Shown: in pieces, positions 1-64,000 of the stretch
Layout: every line of letters begins with the position of its first letter
Numbering within the stretch: the stretch's first letter is position 1
NCBI GenBank assembly: GCA_025558095.1
Contig: JAIVFI010000010.1
Location: 744,001-808,000 of the forward strand
DNA: 64,000 nucleotides
Direction of reading: 5' to 3'
Origin: Hyaloraphidium curvatum SAG 235-1
Lineage: Eukaryota > Fungi > Monoblepharomycota
The notes under the pieces: generated by a model
What the model was told of the DNA's origin: nothing
Seen by the model: only the letters and a program-made list of their open reading frames with translations
Database searches by the model: none
Program-made: the position numbers and the translations under genes

Positions 1-504
1 CTAACGGCCCTCTGGCGGCATCGCTTCTCACTGGTGCAGTCGGGTTGGCCCATGATCCTCTTTGTCGCCCTGCCCTGGACTCTCTACGGCATCGCCAGCG
101 TCGCCGTCGGCAACTGCCTCCCCGCCTTCGTGCTCATTGGCCTGAGCCTCATCGCCGTCAATGTCGTCGCGGACCTCGTCAACTTCGCCTCGGGAAACGC
201 GCAGATCGGCTCCGTCCTGGAGCTGTACCGCGCCGCCTCCTTCGAGATCCGCCGGCTCGTCGCCCGCGCGCGGGAACCAGGCTCCCTTGCCTCCGACCGC
301 GCCGTTTTGCGCGCCGAGGCCGCGGACAGGCTGCTCGAGTCGTGCCTGGCCGCGGAAAGGTTCGAGGCCAAACTGTTCGGCGCCGCGGTCGATACCGCCG
401 GGGTGAGGAGGTTCGCGGCGGGGCTGGTGACCGTCGCGCTGGGGTTCTACTCCGTGCTCAGGGGGAGCGGGGTGGTGCTGACCATGGACAACTACTGCCG
501 GTGA
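1..504 (+). CDS. 3' part (TM5-TM7) of a 7TM GRL/7TMIC-like family member, truncated by the window edge
   Basis: Frame 1 is open from base 1 (LTALWRHRFSL...). It aligns with the C-terminal half of 28047-29636: GNCLP/GSCIP, NAQ, 'AKLFGAAVD...LVTVALGFYSVLRGSG' and a terminal Cys. Confidence 0.8.
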   Translation, partial: LTALWRHRFSLVQSGWPMILFVALPWTLYGIASVAVGNCLPAFVLIGLSLIAVNVVADLVNFASGNAQIGSVLELYRAASFEIRRLVARAREPGSLASDRAVLRAEAADRLLESCLAAERFEAKLFGAAVDTAGVRRFAAGLVTVALGFYSVLRGSGVVLTMDNYCR

Positions 505-763
505 ATGTAAACGGGAGCGTCCCATTTTTCGGCACCCTGGTCTCCTCGAGGAGGGTGATGGACAGCAGCAGCAGAATGCATCCTGCGAGTTGCGCCCTCC
601 ACCGCTTCGTGTTGGCCCCTGGACTCATCCTGTACCCAGCCGCTGGCTCCATACACCTCACCGGGAGGGCGCGGCCGCCATGGTCCCGTCCTGAAGCAAT
701 CCCGATCCCGAAATTGATCCACCTGCAACTTCCCGCATCCGGCACCTACCGCCGCTACGCGCT

Positions 764-835
764 GCTGCGGGTAGTGGGGCCGTAGGCGAGGGACGAGCCG
801 TAGGACCATCCCTCTCTACCCGCACTACCCGCAGC
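764..835. other. Intergenic inverted repeat / hairpin
   Basis: Perfect 13-bp arms GCTGCGGGTAGTG (764-776) and CACTACCCGCAGC (823-835), with an inner GAGGGA/TCCCTC pair. Confidence 0.5.
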
Positions 836-1129
836 TGCTGCCGCACTCGCTCGCCCGTGGCTATACGACACACTTCCCAGCACGGCTGCTGCTGCCCGTC
901 GGTTACGAGACTCAGCTGTCCCCAAACTCTCCCGCACCAGCAAAGATCGCCTAGCTACAGCTCCGCCCCCCCAGAGTCGAAAGCATTAGACTTTCCGTTC
1001 CGTCGCATGGAGCGAAAACATCGTTTGAGCCGAAAGTGTGGTTAATTGACGGCGGAAGAGGCGAGCACGGACTGGCTGCACACGCACGCTTCCATCGAGG
1101 ACTTCGACGAAGCTAGGAACAGGCCGAAC

Positions 1130-2260
1130 ATGACACGGTCGGGCTTGCCCCGGCGGAGTGGCTCGTGCTTTTCCCCGCCCCGCCGGCTGAGCCCCGGAGT
1201 GCCACGTGGATCCTTGCGCCCGACGAGCGGCTGGCGGATCCCGCCGCGGCGGCGCGGGCCGCGTCGCCGCTGACGCGCGCGGCGCTGCTCGCCGGGCTGT
1301 GCGGGCGGCCGCTCCTGCGCGGCATTGTGTTGCTGCAGTTCGCGGCCGCGCCGCTGGGCGCCCACTCGCGGGCCCGCGCCGCCGCGTTCGCCGCGGGCTC
1401 GGCCGCGCTCGTCGGCCCCGTGTGGGCGCTGAACGACGGGCGCTTCGCGCGGCGGCAGCTCGTCGGGGGCTCCGCCGCCGTCGCCGCGTTCCTCGCCATC
1501 CTGGTCGGCACCGTGGCCGCCACCGGCAGCTGGCGGGGCCGCTTCGCAACGGCCGCGCCCGGGCAGCCGCCGGCAGACGTGAGCTCGCACGCGCTGGCGT
1601 CGCTGGTGCGGTGGAGGCAGCTGGTGGATATGGCCCCCGATCGCGCCGCGAAGCCCGAGTCGCAGGGGGAGGCGGGCGTCGGATCCGGGGTGCCGCACAG
1701 GAGCGTGCTGCTCGACCACGAGCCCAACGACCCCTTCTGCCCGTGCCCGGCTGACGGGTGTGCGGGCCGTCTGGTTGCTTCCGTCGGTTACGTCAAGCTC
1801 CTGGACGGGACCCTGAGGATGTTGGCGGCCGCGATCGGGACCTTTTACGTGCAGCAGTGGACGGCTTTCGTCACCTTCGGACCGGCCTTCTGGACCACGT
1901 GGTGGTGCGTCGTCCTGGGGCTGCTAGTGAAGTGGGTCCCCGGCTCCCGATTGCTCGCCCGCTTCCCGCTCAGCATACCGTTTCCCCGCAGTCGCCGGAA
2001 GCTGGTGGTGGTTCTTCCCCAACACGTGGTCCCGCTTCACGACGCAGCTCCCCCTGCTCCGGCTCGACCTCCGCCTCCAGCACCGGGCCATGTCCCGCGC
2101 CCTCCGTTGCCTGCTGCGGCGGTACCGCGCCGGCCTGATGGGAGCCGCCGCCGGGCCCCCGCCGGCCGCGGCGCAGGACGAGCTGTACGTTCAGCTCCAC
2201 GCGCTCCTAACCGCGGCGTGGCAAAGCCGCATGTCCTCGCTCTATACATACGCCCGACGT
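1130..2260 (+). pseudogene. Disrupted, 3'-truncated copy of the 7TM GRL/7TMIC-like family
   Basis: AEWLVLFP, GRFARRQL, RWRQL, DHEPNDPFCPCPADGC, TFGPAFWTTWW, then in another frame LRLQHRAM...LLRRYRAGL...ELYVQLHALLTAAW, all matching 28047-29636. There is no in-frame ATG (TAG at 1114), a frame change near 1930-1995 that I could not repair with a GT-AG intron, and TM5-7 are missing. Confidence 0.7.
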
Positions 2261-2301
2261 CATTCGATGGAGGGGCATTCCGAGTTCATCACCGCTGCTC
2301 A

Positions 2302-3252
2302 TTAGCCCGCCGCCTCGCCCTGCTCCGTCACAACCACCTCCCCGTCCGGCCGCACCAGGACAAAGAACGCGCTCTGGACGTACCCCGGCCCCTCCGCCAA
2401 CCCCTTCAACGCCTCCCCCCGCGCCCCCTTCACCCGTTCCCACACGTCCGCCGCCGAGTGGAGGTACCGCGCGCAACCCCCGCACCGCGCCAGGGTTTCG
2501 AAGACCAGCGCGCCCTCTGCGGACGGCCGCCGCTCGCGGGGGGGTTCGGGGTCCGCGGGTTCCAGGAGGTCGTGCATGGACGCCAGCGCGGCGCGGCCGG
2601 GGGCCAGCATGCGCGCGGCGGGGAGCACGATTTTGGATAGGTAGGTGCGGATGCAGGGCTCGTCGTGGCACGTGTCGACGTGGAGGTAGTCCGGCGGCTG
2701 GACGAGGGCGGCCGGTGCGGTCGAGGCGAGGTCGCCGAGGTGCAGGCGGAAGCGGGCGAGGTATCTCGAGCGCAGGTCGGGGGGCAGGCAGGGGTGGAGG
2801 AACGCTGTGGTGTTGAACACGTCCAGGCCGACGACCTCGGCGCCGTCCAGGGCGCCGGCGGCGTCCAGCGCGGCGAGGATGTACAGCGTCGAATGGCCCA
2901 GCGCGGGCGACACCTCGAGCACGCGTCTGGGGCGGTGCGCGCGCACGCGGAGGTACAGCAGCTCCGACTCTGCGGCGCCGGTGAGGCACGGCGCGAGGTG
3001 CGGCAGGCCGGATTGCTTGAGCAGCGGCGCCAGGCACGCGCAGTACTCGGACGAGAGGGCGCGCACGCGGCGGAGGTCGGCGGCGTGGCGGCGATAGGCG
3101 GCGGTGTACGCGGCGGCGGGATCGGCCCACTCCGCGTCGGGGGATGCCCAAACGGGGTCGCGGTCCGCCGGGCCGGGCGCCGACCGCCATAGCAGCGCAC
3201 CCATTACGAGCAGCGCCGCCACAGCCGCCGCGTAGCCGTGCAGGAGCGACAT
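2302..3252 (-). CDS. Class I SAM-dependent methyltransferase (Methyltransf_24-like) with N-terminal signal anchor
   Basis: Intronless ORF with VLEVSPALGHST, VVGLD, DYLHVDTCH and SMHD motifs, plus a hydrophobic N-terminus (YAAAVAALLVMGALLW). Confidence 0.75.
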   Translation of the reverse strand: MSLLHGYAAAVAALLVMGALLWRSAPGPADRDPVWASPDAEWADPAAAYTAAYRRHAADLRRVRALSSEYCACLAPLLKQSGLPHLAPCLTGAAESELLYLRVRAHRPRRVLEVSPALGHSTLYILAALDAAGALDGAEVVGLDVFNTTAFLHPCLPPDLRSRYLARFRLHLGDLASTAPAALVQPPDYLHVDTCHDEPCIRTYLSKIVLPAARMLAPGRAALASMHDLLEPADPEPPRERRPSAEGALVFETLARCGGCARYLHSAADVWERVKGARGEALKGLAEGPGYVQSAFFVLVRPDGEVVVTEQGEAAG

Positions 3253-3663
3253 CGCGAGGGGCGTGTGGGCCGGGAGGAACACTTAAATGGGGTCTGCGAG
3301 GAGGAGACTCGCAGGAACAACGGGACAGGGACGGGACCTCGAATGTCTCGAACGCATCCCGGCACCCCACGATACGGAGTGCTCTTCCCGGTCGTGGCGA
3401 GCCGTCGCCGGCCCCCGATCGCACGGATGCCTCGCCCGGCATAGCGACGCCCGCGGCTCCGCACAGAGATCGCGATAGGAGCCCGCGTCGCGAGAGCATC
3501 CTACGAGCGGGAGCCGGCCGAGATCAAGCCAGAGAGCGCTTTCAGAAGCCGCGTGAAACGCCGGCAGAGCGCTCCATTAGTGTATACTGAGGAGCCCGAC
3601 CGAAGCCGTCCCTCATTTACCAGCCCGGCCCACCGAGTTATTGGCCCGCCGTCCGCCGCCGCA

Positions 3664-5790
3664 ATGCGGGTGTGGATCGCCCTCGCGGCGCTGCTCGTGG
3701 GGATCGTTTCGTACCTCACGCCGCCGCCGCCGGCGCAATGCCCGGCGTACGCGTGCGTGGCGTGCCCCGCGCCGACGCCGTGCCCGCCGGCGGCCTGCCC
3801 GCCGGCCAGCTGCCCGCCGCCCCCTCCCCCTCCGCCGCCGGCGGCGCCCGCACGGCGCGTGGTTTTCGTTTCGGGCGAGCCGGGGCCCGCGTCGGCCGCC
3901 GGCAACGCCCACCGCGTGGTGCGCGCAGCCGCCGCCGTGAAGCTGGCCGGTTGGGAGGCGGCCGCCGTCCCCATAACGGACCTCGAATCCGAAAAAGCCC
4001 GCGGGAACGCATTCGCCGGCGCCGCAGTGGTCGTCGTGTGGCGCGCGCCGTGGGGCCCGCTGCTCGAATCGGTCTACGGCGCCGCCAGGGCCGCGGGGGC
4101 AAAGGTCGCCTACGACCTGGACGACATGATGCTCGACCCGGCCCTGGCCGACCCGAAGTTCATCGACGCCGTGCGGTTCCACGACGCCGCCGGCATCAGG
4201 GATCTCTACTCGAGGGTCAGGGACGCGGCGCTGCGCGCGGATTTCTGCCTCGCCCCGACCCGCCCTCTGGCCGAGGCGTTCGCCGTGCACGCCAAGCCGG
4301 CCTACCTGGTCCCCAACGGCTACACCGCAAAAGGCCTCGCGCTCGCGGAGCGCCTTCATGCCCGCGGGTGCGGCTCCCGCGACGGCCGGCGCCGGATCGG
4401 CTACGCCAGCGGCACCCTGACGCACCAGGCCGACCTGCGCGAGGCGCTCCCCGCGCTCGTACGCCTGATGGGGGAGCGGGATGATCTGCGGCTCGTGTTC
4501 TTCAGGGGCGGGATCGACCTCGCCGAGTTCCCGGACCTGGAGCCGTACCGCGAGAGGATCGAGCTCCGCGACCCCGTGCCCGTGGGCCGCACCATCGAAG
4601 AGGTCTGCCGGTTCGACGTCAACATCGTGCCGCTGCAGATCAACCCCTTCACGGACGCCAAATCGGAGCTCAAGTTCCACGAGGCCGCGCTGCTCCGCAT
4701 CCCCACGGCGGCCAGCCCCACCGCGCCCCATCAGGAGTCGATCGAACACGGCGTGAACGGCGTGCTCTGTGCCAACGCAACGGCATGGTACGCCAGGCTG
4801 TCGGGGCTGCTGGACGACCGGGAGCTGGCGGCGGAGCTGGGCCAGAGGGCGTACGAGTCCGCGCTGTGGCGCTTCTCCCCCGAGCGCCGCGGCAGACTGT
4901 ATGCCCTCGCGTTCAAACACGCGCTGGCCGAGGAGCACGAGGCGGCGATGGTCTGGCCGGCCTACGCGGCCGAGATCGGCACGGGGCCGGGATATTTCCA
5001 CGAGCTGCCCGAAGACTACCACGCCGTCTTCGACAGCGAGGATGGCAAGCCGCCGCCGGACGGGACCGCCGAGGTGGCGGTGATCCTGGCGAGCTACAAC
5101 CAGGCCGGCTTCCTCAACGAATCCCTCGCCTCGATCCTGGCCCAGCGCGACCTCGCTTCGATCGAGGTGATCGCCGTGGACGACCTCTCCCCCGACGCCT
5201 CGGCGGGCATCATCGCGGCCTGGATGCGCCTCCACGCCCCGCGCTTCCGCCGCGCCATCCTCCTGCGCCCCAAGCGCAACGCCGGCCTCGCCGCCTCCCG
5301 CAACGCCGCGCTCACCATGGCCCGCGCCCCGTTCGCCATGATCCTCGACGCCGACAACCACCTCCTCCCGGACTGCATCCACCGCCTCCTCGCCGCCCTG
5401 AAGCCGACCGACGCCGCGTTCGCCTTCCCCGTCCTCCAGCAGTTCGGCGACGCCAAGAACAGGATGGGCGCGCTCCTTTTCTCCCCCGCCGTCCTCGCCG
5501 GCGGGAACCAGATCGACGCCATGGTGCTCCTCCGCCGCTCCGCGTGGGCCGCAGCGGGGGGGTACCGCCAGTTCCACGGGTGGGAGGACTACCGCATGTG
5601 GCTCGCCATGTCCGAAAAGGGGATGTACGGGATCCGGTTGGGGGGCGAGCCGGCGGCGGGGTACAGGGTGAGGCTGAGGGGGAGCATGAGCGCGGAGGAC
5701 AGCAGTCCGAACAGGAGGGGGATGAACGGGGTGCTGAGGCAGGAGAGGAGGTGGTTGTACATGGGGAAGTTTTTGAGGGGGGGGCAGTAG
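3664..5790 (+). CDS. Bifunctional glycosyltransferase (GT4-like GT-B plus GT2 GT-A) with signal anchor and Pro/Cys stem
   Basis: GT-B part: YDLDD, IGYASGT, KSELKFHEAA, IEHGVNG. GT2 part: VILASYN, VDDLSPD, NAGLAASRN, LDADN, WED. Intronless. Confidence 0.85.
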   Translation: MRVWIALAALLVGIVSYLTPPPPAQCPAYACVACPAPTPCPPAACPPASCPPPPPPPPPAAPARRVVFVSGEPGPASAAGNAHRVVRAAAAVKLAGWEAAAVPITDLESEKARGNAFAGAAVVVVWRAPWGPLLESVYGAARAAGAKVAYDLDDMMLDPALADPKFIDAVRFHDAAGIRDLYSRVRDAALRADFCLAPTRPLAEAFAVHAKPAYLVPNGYTAKGLALAERLHARGCGSRDGRRRIGYASGTLTHQADLREALPALVRLMGERDDLRLVFFRGGIDLAEFPDLEPYRERIELRDPVPVGRTIEEVCRFDVNIVPLQINPFTDAKSELKFHEAALLRIPTAASPTAPHQESIEHGVNGVLCANATAWYARLSGLLDDRELAAELGQRAYESALWRFSPERRGRLYALAFKHALAEEHEAAMVWPAYAAEIGTGPGYFHELPEDYHAVFDSEDGKPPPDGTAEVAVILASYNQAGFLNESLASILAQRDLASIEVIAVDDLSPDASAGIIAAWMRLHAPRFRRAILLRPKRNAGLAASRNAALTMARAPFAMILDADNHLLPDCIHRLLAALKPTDAAFAFPVLQQFGDAKNRMGALLFSPAVLAGGNQIDAMVLLRRSAWAAAGGYRQFHGWEDYRMWLAMSEKGMYGIRLGGEPAAGYRVRLRGSMSAEDSSPNRRGMNGVLRQERRWLYMGKFLRGGQ

Positions 5791-6015
5791 GGGCGGACTT
5801 GGCTGGGGGGTGGTGTGAGAGGCGTCCCGACCGGCGCGGCTGTATCCGGACGTATCGACGGAATCCGGGCCATCCGATGTCAGAGGTGCTATCCACGGAA
5901 TCCGGGCTAGGATCCGTATTCGCCAAATCTGGTCGTCCAACGTGTGGAGGCGGCGGGTCCCGCCATGGTTCCGCCGAAGTCTCCATCGCTGCACGTACCC
6001 GGCGACCGAATCGCC

Positions 6016-6260
6016 ATGGCGTCTGCACCGTCGGACGCGCCCTTCACGCGGGAGGAATGGTTCGCGATTTTGCCCGAGGCCACCGCGGATCCGCCGGACC
6101 TGTTTCCTTCTGTCGACGACAGGCGACGGGCCAGGAGAGGGCGCGAAGGAACCCCCGCCCGCGACGGTTCCGATCGACGAGGCGGTGGCCGCGACGGCGC
6201 ACTTTTCGCCGCTGCTGGCGTCCATGGCGCGCGGCTTGGCCTGGTTGGAGAAGCCGTCCG
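6016..6260 (+). pseudogene. N-terminal fragment of the 7TM GRL/7TMIC-like family
   Basis: MASAPSDAPFTREEWFAILP matches APPFTLSEAEWLALLP of the intact copy. After a frameshift near 6120, AHFSPLLASMARGLAWL matches the pre-TM1 segment. No downstream TM segments follow. Confidence 0.5.
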
Positions 6261-6532
6261 ACTTGGCAGAGGGCACACGCAAGGTGCCGAACAACGTGCA
6301 TTCGAACGGCGAGACCCCGTTCGGATTTGTCATTGCCTGCCCCGACGATGCCCCGCAGCAGCCGGTAAAAGTCGCTGCCGGCTGCCGGTGTGTTTGGGAT
6401 GCATTCGCAAGGTCGTTCCGCGGTTGTTCCGCGGGTCCTTCCGCGGTCCCCCCGGGTTCAAAACTCCGGGGCCCGCATGCTCGCAACGGGACAAGCGGCA
6501 AATAATCGCAGAGAACATCATCGGGCGCAAAG

Positions 6533-7224
6533 ATGAACATCAACGTCGGCGACGTTATCCCTTTCGAAGCTGTCGAGACCGTCAACGGGAAGACCGTCAG
6601 CCTCCGCGGCGGCGAGGGGCTCGTGCACTTCTACCTCGGCCGGTTCAGCGGCTGCCCCGCATGGTGAGCCCACGCCTCTCCGCGGCGTGTGCCCGCTGAC
6701 CGGGCTCAACGCAGCAACTTCCTCTACAAGCAGTACTACAACCAGCGCGCCGACTTTGAAGCGGCCGGCGTGACCAACGTCTTCGTCATCCACTCTGAAG
6801 CCAAGACCATCCTTGCCGTACGTGTGCCCTCCCTTCGCTGTCGTGCGCCTGCTCACCCCCGCGCCAGAACCAGGGCGACAAGTTTGGCTGGGCGAAGGAA
6901 GTCAACTTCGTGGCCGACCCGTCGCGCAAGCTGTACCGCAAGCTCGGCGCCGAGATGACGCTCTCGGCGCTTGCCACGACGTACATGGCCACGGTCGTGC
7001 GCAACGCGTTCGGGCAGTTCAGGGTGGAAGACGAGGGGGTCGGCGAGGGGCGCACGCAGCGCCCCTTGGAGCTGCTGATCGACGCAGCGACGGGCAAGGT
7101 GCTGGCAAAGTACTACGGGGCGAAGCTGAACGATGCCTGGGTGCCGAAGCGGTTGATCGAGATCGTGGAGGAGTACAGGGCAAAAGGGAGCGTGCAGAAC
7201 GGGGACGGCGAGGCGTTCCGGTAG
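6533..7224 (+). CDS. Peroxiredoxin-like AhpC/TSA (PRXL2-type) thioredoxin-fold protein, 2 introns
   Basis: Introns 6664-6714 and 6818-6867 join RFSGCPAC (CxxC), VIHS and FVADPSRKLYRKLG. Confidence 0.8.
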
Positions 7225-7226
7225 CG

Positions 7227-7640
7227 GATCAGCACAAGCTTCCATAGATTGTTATCATGATGTTCGCCAGCCGACCTCCGAGGCCCTGTCCGAGCTGGCA
7301 GTGCGTCCGGAGCCGCTTCCTCAGCGCGAGGGCCTCCCGCAGCCCCTACTTCCCACCGAAAAACTCCGAGCTCAGGTGGTCCAGCAGACGGGAACGTCGT
7401 TCCCGGGCTTCAGCTTCCCGTCCATGATCGCCAGGCATGCCGCCTTGTGTGCGTGGTTGCCTTCTTCTGGCACTCCTTCCCCACCTCTGGAAGACCGGCA
7501 CCGGGAGCACCGCGAGAGGCCGGGATTGGGACAGATGGACATGCCGCACGGCACCCGCACCGCGTCTCTGACGCTCAGCGACATCCTCGATCGAAGGAGA
7601 TCGAAGGCCGAAGTGTGTAATGAGGAGCTAGCAATCCCAC
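7227..7640 (-). pseudogene. Decayed MYND zinc-finger gene fragment
   Basis: CGMSICPNPGLSRCSRCR, then GKECQKKA in a shifted frame, then HKAAC. The DNA GGGAAGGAGTGCCAGA is shared with the intact MYND gene at ~26625. It carries frameshifts and an internal TAG. Confidence 0.6.
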
Positions 7641-7659
7641 CGTACACTTAGAAATCCCC

Positions 7660-10600
7660 CTACGCCCCAAGAATCAGCTCCTCATCTACATTCAAACCAA
7701 AAGCGACCGGCGCGGGGGCCGGAGCGTTGACAGCGGCGGCTTCGGTGCACAGCTGAAGCCAGTGTTGGAGTTGGGCCGCGACGCCAAGAGCCCAGGCCAC
7801 CGCGATCCGTTCGCGGAAGCGCCGCACAAAACGAGAGTAAAGGCCATCGAGGTCCACGGGCTGCCCATCGCGGCCGACGATCCCGGGATACTGGATGCGC
7901 CCCATCTCCGAGGAGAAGCGCGAGAAAGTGGCAGAGACAGCGCTGTACGAATCAAAAGCAAGCACGATCAGAGGGTAGAAGTTGGCGTTGAAGACGAAAC
8001 GGGAGTAGTCCTTCCTGGCGGCCTCGACCCGCCGTTCGACTGCGTGGCCCGGGACCGAGAAGACCAGGCCCGTGTGCAAATGGGCCATAGAGGTGAGGGT
8101 CTTGATCTCGAGCAACCACCGTTTCCGGGTTTCGCGGTGCGTGATGAGAATGTCGCCAAGGCGGCCAGCATCCGCAGGCGTGGGCGGGGTGACAGTCTCG
8201 TAGCCATGCGCAAGGAGGTTTGGCGGCATGGGGTGCACGCGGAGGAGCGGGATGGAGCGAAGCGCCGCGCGGATGGCCGCGCAAATGTCGTCGTGACCAG
8301 GACTGAAGAGATCCCGGCCATAGCAGCCCGAGAACGCGTGCTCCCCCGTCAGCGACATGGCCGATCGCTTGCAGCCCCGCCGGCAGGGCAAGGAAAGACC
8401 AGGGTAGTCGGCCTCGTGCAGGAGCGGGAGGCAAAGCCGGAAGCGTACAAGTAAGCGGAAAAAGTTGTTGCGAATGTGGTTGGCAAGCAGCGCGGGAGAG
8501 GCAGTCAGGAAAGCCGACAGGCCGTCCTGCGCCTGGACGAGCCGCTTGCGGCGCTCCAGACCAGCGGAAGTGTCGGGTTGCAAGGCAATCAGAGCCGCGA
8601 GGCGGCGCTGGTCCTCGAGACGCGTAAGGTCGCTCTGCAGGCCGTGCCAGACCGGCTGAGCGAAGAAACTGGCGTCCGCAGGGAGCGTACGGCGGGCGGG
8701 CGCGGCGCCCACCGGTTGCCCAGCACGCGCAGCCTCGGCGTACGCTGCGGCCGTGTCATCCTCGACACGCTCAAAGGCGGGGCGGAGGGCCTCGATGACG
8801 GGAACCAGTTCCCGCACGTGCTCCACGCCCACACCCCGGGCCGAGGTTCGAAGACCAAGCATGGCGTCCAAGGGGCCCGCCGTGAGGTTGAGTGAAGACA
8901 GGTAAGCCGCCGAGGCCACCTTCTCCGATGACAGAAGCCCCATCCCCGAGTAGTGCAGACCCAAGAATACCTGCTCCCGCACAGTCCGACCCTCCACCGA
9001 CAGCGGATCCAGATCCTCGGCCCGATCTCCCAGCAAGCGCAAGAAGGTGGTGAAAAGCGCGTTGTCAAGACGTCGAGCAAAGGGTTGGGTAACCGAGGGG
9101 GGGAGAATGCGGAGCCAAAACGAGAAGAGCTGGGTCACACAGAGACGGAGGAGGGAGTACAGGCCCTGGAGGGAGGGGATGTCGGCCGGCATGGCGTAGC
9201 CGAGCGCGGCGCGCTCGATTTCATCGAGAAGAGCGGCAATGGAGTCGATCTTGGCCGCGAGGAACGACTCCACATAGGCAGGGGTGCCGACCGGGGCACC
9301 TACCACCTTGAGGCCGCACGAGCGAGCGAAGTCAGGCGAGCCCGGGGCCGACGCCGTGGCATGCACCTCGGGGTCGGCCTCGTGAGGCGGGAAGCCAGCG
9401 ACGCGGATGTTGTGGGCCGCACCGGCCGCGCGCACCCGCTCCAGCACGGCCGGGTTCGTCGAGAGCGAAAGCAGGTAGCTCTTGTCCGGGCGGTGGGTCA
9501 TGCCGAGGGAAGAAAGGCCGTCACGCACCTCTCCCAGGACGGCCATGACCGAGTCCAGCGGCCCGACCACGGTGAGGTCGTCGAGGTACCCAAGGATGAG
9601 GCAGTCGGGGTGCCCAGAGCGGATGGGCCGCAGCATGCGGCTCATGGCGCAGGAGAAGATGGCAGACGACAGCGGGTCGCCCTGGATGTTGCCCTCGTAC
9701 ATGGTGATCCGGAAAAGGAGCTCCGCCGAGCGCCGGTCGCGGAAGTAGGCGTGGGAAGGGCGCGAGTAAACGAGGTTGTAGTACGGGATAAGCTGAGGCA
9801 CCTGGCGGACCACCTCGCGCGCGAAGAGGCGGCGCAGCGTATTGAAGGCGTTCCTAGAGTCGACCTTCATGACGACGTGGTCGGGGAAGGCCGCCAGCCA
9901 CGCGTTCACCGCGTGGGCGGTCGCCTCCGCGCCCCCGTCCACCCCGTGACCCAGGTCCTCCTGCTGTTGGAGCTTCCTCAGAAGAGCCTTGTGCCGCACG
10001 GCCAGGTACGAGCCCGCGAGCCGCGTGATGCCCTCCATAATGCCAATCGGCCGGAGCCCCCCCTCCGGCTTGAGCAGAGGGACGAGGATTTGATCCGTGA
10101 GGAGCGGCCGGAGCATGGGGGTGTCGAGTCGGCCAGTGCACACGCCATGCACCATGGCCGCCAGCGGGCGGAGCTTCCGCCGCGTCGCGTCGTTCTCGCA
10201 GTTGTGCACGATGAAAAGTTTGGCCATGCTGAAACCCGACATGCCGGCCCCCACGCCGTCCTTCTTCCGGCGCAACCGGGCCCAGATGTCCTCCAGGAAA
10301 GCCGCGTCCGTGTAGGCAGGGCAGGGCGCGGGCGCGTTGGGGGGCAGAGACAGCCGACACAGCGGCTCTCCCTCCCGCGGCCCCGGGTACAGCTCCTCCA
10401 GTTCCGCCTGAAGCGTGGGCGTGAAGCCAGCCGGAACGGCCTCCCCCGAGAGGGCCGCGGACGCAGCACCAGGAGCGCCCTTCAAGGCGGCAAGCACGAT
10501 GGACTTGAAGAGCTGGTAGTTGAGCGGCCGCAGCCCGTCCCGCCGCGCGCCCCGGTTGACCTGACGGGCGGCGAAGTAGTTCTGCTCGTACATGTAGTCC

Positions 10601-11460
10601 CCCGACATGACGTAGCCGCCAAACGCAAGGTAGGCGGTGAGAGTGCGGTGCAGGTCGGTTTCCGGTGCCGCCGGGTCCTCGTAGGCCCGTTGGAAAGACT
10701 CGCTGGCCCGGAAGGCGAGCGTGCTCCAGGTGGTGGTCCGGTAGCGGTGCTTCAGCGGCTCCGGCGGCGGCGCCCCCGCGCCCCCGCCCGGCGGCGGATC
10801 AGGCCCGGGACCCCCGGGTGGACCACCGTCGCCTGGGTCGCCCGGATCACCGCCGTTGCCGTGCCCGCCAGCCGCGGCGTTGCCGCCCGGCGCGCCGTCG
10901 CCGCCTGGGGGATCACCGCCGTCCGGGGCGGCACGCGCCGCCGCCGCCGCCGCCGCCAGCGCCGCCCGTTGCGCCTGGCCGTCCTGCGGGGCGTCGGCCG
11001 CAACCCGGGCGGCCGCAAGGGCCGCCATCAGCGCGGGCGCGGGTGGCGAAGCACGGGGAGATGCCGACGATGCCGCTGGTGACGCCGGTCCCTCCGCGCG
11101 TCCCGTGGCAGCCGCCCGCTCGGCACGCACGCGGTCGAGGAACTCGACGAGATCGGGTGGAAGCGAAGCTAAAGAGACGCCGAGTGGCGGGTTAGCTGCG
11201 TCCGGGTTGCACGAGGTGTGCTGTCCAGAAACACCGGCACCAGAGGCGTTTGCGGCGTAGGGACGCCGGCAACCCCCGCACCGCGCTAGCCCCATGGCGC
11301 GCAACGCATCGGCAGACAGGCGCTGCATCGCCAACCAGTGCTCCGGGCTCCGTGTGACCCGAAGATGACCGTCCCGTTTGTTTTTGTTTGGAGTTGGCTG
11401 GAAGCGGCAACCATCAACCGGGCACTCATGGAGGCCGGGTTCAGCAGGCGCCTCCGCCAT
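7660..11460 (-). mobile_element. CRE-clade non-LTR retrotransposon, single intact ORF (~1266 aa; zinc fingers, RT, CCHC, restriction-like endonuclease)
   Basis: N-terminal CPVDGC...H...H and CGGC...H..C. RT motifs LKPEGGLRPIGI, GVDGGAE, KVDSRNAFN, QGDPLS, YLDD, VVGAPVG, GMGL. C-terminal CRRGC...EHAFSGC, GHD, GDILI...LLEIKT, PLIVLAFDSY. No introns, no AP endonuclease. Element ends not resolved. Confidence 0.9.
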
Positions 11461-11690
11461 CGGCACATCGCCGTCGATGCAAGATTGGTGATGATGAGAT
11501 AGAGCTCCGATGTTGGCGAAAGCTGCCGCGCAGCGGTGGCATCGAAGGCCGGAGCGAGTCTCAGAAGGGATTTGTGTGCACTGTCAGGGAGACCCGAGCC
11601 GCGCAAGCGCGACGCAAGCTCCCAATCACGAACGGGTTCCACACTCCCGGCCACTTATCGAGCATCGAAGCGCGCCGCCTTACATTCAGC

Positions 11691-12927
11691 ATGTCGAGCA
11701 TCGCGATCAAGGTCGCCTGCGGGGGCGAGATCCGGAGGCTGGTCGTCGACACGGCCGCGACGGAGTGGAGCGAGGTCGAGGCCCGGATCCGCGGGCTGTT
11801 CAAGATCCCCGAGGAGCAGGGCATCGAGGTGCGCACATCGCGGCATGCCGTTCCGAAGGCGGCGGCTAACATGGGGCCCGGACAGGTCACTTACGTCGAC
11901 GAGGACGGGGACGAGATCACCCTGAGCACGACTCAAGAGATCAAGGAGCTCTCGGCGCTGTCTTCCAAGAACCTCAAGTTCAACGTCGTCATCGGCGGCG
12001 CGTCGCCTGCTGCGCGCGAGGCTTGGACCAAGGTGCCTGCCAGCGAGAAGGAGGCCGAGAAGGTCGCCCCTCGGGCCGAGGAGGTCAAGGAGGCACCCGC
12101 CCCCGCTACGGTCGAGCCCGTCGAGGCGGTCGGGGAAGCCAAGGCCGAGGAGCCCGCCAAGCACGAGCACGCGCACGAGGGGCACCAGGAGGGCGAGCAT
12201 GCGCACGAGAAGGGTAGCGAGCACGCGCACGAGCATGAGGCGAGGCCCAAGCAGCCTTGTGGGTTCCCTCTGTCCCTCCCGCCGCGCACCGGTCATCTGA
12301 CACCATCTCGCGTGCAGGGTTCGGCGTTACCTGCGACGGCTGCGGCATGTACCCCCTCGCCGGACACCGCTTCAAGTGCACCGCATGCGCCGACTACGAC
12401 CTGTGCTCGGCGTGCCACCCCAAGCGCGAGGAGATCCACCTCGACGGCGAGAAGAAGCCGCACGGGCACGAGTTCAGGGACCTGGGTGACGAGGGCAGGA
12501 GGTTCAGGCCCGCCGTGCCGTGGTACGGCGTCGTGTGCGACGGCTGCGAGGCATCGCCCATCGTGGGCAACAGGTGCGTTGATCTTGCGCGCTTGTGCAC
12601 AAGCAGATTCTGACATGCCCTTCCTCGCTTGCAATCAGGTTCAAGTGCACGACTTGCCCCGACTACGACCTGTGCAGCAACTGCTACCCCAAGCGCGCCG
12701 AGCTGCACCTCAAGCCCGCCACCGAGGACGCCGAAAGCCTGGCGTACGACCACGAGTTCAAGGACCTCGGCGTGCGCACGAAGCGCGGGTGCGGCCGCTG
12801 GCGCTCCCCGGCCGTCTACGTCGTGCCGCCCGGGGTCTACTACGCCCCGCCAGTGCCGGGCTTCTTCCCCGCCGGGTTTCCGTGGCCCTCCGGCGACATG
12901 TACTACGGCGGTCGCGGGTGGTTCTGA
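11691..12927 (+). CDS. PB1 plus two ZZ zinc-finger protein (p62/NBR1-like scaffold), 3 introns
   Basis: PB1: [13 protein letters not shown]...[13 protein letters not shown]: CDGC...[14 protein letters not shown] and CDGC...[13 protein letters not shown]. His-rich linker. Confidence 0.85.
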
Positions 12928-13194
12928 GCGAGGCGTTTGACATGGTCCAAGAAGTCGAGACGGGACGGGCTGATCTCGGTGGCTTGCTGACAGGTGCTTG
13001 ACTTGAAACCAGATGTACATCATTCGCTGCCTTTCAATTTGATTGCTTTTATGAGAACGAGCTCAGGTCAGACGTGGTTTGCCTTCGGCTAAGGGCGTCC
13101 CTGATTCCGCGGGAGACAATCCGCACTCACTCCGTGTGTTGTGCGCGCTTCTCTGTACTCACTCCGTGTCGCCGTCCGCGACCCGAATCCCGCA

Positions 13195-14876
13195 ATGAAC
13201 GGCAACCACGCCAACGGCAAGACCGAGATGAACGGTGCGGACGCGCTCATCGCCACGCTGGTGGCCAACGGCGTCACCGCCTGCTTCGCGAATCCCGGCA
13301 CGAGCGAAATGCAGTTTGTCTCGGCGCTCGACCGCGAGCCGCGAATGCGCGGCGTCCTGTGCCTCTTCGAGGGCGTCTGCACCGGCGCCGCCGACGGATT
13401 CGCCCGCATGGCCGGCACTCCGGCGTGCACGCTGCTGCACCTCGGGCCCGGCCTCGCCAACGCGTCCGCCAACCTGCACAACGCCCGCCGCGCCTTCTCG
13501 CCCATCGTCAACGTCGTCGGCGACCACGCGACGTACCACCGGAAGCACGATGCCCCGCTCAACTCGGACATTGCCGCCCTGGCCAAGCCCAACTCGATCT
13601 GGATCAAGTCCGCCGACGCGCCCGACGACGTGGGGCCGGCCACGGCCGAGTGCATCCTCGCCAGCTACGGGCCGCCGGGCGGCGTGGCGACGCTGATTCT
13701 GCCGGCCGATGCAGCGTGGCTGCCGGCGACCAAGGTCGGGGGGAAGGTCGAGAAGCCGGCGAAAGCCAAGGTCGCCGCGGACCAGGTGCAGAAGGTCGCC
13801 GGCGAGATCAAGGCCGCCAAGAGCCCCGTCATCTTCCTCGGTGGGTCATGCGTTGCTTCTGCCGTTGATATTGCTGACGGATTCGTTTCCAGGCACGGGA
13901 GCGTGCGAGGACGTCGGGCTTGCTGCTGCAGCTCGCCTTGCGGCCGCCGGCCTTCGCGTGATGAACGACACCTTCACCGCCCGGCAGGCGCGCGGCGCCG
14001 GACGGTACCATCCTGAAAAACTCCCGTACTTCGGAGAACAAGCACTCGACGCTCTCGGCCCCACAGACCTTATGGTCTTCGTGGAAACGGTCCAACCTGT
14101 CGCCTTTTTCGCCTACCCCAACCGCCCCAGCGTGCTCGTTCCCGAGGGCTGCGCAACCACCACCCTCGCCTCCCGCGGGCAGGACGGCGTCGCCGCCCTC
14201 CACACCCTCGCCGACCTCCTTGGGGCCCCGAAGTCCGGCCCTGTCGAGCAGCTCTCCCTCCCCGCCTCCCCACCGACCGGCAAGCTCGACCCCGCGGCCT
14301 GCGCCGTGTCGATCGCAAGGCACATGCCCGAGAACGCGATCATCTGCGACGACGCGGTCACCTCTGGCGCCCCGATCTACGCACTCACCAAGACGGCCCG
14401 GCCCCACGATTGGATTCTCGTAACGGGCGGCGCGATCGGCCAGGCGATCCCTCTCTGCATCGGCGCAGCGGTTGCGTGTCCTGAGAGGAAAGTTCTTTCG
14501 CTCAATGGCGATGGCGCGGCCATGTACACCGTGCAGGGGCTTTGGACCATCGCGAGGGAGAACCTGGACGTCACCGTGGTCGTGTTCGCCAACCACAGCT
14601 ACAAAATCCTCAAGTACGTCCCTTTGTTTCGGCCCCTCGGATCGAACTGACGCCGACCTGCCCCGTAGCATCGAGCTTGCCCGCACCGGCGCCGGCCCCG
14701 CCGGCCCCACCGCCAAGAAGCTGCTCGACCTCGACGAGCCCAAGATCGACTGGGTGTCGCTGGCCAAGGGGCTGGGGATGCCGGCGGTGCGGTGCGAGAC
14801 GGGGGAGAGCTTCGAGGCCGAGATGGAGAACGCGATGAAGGGCAAGGGGCCGTTCTTCATCGAGGCGGCGATCTGA
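13195..14876 (+). CDS. Bacterial-type ThDP-dependent enzyme (acetolactate synthase large-subunit-like / decarboxylase), 2 introns
   Basis: FANPGTSEM, LFEGVCTGAADG, LLHLGPGLAN and the ThDP motif GDGAAMY...FAN. Introns near 13841-13892 and 14614-14668. Confidence 0.85.
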
Positions 14877-14959
14877 AGAAGAAAGAAGTCGAAGAAGAGA
14901 TGCAGTGTACAAAGATGCTTCGGCCGCCGGCCGCTTTTTGTCAACAGTGAAGTTGTGAT

Positions 14960-16033
14960 TCACAGCTTTGCGGCAGCCTCCATCCTCCCCAGCAGCTTCC
15001 CCACGCTCTCCCTCACCACCTCCCTCCCGCCGCCCTCGACGTCCCTCCCCGGGAACGCGCCGAGGATCGCGCCGAACGGGTAAGGCTCCACCGCGCGCCA
15101 GGCGCGGAGCATGTCCGAGGGCGGGAGCGGGACCAGGTTGGGGAAGGAGTACATCATCGAGATGGAAGTGTGCCGGGGGGTCGGGAGGAACGAGTCGGAG
15201 CTGAGGAGGATCTGGTCCTTGACGCCTGAGATGGAACGAGGATGTCAAAGAGAGCAAGCACGACGGCGACCAATGGGGTTACCCTCGAGCTCGACGACGC
15301 ACACGGTGCTGCCTTCAAAGTGGCCTCCGACATGCACTGCCTCGGCCCCGGCCACCTTCCTGCCTCCTGCAGAGTCCCTCGACGGTTCGCCAAAGATGGG
15401 CAGCTGCTCCCCGTCCCAGAAGGTTACGGCCGCCCGGTCCGCCTCGGGTATCCACCCTTCGTCGCGCCGGTGCACGAACACGGGGCACCCGCCGAGCTCC
15501 TTTGCCCAGGTGGCCATGCCCCCGTAGAAGTGCGGGTGCGAAACGACGATTGCGGCTAGATCCTTGCCCCCCAGGGCCGCTTTCACCCCCCGCACCGACG
15601 CCGCGTCGACGTAGGCGAGCGAATCGAACATAACCGCGCCGCGAGGGGTAAGGGCGACCAGGGCACGCTGTCCGATGCCGAAGCTCGGGACGGTGAACAT
15701 CTCGAAGAGCTGGATCGCGGCGGTGTCGGTTGATGGGCTGTTCGAGTAGGGGGAGACACGACGGACCTTGCCGTTCCCGCAGCGCACAGGCCTCAGCACA
15801 TTTCGGTGCCTTCCCGCAGCCACCATCTCCTCCAGCGTCGTCCATTCCTGTTTCCCGGAGCCGCCGATGCCGACGTACTGCCTGCGGAAGCGGCTTCGTC
15901 AAGGTTCCGCGACGCGTCGGAATGCGGCCACAGACCGCTCGTCCACGCAAATCTGGCATTCGACCGGACGGGATCCGTCGGGAGCGTCGCGCAATGGGTT
16001 GTTGCCGCACGTGGTGCAGATCCAGCGCGGCAT
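14960..16033 (-). CDS. Metallo-beta-lactamase-fold hydrolase with N-terminal Cys pairs, ~3 introns
   Basis: ICTTCG...CQICVDERQYV, FGIGQRA, IVVSHPHFYG, GGHFEGS and MYSFPNLVPL. Confidence 0.8.
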
Positions 16034-16124
16034 CGCGGGGTTGTTTGCCGGTGGGACTCGGGGCACCGACGGCGTCGCGCGAAGCAGCTTCCGGCTCCAC
16101 TTCCGTTAGACTTCGCATACATAC

Positions 16125-17865
16125 TTAGATCTTGGGCACGCCGCCAGGACAAAGCCGCGCCGCCAGGTCGTCCAGCGCCGCCGACAACTCCTCCGCGTCC
16201 TTGGCCACCGCAAAGGTGTAGAAGTCCGGCCTAATCACCGCGAAAGACGCCCCCGTCCTCAGGCTCTCGAGGTACCCCCGCAAATGTCCCTTTTCGTCGA
16301 CAACCCGCGGCACCTCCCCGCCGGCGGGCTCTCCGCCCTTGGGCATCACCGTCACCCTCGTCCCGCCGAGCGTCTTCCACACTGCCGCCTGCGCCTCACC
16401 CAGCACCGGCTCGCTCCCCAACCCGAGCAGGACCCAGCCCCTCCCCGCCGTTGCGCCCAGCATCCCCACCCCGCCCGCGCCGCGCACCGGGAAATCCGGC
16501 ACGTACGCCCCCGCGCCCTCCCCCCTCACCAATCCCTCGCCGAGAAGCAGCGGCAGCGGCGGCGGCATCACCTTCCTCGGATCCCCGTCGTGCCCGAGCA
16601 TCCGCGCGTCCCTGGCCGCCGCGGCGGCGGGGTCGGTGATGCAGATCACGCGGCCGAGGTCGACGGAGAACTGGATCGCCGAGCGGACGTGGAAGGCGCG
16701 CTCGGTGCCGTACGTGGAAAGGATGGGGTGGGGAGGGAGGGAGGGGTGCAAGAGGAGGTGCAGGAGCTTGAAGGAGAGGTTCTGCACGTCGCGCAGCCCG
16801 GAGCAGAGGCCCTGGCCGGCGAAGGGAGGCTGCAAAGGGTGATCAGACACGACCCGGGCGAGCGCGAGCTGGCGGGGAAACCCACCATGAGGTGCGCGGC
16901 GTCGCCGGCGACCCACACCCTTCCGCGGCCCCACTCCCTACCCCACTTGGCCTGGAACCTGTACACCGCGCTGCGCTCCAGCTTGGCGTTGCTCTGGTTG
17001 ACGTCGTACTTTTCGAGGAGCTGCCAGGCGGTCTCGGGCTTCTCGAGGTAGCCTGGCGGGTCGTTGGGGAGCGCCATGAATTCCCAGCGGCGGCGGCGCG
17101 CCGAGCCGCCCGAGACGAGGGTCGCGGGACGGACGGGGTCGCAGATCTGGAGGTTCAGGGGCTGGTAGACTGTGCGGAAGGTTGTAAGGCGAAGTGTCGG
17201 AACGGATTGGGGAGCTTACTCCGCGGCTCGTTGAGGAGGACGTCGACGATGAGCCAGTCGTAGAAGAAGCCGAGGTCATCCATGACCAGGCCCAGCTGCT
17301 CGCGGACCCTGGAGCCCGCTCCGTCGCAGCCGATCAGGAATCTGCATGAAGCGGCAGGTGAGACCATGACACGGCATCACCACATCAGTAGAACCCACTT
17401 GGCCTTGACAACGTCGTTCCCGCCCATCCCGTCGCGGGTGACGACCTCCACGTGCCCGCCCTTGTCCTCGAACGAGAGCAGCTCGCATCCCCAGCGCATC
17501 GTAAGGTTCTCGTACTTGCCCGACTCGCGGTGCAGGTGCTCCTCCAGCACCGGCTGCGCGAACATCCAGTCGTTCCCGTCCGGCGGCGGCGGGATCCTAA
17601 GCAGCAGGCCGCCCTCGGCATTTTTCCATTCGTAGAAACCCGTGGGCTCGATCTCTCCGCCGCCCATCCCGCCGACGGCGTCGAGGATGCGGCCGCCTTC
17701 GCCGTCGATGTGCACCGCTCGCGGCAGGCCATAGGGCTGGTTGTGCTTCTCGATGGCGAGGACGGTGGGTTTCGAGGGCGCGGTGGCGAGGAGCAGCGCG
17801 AGGGTGGCGCCGATGGGGCCGAAGCCGCTGATGACGACGTCGACCGACTTGGGGAGGCGGCTCAT
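16125..17865 (-). CDS. FAD-dependent aromatic hydroxylase (MhpA/PheA-like), ~3 introns
   Basis: GFGPIG Rossmann motif, [45 protein letters not shown] and C-terminal IRPD. Confidence 0.85.
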
Positions 17866-18183
17866 TGCGGTGTGCGCGGGTTGGGGCGCTGCAGAAGGAG
17901 GATGGTATTCGGGGGCGGTGATCCGTTCCTCGGTGTGCTCCTGCGCTTCGACTGACACGTGGGCGACACGCGGGGAGAGTGGCGTTGGGCGGACCGGGAG
18001 ACACAGGCGGCCGTGCGGCCAGAGGAAGTCCGCTAAGGAACGAGCTTTCCTGAACACAGCACGCCTTAACCGGATTGACCCGCTTTCGGCTTTGCCGTCG
18101 CTTTGCCCCGCGGTTGCGGACTTCAGGGTGTCTCCACGCCTCGCCCCCACCGCCCCCCGCGCCTCCAATCACACCGCACCGAG

Positions 18184-19453
18184 ATGGCACCCTCCTGGCA
18201 GCGCCTCGTCCGCTTCAAGACGCCCTCCGGCGCAGTCGTCTACGGCGACCCGTCGGCCTTCCTGGCCGGCGGCGAGCTCGGCACCAAGGCCCACGTGGTC
18301 GAGGGCGGCGTGTTCGGCGGCAAGGTCACCGCGCGCGTCGAGGAGATCGCCGAGGTGCTCGGGCCGCTCGAGATGGACGATGTGCCGGTCGTGGCCTGCA
18401 TCGGGCTCAAGTGAGTGCCGCGGCGCCGGTCGGCCGGCCGTTTGGGGAGGTGGGGGGCAGGGAGGATAAAAGTGGTGGTGCCGCCGCTTTCGCCATCCCG
18501 TCGTCAGTTATTCGGCGATGATTTCTGCCGTTTGGTTGGTTATGTTCGGCTGCCGATCGACGGCACTTCCGCCGCGATTCGGGGCCCTGAAGGCCTCCCT
18601 GCCTTCCCCGTTGCGAACCGTCTCCCGCCCTGTGATCCCGCCCCCCGCACGCCGCTAACTCCCCATCTTCCCCGCTCCGCAGCTACCGCGCCCACGCCCT
18701 CGAATCCAAGATGCCGATCCCCGAGTTCCCCGTGCTCTTCTACAAGCCCAAGACCTCCATCGCCGGCCCCGGCCCCATCGCCATCAGCTCCGTCGTGGCC
18801 AAGCAGAACCAGCTCGACTACGAAGGCGAGCTGGGCGTCGTAATCGGCAGGGGCGGCAAGGACATTCCCGAGGACAAGGTGGGCGCGGTCTGGGCGGCGA
18901 GGTCCTGTCGACGGAGTGCTGATCTTCCGTGCGCTTCTTTCCCAAAGGCCCTCGACCACGTGCTGGGCTACGTTGCCGCCAACGACGTCTCGGCCCGCAT
19001 CTGGCAGCGCTCCGTCGGCGGCCAGTTCTGCTACGGCAAGGTGCGCCCCCTCCCCTCTGCCCCGCCTTCGTCTCTCACCCTTCCCCCGCTCGCCAGGGCT
19101 TCGACGGCTTCGCCCCCATCGGCCCCATGCTCGTCTCCCCCTCCCTCGTCCCCGACCCGTCCAAGCTCCAGCTCACCACCAAGGTCAACGGCAAGGTCCG
19201 GCAGAGCTCGCCCACCTCGGACCTCATCTTCTCCGTGCCCAAGATCATCTCCTTCCTCTCGGCGGGGTACACCCTCCTCCCGGGCACGGTGATCATGACC
19301 GGCACGCCGAGCGGCGTGGGGATGGCCATGGGCCCCGACGCGCTGCTCAAGGACGGGGACGTGGTGGACGTGAGCATCACAGGGCTGGGGACGCTGAGCA
19401 ACAGGATGGTGCACGAGAAGGCGCAGGTGTACAGGCCGCAGCCGCAGCTCTAG
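18184..19453 (+). CDS. Fumarylacetoacetate hydrolase family protein (FAHD-like), 3 introns
   Basis: CIGLN/YRAH, PVLFYK, DYEGELGVVIG, NDVSAR, GKGFDGFAPIGP, IMTGTPSGVG. The first intron (18411-18682) is unusually long. Confidence 0.9.
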
Positions 19454-19662
19454 ATGGTGCCGGCGTCGCCGTTGCCGGAACGGTCCGCGGTGTGCGGTTT
19501 GCGGTCCGGTCCGGCTTCCCAGGTCCGTGCGATGCGGCGGCTCCATCCACTACCTTGGACCCATCGGCGGAACCGAGGATCGATGATTACCTGTAGGCCA
19601 GGGCCGCAATGGGGGGAGAGGTGCGCGGAAGCGTCTATGGAGGTTGTCCTTCAGCCTCCAGT

Positions 19663-20848
19663 CTACTTCCTCCCCCGGCCCCGGCCCCTCCCCTTCCCTT
19701 TGCCGCCCTTCTTCTTCTGTCCCTCCTCCTTCTCCTCCGCCTCCTCGGCCCCCTTTGGCCGCAGCAGCTTCGACAGCCGCAGGAAGACGGCCTCGGGCTT
19801 CTGCCCGCGCGCGGCGCACCACGCGACGTACTGCGCGGCGATGCCGGCGTGCATGAGGGGGTTGCGGATCACGTTGAGGCGGAGGGGGACGGAGAGGGGT
19901 GGGGGTGGGGAGGGGGGGAGGGTGGAGATGGCGGGGGCAGAGGGGAGGGGGAGGGGGGTCGTGGGGGTCCTGTGGGTTCCACATTGGACGGCCAGAAGTA
20001 GTCAGTGCGGTCCCGCACGGGCGCCTCCTGTCCGCAACCCACCACTTCTTGCGGTTCCTGAGCCGCAGGCGCTCCCGGACGGCGCGAGGGGCGGCGGGGG
20101 AGTAGCTCCACGGGCTGAACGCGGCGTACGAGGGCGCGTCGCTGTAGCGCGATCTGGGGGCGGGCTTGTCGGCCTCTTCGCCTTCCGGCGCAGCGGCAGA
20201 ATCGGCGGCGGGCGCCCGGTCCTCCTTCTGGTCGACGACGCGGCCGTCCCTGATGTCCGCCCAGCGCGCCTCGACGGTGGCCGCCCAGCCGCCCATCCGG
20301 TCCGCGGCGCCGCTCGACTCGGAGGCGGGCAGCCACGGCGCGCTGTCGGGCACCATGCCGTCGGGCCTGTCGCGCCTGAAGATGCCGAACGCCTCCCTCG
20401 GTTTGCCGGCCTCCATCAGCGCCACCAGCGGCGTCGAGTCGTTCCCGCGCGCCACGCGCTGGAAGTACGCGTGCGGCTGGACGGTGCGGCCCCACAGCCT
20501 GTCGCCCTTTGCGTCGATGCCTTTGCGCCTCCACATGTGCGGGTACCAGCCGCCCTTTGCCGCGCGGATGCGGCGCTCGACGTGGCCCTCGGCGCCGCGC
20601 ATGTCGGGCGGGATCTCGAGCGCCCGCGGGACGGCAGAGGGCAGCCACCCCGCCGCCGCGTCCTCCCGCGTCACGAGCACCGTCGCCGAGGCGTGCTCCG
20701 TCGTCGGCGACGCGCGCACCCGCGCCGGCGAGTGCAGGAACGGCTGCAGCACGTGCGCCGCAAGCTGCGCCAGCGGCGGGTGCCGCACGTCCTGCGGGAA
20801 CCCGTAGTGGTGCTTGATGCGCAGCGACAGCGGGTTGATGCGCCCCAT
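19663..20848 (-). CDS. Putative nuclear-encoded mitochondrial ribosomal protein uS3m-like (N-terminal/KH part), 1 intron
   Basis: N-terminus MGRINPLSLRI resembles S3 MGQKxNPxxLR. The late motif IRNPLMHAGIAAQYVA resembles the end of the S3 KH domain. Basic C-terminal tail. Confidence 0.5.
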
Positions 20849-21157
20849 GGCCGCGCGCGGGGGGGGGAACGCGTTTGTTGGTGTTCGGCCGGGGGCGGTT
20901 AGCGCCTCCTATCAGCCCCCCAGCAGTTAGCCCCCTCTAACCACCCCCGGCCCCCGAATCCCCCGGGTCGTTTGCCGCTTTTCTGCAATTCCAATTCCGC
21001 CCGCACTTACTGCCTCCACCGCATCGCATTCCCGGCCCCGCCCAGCCGGCGCACACCCTCGCCCCGCGCTCCCCTTCCCCGCCCCGAAAACGGCCCGCCC
21101 TCCCGCGCCCGCCGCTTCCCCGCCCCACGGCACCCCGCCCGGCACCCCCCGCTCGCG

Positions 21158-21508
21158 ATGACCACCCGCACCGGCACCGCGCTGCTCCCCACCCTCCTCC
21201 TCCTCCTGGCCCTCCTCGCCCTCATCGTGCCCCACTCCGCCGCCCAGTCCCCGGGCTCCCCGGCCTGCCTCGCCTGCATCCGCACCGCGACCTCGGCGCT
21301 GCACGGGCAGATCTGCACCGGCCCCCGGGACAAACTCGACCGCCGCAGCGCCGTGTTCCGCCTCAAAGTCAAGGCGGCTTGTGCCACCAAGGCGGCGTGC
21401 GGCAGGGCGAGCGGGAAGCACTACGTCGGCGGCCTAAGCGGCACCACGCTGGAGAAGGAGAGCGGCAAGGGCGCGGGGACGGCCGAGTTCGGAGGGGTGA
21501 CGTGCTGA
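21158..21508 (+). CDS. Small secreted basic Cys-rich protein (116 aa)
   Basis: Strong signal peptide (LLPTLLLLLALLALIVPHSAA), 6 Cys, Lys/Arg-rich, coding-like codon usage. Confidence 0.7.
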   Translation: MTTRTGTALLPTLLLLLALLALIVPHSAAQSPGSPACLACIRTATSALHGQICTGPRDKLDRRSAVFRLKVKAACATKAACGRASGKHYVGGLSGTTLEKESGKGAGTAEFGGVTC

Positions 21509-22018
21509 TGCGGATGCGGCATGCGGAGCGGGTTCGGAAGCGGCGGCGGGGGCGCCGCACCCCGGACCCGCCGAGGCGGTGGAGGTGATCAGTGATCGCC
21601 GGCCGCGGACGGCATAGAAAGCCTGCCTTTGGAATCCCACGTTGAAAGTGCCAGCTCGCTCGTTCCGATTCGACGCCGGCCGCCGGCCGTCCGCCGTACC
21701 GGCGGATCGTGGGGACGGGCGCGGCAGGCGCGGCAGAAGATTATGCATGGGAGCATGCCTCGCGGAAGCCGTCGATGCGGATGGAGGGGTCTGACGTGCC
21801 GTTCTGCCGCTCGCGCAGTCGGCCAGCCCTCTGCATGCTCTGCATGGCCCAAAGTACGTCGGTCCATCCATGTCCGTGATACCAGGGGAAGACAAGGATC
21901 ACGCTTCATGAGCGGCATCCCAAGCACAGGCGCCGTCGTTGAAGGTAGGAGCGACAAATACGACAACTGACCACAGTTGCTTCCAATCCACTTCCACGGA
22001 CCCAAGCCCGCCCGCCGT

Positions 22019-22260
22019 TCAAAACGCCGGACACACGCTCTCCACCGTGACCCGCACCCCCGCGGCCCTGAGCACGCTCCACAGCCCCAGCAGCACCGTG
22101 ACCAAGCTGGCCGCGATCCCGCGCGCGGTGCCGTACCCCACCGTGATCCCCAGCACGCGCCGACGGTACCGCGCCGCCTGCTCCAGAAACAGGGCGAGCA
22201 CGGCGTCGTGCGCGGCGATCTCCGCGCGGAGGGCCGGCGACGAAGAGGGCGCGGCTGGTT
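22019..22260 (-). pseudogene. C-terminal (TM7) fragment of the 7TM GRL/7TMIC-like family
   Basis: EIAAHDAVLALFL...RVLGITVGYGTARGIAASLVTVLLGLWSVLRAAGVRVTVESVCP matches the C-termini at 1-504 and 29440-29636. An in-frame TGA lies just upstream and there is no room for the rest of the gene. Confidence 0.75.
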
Positions 22261-22396
22261 CATTGAGTCAGAGGGGAACGAACAAAGGCGGCGTCCGCCA
22301 GTTCGTCGTAGTGGAGCGAGCTATGAAAGCTCTGGAATCTGTTTCGCGATCCTCCGCACTCTACGATCCAACGACACGGTCCGCGGACCTTCCGCC

Positions 22397-23068
22397 CTAT
22401 CCATGCGCAACATCGAGGTCCAAGCACATAAAGTTCAGCTCCATCTCGTGCTTGGTCCCCTCCCAAAACTTCCCACGCCCCTTGAGCACGAACTCGAACC
22501 TCTCGTAGAACTTGACGAGGCTCGCGTCGCAGTCCAGGTCCACGCGCAGCCTGCCCATCCCCGCCGTACGGGCCTGTTCCACAGCCCAGGCGAGGAGGTC
22601 CTCCATCACCGCGCCGGCGATGCCCTTGCCCCTGTACCCTTCGGCGGTGGCCATCATCTGCACGTGGGCCTTGGCCCCGGGGCAGTACTCCTTTGAGTAG
22701 GACTCCGTGAGCGCCGCGACGCCCCCGACGTGCGTCATGTGGTCCGCCCCGTATTCACGTTCCCATTCCGCGAGGAATTCCGCGGTGGGCGCCGCCATGT
22801 CGAACCCGGAATCGAACCTGCACGAGCCGGTGCCGACCACGCGCCCGGTGCCGGGGTCGCGGAGGACGACGGCGCGCGCGGTGCCGGCGAGCATCGTCCC
22901 GAGGCGGAACGCGAAGACGAAGCGGATGAAGGGCAGGCGCTTCGCCGGGGGAAGCGGCTCCGCCGCGGACGAGTAGCCGGGGAGGTGCGCCAAAGCCGAG
23001 GCGCAAAGGTCCGTGGCTTCCGGGAGGGAGGCGGCGTCGAGGGGCTCGAGGGCGTAAGGGCGGTGCAT
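22397..23068 (-). CDS. GNAT-family N-acetyltransferase
   Basis: Motif A (MATAEGYRGKGIAGAVM) and motif B (LVKFYERFEF). Intronless. Confidence 0.8.
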   Translation of the reverse strand: MHRPYALEPLDAASLPEATDLCASALAHLPGYSSAAEPLPPAKRLPFIRFVFAFRLGTMLAGTARAVVLRDPGTGRVVGTGSCRFDSGFDMAAPTAEFLAEWEREYGADHMTHVGGVAALTESYSKEYCPGAKAHVQMMATAEGYRGKGIAGAVMEDLLAWAVEQARTAGMGRLRVDLDCDASLVKFYERFEFVLKGRGKFWEGTKHEMELNFMCLDLDVAHG

Positions 23069-23363
23069 TGCTGGCTCTTTGGCAGGGGAAAGGGGCACGG
23101 GATGGGGAACTGGAGGTTGGGGGACGGTATGTTTTCCGCGGAAGTGTCCGTGGAAGCTTCGAGGAATTCGGGGCCGGGCGACATCTTTTAACCGCCGCAT
23201 GCGGCCACATGTTGGACATAGCATCCAAAGCAATCCATCTGCGCGATTCGAAACCATTAGACGCCACGCCCACCTGGCCGAAGGTTGTCTGCAGCATCCA
23301 ATCCCTTCCAGGGTCCGCGGGTCCGCCGACATCCCCCACCACATCCCCGCCCATCCCGTCGCA

Positions 23364-24274
23364 ATGGCCGCCGCGCAGGACGCGCCGCCGGCGTGGCTCT
23401 CGCAGCCGCTGCCCGCCGGCTGGGTGTCGGAGTTCGACGCGAACCACCAGGTCCGTCCTCCGCGGGTGAACACGGAGGCAAAAGTGCTGATCTCCAGGGC
23501 GTCGGCAGGCCTGGTACTTTGTCGACACCACGAAGAAGCCGCCGTTCGTCACGTGGGACGACCCGCGCGAGCCGCCCGAGGCCGCGGCCCCCGCGGCCCC
23601 CGCTGCCGCCCCCGCGGCCCCGGCCCCCGCCGCCCCCGCGCAGCTGGTCGCCCCCGCCGCCGTGCCCGCGGGGAACACCGGCGTCGCCCCCGGCGAGCAG
23701 CCGCTCCCCGCCGGCTGGCTCAAGGCGCTCGACAAGGCGAGCGGGCGGTACTTCTTCATCGACCCGAAGCAGGCCGTGACCTGGGACGACCCGCGGACAC
23801 CCGAGGGTACGCCGGCGCCCGTCCGCGCTCCCGATCCCGGGAACCTGATCCCCTGCCGGCAGTCGAAAAGGCACCGTCGAACCCCAACAAGAAGCCCGCG
23901 CCCGCCCCGGCGCCCGCCGCTGCCCCCGCACCGGCACCCGCCGCCCCCGCGGGCCCCAAACCGCCCCCGCCCCCGCCGCGCACCGACGTCATCCCCCTCT
24001 CCGTGTCGGCCCCCTCCCCCTCGGCCAACCCCGTCGCGCCGCCGCCCCCGGGCGAACCCAAGAAGAAGCACGGCTTCTGGACCGGTGGGTCGTCCTTGCC
24101 TCCCGGTCGTTCCGGCTGACGGTTGCTTCCGGTACAGGTGCCGCGATCGGCGCCGGCACCGCGCTCGTGATCTTCAACCCCATCAGCGCCGTGATCGTCG
24201 GCGGCGCGGCCGCGGTGGGCTACGTGAGCAGCAAGATGGGCGACTCGGACGACGAGAAGGACAAGAAGAAGTAG
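23364..24274 (+). CDS. Double WW-domain protein with Pro-rich linker and C-terminal hydrophobic segment, 3 introns
   Basis: PLPAGWVSEFD...WYFVD...TWDDPR and PLPAGWLKALD...YFFID...TWDDPR. Confidence 0.75.
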
Positions 24275-24534
24275 GCCGCAGGGCCCGGGGGTTCGGTCGT
24301 CGGCGGGTCGGGTCCATCGGCGTGGGCGGGGGACGGACGGCGGGGGGGCGGAGGCGAGAAGTAATCTATGGGCCGTCCCGCGGGGCGGCCGGTACGTAAG
24401 ACAGAGATGATGCGATTCCACTACCCCGGCCGATCTGCGGAATCGCAACGGGTCAGTCGCCGTCCCGTGGCAACTGCCGAGCGGCACGATGAATACCCAC
24501 CGAAAACGTTCCAACGGACACCACCACGCGCGCA

Positions 24535-25718
24535 CTACGCCGCCTCCTTGCCCTCCTCCGCCGCCGAGAAGAACGCGTCCTCCGCCGCCTCCCCCTCGGC
24601 GTCGGGCGCCCGCTCCTCGCTGGGCTCCCGGACGACGGGCAGCGCGGGGGTGGTGTCGAGCCCCGGCGAAAGCGCGGCCGAGGTGGCTTCGACCTCGGTG
24701 AGCTCGGTCACCTCGACCGTCGTTTCCGCCGACGTCTGCGCGGGGGGCGAGGCCGGGGGCGGGGACGGGGTGAGCGGCGGGACGACGATGGGCGCGATCC
24801 CTGGCTCCTCATCCGGCAACGGCTGCGTGGGGGTAGGGGGTGCCACGACGACCGTGGGCTCCGACGGAGGCAGCTGGTGCGAGCGCAGCACCGCGGCGTC
24901 GGCCTCGCGCTCGTCCGCGAGCTCCTGCGCGTCCATCGACAGCAGGCCGTCGTCGTTGCCCGCCGCCGCCTCGAACATGAGGATGGTGTCCTGGATCACG
25001 TCGTTGGCTTCGTAGTCGGCCAGCTCCGCCGTGGGGGTGGGTTCGCGCTCCGAGGCGCCGTCGTCCGAGGCCGGCTCGCCGTCGTCGTCCTCCTCGGGCT
25101 CGTCCGGCTGCTCGTCGGGGGCCGACAGCGATGCCTGCCCCGGCTCCTCGGTCCGGACCTTCTTGCCCTTGCGCTTGCCGGTCCCCGTGCTCGCCCTCTT
25201 TCTTGGCGTCGGCGTGCCCCCGCTCCTCGTCCGCCGCACGCCCTCCTTGTCCTCCTGCGCCGGCACCTCCGCCAGCGCCGCCGCCAGGCCCCCGTCCTCG
25301 GCCCTCGTGCCCGTCTTGTTCTCCACGTACCCCTCCCTGATCTTGACGCGCACCAGCGAGTCCGCGTAGATCTCCGCGTCTGCGGGCGACGCGTGCGTCT
25401 TGCTCCGCGCCTGGCCGTGCGGGTTGCCGCGCGTGCCGTGCTTGCCGTACCGCACCGTGGTGGTCAGCCCGTCGTGCGAGATGGAGATGGCCCAGAACTG
25501 CTCCCGTTTCCGCGTCCGAGTGGTGGGGACGGGGTTTCGAGATACCCCGTGCCGGCGTCGCAGCGCGGGCGGCGGCCGTCGCGGAGGCCGGATGGGGCGG
25601 AGCGGGCGCGTCAGTATCGTCCCCCCCGGGCAGCGCCGGAGCCGCCCACCCTGTCGATGTTCTCAAAGTACCGCATCGGCCCGTCCCCCTCGTCGCCGCC
25701 CGGACCGGCGTCCGCCAT
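24535..25718 (-). CDS. WGR-domain protein with long acidic low-complexity tail (5' exon structure uncertain)
   Basis: MRYFENID / FWAISIS...TVRYGKHGTRG...KIREGYVE fits a WGR domain. NLS-like RKRASTGTGKRKGKK. Confidence 0.65.
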
Positions 25719-26057
25719 CCTGGGCCGCTCGTCGCCCCGACGCCGCCGGCTGTCGCTTGAGCACCGATTTAGACGCCCGCCAGCAGGCCCGCACGGGGCA
25801 GGGCGCGGAGCTGCGCGGGGGGCGGCGTGGGGACGCGGGTGGGGGTCCGCGGGGTCCGCACGGTGCGGGGTTGAGGGATGGCGCGAACGGGGGATCGCGC
25901 CCGAAGCGCCGCGAGGGAAGGGACGGGAGGGCTCTGTGTTAGAGGGGAAGAGAAGAATGCAAGGAGGAAGCGGGATAACGGGACGGATGGATGGATGAAA
26001 CCGTGGAGTGCACTCCCCACCGGTGACTCATCACCAGACCGGGCGAAGGCAACAACG

Positions 26058-26702
26058 ATGGCATCCGACGACAAAGACGTCCAGGACTTGTTTGCGGGTC
26101 CCTTCGAATACGTCGACCGCGACAAGCTGGAGCGCTCCGTGGTCGGCATCCTCGTCGAGCCCGTGCTCGCCGCCTCCGGCCCCCCGCCCCGGCGCCTCCT
26201 CATCGGCATCGACTTCGATCTTTCCGCCGAGGACCTCTCCACCCGCGACGGCCGCCTGCGCGCCGCGTTCCGCGCCTTCCGCGGGAACGAGACCGCCGTA
26301 ATGCGGGCCGCCGGGGCCGGGCTGCGCGCGTGCCCCGCGTGCGGCGATGCGTGCCCGACGCTGCAGATGTCCATCTTCCTGGACTGGTTCGGCGGGCTCG
26401 CTGCCGCAGGTTTTGGCGGCCGGGCGCTCGACGTGGCGCACGTGCGCGCCGCCCCGACCTGCAAGAGGCCGGCCTGCGTACGGGTTGGGAACAGGATCGT
26501 GCAGGGTCCGAAGCCCGACCACGGGGACTCGTCAAAGGGTTACTTCTGCGGCGCGTGCGGGAGGTTCGCGAAGAAGAAGGAGGACTTGAGGCAGTGCGCG
26601 GGCTGCGGGAGGGCCTACTACTGCGGGAAGGAGTGCCAGAGGACGGCCTGGCCCGAGCACAAGGCAGACTGCGGGTCTTTGACCGGCCGCCAGCAAGAGT
26701 AG
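26058..26702 (+). CDS. MYND zinc-finger protein
   Basis: CGACG...LRQCAGCGRAYYCGKECQRTAWPEHKADC at the C-terminus. Confidence 0.85.
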   Translation: MASDDKDVQDLFAGPFEYVDRDKLERSVVGILVEPVLAASGPPPRRLLIGIDFDLSAEDLSTRDGRLRAAFRAFRGNETAVMRAAGAGLRACPACGDACPTLQMSIFLDWFGGLAAAGFGGRALDVAHVRAAPTCKRPACVRVGNRIVQGPKPDHGDSSKGYFCGACGRFAKKKEDLRQCAGCGRAYYCGKECQRTAWPEHKADCGSLTGRQQE

Positions 26703-27172
26703 CCGCACGGGTATGGTGCCAGTCGATTTGAGGCGGAAGGGTCGCCACCGGGGGAACCGGCGGCGCCTGGCGACGAACCTGGCCAAGGACCCGCGGATCC
26801 CCCACAAAAATGACCGAGTGCGGCTCCGAAGATGGAGGAAATCAGGAAACAAGCTCGCATTGCCCATTTTCCGCGCGGATCCGCCTCCAGTCCGGCGCCG
26901 AACCGCCCCGTCCCCGCCGAGTCCGACCACCCCTTCCCCGCCTCGTCCACCGCCCACCCGCGTCCCACGCCCCGTGCGACGAAGTTCCTTTCCATTTTCA
27001 GCGAGCTCCCGCGTCCCCACTGCGGTCCAAAGTCCCCGCGCCGCGCGCCGGCCGCGCCCTCTGCGACGCGTCCGCCCCGCTGCCTCCTCCCCACTGCCCC
27101 CTTCCCACGACGCTCCCGCCCGCCCCCGCTCCTGCGAGTCCGCCGAAAGAAAGTGGGCCGCCCGCGGGAGGT

Positions 27173-27286
27173 TCACTCCCTCTCCGCCTGGCCGTCGACC
27201 CAGTGGTACGCCAGGATGAGGGCAAAGATGAGCGAGCCCAGGAGGTTGACGGCCGCCGCGAGGGCGTCGTCCGAGATGTGGAGCAT
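27173..27286 (-). CDS. OST4: Oligosaccharyltransferase subunit Ost4 (37 aa)
   Basis: MLHISDDALAAAVNLLGSLIFALILAYHWVD matches the Ost4 pattern ISD..L......G.....LI..YH.V. Confidence 0.85.
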   Translation of the reverse strand: MLHISDDALAAAVNLLGSLIFALILAYHWVDGQAERE

Positions 27287-28046
27287 CGTCCTAGATGAGG
27301 GAAACGGGGTTGCGGCGGCGCCCGGGAGGAGGAAGCGCGCGCAAAGGGCGGGGAAGGTGAAAGACGACGCGTTTCCGCTGGACGCGGCGGGCCGTGCGGA
27401 ACGGTGCCAAGTGGGCGGATGGCGAGGCTCGACGCGTGCGCCCTTCCTCATGCGGCTCGACTTCCCCAGCTATACACGACAGCACCTGGTGGACTTCAAA
27501 GTGACGGGAGGGCCGAAACCGCGGATGCCTGGACGACGGTGGGTGGGCAGCTCGGTGGTATGTCGACCGTCGACCGCTCCTTCTTCGCTGGTTCATTGCC
27601 CTCACGCACCAGATCCACACAGGGCTCGTCAGTCTCCATTGTTCTCATTCGGCTGTTGTGCGTCGCAGAAGAGGATGACGAGACCTGGATCAGCCGGCGC
27701 ACGTACGGGGACACGGAGATGAAGATGCTCGTCGCCAGTCATTGACCACCGGGAATTTCAACGCTGGCGAAGAGAGCTGCGGCAGAGCTTCCATGTGAAA
27801 ATGTGTAAAGCTGGGCGGATTTCCGGGAGGAGCAAGGCATCTCGCTGAGCATCTCGCGTGCGTCCCCTTCCATCCTCCCCCGGATGTTGCATCGTCACAT
27901 CAGGCGTCCAGAGCTAGAATCGTCCTCGAAAATTGGCCTCGGCGCTCACGTGGCGTCGAATCAAGGGCTAAATGAAGCCACAGGGCGGTGGACGAGGGAC
28001 GTGCGCGACGCACTCGTCGGGGCGGCCACCAAACATTGGCTTCCCC

Positions 28047-29636
28047 ATGCAGCGCGCTTCCCGCGCCGGCCCCCGCCGGCCGTCGCTTTCCGCGCCGCCG
28101 TTCACTCTCAGCGAGGCCGAGTGGCTTGCCCTGCTCCCGGACGACCGTGTTCTGCGTTCGGTGCCCGTTCCGCTGTCGACGCGGCCCCTGCCCGACCCCG
28201 CCGAGCGCCTCCGCGCCGAGAACCCGCTGACGCCGCCTGTCACGCGTGCGCAACTGACCGCGGATGGCTACAGCTGGCTGTCCCCCTCCGTACACGCGGC
28301 GTATTTCGTCTCGCGGGCGCCGCCGTTCCACCTCTTCTTCGGGCTCGCCGCGTCCTTCGCGGTACCGCTGTGCGCCGCCTTTTCGGCGCAGGCCGTCGTT
28401 GCCGTCTCAGACCCCGAGGGGCGCTTCGGCACGAGGCAGATCGCAGCGGGCACCGCCGCCTGCGTGCTCACGGTGCTCTGCTACGGCATCCCGTTCCTCA
28501 TCCCCATCTTGACGGGCTCCGCGCCGCCCGGCCGCAAGCCGGGCGCGCACGTCGACTCCAGCCTGTGGGTCTCGGGCGCCTACATCCGCTGGCGGCAGCT
28601 CTTTGCCGGCCCCACCCCCTCGCGGCTGGTCGAGCACGCGCCGGGCGACAGGCTGTGCCCGTGCGCGCTGCCCTCCTGCTCGGGACGGTGGTTCGACTGG
28701 GACCTGGCCTTCCGCGCCGTGCTGGCGCCCCGGGACGTCGTCATGCGCGGGCTCGTCGCGGTGCTCCAGCTCTGGACGCTCGCGGTGACGTTTGGCGGGC
28801 GCTCGTGGACCACCCCCTGGACGGCATTCGTCATGTGCCTCGCCGTCGCGGCGTGGGTGCCGACCGCCGCGGCCGTCACCTTCTCGGTGGGAGCGCTGGT
28901 GGACATGCCGCCGGGGATAAGGGCGTCGGGGAAGCTGCAGTGCAGGGCCATGAAACTCGTGCTGGTGGACCTCCTAGCGCGGTACCGCGCTGCGCTGTTG
29001 CCCGAGCGTGGTGAACCCTTGGATGGCGAGGCCGAGGAAAACAAAGATGACAAACCTGCTCCGTCTATGGGGTGCGACGCCGCGCACGACCTCGATGGAG
29101 CAACTGAAGGCGAGGACTACTACGTGACCCTGCACTCGTACCTCCGCGGCATCTGGCGCGGCAAGCTCATGTTCAGCCTGCAACGCGCCATCCTCACGTC
29201 CTACGGGACCGCCATCTGCATCTCCCTCGTGCTCAACGCTGCCGCGGGCTCCTGCATTCCGCTGTGGATCCTCGTCTTCCTCCTCTCCACGCTGATCGGC
29301 GTGTTCGCCGACCTCCTCCGGCTCGCGGACCACAACGCCCAGCCGGAACTCGTCTCCTCGCTCCTCCGCGACGCCGCGCTCGAAGCCCGCTCCATCCTCC
29401 TCCGCGCCCCGCCAGGGCCCCTGCCGGACCGCCTCGCCCGCCACGCGACCGTGCTCTCCTCCCTCGCGGACCCGCAGGCGCACCACCGCGGCACCTTTTT
29501 GGGCATCGTGGTCGGCTACGGCGTGGTCAGGGCGGTGTTCGCGACCACGGCAACGCTGCTGCTGGCCGCGTGGACGGTGGCCAGGGCGTTCGGGCTGGTG
29601 GTGGTGCTGGATGCGCTGTGTCCCGGGCCGGGGTAA
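28047..29636 (+). CDS. Intact 7-transmembrane protein (529 aa), gustatory-receptor-like/7TMIC candidate
   Basis: Intronless ORF with seven hydrophobic segments and no signal peptide. Loops 1-2, 3-4 and 5-6 are short; loops 2-3, 4-5 and 6-7 are long. GTFLGIVV precedes TM7. Four paralogous pieces lie in the same window. Confidence 0.75.
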   Translation: MQRASRAGPRRPSLSAPPFTLSEAEWLALLPDDRVLRSVPVPLSTRPLPDPAERLRAENPLTPPVTRAQLTADGYSWLSPSVHAAYFVSRAPPFHLFFGLAASFAVPLCAAFSAQAVVAVSDPEGRFGTRQIAAGTAACVLTVLCYGIPFLIPILTGSAPPGRKPGAHVDSSLWVSGAYIRWRQLFAGPTPSRLVEHAPGDRLCPCALPSCSGRWFDWDLAFRAVLAPRDVVMRGLVAVLQLWTLAVTFGGRSWTTPWTAFVMCLAVAAWVPTAAAVTFSVGALVDMPPGIRASGKLQCRAMKLVLVDLLARYRAALLPERGEPLDGEAEENKDDKPAPSMGCDAAHDLDGATEGEDYYVTLHSYLRGIWRGKLMFSLQRAILTSYGTAICISLVLNAAAGSCIPLWILVFLLSTLIGVFADLLRLADHNAQPELVSSLLRDAALEARSILLRAPPGPLPDRLARHATVLSSLADPQAHHRGTFLGIVVGYGVVRAVFATTATLLLAAWTVARAFGLVVVLDALCPGPG

Positions 29637-29899
29637 GGTATGGAGCGCATTCCTTTTGCCGGGAGGTGCAGGAGGACGCGGAGGTAGCGCCGGGATCCCC
29701 TGGTTTGCGGTTCCGGGGGCGGCGGTGCGGCGACGGCACGGCCACCGGGCGCGCGGCGGCTTTCCGGACTCGGGCAGGCCGGAGGACCCGGAGTGGACTC
29801 TGTCGGGGTAGAGTGGCGCTGTTTGCAGCGAGCGGATGTGTACCACTTGGACCCACGGGCGGGTCCCGGCCCCTGCGCAAGATGCATTGATCTTCCGTC

Positions 29900-30224
29900 C
29901 TACTGCCCCGCCCTCTCGATCCTGTCCACCCGTTCCTCAAGCCTACCGACTGCCTGCTCCACGCCGCCGACCCTCTGCCGCATCTCCCGCGAGAAGTTGC
30001 GGAACTCGTGGGTGAGCGCTTCCACCTGCCGATGATCCGGGCATCGGCACGAGCTCTTCCACCAGAGGAAATCCGGACCTCACCTGGGCCTGGGTAGCGG
30101 GTGGTCCGGCGGCAGGGAGAGGATCGGCCGCGGGAGCCGGAGGATCGTAAGGCGGGAGCGGTTCCTCGTGGACGTCGTCGGCAGGGGGGTTGAGCGGCGG
30201 CGGTGGCGGCGGCGGGTTCGGCAA
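29900..30224 (-). CDS. Small Pro-rich PPxY plus coiled-coil protein, paralog of 34994-35333 (no ATG; possible pseudogene)
   Basis: NPPADDVHEEPLPPY, intron 30083-30026, then VEALTHEFRNFSREMRQRVGGVEQAVGRLEERVDRIE. The frame starts at TTG. Confidence 0.55.
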
Positions 30225-31538
30225 CGCGGCTTGAGGAACGCCAACTTGAACGTGTGCAGCGGTAGGGCGCCTCCTTGGTCTACGATGCCGGGCACCGTGG
30301 CTTGCGCAGCGGCGTGGTGCTGCTGCTCCGCTGTGAGAAAGGGTGTAGTGGGGAACTTTCTTACCGCGGCGAGCCGCCGTTGGAGGCGCCCCCTCCTGTC
30401 GAATGGATCTTGTTACTCCTTGTTCTTGGCCTGGTTATGGTGCGCAGGCGCCGATACGCACCCGCCGACGCCGATGAGGTGGCCGCTTCGGCTCGCTGGA
30501 AACGGCGGCAACGGGGAGCAGAAACACCATGAGTCCTTCATGAACGTGAGTGCAAAGTGCAGTAATGGGCAGCGAACCTGGGACAAGCTCATTCGTCGAG
30601 GACCAGTGCGTGCTGGCGGTGTGATCGAAGTGTGAGGGACAGCGAATCGTCAAATGCCCAAAGGACGAACTGCGGCGCTCCCCCTTGGACACTGTACTGC
30701 TGAATCAGGGGCTAAAGCCCGGCCTGCGCTGAATGGTGCTTCTGATGCTCACGTGGCGCCGGAATGGTACCTGATTGATCGAGCTCGGGCAGCGAGGGCG
30801 ATCTCGTCGCTGCGTCGGTTCCCCCGATCCCTCCGCGAATGCAAAGTCTGACAAAGTCGGGGCGGATAGAACAACCGGACTTGTACGTCCTCGTGAAGGC
30901 GGCGCAATCAATGGATAGCAGATAAGCAACTACGATCGTAGGTTTAGATCGGCAAGACGGGCGGCGAAGTCGGTCTGTGGATCTCGCACATGCGAGGGGC
31001 TTCCGGGCCTCCGGTCCAGCAGGCTCGTCCGCTCAGAAAATAAGGCACGCCAATCCTACTCGCTTGTTTCGCCCTGTAATCGCCCGTGACCCGCGACCGA
31101 GCTCGGACGGAGCATCGATCCAGGTGGCGCCGGCCGGCGCACGAGCCGCCCGATCCCGGCGCACGCTCCCCACTCCGCAACTCCCCGCGCCCGCCCACAT
31201 GCCGCGGCCCGCCGCGTTCGGCGCCGCCGGCTGACCGGCCTTTTGGCTCTCGGGCCCGCGCGGCGGCGGACGGCGGGCGCCGCTCCCCGCCGTTATCTCC
31301 CTCGCGCGCAAGGGCACCCGCAATCCGCCGCACCCCGCACCCGCGAAAGGCCGTAGCGGAACGTGGAGTTTTGCTCGACGGGTCGGCAGACGGCGCCCTG
31401 CGTGATACTCTCGGCGCCGGAGTGGTCGGCCTCGGTTTTTCTGGGGACCGCTGCCGGCGGCCGGACGCGCCTATCCTCTGCCCGGCGGCCCCCTTTGGCG
31501 CCCCGGTGGTCGCCCATTGACTCGACGCCCGCTTCAAG

Positions 31539-34230
31539 ATGGCGCCGTCGGCGGGCGTGCCGGGCTTTCCGGCGCCCACGCTCAACTCGAACGACATCTA
31601 CGCCTGGGGCTTCCCCATCGGCGGCTTCATCGTCGGCTTCACCTTCATCTCGCTGGTGATCAAGGAGAAGCTGTTCGTGTCGGACGCCATGGTCGCCACC
31701 CTCTTCGGCGTCATCCTCGGCCCTTTTGTTTCCAACTACTTCGACCCTTTTCATATCCAGCCCGAGGGCACCTACCTCATCATCATGTACCTCTACTCGG
31801 AGATGCTTCTCGTCGTGCAGATCATCGCCGCCGCCATCTCTTTGGACCGAGAGTTCTGGAACTTCCACTGGCGCTCCTTCGCCATCCTTCTCGGCCCCGT
31901 CACTTTCGGCATGTTCGTCGTCACCACCCTCCTCGTCTGGGGAATCTGCGGTCTGCCCTTCCTGGACTCCATGATCGTCGGCGCGGCATGCAGCCCCACG
32001 GACCCGGTGCTCGCCAACTCGATCGTCAAGGGCCGGTTCGCGGACCTGCACGTGAGCCCGACCGTGCGCGACCTGCTTTCGGCCGAGAGCGCGGCCAACG
32101 ACGGCATGGGCTACCCGTTCCTCCTCCTCGGCGTGTACCTGATCCGGTACTACTACGCCCCCACCACGAACTACTCGGAGCCCTACCCCACCAGGGGCGC
32201 GCCGGGCAACGAGACCTCGGTCGGCAACTTCGTCACCCCCCCGAACGCGCACTCGCCGGGCAACTACGAATCCGCCGGCCAGGCCGTGCTGGCGTGGTTC
32301 CTCGAGGTGATCCTGTACCAGATCTGCTGCGCCGCCATACTCGGCTTCATTTTGGGGTGGGCGGCGCGCAAGACGCTGCGGTTCACGGAAAGCAGGGGGT
32401 GGATCGACAAGGAGACCATGCTGGGGTTCGCCATTGCCCTGGCGCTGTTCATCCTGGGGCTGGGGAACGTACTCAACATGTCGGCCTTCATCCTGGCCGT
32501 CGTGGCGGGGGTCGTGTTCTCGTGGGACAAGTGGGTTGGGCGTTGCGCGCTCGTCTGTTTTGGCTGACCGACGTCGCACCGCATTCTCTTTACCCACAGC
32601 TTCTTCTACCACCAGGTCCAGGAATCGCACATCCAGGAGGTCATCGACATGCTCCTCACCGCCGTTTTCTTCATCTTTTTCGGCACCTGCATCCCGTGGT
32701 CCATGATGAACACCCCTGAGCTGCCGATATGGAAGCTGTTCCTGCTATCGCTTGCCGTGCTCGCCGTTAGGAGGCTGCCGGTCGTGGTGGCGCTGTACCC
32801 GACGCTGCGGAGCCTGATCAACCACAAGGAGGCGTACTTTGTAGGCTACTTTGGGCCGATCGGGGTGGCCGCCATCTGGTGGGTCGCGAGCCGCGCTCCG
32901 CTCCGCCGATAGGCCGCTCAACTCGCGCGCTCGTCGCAGGTACATGACGCTCGTCCGCGAGACCTGCCCCGAATCCTCCCCCCTCATTGTCCCCATCTGC
33001 TTCTGGATGGTCCTCACCTCGATCGTCGGCCACGGCCTCTCGGTTCCCTTCGTGCACCTCTCCATCCTCACCTACTCCCGCTCCCGCGACCCCGCTCTGC
33101 GCGGGCCGCGCGGACCCAGAGGCTGGCGCGGAGGGAGGGAGGGGCTGGTCATCGGGGCGCCGGTGTTCAACGGTCCCGTGCCGACCTTTTCGCGGCGGCA
33201 CAGCGCCGACATGGGCAGGAGGGGGAGCATGGACGCCGCGAGCGAGGTGCGCAAGAGTGGGGAGGGGGCCAACGGGAGCCCGGACACGTTCGTGGAGGAC
33301 GACGATACGGCGCGGTCGGCGCGGTCGGGGGCCAACTCGAACCGGTTCGAGGTCTACGGCGGGCGTATCTCCGTGGATTCACGGCGGAGTGGCGACCTCT
33401 CGGACCCCGGCGACGCCGACCTGGCCGACGCCGAGCTCGGCATGGGCATCCCCATCGGCCCCTCGCTCTCCCTGGGATCGGGGCTGCCGCTGGAGCGGCA
33501 GAACACGGTCAAGTTCGTCGACTCGATCCGCCCCTCCGCCCCCGCCGTACCGGGCGGCATCCTGGTCTTTTCCCCGGCAGAGGAAGCTCCCAACTCGCAG
33601 CTCTCGTTCCGCATCTCGCGCCCGCGCTCCGCGAGCGTCGGTTCGGCGTCGGAGGAGATTGTGCCGCCGACGGTGCTCGGCGCGGGGATTCCGTACCAGC
33701 GGTACCACTCCCGCGCCATCTCGTTCGACATCCCCCTCGAAGGCGACTCCCGCGGCGCCACGGGCGGGAGGAGGGGCTCCCGTGCGCCGAGCGGGGTGTC
33801 GGCGGACTACGCTTCGGACGATGAGCCGACCCCGGCGGGGACGAGCGTGGCGCGCAACCCGCGGTTCGCGCGGTCGCTTTCGGTCGGCGGGGAGGCGATG
33901 CAGGAGAAGGGCTTGTCGTCGGGCTGGATCAAACCGTTCTGGAAGGACTGGAGCTGGGGGCGCAAGGGGTCAAACGCCACGGGGGGTTCGGATCCGCAGG
34001 CAGGGCAGCAGCCCGATCGACGATCTTCCAACTACAGCACCTCGCCGGGGGCGCTGCAGGTCTACGGCGGGGGAGAGCGGAGGGATTCAACATCGATGCT
34101 GCCGGCCGTGGCGGACCCGGTGATCGGGTCCTCGGGGACGCCGCCGCCGCAGCCGGTGCCGTCGCCGTCGATCCTGGTGCCTCCGAGGACGTCGGATACG
34201 CCGGTTTTGGGGAGCGGGAACTCGACGTGA
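31539..34230 (+). CDS. NHA1: Fungal Na+(K+)/H+ antiporter (CPA1, Nha1/Sod2-like) with long cytosolic tail, 2 introns
   Basis: SLVIKEKLFVS, ACSPTDPVLANSIV, SAESAANDGMGYPF, RRLP, GYFGPIGV, SIVGHGLSVP. Confidence 0.9.
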
Positions 34231-34993
34231 GCCTTAGGGTGGGGGCCGTTGGCTGGGTCGGGGGCGCGGAACGTAGGGGGCGTCGGTCGCCGGGCCAGGG
34301 CCGCGGTCGCGCACCGCACGTTCCTGTGTCTTTGGAATACCACGGACATCATTTCATTCTAGAAGCCGCGGCGATCCGTCCGTTCCTGCTTTGGATGCGC
34401 AGAGGGATCCGGGGGACAGCGGTGACGAGATTGCTCCCGCTACGTCCCCGCATTCCATCGATCTGGTTACATCCTAACACCCAGTGAGTAATGGAAGTAC
34501 TGTGGTGCCGCTCCGTTTGTTTCGCGCCGCATTAAGCAGTACAGTATCCAAGGGGGACGGCCGCAGTTCGTCGTTTTGGCGTTTGATGCTTCGCTGGCGG
34601 TCCCCCTTCCATCACACCGCCAGGTCACAGCGGTCTTCGACACAATGAGCGCTCCGCAGGTACGCTGTGGATTGTTCGACCTTCCCATCGGCGTAGCAAC
34701 GGACTGACTATGCCCTCGGCACCCGTTCCTGCTTTCTGCAGCCCGCTGATGGCGACGGGTCCCCGCAGTCCGCCGATTCGTGCGGGCGCCTGCGCAGCAA
34801 GACGACGCCCAAAGCAAGGTCTAATGGCAAGACCCCGACAGGCTCGGGATCCTCCCAGGGCGGCCACTACCCTTTCATTGCCGCGGAGCAGGCCCACCAC
34901 GCGGCCGCCCGTGCGACTGTTCCGGTGGTCGAAGTGCAAAGCGGAGGAGCTGTACAAGAGGCCGCTGCTCCCGGGAGGCCCGGTCAGCCCGCA

Positions 34994-35333
34994 ATGAACC
35001 CACCGCCGCCGCCGCCGCCCAACCCCCCGGCCGACGAGATCCACGAGGAACCACTCCCTCCCTACGCTCCTCCGGCAGCTCCTCTCCCCGGAGTCGAAGC
35101 TCCTGTTTCTCAAGCCCAAGTGAGCTCCGGTTTCCTTCGTCCCATTTTAGAGCTCGTGCTAATGCCGGAACCATCGACAGGTCGCAGCCCTCACGCAGGA
35201 GATGCGCAACCTCACGCGGGTGGTGGAGAGGGTCGACCAGGGTGTTGGCGAGGTTAGGCAGGAGATGAAGCAGGACATGGCGAGCCTCAAGGCGAGGGTG
35301 GAAAGGCTGGAGAGGGAGAGGCAGCAGGGCTGA
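34994..35333 (+). CDS. Small Pro-rich PPxY plus coiled-coil protein, 1 intron
   Basis: MNPPPPPPPNPPADEIHEEPLPPY, intron 35120-35180, then heptads VAALTQEMRNLTRVVERVDQGVGEVRQEMKQDMASLKARVERLE. Confidence 0.7.
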
Positions 35334-35713
35334 GCATGTAGCAGGCTTCCATAGCTGGCATCATCACCGTCACCATCGATCGGAAGAGCACTAGCAATCT
35401 GAATTCACCGCAGTCGCAAATCGGATCGCTCCGCAAGCAGGTGCATCCTGAACCCGACGGGAACCCATGGCCACGGTCGCCCTGCTGTGCTGTCGGTTCC
35501 CGCACCGAATCCTGGATCCCGGCGTCGTTCCGCGTGTTCCCATGCTGGCGCCGCTGGCATCACGCTGCTACGGCTGCTGAGCTCGGTTTTCGAGGCAACC
35601 TCCTCGGGATCCAAAGCCTCGTTGCGGAGCGAAGGCTGTGCGGCACAGCACCCTGCCCATAATCCCGTCCCCCCTGCATTGCAGCATTCCGGGTTTCGGG
35701 CTCACGCTGCAAA

Positions 35714-36562
35714 ATGTTGCCGCTGAATGCTCTTGTTGGCCTCCTTCTAGTCTCCATGGCCCCGTGGCCTGCCTCCGCGCAGTCGCTCCAAATCCCGACC
35801 CCCATGCCGCGCGGGAACTTCGTCCTCCAGACCACCGCCGCGAACGACTGGTGGTGAGCTCCTCCGCCTCGTCCTCGAGCCTCTCTGCCGATGCCGACGC
35901 TCCGCTTTCCCGCTGCAGCAAGGCCTTCGTCATCTCCCTGCCCGCCAACGACACCACACGCCTCGAGCTCACCGTCCAAGGCGGATACGCCCTCGCCCGC
36001 GTCACGGAACCCGGCATTGCTTACCCCTCTTCCCACGCATTCGGTCCCGTGCCGTGCCTGCGCCCGGATTCGGGGGGGAAGAAGGCGGTCGGAAGCAACG
36101 TGCCGGTCAACCCAGTCAACGGGTCGGGGGCGCTGAGCCTGGGTGCGGATCCGTTCCCGGGGAACTGCTATACCGAAGACGCAGCGGTGTTAGTGTTTCT
36201 CAGGTGCGCTTGCGGGGCGAAACGGTGGAGAGAAGAGCGACTGATGCGATTTTCGCAGCACGTACTGGACGGGGGAGACCTTCATCAACGGGACCGAGGT
36301 TCCGGACGCCAACTTCCAGCGGGGGTTGCCGCGCAATATCACGTTCGTGCTGGAGCCGAGCAGGGTGGCGAACGTCGCCCCGCAGCCGTGCTTGCCGGTG
36401 GTGCGGGCCACGGCGACCACGACATCGAGCGCGACCGCGTCAACGAGGAGCGCGACGACGAGCTCGACGAGCTCCTCCAGGAGCGGGGCATGTGGGGGGA
36501 GGAAAGCGAAGGAGTGGATGGTGGCAGCTGGCGCGGCGCTGGCTGCCGCTGCAGGTCTCTGA
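35714..36562 (+). CDS. Secreted, probably GPI-anchored Ser/Thr-tailed protein, 2 introns
   Basis: Signal peptide MLPLNALVGLLLVSMA, introns near 35854-35917 and 36204-36258, S/T-rich stalk and hydrophobic C-terminus WMVAAGAALAAAAGL. Confidence 0.65.
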
Positions 36563-36638
36563 TCTGGTTCTCGATTGGCGGCAATTGCACAGTTTACATT
36601 TCGTACGTTTACATAGCTCGAGCCTCACAGTATAGCAA

Positions 36639-37445
36639 TCACAGCTTCGCAGGAGGTGGAGCCAGCCAGCCGGATCGCTTTGGTCTCGGCTCCTCCGGCG
36701 CCGCCGGGCGCTGCTGCCTGTCTTCCGCTCCTTCGCCGGCTTTCACTGCTTTCCCCCCTCCCTTCTTTTCGAGCTTTCGCGCCGGCATGCCCACCCACGT
36801 CAGCCCCGGCTCGACGATGTCCTTGTGCAGCACCGCGCCCATCCCCGTCCTGGTCCCCGCCGCGATGCTGATGTGGTCCCTCACGATGGTGCCCAGCCCC
36901 AGCACGCAGTCGCTCCCCACTCTGATCGATCCCCCCATCGATACCTTGCCGTTGAGCTGCGCGTAATCCTCCAGCACCGTGTCGTGGCCGACGCTCGTCC
37001 CGCCGCCGATCCGGCAAAAGTCCCCCACGCGGACGGCGTTCCCGATGCGGCTGAAGAAGCCGATGAATACGCCGCGGCCGATGGTGGCGCTGCGCGCGAC
37101 GGCGGCCAGCGGGCTGATGGCGGGGGGAAAGCGGAGCGTCCAGGGAGAGAGCTCGCGCTCGACCTCGGGGACGAGCTTGTGCAGCACGTCCGGCTCGCCG
37201 TGGCACACGAAGACGTCGACAACGGCAGCCGGCGGGTCGAGCTCTCTGAGGAATTCGCGGACGCCCTCGGCCGAGCGGATGTGGGCGAAGCCAACGAGCG
37301 ACGGGTGTATCGCCGGCCCGTCGTCCCAGCACACGGCGCGGCCCGAGGCCACCTCGGCGGGGTATTCGTCCTGCGCAATTTCCCACAGCGTGCCGGCATG
37401 CCCGCCGCCGCAGCGGAGCAGCACGGCGCGGGGACGAGCCGCCAT
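36639..37445 (-). CDS. Hexapeptide-repeat sugar O/N-acetyltransferase (NeuD/PglD-like)
   Basis: N-terminal GGGHA...WDD domain, left-handed beta-helix repeats (ATIGRGVFIG, VRVGDFCRIG, SVGHDTVLED) and WVGMPAR. Intronless. Confidence 0.8.
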   Translation of the reverse strand: MAARPRAVLLRCGGGHAGTLWEIAQDEYPAEVASGRAVCWDDGPAIHPSLVGFAHIRSAEGVREFLRELDPPAAVVDVFVCHGEPDVLHKLVPEVERELSPWTLRFPPAISPLAAVARSATIGRGVFIGFFSRIGNAVRVGDFCRIGGGTSVGHDTVLEDYAQLNGKVSMGGSIRVGSDCVLGLGTIVRDHISIAAGTRTGMGAVLHKDIVEPGLTWVGMPARKLEKKGGGKAVKAGEGAEDRQQRPAAPEEPRPKRSGWLAPPPAKL

Positions 37446-37565
37446 TGTCGGAAAACGGCCATTCAAAGGGATCGCGACGTTGCCCGAACCACTGAACGGA
37501 ACCACTGAACCTTCCCGCCGTCGGTCCGTGCGGCCACGCGAATCTCCGCCTACTGCCGGCCCGCG

Positions 37566-37886
37566 ATGACCGTCGTCCGCATCTCGAAGGGGCGGTATCC
37601 CCCGGCGCTCCATGCCAAGGTCTCCGCCGCCCTTCAGGCGTCGGGCGACATCCTCATCCCCGCGATCAAAAAGCTCCCCGGATGCCTCTCCTACTACGCC
37701 GGCGCCGACGAGGCCAGCGGTACGATGATTAATGCCTCGGTGTGGGACACGGAGGAGCACGCAAAGGCCATGGCGGGGCTCAAGGAGATGGCGCAGCAGG
37801 CGGGCGAGTTTGTCTCCCTCGGCGTCGAGTTCGAGAGGCCGATCGTGAACTACGGCGTCATGTGGGATTTGGACGGGCAGAAGTAG
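37566..37886 (+). CDS. Small dimeric alpha+beta barrel (ABM-like) protein, bacterial type
   Basis: 106 aa; LIPAIKKLPGCLSYYAG...NASVWDTEEHAKAM. Intronless. Confidence 0.7.
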   Translation: MTVVRISKGRYPPALHAKVSAALQASGDILIPAIKKLPGCLSYYAGADEASGTMINASVWDTEEHAKAMAGLKEMAQQAGEFVSLGVEFERPIVNYGVMWDLDGQK

Positions 37887-38519
37887 GCGGTGCGGTGGCG
37901 GGGCGGAGGATGTTGCAGGGCGGCGGGTTGGACGGGCTGGCGTCTCCCGCGTCTCCCGCGCCTCCAGTGCCTCCCGCGGCGCAGTTCGACGCGTTCTATG
38001 ACATGTGGATGAACAGTTTGACGCGAATCATGGACGGAAATTACTTTGGATGGCGCGAAATATACCGTCTTGGACTGGGTGCCGTCTTCGCTTCGATTCG
38101 GGCCTGAACCTGAAGGGAGACTTCCACTTTCAGATATGTCCTCTGCAGCGCAACCGTCCTCCGTCCTTGGCATTGTAGCAATAGGCCCCCGATTGCGCCA
38201 CCGTTGGTCGACGGGAGCTAAATGTTCGAGAGCGTTGGTCGGGCCGGGGCAAGAGCGGACCGGAGATCCAAACACGCTAGCTCCCTGGCCCCACGGATTT
38301 CGCATGGAACTCCCCGACGCGCTCGGAACTACTTTACTTCGAATGAGCGGATTGCGAACCTGCACCTGCGGGACGCAGCCCGTCCGGGGCGTGCGGGGAT
38401 CCCTCGCGGATCCCTACGGGTGGCGCGTTGGGACGCACGTCCGTCCCGATTCCCTCACGGCCGCGCCGGTTTTCACTTCCCCCTGCTCCACGCCGCACCT
38501 CCTCCGGTGCCACTCGCCG

Positions 38520-39448
38520 ATGAGGACACCTACCGTTGCCGCCCTCGCCCTCGCGGCCGCCGCGCTGCTCGCCCTCCCCGACGACGCGGCGGCGCAGTGG
38601 TTCATCCACGCCCGCCTGGATTTCCTCGGCACTTCGACGTGCCCCTCGAGTACGTCCACCTCCGCGCCCCGCATCGGATCGCCGCCTGACCCGACCCGCC
38701 CCCTCCGCGCAGCGCTGGCCGGCTTCCGCCCCCTCGGCGCCTTCTTCAGCTTCAAGTACGCCCACGTCCGCGACGGCCCGCCCGACGCATGCGATTCCTC
38801 GTCCGCCCCGTCGCTTTCGCAGGCAAAGTGCGAGAGCGACGGGGAGGATGCGGTGGTGGAGTGGTGCGCCCTTGTCTCGGCGATCCAGGTGGACGGGATG
38901 GTGGGGTGGGGTTTTCCCAGCAGGCCTGCATCGGCCCGTGGGTGGATCGCAGCGCGCCGGTCCCGCATCCGGGCTAACCGACCCGCCCCGCCGCAAGCCA
39001 ACCTGCTCGTGCGGAGCACCTACAGGTACCCCAACATCCAACCCGCCCCCGAGCTCCGCCGCGGCTGCGCCGCCTTCGGCACCCCCATGACCCCCGTCGT
39101 GCCCTCCTCGAGGACCCTGGATTGCGGGGAGTGACCCGAGGGGACGGGGAGGGCGGAGTGCTTGGACGTGGTGGATGAGGAGGATGTGGATGCGTCGGTG
39201 TCGCTGGATGCGTGCGGCGCGTTGGGTGGGTTGCCGGAAGCGGCGCGTGTGCGCGGCGGGAGGGGCTGATGTTTGCCAGGCGCAGGGACCCATCCGCGGC
39301 TGGTTCGGGCGGCCAAGCGGACGACGACGAAGCGCAGGGCCACGTCGTCGAGGAAAAAGACGACTTCGGCGAGGAAGAAGACCACGTCTGCGAAGAAGAA
39401 GACGACGAAGAAGGGCGCAAACCGACGACAACACCGAGCAAGGCGTGA
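38520..39448 (+). pseudogene. Secreted Cys-containing protein with Lys/Thr-rich tail, apparently disrupted (in-frame TGA at 39132)
   Basis: Signal peptide and intron 38650-38712. Coding-like sequence continues in frame after the TGA. Tail TTSARKKTTSAKKKTT with a probable 1-nt shift near 39415. Confidence 0.45.
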
Positions 39449-39843
39449 TCGGGACGGACGTCGCGCCAGGGGCCGATGGCAGTGTTCACCGCCCGAATCG
39501 CATCTGCAGCTTGGGATGGAACTTTTGAGCAGCTTCCGAGGGACGACCAGTGCGGACACGAGTTGCCCGGCGGGATTCGGAGCGTTCGTTTGATGCCCGT
39601 CCCCACTGCTTTCCATGTCCCCCTCCCTCGGGCGAAGCTGCCGCGATCCCCCCCTGCCCCGATCCCCATCCAAGGGATCGGAAAAGGGAAAATCCGTCCC
39701 AACGACTGGAAAGGCCCGAATGTCCTCCACAACGACGGCCACGCGGGAGGGGTGCGCGGCTTCTGGTCCTGCGCGGCGGCGAAGAAGCCGCGGCGACCGC
39801 CAGCTCGCCCGACGAGTCACGCACAGCACCTTCTCTCGACACC

Positions 39844-40574
39844 ATGGAGCCGCCCAAAGAGCCGCCGCAGCCGATGCCGCAGGTTCCCGCGAAGCAAGTC
39901 TCTGTCGAGGGTGGGATCACCGTCATCCCCGCCGAGGACTCCGGCTCGGAGGGGTCGGGGGACGACGACCCGCCGCGGGACGGAGTGCTGCCGGTCCCCG
40001 TGGTCACGGCACCGGGAAACGCCGGCGGCGGAAACCAAGGAAACCAAGGCGAGCCTTGATCTCGCCTTTGTGGCCGAGCTGCCTCGTCCCCGACAGCAGT
40101 TCCGTTCAGCCGCAGGAGGAGGTTCGCCCGCACGAAGATTCGTTGCCGCCAGACGCGAACCATGCACTTCTCGCCCCTAACACCGCGTTGGCGTGCTCCA
40201 ACAGGGAGCGGGTGGGGCCGGCCGCGGCATCCATCGGCACGGCACGGGCGCTGACGTGTCCCCTGCCTGATTCTGAGTCTTGAAACCTCCCTCCCGCTCA
40301 TCCTTCAACGTCTCAGCGTCGTCGAGACCTACGGACCCCGGATCGAACGCCTCGAGAACGAGTTCCACGCATTCAGGACCAGCCAGGAGACAGCAGTGGA
40401 GGAGGTGGGATGCGCCAGTCGCGACCGGCGGGGCTCTCGCTGATTGTCTTCCTCCGACAGATCAGGGTCAGATTGGGTCGCCTGGAAGGCAGGATGGACG
40501 CCGTGGAAGGAAAGCTGGACGCCGTGGAAAGAAAGCTGGACGAGGTGCTGGAGCTTTTGAAGGCGTCGCGCTGA
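39844..40574 (+). CDS. Small Pro/acidic protein ending in a heptad coiled coil (middle exons uncertain)
   Basis: MEPPKEPPQP... start; RLENEFHAFRTSQETAVEE, intron 40404-40460, then IRVRLGRLEGRMDAVEGKLDAVERKLDEVLELLK. Confidence 0.5.
40495..40546 (+). repeat. 21-bp tandem repeat (~2.5 copies) encoding coiled-coil heptads
   Basis: TGGACGCCGTGGAAGGAAAGC / TGGACGCCGTGGAAAGAAAGC / TGGACGAGGT. Confidence 0.8.
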
Positions 40575-41867
40575 ATCTGAATAGATCATGACCGCATTCT
40601 TTGGAGCCGTCGGTGCCGCGCGAAGTCCACTCGGCTCGGCGCAAGTTGACTTGCGTGAGTGAGGCTATTCCTAATGTATACCCGGCACCAAACTTCGCTG
40701 AGAGAAAATGCCTGTTGGATAAATAAATGCTGAGCGGCAATATTGGTGGTGCTCATTGGCTGCTCCGGTGCGCGGTCCGTCGCGATGTAGCCTGCTTCCG
40801 CGGGGGCGTCCGGCCGTTTCGCCGCCGGGGAGGATGGAAGTTCGTGGACGGCAATTCTCTCCGCCGTTCCAAAGCCGTGCACCGCGCGAATCCTCGTTGG
40901 AGACGGATCAATAGGCATTGCTGCAGACCCCGAAACGGGAGGTAGTAGAATGTGCAGGGAGTTGCTGATGCGGCGGGGCGATGCGAGCAAGTCGCGCGGG
41001 CGACATTTGCTTCGGGAGACAACTCGGGGCATTCCGCTTGGCTGGGGTCAGATGTGCTCCGAATCGACCGAATGGGTGAATCTAGATCGAACGGGATGCA
41101 ATTCGCACAACTACAGTAGTCCGCGTGCGTGGGGAGCAACGGAGTCGTCGACCCCCTGCAACGTCACATGTCCAGTCCCTGACTCGGTCCGCATCGAAAC
41201 CATCGAGCGGAACCCGTCATGCAGTGCTTTGGGACGCTCATCAGGCGTTCTGATGAACGGGAGAGTAACTCCATCATTCGATTAGGATCAGGCAGTGAGA
41301 CACTGGTAACAGGTCAAGTCAACGCGCCACTTCTTCCACAGCGAGCAAACCGCGGAATGAAGTCATTCTCCTTCCGATCGAGCAATTAGGTGGATCTATT
41401 GCAATATGTCGGAATTCGCAGCCGCTGCGTCCAACGATGCGTGGGGAAAACCTGGACCTGTCGGAACAGAAGTAGTCGGCCACGCATCAAGCTACCGCGA
41501 CCACCAACCAGTCACGGCAACGACAGATCAATCCATCATCGATCTCCTTCCTTCTTTTCAAAGACTACGACGGGCGCGCGCGCGCGCCGCGCAGCCCAAT
41601 CACTAGTGCGTCCGACGCGGAGTCCGAGCCGCCGCCGGCCCCGGCCCGGTTCTCCCCTACCCCGCAGGCAAACGAATCCCGCGGGATTCCTCTCCATCCT
41701 CGCTCGTCGATGAAAAATCATGCGCGCCCGATGGCCTTCCGAGCTGCAGCATTTCCCCCAGTCCGCCGGGCGTGCGCCGCTACGCCGACTTTGCTGCGGC
41801 GGGGACCAAGCCCCGCGCACGCGGTCCCTTCCGCCCGACGGCCGTCCCCCGGCCGGGCCTCGGGGCG

Positions 41868-44642
41868 ATGCCCGCGCAGAACAGCTCGATATACTACGGC
41901 GCATGGGGCAACACGGGCTACCTGGACCCGGCGCGGCCGCCGGGCGGCGCGGACTTCGGCGGGCCGCTGCCGCCGGGCGACGGCGTGCCGACCGCGCTCC
42001 CCCCGCCGGCGCCGCTGCAGCCGGTGCCGTCGGCGTCTCAGCTGTCGGCCGCCGCGGTGTCGGGCGCGGCAGCGTCGGGCGGGCCGGCAGGTGCGGCGCC
42101 CGCGCGGGTCAACTCGCTGCCGCCGGGCGCCGACGCCGAGCTCGCGAAAAAGTCGGCCGCCGACAGGGGCGACGCGCCGCGCGCAAAGACGAAGCTGCTG
42201 TGGGCAGAGGGGCTGCGGGGCGTGGCGGCCGCAATCGTCGTCAACCAGGTGGGCCATTCGGGCCCGCGATGGGGCCCGGGTTGACTCCGCCCCCTCGTTC
42301 CCCGTTCAGCACTTCGTGACGTCGTTCGCCACCGAGATGAACAACGGCTACGGCCCCGGCCCGGCAGAGGACTTTGACGGCGGCCAGGACCACGGCTCGG
42401 TGGTCGCCTGGCTATGCTGGCCCTTCCTCCGCGTCATCTACAACGGCACCTTCACCGTCTACGTCTTTTTCGTGCTCTCGGGCTTCGTGCTCTCGTACCG
42501 CTACCTCTCGCTGGTGCGCGACTCGATCCTGCAGCAATCGCCGCAGGGCCTGGCCCACGCCGAGCGCACGGTCGGCTCGACCATGCTGCGCCGCTTCCCT
42601 CGCCTCTTCATACCCTGCCTCGCCATCGTCCTCATCTCATACATGATCCTGGCCCTGGGCGGCTACGATCGCACCCAGGAGGTCGCCGAGATCGCGGGCG
42701 GCAACCCCGAGGCGTGGTTCTACCGCGTCGCGCCCAACCGCGAGACCTCGTCCGAGTTCCTCCGCCTCTTCAGGCAGACCTGGGTCACCATGTGGATCAA
42801 CAAGGTCAACGACCTGGACTCTTCCATGTGGACCATGGCCTACGAGCTCACGGGCTCGGTCTACGCATTCATGGCCGCCCTCGTGATCGGCCGCGCCGCC
42901 GGCCTGCGCTTCCCGCCGGGGCTCAACTACGGCGGGCCGCACTGGATGATGCTCGCCGCGGCGTTCTGGTGCATGTCGCCCGGGATCTACGCCACGTACG
43001 CCTACTACTCGTGCTTCTTTTTCGGCATCGCCATCGCGTGGCTGGACCTCGACCCCGGGGCGATGCCCTGGCGCGCGTCCATACGGATGAAGTTCCCCCT
43101 GGACGACCAACGGCCGGCGTGGAAGCAGGGCAACACCTACGTCCAGGAAATCTTCCCCACCTGCATGTTCATCCTCTCCCTCTGGCTCGCCTCCTTCCCC
43201 ATGCGCGGCTCCTCGGTCGCCTGGGCCGAGCCCCTCCGCGTGGTCGCGCAGTTCTTCTACAACCCCGAGGACCCGGAGGAGCTCGTCAAGATGTGGTACC
43301 CGCTGGGCGCGGCGCTCATGACGTGGGCCATCGTCGAGAGCAGGTGGCTGAGGGCGTGCTTCGGGAACGCGGTGGGGGTGTTCCTGGGGCAGATCAGCTT
43401 CATGAGCTACCTGATCCACGGGCCGCTGGTGGGTGGCGGGCGGACACGGTCGCGAGCTGGTCTTTGACCATGATCCATGCCTTCTCCCCACAGCTCTGGT
43501 CGGCCGCGGGTATCATCTTCCTCGACTTCTACAACACGTGGAAGCTCAACTACAATCTCGCCGTCTTCATCACCTATATCACCTGTGGGTCCGCGTCGTC
43601 TTTTTGTGCTTCTCCCGCTCACCCATTTCCGCCAGTCTGGTTCTACCTCCTCCCCATCTCCTACATCCTCTACTGGGCCGTCGACTACCCCTCGGGCAAG
43701 TTCACGCAGTGGATGGAGGAGTACATCTCGGGCGGGGACGGCAAGCCCCCCAAACCCGCCAAACCCGCCCCCCCCGCGCCGGGCGGCTACGACTCGGCCT
43801 CGGCGCGCGCGCTGCCTCCGCCGCCAAACGGCTCCTCCCTCCCGCAGCCCTACATCGGCCGGGGCGGGCAGATGATGGAGATGCAGAGCATGGATACGCT
43901 GCAGGATTCGGTTTCCCTGCAGGGGAGTGACGGGCCCACGCCCGTCCCGGGGGGCCGCAAGCCGAGCACCCTCGCGTCGAGGGAGGACCTGGTCGGCGCG
44001 GGGGGGAGGTACGATATGTCGGGGGGGAGGGCGACGGTGTCGACGCAGGCGTCGGGGGCATCGCTACGGCAGCCGTCGTACCCCCTGCAGGCCGCGCCCC
44101 CGGCCGTGCCGTCGTCGATCGCGCCGCCGCTGCAGACGGCCTACGCGGCCGCGGCGCCGGTGACCTTCGTGACCTACCACGACGTGTCGCCCTCGTCGAG
44201 CGACGCGACGGCCAACGCGACGCCCAACCCGCCCGCGGGGCCGGCGCTGTTCGGGTATTCCCCCAACCAGACGGCTTTCGGCGCGGGGCAGCAGACGGCG
44301 CAGGCGTCGCCGTCGGCGCTGCCGGGAGCATCGCTGTACGGGTACAACCCCGCAGCGGCGCAGACATCCCCCGCCGCGACGGCGTACGGGTACGCCGCCC
44401 CTCCGGCGCAGGCATCCCCCGCCGCGACCGCGTACGGGTACACCCCCGCGCAGGCCGCCCAGACCTCGCAGACGCTGCAGGCCTACGACCCCTACGGACG
44501 CACTCCCTCGCCGCAGATGTACGGGTACTCGCCCGCCCTCGGCCCGCAGTTGGGGGCGCCGCCGAGCCCGGGGATGCTGCCGCAGGGGTACCCGAGCACG
44601 GCGACGTGGGTGGTGCCAAAGGGGCCGATCGGGTTCGTCTAG
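41868..44642 (+). CDS. Acyltransferase-3 (OafA-like) membrane O-acyltransferase with long Pro/Ala/Tyr-rich tail, ~3 introns
   Basis: EGLRGVAA...H, FFVLSGFVLS, RRFPRL, MWTMAYELTGS, FLGQISFMSYLIHGP. Confidence 0.85.
44337..44450 (+). repeat. ~48-bp coding tandem repeat (YGY...AQxSPAATA)
   Basis: TACGGGTAC...CATCCCCCGCCGCGAC.GCG repeated within the acyltransferase tail. Confidence 0.7.
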
Positions 44643-44914
44643 GGCCGAAGGCGGGATATGTATGCCCCGTTCTGCGGGGGCGGGGCAGGAAATGGAAGGC
44701 TTTGTCGGATTGAGGGTGGGACGGCGCGGTCCGGGTCCGACACCGGTGGCAGTCCCTGGGGAGGTGGCCATTGAACCTGGCAACATCGGAGTGACTTGAT
44801 AGTCTGCTCGCGTCATACAATGCACTACTAGACAGCTTGCACTCGAAATGCCCTACTTAGATGTACCATCCGCGCAGGAAGGCCATCCGATCCCGGACGC
44901 TGCCGCCGGTTGGC

Positions 44915-45766
44915 TCAGCACACGTCCCTCACGCGAAGCTGGTAGTTCAGGGGCTTGGGATCGCCGGCATAGTTCACACCTCCGGTGATAACCACTGATC
45001 GATCGAAGGCGGCGCTGTAGCCGAGGAACTGGGAACCCGTAGGGCTAGCCGAGGCCAGGACCTCAAAGTCGGAGCCCGAAGCCCCCGAGACGCTGAACCA
45101 GTACGACGTCGAAGGCTGGAGCTGCCTTCCACCGAATGCGATGGAGAACTCTTGGAAGGCCGTGTTCTTGTCGTCCACCTCGACCGGTTGCCACGAGGCG
45201 AGGGACGAAGGGAATTCGGGCGAGTCCATGAAGTCGTCGTGGGCATGGAGCCTGATCGCCACCGTCCCGTTAGGACCGTTGCTGCTCACTCCCCGCAGGT
45301 AGAGCCGCAAGGAAGCGAGGGCGAGCTTGCCGGAGGCGGGCGTTCTGAAGATGTTCGCAACGGCGACCCCGGTCCCGACGCGGAAGACGGTCTCGCTGGC
45401 CCCGCTGACGCTAATCGCCACCTCGTCCGGACCGGGGTCGCAGGCCGCGTCGTACCTGCGTGGCGGTGGTCAGCACCAGCCCCACGGCAACCGCGGCTGA
45501 CCCGGGCCCACCCACCGTCGGTAGAGAGAGGACAGCCTGCCGTTGCCCGCATCGTTGCCGTACACCACACAGGCCACCCGGCCTGCCGGCGCACCGTCGT
45601 AGCCGAACTCGCAGAAGGCGTCGGAGGGGCAGCTCCCGCACGAGGCTGCAAAGGTGACGGTGCCCGCCTCGGCGACGGCGAGCTCCCCGCGGCCAGCGAG
45701 CGGCGCCGCGAGCGCGGCGGGGATTGAGGCGGCGAGGAGGACGGGGAGAAGCTTGGTCGGACGCAT
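44915..45766 (-). CDS. Secreted protein: Cys-rich N-terminal module plus beta-sandwich domain, 1 intron
   Basis: Signal peptide MRPTKLLPVLLAASIPAALA; CGSCPSDAFC; beta-rich VANIFRTP...LQPSTSYWFSV. Confidence 0.65.
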
Positions 45767-46538
45767 GGCGGACGGGGGAGCGGAGCGGGACAACGGTGGG
45801 GGATTCGGGGGATCGAGGGATCGGGGGTGGCCGCAATGGCATGGCACCAGCCACTCGTGCCTGGGCGTCCCTAGAGACACTCCGTCGACGGCACGATAGG
45901 ACTCCGTCCTGCAGGTCGGGGAGTAGGCGTGAAGCTGCTTGCAGTAGTTGGGATGGCAACGCATTGCTGCTCGAGCTAACGCGGCCGATGTCGCGAGAAA
46001 GTCTTCCCCTCGCCTGGCACAGCCAGAACGGCGGCCAGACCGCAAGTGCGTGTCTGCTACGTGCCCCGTAAGCCCTAAGGCGCCCGAATATGTGTATAGC
46101 ACCGAGGGGATGCTGTCCGAGCTGAGCAGCTCGGCGAAACGGGTCGGACATTGCCGAGAAGACCAGCACAGCCACGGCGTCCCGCACTGGACCGCCCTTT
46201 ACGCGACCCGCCGGTCAGCCCGATCCCGAGCATTATTGCGCGTACATTATCGGGACGTGAACAGCAGGTCCAGGGTCGCATACCCAGCGACTGGGCATGG
46301 CCCGCATGGAAGCTACAAAGATGTTGGGCGCCGAAGGAAAGGAAGTCCGCCAACGAAGGTCCCGCGACGCAGCCAGACGCGACACCCGATCGAGGCGACG
46401 GCCGATTTGCCATCCTGGATTCCGTGCGTGACACAGCAGGACCGCTCCCGTCTCTCTACCAGCCCCCCTGCAACGCCCCGGTCCGCTTGCCCGCGAGTAA
46501 GCCCGCTGCCCAGCCTCGCCTTGCCCGCCCCGGCGGGA

Positions 46539-47202
46539 TCACCGCCCCCCCTCCCTCAGCTTCTGCTCCAGCCTGTACCTCTCGAGCGAAAAGTCGGCGT
46601 TGCACTCGGCGTACGCCATCCCCAGGCCGAAGCCCGTCGCGAGGGGGACCGGGAACTGCTTGCCTGGAACGCGGGGTGCTGGTGAGATGCAAAAGAAAAG
46701 AAGGGGGGGGAGGGGACCCACGGCGGAAGAAGAGGATGGCCAGCCCGAGGCCGACGAAGAAGCCGACGCCACCCTTGGTCACGGCGTTGGCTATGCACTT
46801 GTCGTACTATCACAAGAGGGCCCCCCCGCGTTAGTCCACCGTGTCCTGCGGAGGACGAGTGAGGGAAACTCACCCGGCGGGCGAGGACTGGCCCAAGAAG
46901 ACGGTGGCGCGAGGACCGCGTGAAGGCCGCCGTCCGGAGGGGAGGGAGGGAGGAATCCCCGTCAGAAAGGCCGTCAACCCGGTGCCAAGGATCCACAAAG
47001 AAGTGCGAAAGGGTCGTTGGAGGACCTGCCACCCCGCAAGCGGCTCCGCCGCCCGGGAACCCGCGAACAGGCCCGCACGCGCCACGCTCCCTGCCCCGCC
47101 CGTCCGGCATCAAATGTCCCTCCCGTTCCGGCACCCGGGGTTCCAGTGACCAAAGCGCCGGTACCCACGCTCGTCGCTCGTGATTCTTTGCTCGTCCGCC
47201 AT
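46539..47202 (-). CDS. MIC10: MICOS subunit Mic10, 4 exons including a 14-nt microexon
   Basis: Exons 47202-47169, 46887-46874, 46806-46722 and 46663-46539 give ITSDELLARRYDKCIANAVTKGGVGFFVGLGLAILFFRRKQFPVPLATGFGLGMAYAEC. Confidence 0.85.
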
Positions 47203-47611
47203 TCCGGGAGGATTTCGGGGGCGGGAGAAGAGGGGTGTCGGAGGGCGGAAAGCGGAGGAAGGAGGCCGCTCCGAGGGCGCGGCGGGGAGGGAAAGGGTAG
47301 GGAAGGGTCCCGACAAGGGGGAGGAGGGAGGGAAGGGCCGCAGACGGGGGCGATGGGCGGAGGGGTTGGTTGTTGTCGGCGGGCGCCGCGGCGCACCGTC
47401 ATCGCCGCTTGCTGCCCCGAGTCGCGAGGCGCTTCGTATCTCGCGTCTCCTCGAACCGCCAAAAAACCGACGGCGTCGGACAGTCCTGGGGCGCACTTCC
47501 TTTAGCGGGCTCTCGCTCGCTCATCCCGAGACGCTTTCCTTCCTTCGCGGACTGCTCGTCCCCGCGGACCGCCAGCTGGCCCCCGCCCCTTCCCCCTTCA
47601 CCCACCTCCCC

Positions 47612-48490
47612 ATGCCCCCCGCCTCGTTCCGCACCCTCGGCTTGCCCGCACATCTCCTCCTCATTTCCCGGCCCTTCCTCCGCCCCCCGCTGGGCATCGC
47701 CGTCGGCGGGCGCTGCACGTGCGTGCGGCTCGCCTCGGGGGGGCTGTTCGTCTTCTCGCCCACCGAATTGGACGAAGAGACGAAAAAGGCGGTGCAGGAG
47801 TTCGGGGGGAGGGTGGAGTTCTTGGTGGCGCCGGACAGGGAGCACTATTTGTTCGTGGGGGAGTGGATGCGGGCGTTCCCGGGGGCGGTGGCGGTGGGCG
47901 TGGAGGGGGTGGAGAGGAAGACTAAGGGCGTGAGGTGGACTGGGCTCTACGGGGCAGGCGGGGAGGGGAAGAGGTACGGGTTCGAGGGGGAGATCGAGGT
48001 GGGTTGGGACAATGCTGGCGGCCACGAGTCACTTCGGCTCGTGACACTCCAACGTTTCTCGACACACCCACAGTTAGAGTACGTCGACGGCTTCGCCAAC
48101 CGCGACCTGCTCGCCTTCCACCGCCCCTCGCGCACCCTCCTCGTCGCCGACATCTTCTTCAACATGCCCCTCCGGGAGCAGTTCGGGCCCGACCACCGGT
48201 TCCGCCTTCGCGACAGGGTTGCGCACCGATTCATGCGCCCGCAATCGTGGGGACACAAGGTGATCTGGTTCCCAAGTGCTTGCGTGACGAAGTGATGGCG
48301 CTGACCAGGCGATCGCGGGCAGGTCTTCCTGTGGCTCGCCACCCGCCGCGGCGGCAAACCGTCCATGCAACGGGCGGCACGGAGGGTGGTCGATGAGTGG
48401 AAGCCGGAGAGGATCGTGCCGTGCCACGGGGAGGTGGTGGAGGAGGACGCGGTGGGGAGGTGGGGCGAGGCGTTCCGGTGGTTCCTGTAG
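47612..48490 (+). CDS. DUF4336-type MBL-fold protein, 2 introns
   Basis: GGRCTCVRLASGGLFVFSP, LVAPDREHYLF, FHRPSRTLLVADIFFN, RIVPCHGEV. Confidence 0.8.
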
Positions 48491-48770
48491 GAATCCGAAG
48501 GCGGCCTCGGATGAATCAATCCGACTGGCACGTGCCTACACCAATATGTTCCCGTCCTTTTGCTTCGTTTGCTACTGCCTTCAGCCTGAGGCAGCTTTTG
48601 CGGGCGGCCGTTGCGCACGGAGGACCCTCGATTCGCGGACCCTGACCGCCGCAACGAAAGCTCCGACGCCGACCGCGCCGCGCATTTCATTCGGCGGCGC
48701 CCAGACTCGCCACTCTCGTGTTACACAGTCTTCTGCTCTTCCTTCCCGCGCCCGAAAACCGCCCTGCGCC

Positions 48771-51335
48771 ATGTCTCGCGCCGCTCCGGCCGGCGCCGCG
48801 GTCGCGGTGCCCATCTGCCCCAAGGGCGGCCACGCGATGCAGTTCGTGGGGATCACTACGTTCTACGCGTGCGACGGCTGCGGCGCCACGCGGCCGACGG
48901 TCGGCGAGGTGCACGCGCGCTGCTGGACGTGGTGGGTGGCGGCCGCTCCCGTCTCAACAGACCTCGCTAAGCTCGCCCGATGCCTCATGGAACGCCCCTC
49001 TCCGTGAATCATCAAGTAACGTGGACCTCTGCCCGACTTGCATGCCGCCCCCGCCGCTGCCCACCGCCGCCGGGCCGCCCGCGCCCGCGCCCGCGCAAGT
49101 CGCCGCACCTTCCCCGGCAGCCGCCGCCGCACGGCCCGGCCTCGGCGGGATCAGGCCGCCCGCCCAGCCGGCGCCTACTCCGGCGGCACCGGCACAGGCT
49201 GCCGCCACGCCCGGCCCGCCGCCGTACGGCAGGCCCGCGGAGGCGCCCGCCCCGGCGCAGCCTGTGGCTCCTGCCCCCGCTCCCGCCCCGGCCCCCGCTC
49301 AGCAGCCCAGCAAGCCGCATTGGGGCCCTCCCGCGCAGCCGGCCCCCGCGCAGCCCGCCCAGCCCCCCGCCCCCGTTCCCGCACCGGTCCCCGCCAAGCC
49401 CGCCGAGACCGCCGCCGCCTACTCGGCCGTCAGCGCCGCCGACGACCTCAAGACCACCAGCATCCGCGCGCTCCCCGCCACGCAGCTCCCCACGCTGCAC
49501 GCGCACGGCCAGCCCTTCCTCGTCCTCGGCGCGCAGGCCGACATCTGGCGCTCGGTCAAGCAGGACGACGAGGTGCGGTTCTTCTTCTCGCAGTACAAGA
49601 AGATGAACGCCACCGTCGTCACGATCGGCATCCCGTGGGCGCGGTGCGAGGCCGTCGAGGGCAAGTACGATTTCAGCTTCATGGACTGGTACATCGACCG
49701 CGCAAACGAAGCGGGGCTCAAGCTCAACCTCGGGCTGTTCAACACCAACGTGTGCGGCAAGGTCCAGGAGGGCTCCTCGTGGGAGCCCGCCGACTCGGAC
49801 AAGGTCCTGCGGTACACGCCCAAGTGGATGGCCGTGGACCAGAAGGACAAGTACCACCGGATCATGGTCGAGGAGTGGGGGCTGCAGTGCTGCGTCGGGG
49901 GGCCGCCCATGTGCTGGAACAACAAAGCCACGCTGGAGAAGGAGAAGGCGTACGTGACCAAGCTCGTCGAGCACCTCAAGGCCTACGACAAGAACAGGAC
50001 CGTGTGCATGCTGCAGCTCAACAATGGTTGGTCGCGCCGTCTATTTCGATCCCACGAGCAAGCTCCTGACCCCCCTCCCCCCGCCCTCCCTCCTCCAGAA
50101 ATCTACACCCTCCAGTTCTGCGAGGGCGGCGGCGGCCGCAAGCCCAAGGAGCCCCTGGACGTGCACTGCAAGTGCCAGGTCTGCCCCAAGCTCTCGGGCG
50201 AGTACCCGACCGGGCAGCACCTGCAGCACACCACCAACGCCAAGGTGGGCTTCCCGCGGCGCCCGCCGCCGGGGCCGACATCTCACCCCCGTCCGCCCGC
50301 AGTACACCGCCGAGATCGCCAAGGCCGTCCGCGCCGTCCTTCCGGACGTCCCTCTGTACGTCAACTCCCCCTGGTGGCCGACCTTTGCCGCCGAGATCTA
50401 CCTCAAGCACGGCGAGGTCGACCTCGTGGGGTGCGACGGCGTGCTGTCGAGCTACGAGCCCAACGTGCTCGACACGATCCAGGTCGAGGTCGATCTGCCG
50501 GGAGGGGGGAAGAAGCGCAACGTGGCGTTCGCGAGCGAGTGCCCGACCGAGAACGAGAAGACGATCGCGAACCTGGACGTGCTGCCTTACTACCTCCTGT
50601 TCGGACGGTACCTCGGCATCGGCGCCCTCCTCTGGTATGTTCCCGCGCGCACCCCGCCTCCACGCCGCGAACCTGACCGCCACCACCCCTCGCAGGGAAT
50701 CCAACACCATCCGCGTCCTCGACGACCCCCTCTCCGTCACCCGCTTCGGCCGCGCGCTGTACCCCCTCAAGCACGCCATGGTCCCCGTCGCGCGCGCCCG
50801 CGGAACGGAGGACCTGCTGGCGTGGTACCTCGTCCGCGACCCGGCCTCCGTCGCGGCGGCGACGCGGGACGTGTTCGGGAACGTGATCGAGCAGCCCACT
50901 GTTGAGATCCAGGCGGCGGGGGCGAACAAGGCGGAGGACGAGGACAAGATGGTGGTCAGGCTCGGGGGGAAACTGGCGGAGCAGAAGGGGGAGGAGGTGG
51001 ACCTGGTCCTCGCGCCCGGGTTGGAGATGCACGTCGAGGGGTGCCCCGCCGGGTTCGTGGTCTACGGGCCCGCGGCTAACGGCCGGCGCTCGGCGTGGAT
51101 AGGGATCCAGATGGGTAAGCTGACCTTCAAGGGGTGGGCGGCCAAGAAGGCGACGATCGAGGAGGGCGTGTTCGAGCTCTACACGGACAAGTGGGTCCCC
51201 GGCAAGGCGGAGAAGAACGAGACGATCAGCGGGAGCGAGCTGCAGGTGGACGACAAGGCGGGGAGGAGGAAGGAGGACGTATGCGTGGTGGCGTCCGGGG
51301 ACGCCAAGGTGCTCCGCATCGAGTTCGACGCCTAG
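48771..51335 (+). CDS. ZZ-like zinc finger, Pro/Ala linker and clan GH-A (GH35/GH42-like) glycoside hydrolase, 4 introns
   Basis: CPKGGH...CDGC...RCWTC/NVDLCPTC; MNATVVTIGIPWARCEAVEGKYDFS; spliced QLNNE (acid/base position) and FASEC (candidate nucleophile). Confidence 0.7.
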
Positions 51336-51498
51336 ATCGGGCGATGGTGGATCGGCCACATCTGAATATGATAGTCGGCTGCATGTGACCGCATCCGTGC
51401 GTGGGCGAGGGACCCGGTGACACCGCGAATCCTGAGGGATTGCAGCACTTGACTTCACAAGCCCCGACTTTGGTTCTCCCCTTCCGGCGCTCGCCGCG

Positions 51499-53254
51499 AT
51501 GGGTGGCAGCATGGACGCCCCACCGTCGCCTCTGGTTCCGGCTGAATTGCCGGGGAACGGTTCCGGCGCCGCGAACGGCGTGTCCCCGGCTGAAACCCCG
51601 CGGAGCCGCACCCCGCCGGCCAACGGCGTCCACGCGGCCGAGAAGGCCGAATCCGAGCCGCCGCACGGCTCCCCGGACCGCGAGGAGGGCGAAGAAGAGG
51701 ACGACGACGAGGGCGTGTCCATCACGAGCGAATACTACCACCGCGCCGCCGGCACCGGGACGGCGCGGTCGACGACGATGCGGCGGTCCGCGCGGATGAA
51801 CCAGATCGTGCACGGCGGGAAGTACCTCCGCACGGGGCCCAAGGAGCGGCGCGTGGGGTGGGACGAGCTCTTCTTCGACCTGCTCTACGTCTACCTCGTG
51901 CGGCTGGTCGGGGAGTCGAGCATCAACTCGGAGTTCTTTGGCTACCTCGCCGACCCGCAGCAGGTGGCCGTAACTGATGGGCCGCTTCTTTTCGCTCGTC
52001 TAACACCACGCCGACACGTACACCAGGTGCTGCAGTCCATGGGCCGCTTCTTTCTGCTTTTCTATCCAGTCTGGATGTTGGTTCGCGACGCCCGGCCATC
52101 GACCCGCTCTAACGACTCCGCTTTCCAGCTCCTGGTTCCTGACCCAGCTCTATACCAACTTATACCACCAGGAGGGAATCGCGTACCGCATCTCGTTCAT
52201 GATCCACGTGGTCGCCATCGTCGGCCTCGCCTCGGTGATCCCCACGGTGCTTCCCCTCACGCCCAGCGGCGCCCCCGAGGACGATGCTTCGCCCGCCTCC
52301 TCCTCGGGCCGCGCGTTCGTCTTCTTCTTCGCCTTCAACCGCGCGGAGCTCGTCTTCCAGAACCTCGTGCGCGCCTTTGTCTTTCCGCGCTTCGCCAAGA
52401 TCTTCCTCTTCCGCACCGTGGCCCTCGTGCTGCCCCTCGCCCTGTACGTCGCCTGGATCTTTGTCGGCCACGCGACCGCGCTCTGGTGGTCCGCCGTCGC
52501 CCTCGACATCTTCCTCATCTTTGCCGTGGACCCCTTCGTCGCTGCCCGCGCGCACGCCCGACCCGCCACGGACCAATCCCACTGGAGCGAGCGCCTGGGC
52601 CTCTTCACCCTCATCGTGCTGGGCGAGCAGGTCCAAAACGTCGTGTGGGAGCAGCAGGCCGGCACCTTTGCCTACGGCCCCTTTTTCGCCTCGGTGCTCG
52701 GCGTGCTGCCCGTCTGGGTGCTCTGGCGGCTGTACTCTGCCGCGGGGAGGGGCTACCGCCGCCACGCCGTGCGCCGCGGGCCGTGGTTCGAGAGCGCCTG
52801 GTCGTTCCTGCACCTGCCCATGCAGGCGGCCATGGTCGCCGCCGCGGCGGGGCTGCACCTCATGCTGGACTCGACGTTCCCGACGGGGACGACGGCCGAG
52901 GGGCGCAGGCTCGCGGCGCGGCAGTCGTCGGGGTACAACCGCAACGCCGAGGTCTCGTACTTCCTGTCGACCCTCTTCTCGCTGCTCTCGATCGGCCTCA
53001 TCGGCCTGCTACACCTGCAGGACGCCCGACCCAGGGAGCGCTGGCTGCGCGCGGCGAGCCTGATCTTGGGCGGGGGGCTGGTGGCGATCCCGGTGGGGCT
53101 CAAGGGCGGGTTCTGGGCCGTGCTGGGGACCACCAACTTCGTGCTGTGGGTCCTCTATGTGGGGTGGGAGGCGTGGGAGTGGTGGAAAGCGAAGAAGCGA
53201 GGGGCGAGGGGCGAGGTTTTCCAGAGGCAGGAGACGGACAAGGACGCGGATTGA
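51499..53254 (+). CDS. Low temperature requirement A (LtrA) family membrane protein, 2 introns
   Basis: RVGWDELFFDLLYV, HWSERLGLFTLIVLGE, WSFLHLPM. Confidence 0.85.
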
Positions 53255-53354
53255 GTGCTGATTAACGATCGCTTGCGTTGTGATTCGGGGTTCTCTCCGC
53301 CTGGCGCTTCGAGTCCGACAGTTCCGTCGCGATCCGGAGCTTGGACTGACTCCA

Positions 53355-53883
53355 TGCATTGTCCGTTGGTGCGGAGGATCGTGGGCGGCACCATCTCAAC
53401 GGTCGTCACCTTCACACCGGGAGCGACAACGCTGGGTTCCTTTCGAGATACTACGCCAACAACCTGCAGGTCTCTTCGCCTGATTCGCACAAGGTGTTCC
53501 TCCAACCGATCGTGGGTGGCAGTGCCACGCTCTTTGCTGGCAACGCCACTTTGGGGAACGCGGGAAGCGGGGCCCTGGCAACATTGGCAACGATAGCCCA
53601 AGCCGCTGGCCACGCCCGGGATGCAGCCGACTTGACCTACATCGCCTTCCGGAACCGGCAACAGGATCAGCGTCGTAACATCCGCGGGCACGATCAGATC
53701 TTTGCGGGCAACGGCACGAATATCTCGACCGGTGACGGGCAGGAGCCGTCGGCCACGCCGAGCAGCTTCGGTCTCGTGCGCGCTGTCGCCAACAATGAGG
53801 CGAGGAAGCGGCTGTACATTGCCAACGGCCTCAACCGCGTCCGTATGGTTCAGTGGCCGGGAGCGCACGGGGAGGCCCTATGA
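53355..53883 (+). pseudogene. NHL-repeat (teneurin-like) beta-propeller fragment
   Basis: VRRIVGGTISTV, LFAGNATLGNAGSGALATLA, IFAGNGTNISTGDG, LYIANGLNRVRMV. Frameshifted, no start, lower GC. Confidence 0.55.
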
Positions 53884-54128
53884 CCAGCGAGCGGGACGCT
53901 GAGGAAGGGACAGCGAAGTCGTCCGCTTGTAAACGAGTGTGTTACGGTACGAAGAGATGTATGCCGGGAGAGCGGGCGTGGTGGCCGGCCGGATGGGGCC
54001 GGGCTGTCCACGTGCGCAACATGAATCCGAAAACCGCCCGAACCCCCGACAACAGAAGGACGACACCAGCCCGGAATCCGGCGTTTCCTCACGCAGAGCC
54101 CCCTTCACTGATCTGCTGATCTGCCGCG

Positions 54129-54814
54129 ATGGCCGCCGACGTGCCCGCCAAGCCCTCGGCGCACGACTGGGTCCTCCGCCGCGCGTCCGAGCTGGCCAAG
54201 AAACCCGTGCACGAGGACCTCCTCCTGAGCCACCTCCTCGGCCCCGTCTTCTCCCCCGATGCGGCGCACCGCGGGCTCTGGACGGCGTTCCAGCAGCGCC
54301 TCGAGGCGGACCTGCACGTCAAGTTCGACGAGACCACGTTCCAGGACCAGGTGAAGCTCAAGAACCTCATCGCCTACGCCGAGCGCGTCCAGGCCGGAGG
54401 GCCGGCCAAGGAGCGGCACGACGACGACCACGCGAAAAAAGCCGAGAGCCACGTGGAGAAGTTCAAGGCGGAGGTCCCGAAGGAGGGGGAGACGGACGCA
54501 GAGTTCAAGGCGCGGATGGACTCGCACGCCGAGGACGTGAAGAAGACGCTCGAGACGGCGGCCAAGGCCGACCCGGCCAAGGCCAAGTCCATTTCGGCGA
54601 TGTTTGCGGACCTGTCGAAGCACACCAAGGAGAAGCTGCACCAGTGGAACGTGGACGGCGGCAAGTTCATCACGGACCTGCAGAAGAGCACCGAGGAGCT
54701 CGCGCCCTTCCAGCCGAAGGAGGCGTGAGTGCCCTCGATTTACCCGCTCTTGACTTCGGCTGACCCATGGTGGGCCCAAACAGGGCGCAGGAGCTCGGGA
54801 TCAAGGACGCGTAG
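54129..54814 (+). CDS. Uncharacterised helical protein with possible degenerate acyl-carrier-protein-like N-terminal domain, 1 intron
   Basis: Strong coding bias. QRLEADLHVKFDETTFQDQVKLKNLIAYAE recalls ACP helices II-IV, but there is no DSL serine motif. Confidence 0.55.
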
Positions 54815-54829
54815 ACAAAATAGAGAGGG

Positions 54830-56345
54830 CTACATGTTGGTGAACACCTCGACGCCCTCCCCGCCCCCGAACACGTAGTACATCCCCTTCCACCTGTCCG
54901 GCTTGTCCGACACCCACCCCATCCTCTTCATCCAGCCGTTCCATCCCCCCTGGTCCTTCCCCGGCGACCCCGGCGCGGGCGACGGCGAGCGCTCCCGGTC
55001 GCGCTTGACGGCGTCGACGCGGACGGCCGAGGCGGCGAGAACCGTCGTGCGGACGGTGAGGAGGCGGGCTCCGTGTTCGACGCGGGTGTTGGGGGGGAGG
55101 AAGGTCATGCTGGCGAGGGCGGAGGAGCGTAGGGTGGTGAGGAGGCGGTCGGTGCTCGGGGGGAGGTCCGTGTGGAGGGACTCGAGCCCGGGTATCTGAG
55201 CGAAGGGGTAGTCCAGCTCATTAGGGCGGCGGAGATCCAATCGTGCGACCGAGGAACCCACCCTCTGGCCCGCAGGGTCGACCTCGTCCTTCAGAACGAG
55301 CCGTCCGGGCGAATTGGCGGCCAGCATCCGCGTGAGCAGCATGTCGGGTGCCCTCTTGGCGTCGACCTGATCGTCCGCCGGCAGCGGAGGTAGGTCGCCG
55401 CGCGCGGTCTCGAGCGCGAGGTCGGTTGGGTCCACCTTGATCCCAGCGGGGTCGACCACGTCGAGGCCGTTCTTGTCGAAGGTTTTCCTGCGGTGCTGGG
55501 TTCGAGCACAGCGACGCATCGCATCGCAGCGCGACCCACCACTCAATGGTCGCCACGAGGTACTTGACGACCCCGCCGCTCCCGTCGCAATCGCTGCACG
55601 TCACCCAACCCGTCGCGCCGCACGTGAAACACATCCTCCATCCGTCCCCGCCACACGACCCGCACCGCTCCCGCACGGTATCGTGCCTTTTCACCCCTGG
55701 CTCCGTCTCCACCCATCGGCTCTCGGTGCGCCAGCCGTCGCCGCCGCACGAGCCGCACCGGTCGCGGCCGGTGCCGTGGCAGACCCAGCACATCGTCCGA
55801 CCGCGCTCCGAGCATTCGGAGCAGGGGTGGCGCTCCTCGGAGCGGGGCAGGCGGGCGTCGACGGAGGCGTCCTTGGCGGGGAACGAGGAGGGCGGGGCGG
55901 CGGCGATGTCCCACAGAAGGGGGGGGGAGGGAAGGGAGTACGACGTGCCCCCTGACGAAATGAAAGGCCCGCGGCGACGATCGAGTAATGGAATCGCGTT
56001 CAGGAAAGCCATAAAGGTCAGGAACGCGTCTCGAGGCCGGCATCCCGCCGCGGGCTCACTCCTCCAGGGCTCCTGCGCCTTCTTCAGCGACCTCCGCTCG
56101 AATGCCACGCGCACCGTGCCCGCGAGAAGCACCAGCGGCGGGCTGACGTGCAGCGAGTAGCGCGCCAGCCGGTCCTCGGCGTCCTTGAAGAACTGTTTCA
56201 CCGCATGGTTTTTGGAGTAGACCTCGAAGAGAATGCGCCGCAGCTCGTCGTGGTCCGCCGGTGGGGACGGCAGGCCAAACGAGGCACTCCACGGGACCGC
56301 ATCGTAGGCCGGAGGCGGCTCGGAAGGGGGCACTTCTAGCGACAT
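54830..56345 (-). CDS. SSUH2-like protein with DnaJ-type CxxCxGxG zinc-finger repeats, 1 intron
   Basis: LLWDI...F...DARLPRSE, six CxxCxGxG-type repeats, and C-terminal YYVFG...EVF. Confidence 0.75.
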
Positions 56346-56450
56346 CGCGTTGCGGAGCAAGGGGTTGCCGAGCGGCCTCCAGTTGACACCTCTCCGACTG
56401 CAGCCCCTAGCCAGTCGACGCGTCGACGGCACTTTCACGACGCGTCTGGG

Positions 56451-57098
56451 ATGCCTCGACGTGCTGGTCACTCGTCGCCGGGCGGGGATGCCCTTGCCAA
56501 GGTGGTCATCGTGCCGGGCAACGGCGCCGGTTGCATCTACTTCAACTTCTACGAATGGCTGCGCGACATGCTCGTCGCCGAGGTGCCTGGCGTGACGGTC
56601 AACATGAAGGACATGCCCGACGGCGACACGGCGCGCGAATCGATTTGGCTGCCCTTCATTGAGGACGTCCTCGGGGCGGACGACGAAACGATCCTGGTTG
56701 GCCACTCGAGCGGCGCGCTGGCGGGGCTCCGGCTCGCGGAGCGGACCGAATTGCGAGGACTCGTGCTGGTTTCGGTGTCTACGACGGATCTGGACGACGA
56801 AAACGAGCGCGCGAGCGGATACTTCGACCGCCCTTGGGATTGGGCCGCCGTTAGGCGGAACGTGCGGCACGTAGTGCAGTTTGCGAGCACGGATGATCCA
56901 TTCATCCCGCTGGAGCTGCAAAGGGAGGCGAGGGACGGGCTGGAGGCGGCGGGAGAGGCCGAAGGGGTGCTGGAAGGGCACGAGTTCGAGTACATCGAGC
57001 TCGAGGGGAAATCCCACTATTTCGACGAGCAGCAGCCGGAAATCTTGGAAGCGGTGAAGAAATTGATCGAGCGGGTGGGCGGGGAGGACTCGTCATAG
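56451..57098 (+). CDS. RBBP9/YdeN-family serine hydrolase
   Basis: VIVPGNG, MPD...ARESIWLPF, GHSSG, ENERASGYF, STDDPFIP, SHY. Confidence 0.9.
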   Translation: MPRRAGHSSPGGDALAKVVIVPGNGAGCIYFNFYEWLRDMLVAEVPGVTVNMKDMPDGDTARESIWLPFIEDVLGADDETILVGHSSGALAGLRLAERTELRGLVLVSVSTTDLDDENERASGYFDRPWDWAAVRRNVRHVVQFASTDDPFIPLELQREARDGLEAAGEAEGVLEGHEFEYIELEGKSHYFDEQQPEILEAVKKLIERVGGEDSS

Positions 57099-57198
57099 TT
57101 GATATGTTGACGAGTGGGTAGCGCCTAGTCATCGGTCTGCTTCCCATCCCCTCGCCCCCACCCCCTCCCCCCCACCCCCTCCCCGTCCCAACAACACG

Positions 57199-57960
57199 AT
57201 GGCGTCTCCTCCGGACCGCGACGCCGTTTTCGCCTTCATCGCGTCCCGCCCCGCACCCGTCCCCCAGCCCACGCCCGCCCAGGCCGCCGACTTTGAGGAG
57301 CTCGACGGCCGCCTCGCGGACTTCGCCGCCGACTCCGCGCTCGCGGAGCTCTCCGTGCCCGCGCTGAACGGCCTGCGGAGGCTTTGGATGCATCGCCGTG
57401 CGGAACAGCTTGGACTGAGGTCTGAGTCGTCGGGCGAGGGCCAGGTCAAGGACCTCCGCGTGGAAAAGCCTCCCGGGTGGTCCGCCGCGACGGTGCTCCC
57501 ACCCGTACCCAAGCCCACGCCCACCCAGGCCGCCGACTACGCCGCGTTCGACAGGATCCTCGTCGACTTTGCGGCGGACCCAACCTGCGTGGAGCTCAAG
57601 GTTACCAAGTTGGACGCCGTGGAAAGGCGATGGATGCATGACCGCGCGGAGCAACTTGGGCTGCTGGCCGTCGCAGTCGGGCAGGGGCAGTTCAAGGACA
57701 TCCGAGTTCAGAAGACCCCCAAGACCATCCCCACCAAGGCCGCTGACCGCGCAACGTTCGACAAGCTCCTCGCCGACTTTGCAGCCGACCCAACCTGTTT
57801 TGCGGTCGAGGTGACCAAGTTGAACGCCGTGCAAAGGCGCTGGGTGCATCGCCGCGCGAAGGAGCTTGGGATGCTGTCCGTCGCTGTCGGGCAAGGGCAG
57901 TTCAAGGACATTCGAGTTGAGAAGCCCCCAGAGTGGCCGGTCGCGGCGGTCCCTTTGTAG
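57199..57960 (+). CDS. Protein with three tandem R3H domains
   Basis: Three ~70-80 aa repeats, each with L...RR(L)W(M/V)H.RA..LGL...SxGxG..K. Confidence 0.75.
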   Translation: MASPPDRDAVFAFIASRPAPVPQPTPAQAADFEELDGRLADFAADSALAELSVPALNGLRRLWMHRRAEQLGLRSESSGEGQVKDLRVEKPPGWSAATVLPPVPKPTPTQAADYAAFDRILVDFAADPTCVELKVTKLDAVERRWMHDRAEQLGLLAVAVGQGQFKDIRVQKTPKTIPTKAADRATFDKLLADFAADPTCFAVEVTKLNAVQRRWVHRRAKELGMLSVAVGQGQFKDIRVEKPPEWPVAAVPL

Positions 57961-58228
57961 GCCCCGCGGCCTCGACGAGCAGGAAGAAGGACCGTGCGCG
58001 GCGAACGAGGCAAAGAAGAGGCAGAAGATGGAGGCGTGCCAGCAGGCGCTGACGCGAGCTCCACGCGTCGGGGCGCTCTACCACTACTCGGGGATGGGAC
58101 CGCTGTGCGAGGACTGCGTGGAGGGGGATCCGGAGCTGGAGAGGCTCAAGTGGGAGCCCAAGGCGTCGTTTCGGCATTGAAGGAAAGGGCAGAAGAGTCA
58201 GATCAATTCACTGATTACCTCGTATACG

Positions 58229-59200
58229 TCACTCATTGAAGATTTGAACCTTGATGGCCCCCGACTTGCGGTCCCTCGCCGCCTCGAACGCCTTAGCCGC
58301 GTCCCTGAGCGGGAACCTGTGCGTCACCACAGCCTCGGTCAACTTCGGCCCCAGCTCGCCGATCATCGCCGCTGCCTCGGCGAACGCCCGCGGGGTGTAG
58401 GCGGACGAGCTGAGCACCCCTTGGTTCTTCTGGTGGAACTTGAACCCGATCTCCACAGGCCTGGAGAGCCCGCCGAGCTCCACAATCAGCCCGCCGGGGC
58501 GGGTGGCCTCCACGCAGGCGTCGAAAGCCGGCTGGCTCTTGCCGACACACTCAAACGACACGTCCGCGGAGCTGGTTTGGGCCTCAGCGACGACGCGGCC
58601 GCCCAGCTTCTCGGCGGCCGCGGCCTGGTGCGGGTGGCGGGCGACCACCGCCGGCGTGATCCCCTTCGCAGCGAGGACGGCGACGGTCATCAGGCCGATG
58701 GTGCCCGCGCCGTAGACCAGGCACTCGGTGTCCTTATCCAGATCCTTGACCAGCGAGACGCCGTACACGGCGACGGCCAGCGGCTCCACCAGCGCCACGT
58801 GGGCGGGGTCGGTGCCCTCCGGCACTGGCACCAGGCGGTCCCTGTCGACGAGGCACGCCTCGGCCAGCCCGCCCGGCCTCCGGATTCCGATCAGCGTGCC
58901 GAAAGCGTCCTTGCAGGTGTTGCCCAGGTCCTTGTTGCACTCGCGGCACGCGCCGCACGCGCCCGTGGGCCGGACGGCGTAGAGCTTCCCGTCCGGGGCG
59001 AACCCGCCGAACTCGTGGCCGGGCGTGAGGCCCTCGCTCGGCCACGGGAGCTTCCCGTCCATGATGGTCAGGTCGGTGCCGCAGATTCCGGCGGCGGTGA
59101 CGCGCAGGGGGACGGCGCCTTCCTCCTCGGCGAGAGGGCGGTGCACGGTTTCCAGCAGCGGCTGGCCGGAGCGGAAGACGACGGCGTTCATCGTAGTCAT
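58229..59200 (-). CDS. Zinc-dependent medium-chain alcohol/polyol dehydrogenase (MDR)
   Basis: GICGTD, GHE, CGACREC...C, LVEPLAV, GAGTIG, THRFPL. Intronless. Confidence 0.9.
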   Translation of the reverse strand: MTTMNAVVFRSGQPLLETVHRPLAEEEGAVPLRVTAAGICGTDLTIMDGKLPWPSEGLTPGHEFGGFAPDGKLYAVRPTGACGACRECNKDLGNTCKDAFGTLIGIRRPGGLAEACLVDRDRLVPVPEGTDPAHVALVEPLAVAVYGVSLVKDLDKDTECLVYGAGTIGLMTVAVLAAKGITPAVVARHPHQAAAAEKLGGRVVAEAQTSSADVSFECVGKSQPAFDACVEATRPGGLIVELGGLSRPVEIGFKFHQKNQGVLSSSAYTPRAFAEAAAMIGELGPKLTEAVVTHRFPLRDAAKAFEAARDRKSGAIKVQIFNE

Positions 59201-59394
59201 CTTGGGCGCGCGCAGGAACTGAAGGGAAGCTCGGCTGCTGGTCAGGACAATAGAAGAGGGTGGCGACGTTGAACGACGGTGCGGGAGACACTTGCCGAGG
59301 CCGTACCACTCGCCCGCGCCGCGACTCGATCGGTGAGGCAACTGTGGCAACTCCAACTCGGCAAAGCGACCCGGGTATATTGATCAGCCATCAA

Positions 59395-60929
59395 TCAGAC
59401 CCTCCACAGCATCACCGCGTCCCCGGCCGCGGTCGCCAGCACTGGCTCCGTGTGGTGCCAGCTCAGGGTGCGGGCCATCGACCCCGGCATCGGGATCGGA
59501 ATCGGCTTGGGTACTGCGATCCGCGATGCGGTTAGGCGAACCTGCAGGTGAAGACGGATGGCGGTTGCACCCACTCCTGGAGTCCAGATTGAAGAGCCGG
59601 ACGAGCTCCGAGGTGCCGGGGCGCAGGTCGGTCGGCGAAGGGCGAAAGGCCGAGATAGCGAGGGCGTTGCCGGCCCGCGAATACCTGGCGACGTCGACCA
59701 ACCCGGAATTAGCTGGATCCGATTGCCGTCCGACCGCACGCGGCCCACCTGAGCAGCCCGCCCTCGGGGAACGACTCCCCTCCCCCGACCAGCCCCCTGC
59801 CCACTTCCAGCAGCCCCCACTTTCCCTCCGCCGCGACCACCACCGTCCCCTCCGGCCCCCATTCCCCGTCCGTGCACCGCGCGCCGGGGAACGGCGCGCA
59901 GCTCCACGCCCAGCTGCCCGACCGCCACTCGAGCACCTTGGCGCCGTCGCCGCACGCGCAGAGGAGGATGTGCCGGTGCTGTGGGTGGAAGGAGAGGGAG
60001 AGGGCGGGGGAGGGGAGGCGGTGCCGCGCGAGGAGGTGCGGCGCGGAGGAGGAGGTGGGGAAGAGGTAGATGGACAGGAGGCCGGCGTCTGGAAGGCGAA
60101 CTAGATGAGAAGGCGGTCCAGATGCGAGCTCAGGTAACTTCTACCTGTGCAGACGGCGACCACGCGGCACGGGCCGGACACTTGCGGGTGCTCAACCCGT
60201 TCCGGGGCGTGCGAGATGGCAAGCGCCGTCACGGGGCCTCCCAGCAGCGACACCGCGTGGCTCGTCTCGTTGTGGTAGAAGATCAGGTCCGACGAGGCGT
60301 ACCCGACCGCGAAGCTGGCAAGAGAGGGCGAGGCGTTAGATTCGCCGGCCTCGTGTCCGCAAGGGGTTCGCACATGAGCTCGGCGTCGACCCGCCCCCCC
60401 CGTTCGTCCCAGCGCGTTTCCGGGCTGAACCTCAGACACGTCGCACGTGCCCCGGCCTCGTACGTCTTGGCGAGCGCGTACTTCCACTTGCTGGAATGGG
60501 GGACGCGTCACCCCCTGTCGCCGACGCGTGCCGACGAAGGACGCACCCCTTCGCCGCCGTTGAGCCCGGCTGCTCGGCCCTCGCCTCGGCCTCGAAATCC
60601 CGCTTCAGCACCATGATCGAATTCGCTGTGGCCACGGCCAGCAGCCCCGCCGCCCGGTCCGAAGGGGCAAACTCGGCCAGCACGGGCGGCCCCCCGGCGT
60701 TGCGCACCCGCTCCGGCTCGCCCTCCGCCATCTCGTCGTCCTCCGCGGCGTCGGCGAGGCGGCGGTCGGCGCGTTTGGCGCCGAAGAGGGGAGTCGGGGG
60801 GAGGTAAATGCGGGCGAGGAGCGCCGCCGCCCGGCCGGGAGAAATCGGCAGCGGGGCATTCAGGTCCGGCGCGGGTGGGGGAGCGGCACTGTCGGCGCGG
60901 GGAGCGCGGGCCGAAGTGGTCGCCAGCAT
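59395..60929 (-). CDS. NUP37: Nucleoporin Nup37-like WD40 protein, ~5 introns
   Basis: Spliced segments LAKTYEAGARATCLRFSPETRWD, HRLPSPALSLSFHP and LSWHHTEPVLA...MLW recall Nup37 (AWSPETRLD, LHSPGMSVCWHP, LSWHRTLP). Confidence 0.65.
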
Positions 60930-61147
60930 CGCTGGGGCGGCGGGAGGCGGGGCTGAATGTAGAGGAAGAAACGGGACCGCCGACGCGTCCCGCAGGTCGG
61001 TGCCCCGGGATCCACTCTCGCTTGACCGACGTTGAAGATCATCATTCTAATGAATCGATGCCAAGCAAGATGCTACTAGGTCTACCACGAGCAATTCCTC
61101 AAGTTCGTCGGCGCCCACCCCAAGATCTATGCTCGCAAGGCCGCGGA

Positions 61148-62757
61148 TCAAGCGGACCTCGGCTTCCCGTCCGAATCCAGCTCCACGTCGGGCCCCACCG
61201 GCGGATCCAGCTTCGCGATCGCCATCCCCTGGAGGATATGCCTCGCCCCCTGGCCGTGGAAGTAGACCCCGCCGTTGAACGCCGCCGTGACGTCGCGGCC
61301 GAGGCTGAGCTTAATCAGGTGGCGGCCGCCGGGGTGGTGGGGAAGGAAATCCGCGACGTCGTAGATGACGTTGGAGATGCAGAGGAGCTTGCGACCCTCG
61401 ATGTGCAGGGCCTGGACTGCATGCATGGCAGAGGCTGTGGTGAGCGGATGCCGCCGTCGCTGCGGCGTTCGAACCCACACTCCTCCCACGTCCACGACGG
61501 CAGCTCATCCTTGCGAGTTCCGTAGCTCAGCCGCGCCTTCTGCCTCGCCAGCTCCTTCTCGATCTGCAGCAGCTCGCCCTTGCGGATCGCGTCGTCCGGC
61601 ATCGTCCGCAGCCCGTGCGCGAGGCCGAGCGCCGCCGCGCCCCGGATGAGCCACTTGGTCGGATCGTACTGCCACCACCGTATCGCGTTGCGGTAGTCAT
61701 GCGGGAACTCGTGATGGAAGTTGTGGTATCCCTCGCCTCCGGTCACCAGGGCGGTCAGGAGGTGGTTGCGCGGGGTGAGGCGGTCCGTGTAGGTGGCGTC
61801 GCCGAGGTAGTGCGCGAGCGAGTTGACACAGAAGGTGGCGTGGTGCACAACGACAAGACGGGTGATGCCGGCGTAGAAGAATCCGCCCTGCCGATTGCGG
61901 CGCATCAGCTTCGCCGCCGCCTGCGACCGCGCTTAGCTCGAGACCGACCTTCCAGTCGCCCCACCCCACCCCAGCCACCACCGCGGGCCAGATGAATCCC
62001 ATGAGCAGCGCCAGCATGCCGTAGTTCCGGTGCTGCCACCGGACCATCCCGTCGGCGTCCAGATCCAACACGTCGATGGGGCCGCGGTTGGCGGGGTCCT
62101 CCTTGGTCAGCATCCAGCCGATGTGCGACCAGAGGAGGCCCTTGCGCGCCGAGTAAGGATCCTGCAACGGGAGAAAGGGTGAGCTCTTGCCCGAAAGAAA
62201 GCGTGTCGTCCGCGGGTGACACGTGGCCGGCACCAGCGGAAGCCCACTGCGCTCGCTCGGACGAAACACCGCCATCGCCTTCCTTGCATCCCCCCCCGCA
62301 CCTTTCCGCGGCCGATGCTCACCCTGTACGTGTCCGTGTACCGATGGTGCTGCCTGTGCCCCCGGCCCCACCACCTCACGCTGCCTTGCACGGCGCCGGT
62401 GCCCCCCAGCAGCAGCCACCACCGCATGAGCGGGCCCGCATCGTAGCTCCGGTGCGACCAGTAGCGGTGGTAGCCCGCGGTGATCCCGAAAATGCTCCAG
62501 AAGTAGTAGGCTGCGGCCCAGATGGCGGTCGGGGCCACGAGCGGGACCGTGACGAGGCCGTACAGGGCGAGCAGGGGGGTGACCGTGAGCAGGAGGAAGT
62601 GCGTCCAGTTGATGCGGTCGAGAGAAGTCGGGAGCGGCGGGTCCGCGGTCTGTCGCAGGAACTCGGGCGCGACGAATCGCGGGGCTTCGGGCGCAGGGGG
62701 CGCGTGCCGCCGAGGCCGTGGTTCGTCCAGGGGCCGGGAGGCCGCGGAGTGAGACAT
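61148..62757 (-). CDS. OLE1: Delta-9 fatty acid desaturase with C-terminal cytochrome b5, 3 introns
   Basis: His boxes HRYWSH, HRQHH and HNFHH; DPYSARKGLLWSHIGW; b5 motif YDVADFLPHHPGG. Confidence 0.95.
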
Positions 62758-62828
62758 CGCCGCAAGAAGTGCAGCCTCGGTTTGGCCGGACACGTCGCGG
62801 GCCCTCGCTATTCTATTCGGCACGCGGC

Positions 62829-62834
62829 TTTATA
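62829..62834 (-). promoter_or_regulatory. Candidate TATA box of OLE1
   Basis: TATAAA ~70 bp upstream of the ATG in otherwise GC-rich DNA. Confidence 0.4.
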
Positions 62835-63297
62835 GCGAGACGCGTCCCCGGATCCGGCCGCGCTGGCTGGTGGCCGGTCGGCGGAGCTCGGGAGCCCTGA
62901 TCCGAACCTGCCGCACCCTGATATCCGGCCAGCAGCCTGGGAGGCTTCGACCATATACGTCTCGATTGCGATTCAGGCAGAGTCCACAATCTCGTATGCT
63001 GTCACCCCTTTGGAGCTGCCTCGCCGACCTGCCGGAAAGCCTCGTCTGGGAATCAGCGTCGGTGCACCGCACTTTGCCACCCATGCTATCTTGCAGAGGG
63101 GAAAAGCGAAACAATGCCATTCGTATCGCTGTACATATTGGCCTCGCGAATGGAGAAGATAGTCCATTGGGCTTCCGTTTCAGGGGCAATCACTCTCCCT
63201 GCCCGTGGGCACGCCCCGACCTCGAACGGCGAACACGCATCGCCTCGATTCCTCTAGTCCCCCATCGACACGTTCCCGACGCGTCTTTCTCATCGCG

Positions 63298-64000
63298 ATG
63301 ACCGCCCTCCGCGTCGTGTCCCTTCTACCTTCGGCCACGGAGCTCCTGCTCCTTCTTCCCTCCGCGCGGACCATGCTCGTCGGCCGCAGCCACGAGTGCG
63401 ACTTCCCGGCCTCGATTTCCCACCTTCCCGTCGTCACCGGTCAAAAGACGACGTTCACGACGACCGAGGACGTGGACCGGCAGGTCTCGCAGGCGCTGGG
63501 GGAGGGCAAGTCGCTGTACACCCTCGATGCCGACGCGCTCCGGCGCCTCAAGCCCGACGTGATCCTCACCCAATCGCTGTGCGAGGTGTGCGCAATCGAT
63601 GTAGGCACCGTGCACCGCGTGGCAAAGACGATGGAGCCGCGGCCCGAGGTCGTGACGCTGAACCCGGCGTCGCTGTGGGACGTGCTGGACGATGTCAAGA
63701 CGGTGGGGCGGAGCGTGGGGTTGGAGGAGGAGGCGAAGACCGCAGCGGCAAATCTGAGGGCGAGGATTGACAAGGCGACGGCTTTTGCACAGGACCGGCT
63801 CAAGGAGGCGGGCGGGAAGCGGCGCGACGTGCTCTTTGCGGAATGGCCGGTGCCCCTCTTCCCCGGCGGCCATTGGACGGCGCAGATGATCGAGATGGCA
63901 GGCGGCTCGCACCCAATCAACCCGCCCAAGGGGCCAGGCCTCGCCGCGGGGCCGTCGCGGCGTACGCCGCCCGAGGAGGCCGCGCGCCACGCGCTCGACG
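63298..64000 (+). CDS. BtuF/TroA-like (cobalamin/Fe-siderophore binding protein family) protein, truncated by the window edge
   Basis: RVVSLLPSATE, LVGRSHECDFP, LKPDVILTQSLCEVC, EW...GGHW..MIEMAGG. Absent from the ORF track because it has no stop in the window. No signal peptide. Confidence 0.85.
   Translation, partial: MTALRVVSLLPSATELLLLLPSARTMLVGRSHECDFPASISHLPVVTGQKTTFTTTEDVDRQVSQALGEGKSLYTLDADALRRLKPDVILTQSLCEVCAIDVGTVHRVAKTMEPRPEVVTLNPASLWDVLDDVKTVGRSVGLEEEAKTAAANLRARIDKATAFAQDRLKEAGGKRRDVLFAEWPVPLFPGGHWTAQMIEMAGGSHPINPPKGPGLAAGPSRRTPPEEAARHALD

Follow-up and report, generated by a model that had tools for sequence, protein, structure and literature searches.

A hugely expanded fungal family with a predicted 7TMIC-like fold in Hyaloraphidium curvatum

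Introduction

Does an uncharacterised gene of the fungus Hyaloraphidium curvatum encode a relative of the 7TM ion channels (7TMICs), which are best known as the smell and taste receptors of insects? The gene lies in a stretch of 64,000 nucleotides, referred to below as the window, and an initial annotation made from the letters of that stretch proposed that it does, as one of a lineage-specific, expanded repertoire of chemosensory-type channels. The named fungal 7TMICs have so far been single genes from two Spizellomyces species, SpunGRL1 from S. punctatus and SpalGRL1 from S. palustris, both found because their sequences resemble those of animal GRLs (PMC7746228); chytrid and blastoclad members also figure, without detail, in a structural screen that came later (Himmel et al. 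2023). Reports on non-animal 7TMICs give between one and a dozen genes for each genome, with 4-12 members of DUF3537 per plant, and their function is mostly not known (PMC7746228). In the literature searched, no paper pairs Hyaloraphidium with such receptors. The evidence presented here points to a fungal branch of the 7TMIC fold that is new and enormously expanded, and for which a channel function and a chemosensory function are suggested by analogy.

Results

An intact, single-exon gene

Four features of the window belong to the family under study:

1..501, + strand: last 166 codons of an intact member that begins before the window (profile positions 321-484 at E 5e-47); entire gene, G000:C10:742969-744501
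1132..2254, + strand: partial family copy, matching the family profile at positions 9-336 only
22025..22252, - strand: isolated C-terminal family fragment (profile positions 413-486, domain E 3.5e-32)
28047..29636, + strand: complete single-exon gene, one family member; intact ORF of 529 codons plus stop, with the stop codon ending at 29636

In the partial copy at 1132..2254 the reading frame changes across about 61-65 nt and the half that would hold TM5-TM7 is missing. A reverse-transcriptase ORF is found in the same window.

Two in-frame start codons are available to the complete gene: an ATG at 28047, giving 529 aa, and an upstream ATG at 27972, giving 554 aa. We favour the former because of the spacing of a conserved motif, EWxALFP, which in the paralogs lies 7-39 residues downstream of the chosen methionine, and because the first contig of an RNA-like sequencing run begins at 28030. 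This run, whose RNA nature is a tool's guess, has spliced joints and zero intergenic depth; its contigs (28030-28584, 28784-29400 and 29415-29647) cover 28030-29647, and its depth is zero at 27502-28002. Going by these contigs, the gene is likely transcribed. The 529-aa ORF matches the family profile from end to end (E 6.9e-119), whereas the deposited gene model, P0001, spans residues 233-529 only, and is thus truncated.

Genome GC is 64-73%, so that long spurious ORFs are plentiful on both strands, and the reverse-transcriptase ORF in the window might suggest cargo of a mobile element. However, an artefact of either kind is effectively refuted. GC3 is 0.90 in the ORF against a GC2 of 0.55, and dN/dS is 0.21-0.58, below 0.6 throughout, in the eight closest paralog pairs; the family is under purifying selection. 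The GC3/GC2 contrast, the dN/dS values and the existence of hundreds of paralogs together lead us to conclude that the ORF is not a product of chance. Moreover, invariant residues are kept across 134 sequences at 27% identity, the AF2 models are confident, and the transcript-like contigs are restricted to the ORF. A mobile-element origin was rejected on the flanking DNA: among the 42 paralogs compared, no flank matches another.

Topology and predicted structure

The protein was first described as having seven hydrophobic segments, and Kyte-Doolittle hydropathy and the AF2 helices agree on seven membrane helices. On both of these grounds TM1-TM4 occupy residues 92-121, 129-156, 215-255 and 257-284, and TM5, TM6 and TM7 occupy 377-401, 406-428 and 491-514. 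The parts of the protein are as follows, with residue numbers and basis in brackets.

28119..28139, + strand: N-terminal motif EWxALFP (residues 25-31; here EWLALLP) in the cytosolic head (alignment and AF2)
28320..28514, + strand: TM1 (92-121), short outer loop and TM2 (129-156) (AF2 helices)
28626..28679, + strand: loop 2-3 motif L194, H197, D201, C204-P-C206, C211 (134-sequence alignment)
28689..28997, + strand: TM3 (215-255), TM4 (257-284) and cytosolic helical extension (288-317) (AF2)
28998..29117, + strand: loop 4-5 (318-357), variable and partly disordered (pLDDT 59-74)
29118..29405, + strand: TM5 with its cytosolic extension (358-401), three-residue outer turn and TM6 helix (406-453) (AF2 and alignment)
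29418..29468, + strand: cytosolic helix (458-474), TM7a equivalent of the insect receptor anchor domain (AF2)
29517..29633, + strand: TM7b (491-514) and outer C-tail with strand 518-520 (AF2 and alignment)

The strings singled out from the sequence lie within this layout: YYVTLHSYLRGIW at residues 358-370, LADHNAQ at 425-431 and GTFLGIVVGYGVVRAVFAT at 482-500. The soluble N-terminus without a signal peptide is borne out as well, residues 1-91 being hydrophilic and free of any N-terminal hydrophobic segment.

The claimed alternation of short and long loops holds across the family. Over 134 sequences, the median lengths of loops 1-2, 3-4 and 5-6 are 9, 8 and 3 aa, and those of loops 2-3, 4-5 and 6-7 are 83, 71 and 59 aa; that is, the extracellular loops are shorter than the intracellular ones, as in 7TMICs. 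In the family alignment the N-terminus and the long loops each carry 7-9 lysines and arginines, compared with 0.1-1.0 in the short loops and the C-tail. The positive-inside rule therefore favours the N-in topology that had been proposed, in which both the N-terminus and the long loops are cytosolic.

The AF2 model of the window protein (pLDDT 87.6, pTM 0.88) and that of P0002, a paralog 28% identical to it (pLDDT 89.0, pTM 0.89), were built on the same paralog alignment. Any count of membrane helices other than seven had been named as grounds for abandoning the proposal; both models have seven. Both also show the split TM7 of insect receptors, with TM7a at 458-474 and TM7b at 491-514 in the window protein, and their equivalents at 427-437 and 454-477 in P0002. 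The linker between TM7a and TM7b has 16 residues and a small hairpin, and is longer than in insect receptors. The long TM4, TM5 and TM6 helices that characterise 7TMICs are likewise present (257-284 and 288-317, 358-374 and 377-401, and 406-453), and P0002 repeats this pattern. Further helices precede TM1 at 63-72 and 76-90 and may correspond to the N-terminal re-entrant helix (TM0) of 7TMICs, and short strands are modelled at 403-405 and 518-520.

Patterns of conservation

TM7b is the best conserved helix (0.61), and the C-tail comes next (0.56). The anchor helices are intermediate (0.42-0.45), and the lowest values are those of TM1-TM4 within the membrane (0.29-0.34), TM1 and TM2 (0.29 and 0.32) belonging to the least conserved stretches. 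The same pattern has been described for 7TMICs (Himmel et al.), and insect ORs likewise vary most in TM1-TM4. The cytosolic extension of TM4 scores 0.44 versus 0.30 for its membrane part. Loop 4-5 scores 0.23, and its columns are mostly gapped.

TM7b carries a signature specific to the family, formed by R495 (94% of the column), T503 (99%), W509 (76%), R513 (88%) and G516 (97%), and we regard this helix as a candidate for the lining of a pore. C525, in the C-tail, is present at 99%. Together with C403, invariant in the outer turn between TM5 and TM6, it makes an invariant outer pair that could form a disulfide. TM6 is a helix of 48 residues that extends into the cytosol and contains the invariant N430, while the cytosolic helix 458-474 contains the nearly invariant L470. 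In the TM4 extension RLxxRA is conserved, with R296, R300 and A301 nearly invariant among the 134 sequences.

Two conserved elements lie elsewhere in the cytosolic parts. In the N-terminal motif, W26 and P31 are invariant in alignment A1 and P31 is nearly invariant in alignment A2; pLDDT is 96 at residues 21-30. In loop 2-3, all 134 sequences share H197, C204, C206 and C211, and D201 and L194 are conserved to at least 90%, in a segment modelled at a pLDDT of 95-96 with no regular secondary structure. This His/Asp/Cys cluster is a candidate cytosolic metal (Zn) site.

Resemblance to insect receptors

The proposal of a 7TMIC-like fold is upheld by structure comparison: in two independent structure searches with the models of two paralogs, insect ORs, GRs and Orco come out on top of the whole PDB, the resemblance being confined to these groups of structures. 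In Foldseek, ORs and GRs rank first, with a probability of 0.9-1.0 and TM-scores of up to 0.50. The seven helices show the OR-like packing described by Himmel, Moi and Benton (2023), as judged solely via alignments to OR structures. These alignments set in at residues 59-72 of the model and 1-15 of the OR, and the stretch aligned to ORs and GRs, which runs up to model residues 512-515, includes helix 458-474. A search of the ESM Atlas put three unnamed clusters first by shape, from Cnidaria, Echinodermata and giant viruses, at TM-scores of 0.66-0.70 (normalised to the hit). By the scheme of Benton et al. 2020, which asks for a length of about 350-500 aa, seven TM helices and no stronger resemblance to another family, the members qualify as candidate GRLs, though at 470-544 aa they run slightly over that range because of the N-terminal head.

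Comparison at the level of sequence gives no such matches. Pfam hmmscan of 19 members returned nothing at E<=10, so that 7tm_6, 7tm_7, Trehalose_recp and DUF3537 (PF12056) are all absent, and neither a sequence search of the PDB nor a family-profile search of PDB sequences matched any OR or GR. Thus, in these Pfam and PDB searches the family has no sequence profile in common with known 7TMICs. A six-frame search of the genome did not find PF12056 or PF08395, and the control genomes were also silent. The animal TM7 motif, (T/S)Yhhhhh(Q/K/E)(F/L/M), occurs in 0 of 134 members in its strict or relaxed form. A language-model search for look-alikes, which is a weak lead, returned unnamed ciliate clusters, Tmp39 and, at rank 22, a DUF3537 cluster (score 0.89).

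These searches bear on whether the family might be an unrelated seven-helix bundle that has converged on long cytosolic extensions and has some other activity, such as transport. The missing sequence similarity to any 7TMIC in Pfam and PDB, and the missing animal TM7 motif, speak for convergence. So do the identity of 4-12% in structural alignments to insect receptors, the Foldseek E-values of 0.014-0.2 (none at or below 1e-3), and a middling Z, against which the tool cautions for helical proteins; the alignments have an rmsd of 5-6 A, and TM-scores against the PDB do not exceed 0.50. We consider convergence quite improbable, and infer that the family is homologous to 7TMICs.

Size, spread and turnover of the family

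Clustered at 50% identity, the family comprises 457 representatives at E<=1e-3, 410 at E<=1e-10 and 292 at E<=1e-30, and H. curvatum is the source of 27 of 30 sampled representatives. Its genome of 32 Mb hosts a family of several hundred members, of which at least 123 matches appear in a six-frame search. Median pairwise identity in the family alignment is 27%, and the members are all annotated as 'hypothetical protein'. The initial annotation had called this a lineage-specific expansion. The expansion is real and goes far beyond what could be seen in the window. More than one species has the family, which is also carried by at least one other relative (run SRR26194948) and by some environmental assemblies. 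The host is an early-diverging fungus, as had been supposed: the proteins are deposited as H. curvatum (Monoblepharidomycetes).

Members are biased towards contig ends, with 39 of 54 lying within 150 kb of an end versus 26 expected (KS p 0.003). Fragments and broken copies of family members, such as those in the window, occur in the genome.

Discussion

The reading that we prefer, with a probability of roughly 0.6, is that the gene encodes one member of a very large and rapidly diverging family of 7TMIC-fold proteins in Hyaloraphidium and its relatives, and that such a protein would form, as a subunit, a channel whose ligand gating differs between paralogs. If the solved insect receptors are a guide, the N-terminus and all three long loops would be cytosolic. 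Helix 7a and the parts of TM4, TM5 and TM6 that extend into the cytosol would make up an anchor domain that joins subunits, probably into tetramers, and the conserved TM7b would line a central cation pore. The variable bundle of TM1-TM4 and TM6 would provide a ligand pocket that is different in each paralog, so that the small extracellular molecule that gates the pore might differ from member to member. To this plan the family adds parts of its own: the EWxALFP head, the candidate zinc cluster of loop 2-3, and the possible C403/C525 disulfide. That the proteins assemble as tetramers, conduct ions, are gated by ligands and serve in sensing is in each case proposed from the insect receptors. In the fullest version of the idea, which we hold tentatively as somewhat short of an even chance, several hundred ligand-gated 7TMICs would have arisen in Hyaloraphidium and its relatives independently of the insect repertoire, and every one of them would be tuned to an external chemical of its own.

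Alternatively, the family might share the 7TMIC fold and its ancestry and yet not be a repertoire of ligand-gated chemoreceptors: its members might be constitutive or differently gated channels, membrane scaffolds, or a self/non-self or surface-variation family, in the last case with a diversity driven by something other than ligand range. The fold alone is established, and for the majority of non-animal 7TMICs no function is known (PMC7746228). The bias towards contig ends (39 of 54) and the broken copies are typical of contingency-type families, and the invariant cytosolic His/Cys cluster and N-terminal motif suggest intracellular partners that insect receptors lack. On the other hand, variable TM1-TM4 combined with conserved TM7b and anchor helices fit a shared pore with varied pockets, and many ligands are the simplest account of hundreds of members under purifying selection. 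We judge a non-chemoreceptor function unlikely, if less so than convergence. Against the preferred reading, H. curvatum is not known to have a swimming stage, and hence offers no ready use in chemotaxis.

If the fold is as predicted, this is by far the largest 7TMIC repertoire seen outside animals, and large birth-and-death repertoires of the 7TMIC fold are not an animal invention. The question arises of what a fungus that is planktonic and does not swim might sense with several hundred such proteins. In the fullest version given above, it would also be the first large chemoreceptor-type expansion of 7TMICs outside animals, in a planktonic fungus that is non-motile and neuron-free, and the ancestral workings of the fold could be studied in single cells and without introns. 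The family supplies hundreds of natural intron-free variants for expression, ligand screening and structure work. As the family is invisible to sequence-based annotation, it shows what structure-based screening must still find in early-diverging fungi.

The closest comparison is with insect ORs, GRs and Orco (PF02949 7tm_6 and PF08395 7tm_7; structures 6c70, 7lic, 8v00, 8v3d, 8vc1, 8jm9 and 8jme). Unlike these, the Hyaloraphidium family has no detectable sequence similarity to the group and no TM7 motif. Its proteins are about 100 residues longer, with a cytosolic head of roughly 90 residues that bears its own motif, and a loop 2-3 of about 80 residues that holds the invariant His/Asp/Cys cluster; they add the 16-residue 7a-7b linker, the outer C-tail strand and the cysteine pair. 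The genes are single-exon, and the host is a fungus without neurons.

With SpunGRL1 and SpalGRL1 the family shares a chytrid-grade fungal host, candidacy for the superfamily, the same predicted topological features and the loss of most of the TM7 motif. However, going by their descriptions, the two are set apart: the Spizellomyces GRLs are single-copy, whereas the Hyaloraphidium family has hundreds of members and no similarity to animal GRLs. Like DUF3537 (PF12056) and the Class-B PHTF-like 7TMICs, the family is non-animal, its intracellular loops are lengthened and its TM7 motif cannot be recognised, but the first intracellular loop of PHTF proteins (Himmel et al. 2023) is far longer than that of the Hyaloraphidium proteins.

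The family gene and its expression

The frame at 28047-29636 (+) is open over 529 codons and closes with a stop codon. Although translation from another in-frame ATG, 75 nt upstream, would lengthen the protein by 25 residues, we regard the ATG at 28047 as the likely start of the gene, because EWxALFP, a motif conserved close to the N-terminus of the family, lies 7-39 residues past the chosen methionine in the paralogs and likewise in the protein from this window, and because the first transcript-like contig starts at 28030. Despite surroundings that are GC-rich (63-73% throughout the window) and abundant in spurious open reading frames, GC content by codon position (0.70, 0.55 and 0.90; upstream spacer 0.61) provides a strong coding signature. 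The deposited gene model, P0001 (297 aa), begins at residue 233 of the window protein. It therefore lacks TM1, TM2 and nearly half of TM3.

One public run contains 84% of the sampled words of the stretch examined; its contigs carry adaptor remnants, and they include spliced joints in the gene neighbouring 28047-29636. This run looks like a transcriptome, the label ‘RNA’ being a guess, in which the family gene appears to be expressed at a low level (contig depth 5-30, versus approximately 600-1200 for neighbouring genes). Since introns occur in local genes, the single-exon structure of the family is notable.

Transcript-like contigs and a local intron
28030-28584, 28784-29400, 29415-29647: transcript-like contigs over the family gene; the spacer 27502-28002 is bare
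30495-30578, -: intron of 82 nt, GT..AG, in the gene 30081-31022, skipped by a transcript-like contig

Helices, loops and topology

As proposed in the initial annotation, the protein has seven membrane helices, on which hydropathy and the secondary structure predicted by AlphaFold2 (AF2) concur, and its N-terminus contains no hydrophobic segment. The alternation of loops described there also holds across 134 aligned members: loops 1-2, 3-4 and 5-6 are short (medians of 9, 8 and 3 residues), and loops 2-3, 4-5 and 6-7 are long (medians of 83, 71 and 59 residues). The three sequence strings it quoted are located at residues 358-370, 425-431 and 482-500.

Membrane helices of the window protein (residues; hydropathy and AF2)
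92-121, 129-156, 215-255, 257-284, 377-401, 406-428, 491-514

Each long loop, like the N-terminal head, carries 7-9 lysines plus arginines, versus 0.1-1.0 for the short loops and the C-tail. From this, the positive-inside rule predicts an inner N-terminus and an outer C-terminus. Such a topology agrees with the chemistry of the invariant cysteines: the His/Cys cluster would face the reducing side, and the cysteine pair the oxidising one.

Conserved residues

Conserved positions in loop 2-3 comprise R181, L194, H197, D201, C204-P-C206 and C211, and the histidine and three cysteines of this loop are invariant across 134 sequences. RLxxRA is conserved directly past TM4, and YxxLHxxLxxxW ahead of TM5. 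The three-residue turn between TM5 and TM6 carries GSCIP with an invariant C403; N430, in the cytosolic section of TM6, is invariant as well. The long C-terminal signature consists of G486, R495, T500, T503, G507, W509, R513, G516 and C525-P. TM7b (0.61), the TM5-6 turn and the C-tail (0.56) are the most conserved regions; helix 7a and the cytosolic continuations of TM4 and TM6 are intermediate (0.42-0.45), and conservation is lowest (0.29-0.34) in the membrane portions of TM1-TM4.

Predicted structure and fold searches

Sequence searches return only noise, both against Pfam (queries: the window protein and, at E≤10, 19 members) and against PDB sequences (with the single protein or the family profile as query). 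AlphaFold2, run as a monomer on the 134-sequence alignment, yields a confident model (pLDDT 87.6, pTM 0.88), with all five models at 85-88. In this model TM4 runs on as a cytosolic helix (288-317), another cytosolic helix (358-374) precedes TM5, and TM6 is a single helix of 48 residues (406-453), followed by a cytosolic helix (458-474), a short hairpin and the last membrane helix (491-514). Two short strands, 403-405 and 518-520, adjoin the two invariant outer cysteines. The model of P0002, a paralog 28% identical to the window protein, has the same architecture (pLDDT 89.0, pTM 0.89).

For both models, a Foldseek search of 350,542 PDB chains ranks insect odorant and gustatory receptors (ORs, GRs) and Orco first with probability 0.9-1.0, in agreement with the likeness initially proposed, but E-values are only 0.014-0.2 and TM-scores do not exceed 0.50. 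When this list is re-aligned, ORs or GRs make up 18 of the top 20 entries. VIA-align 2, an exhaustive search of 48,161 representatives that is independent of Foldseek, also places insect ORs, GRs and Orco at the top; in its next rows, the cytosolic helices partly match syntaxin-like or designed bundles over 96-180 aligned residues. In the ESM Atlas, the three closest shapes represent unnamed clusters of cnidarian, echinoderm and giant-virus proteins (TM 0.66-0.70 by hit). Animal GRLs are known from Cnidaria and Echinodermata.

The giant-virus cluster, third in that list, is 57% Nucleocytoviricota (TM 0.70 by hit), and two BFVD entries, A0A3G4ZRZ0 (Edafosvirus) and A0A1V0SCD1 (Catovirus), lie near the fold with Foldseek probabilities of 0.96 and 0.87; all of these proteins are uncharacterised. 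Judging by predicted shape, Nucleocytoviricota may encode 7TMIC-like proteins.

A putative divergent branch of the 7TMIC fold

Himmel et al. give six structural hallmarks for 7TMICs, the seven-helix ion-channel superfamily that includes the insect receptors. Four are found in our models: seven helices packed as in ORs, loops that are short outside and long inside, long TM4-6 helices, and a split TM7. The other two, a predicted N-in/C-out topology and a possible re-entrant TM0, are consistent with the window protein, and the whereabouts of conservation match the published description of the superfamily. Two sequence-based features are absent: the Pfam and PDB searches reveal no shared profile, and none of the 134 members has the animal TM7 motif, which is also mostly missing from published fungal and plant members (PMC7746228). 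Given this combination, we file the family, on its predicted structure, as a putative new and highly divergent branch of the 7TMIC fold, and not as GR/GRL in the narrow sense, with SpunGRL1, DUF3537 and PHTF set beside it by description only. Convergence is a possible source of the likeness; homology is the most economical one.

By analogy with insect receptors, the anchor helices would hold subunits together as tetramers, TM7b would form the pore, and TM1-4 with TM6 would form ligand pockets that vary among members. The insect receptors lack the family's N-terminal head and motif, its candidate zinc site in loop 2-3 and its outer cysteine pair, and their 7a-7b linker is shorter. These additions suggest extra steps of regulation or assembly.

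Size, spread and turnover of the repertoire

The closest database proteins are entries named ‘hypothetical protein DFJ74DRAFT_...’ from Hyaloraphidium curvatum, whose assembly comprises 31.9 Mb in 55 contigs. This relative of the monoblepharids is indeed an early-diverging fungus, and lives as a non-flagellated planktonic cell. A six-frame search of its genome gives at least 123 matches (82 scored of 672 first-look candidates) on at least 34 contigs, nearly all in stop-free open frames of 480-700 codons; some copies contain stop codons. The expanded repertoire initially proposed is confirmed with a profile of 19 members: in a set of 1.84 billion representatives (50% identity clusters), this profile retrieves 457 proteins at E≤1e-3, of which 410 pass 1e-10 and 292 pass 1e-30. 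One cluster of the family derives from environmental assemblies (ENA, JGI/IMG, Logan). H. curvatum is the source of 27 of the 30 matches looked up, and the remaining three belong to a single further assembly, run SRR26194948.

Median pairwise identity among members is 27%, and dN/dS in the eight closest pairs is 0.21-0.58; as judged from these sequences, the members, though very divergent, are under purifying selection. No flanking DNA is common to the 42 paralogs compared, and so the multiplied unit is the gene; a mobile element as that unit is thereby ruled out. In a subset of the family (54 members on 19 contigs, among which tandem copies are not independent), 39 lie within 150 kb of a contig end, versus 26 expected (KS p 0.003), and members are on average a normalised distance of 0.38 from the nearest end, versus 0.5 expected. 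One member sits 4 kb into contig C10 and another 5 kb short of the end of contig C7. Divergence, selection, turnover and positions together match the birth-and-death pattern that receptor repertoires typically show.

Published fungal GRLs are single genes from two Spizellomyces species (PMC7746228), and the 2023 structural screen of Himmel et al. mentions chytrid and blastoclad members, without expansion. Our literature search found no paper connecting Hyaloraphidium to these receptors, and the genus is absent from the supplement of that screen. A fungal repertoire of several hundred members is new.

Members in a second organism

The organism of SRR26194948 has DNA of approximately 54% GC without a match to the H. 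curvatum genome. Its genes are of fungal type, and one family member adjoins a gene for a YVC1 channel, whose sole named relative is that of H. curvatum (60% identity). Family members occur on three of its contigs, in one case as a tandem pair; the second copy of this pair changes frame at profile position 248/249.

Family members in SRR26194948 (contig:coordinates)
L051:2163-3800 and L051:3804-5656, tandem pair
L052:1068-2684
L053:10001-11569

Compared with their best counterparts in H. curvatum, these members show 31-48% identity. Since they occur in a relative of H. curvatum, the family belongs to a small clade and not to one species. Most of the expansion lacks one-to-one counterparts between the two organisms, and naming the second would date it.

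Other features of the window

Additional family copies and unrelated features
1-501, +: 3' end of an intact neighbouring member (last 166 codons, profile positions 321-484); whole gene at G000:C10:742969-744501 (H. curvatum genome)
1132-1929 and 1991-2254, +: partial family copy, profile positions 9-336 only (profile match)
7660-11466, -: 1268-codon ORF with reverse-transcriptase domain RVT_1 (E 7.8e-10)
22025-22252, -: isolated C-terminal fragment, 74 profile positions only (domain E 3.5e-32)
27176-27286, -: 37-codon ORF, Pfam Ost4 (PF10215), 35.8 bits versus a cut-off of 25

The copy at 1132-2254 changes frame over a gap of approximately 61-65 nt that starts with GTGAAG and ends with CAG, and which is therefore a possible intron. 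Because its TM5-TM7 half is absent from the next 2 kb, this copy is probably a truncated pseudogene. The fragment at 22025-22252 is what remains of a lost copy. The RVT_1 domain identifies the ORF at 7660-11466 as a retroelement, unconnected with the receptor-like family, whose flanks are unique. The Ost4 ORF lies under a transcript-like contig (26721-27352) with a depth of 1238, the highest in the stretch examined. The Pfam match and this contig support a tiny OST4 gene at 27176-27286, of a type that annotation could miss.
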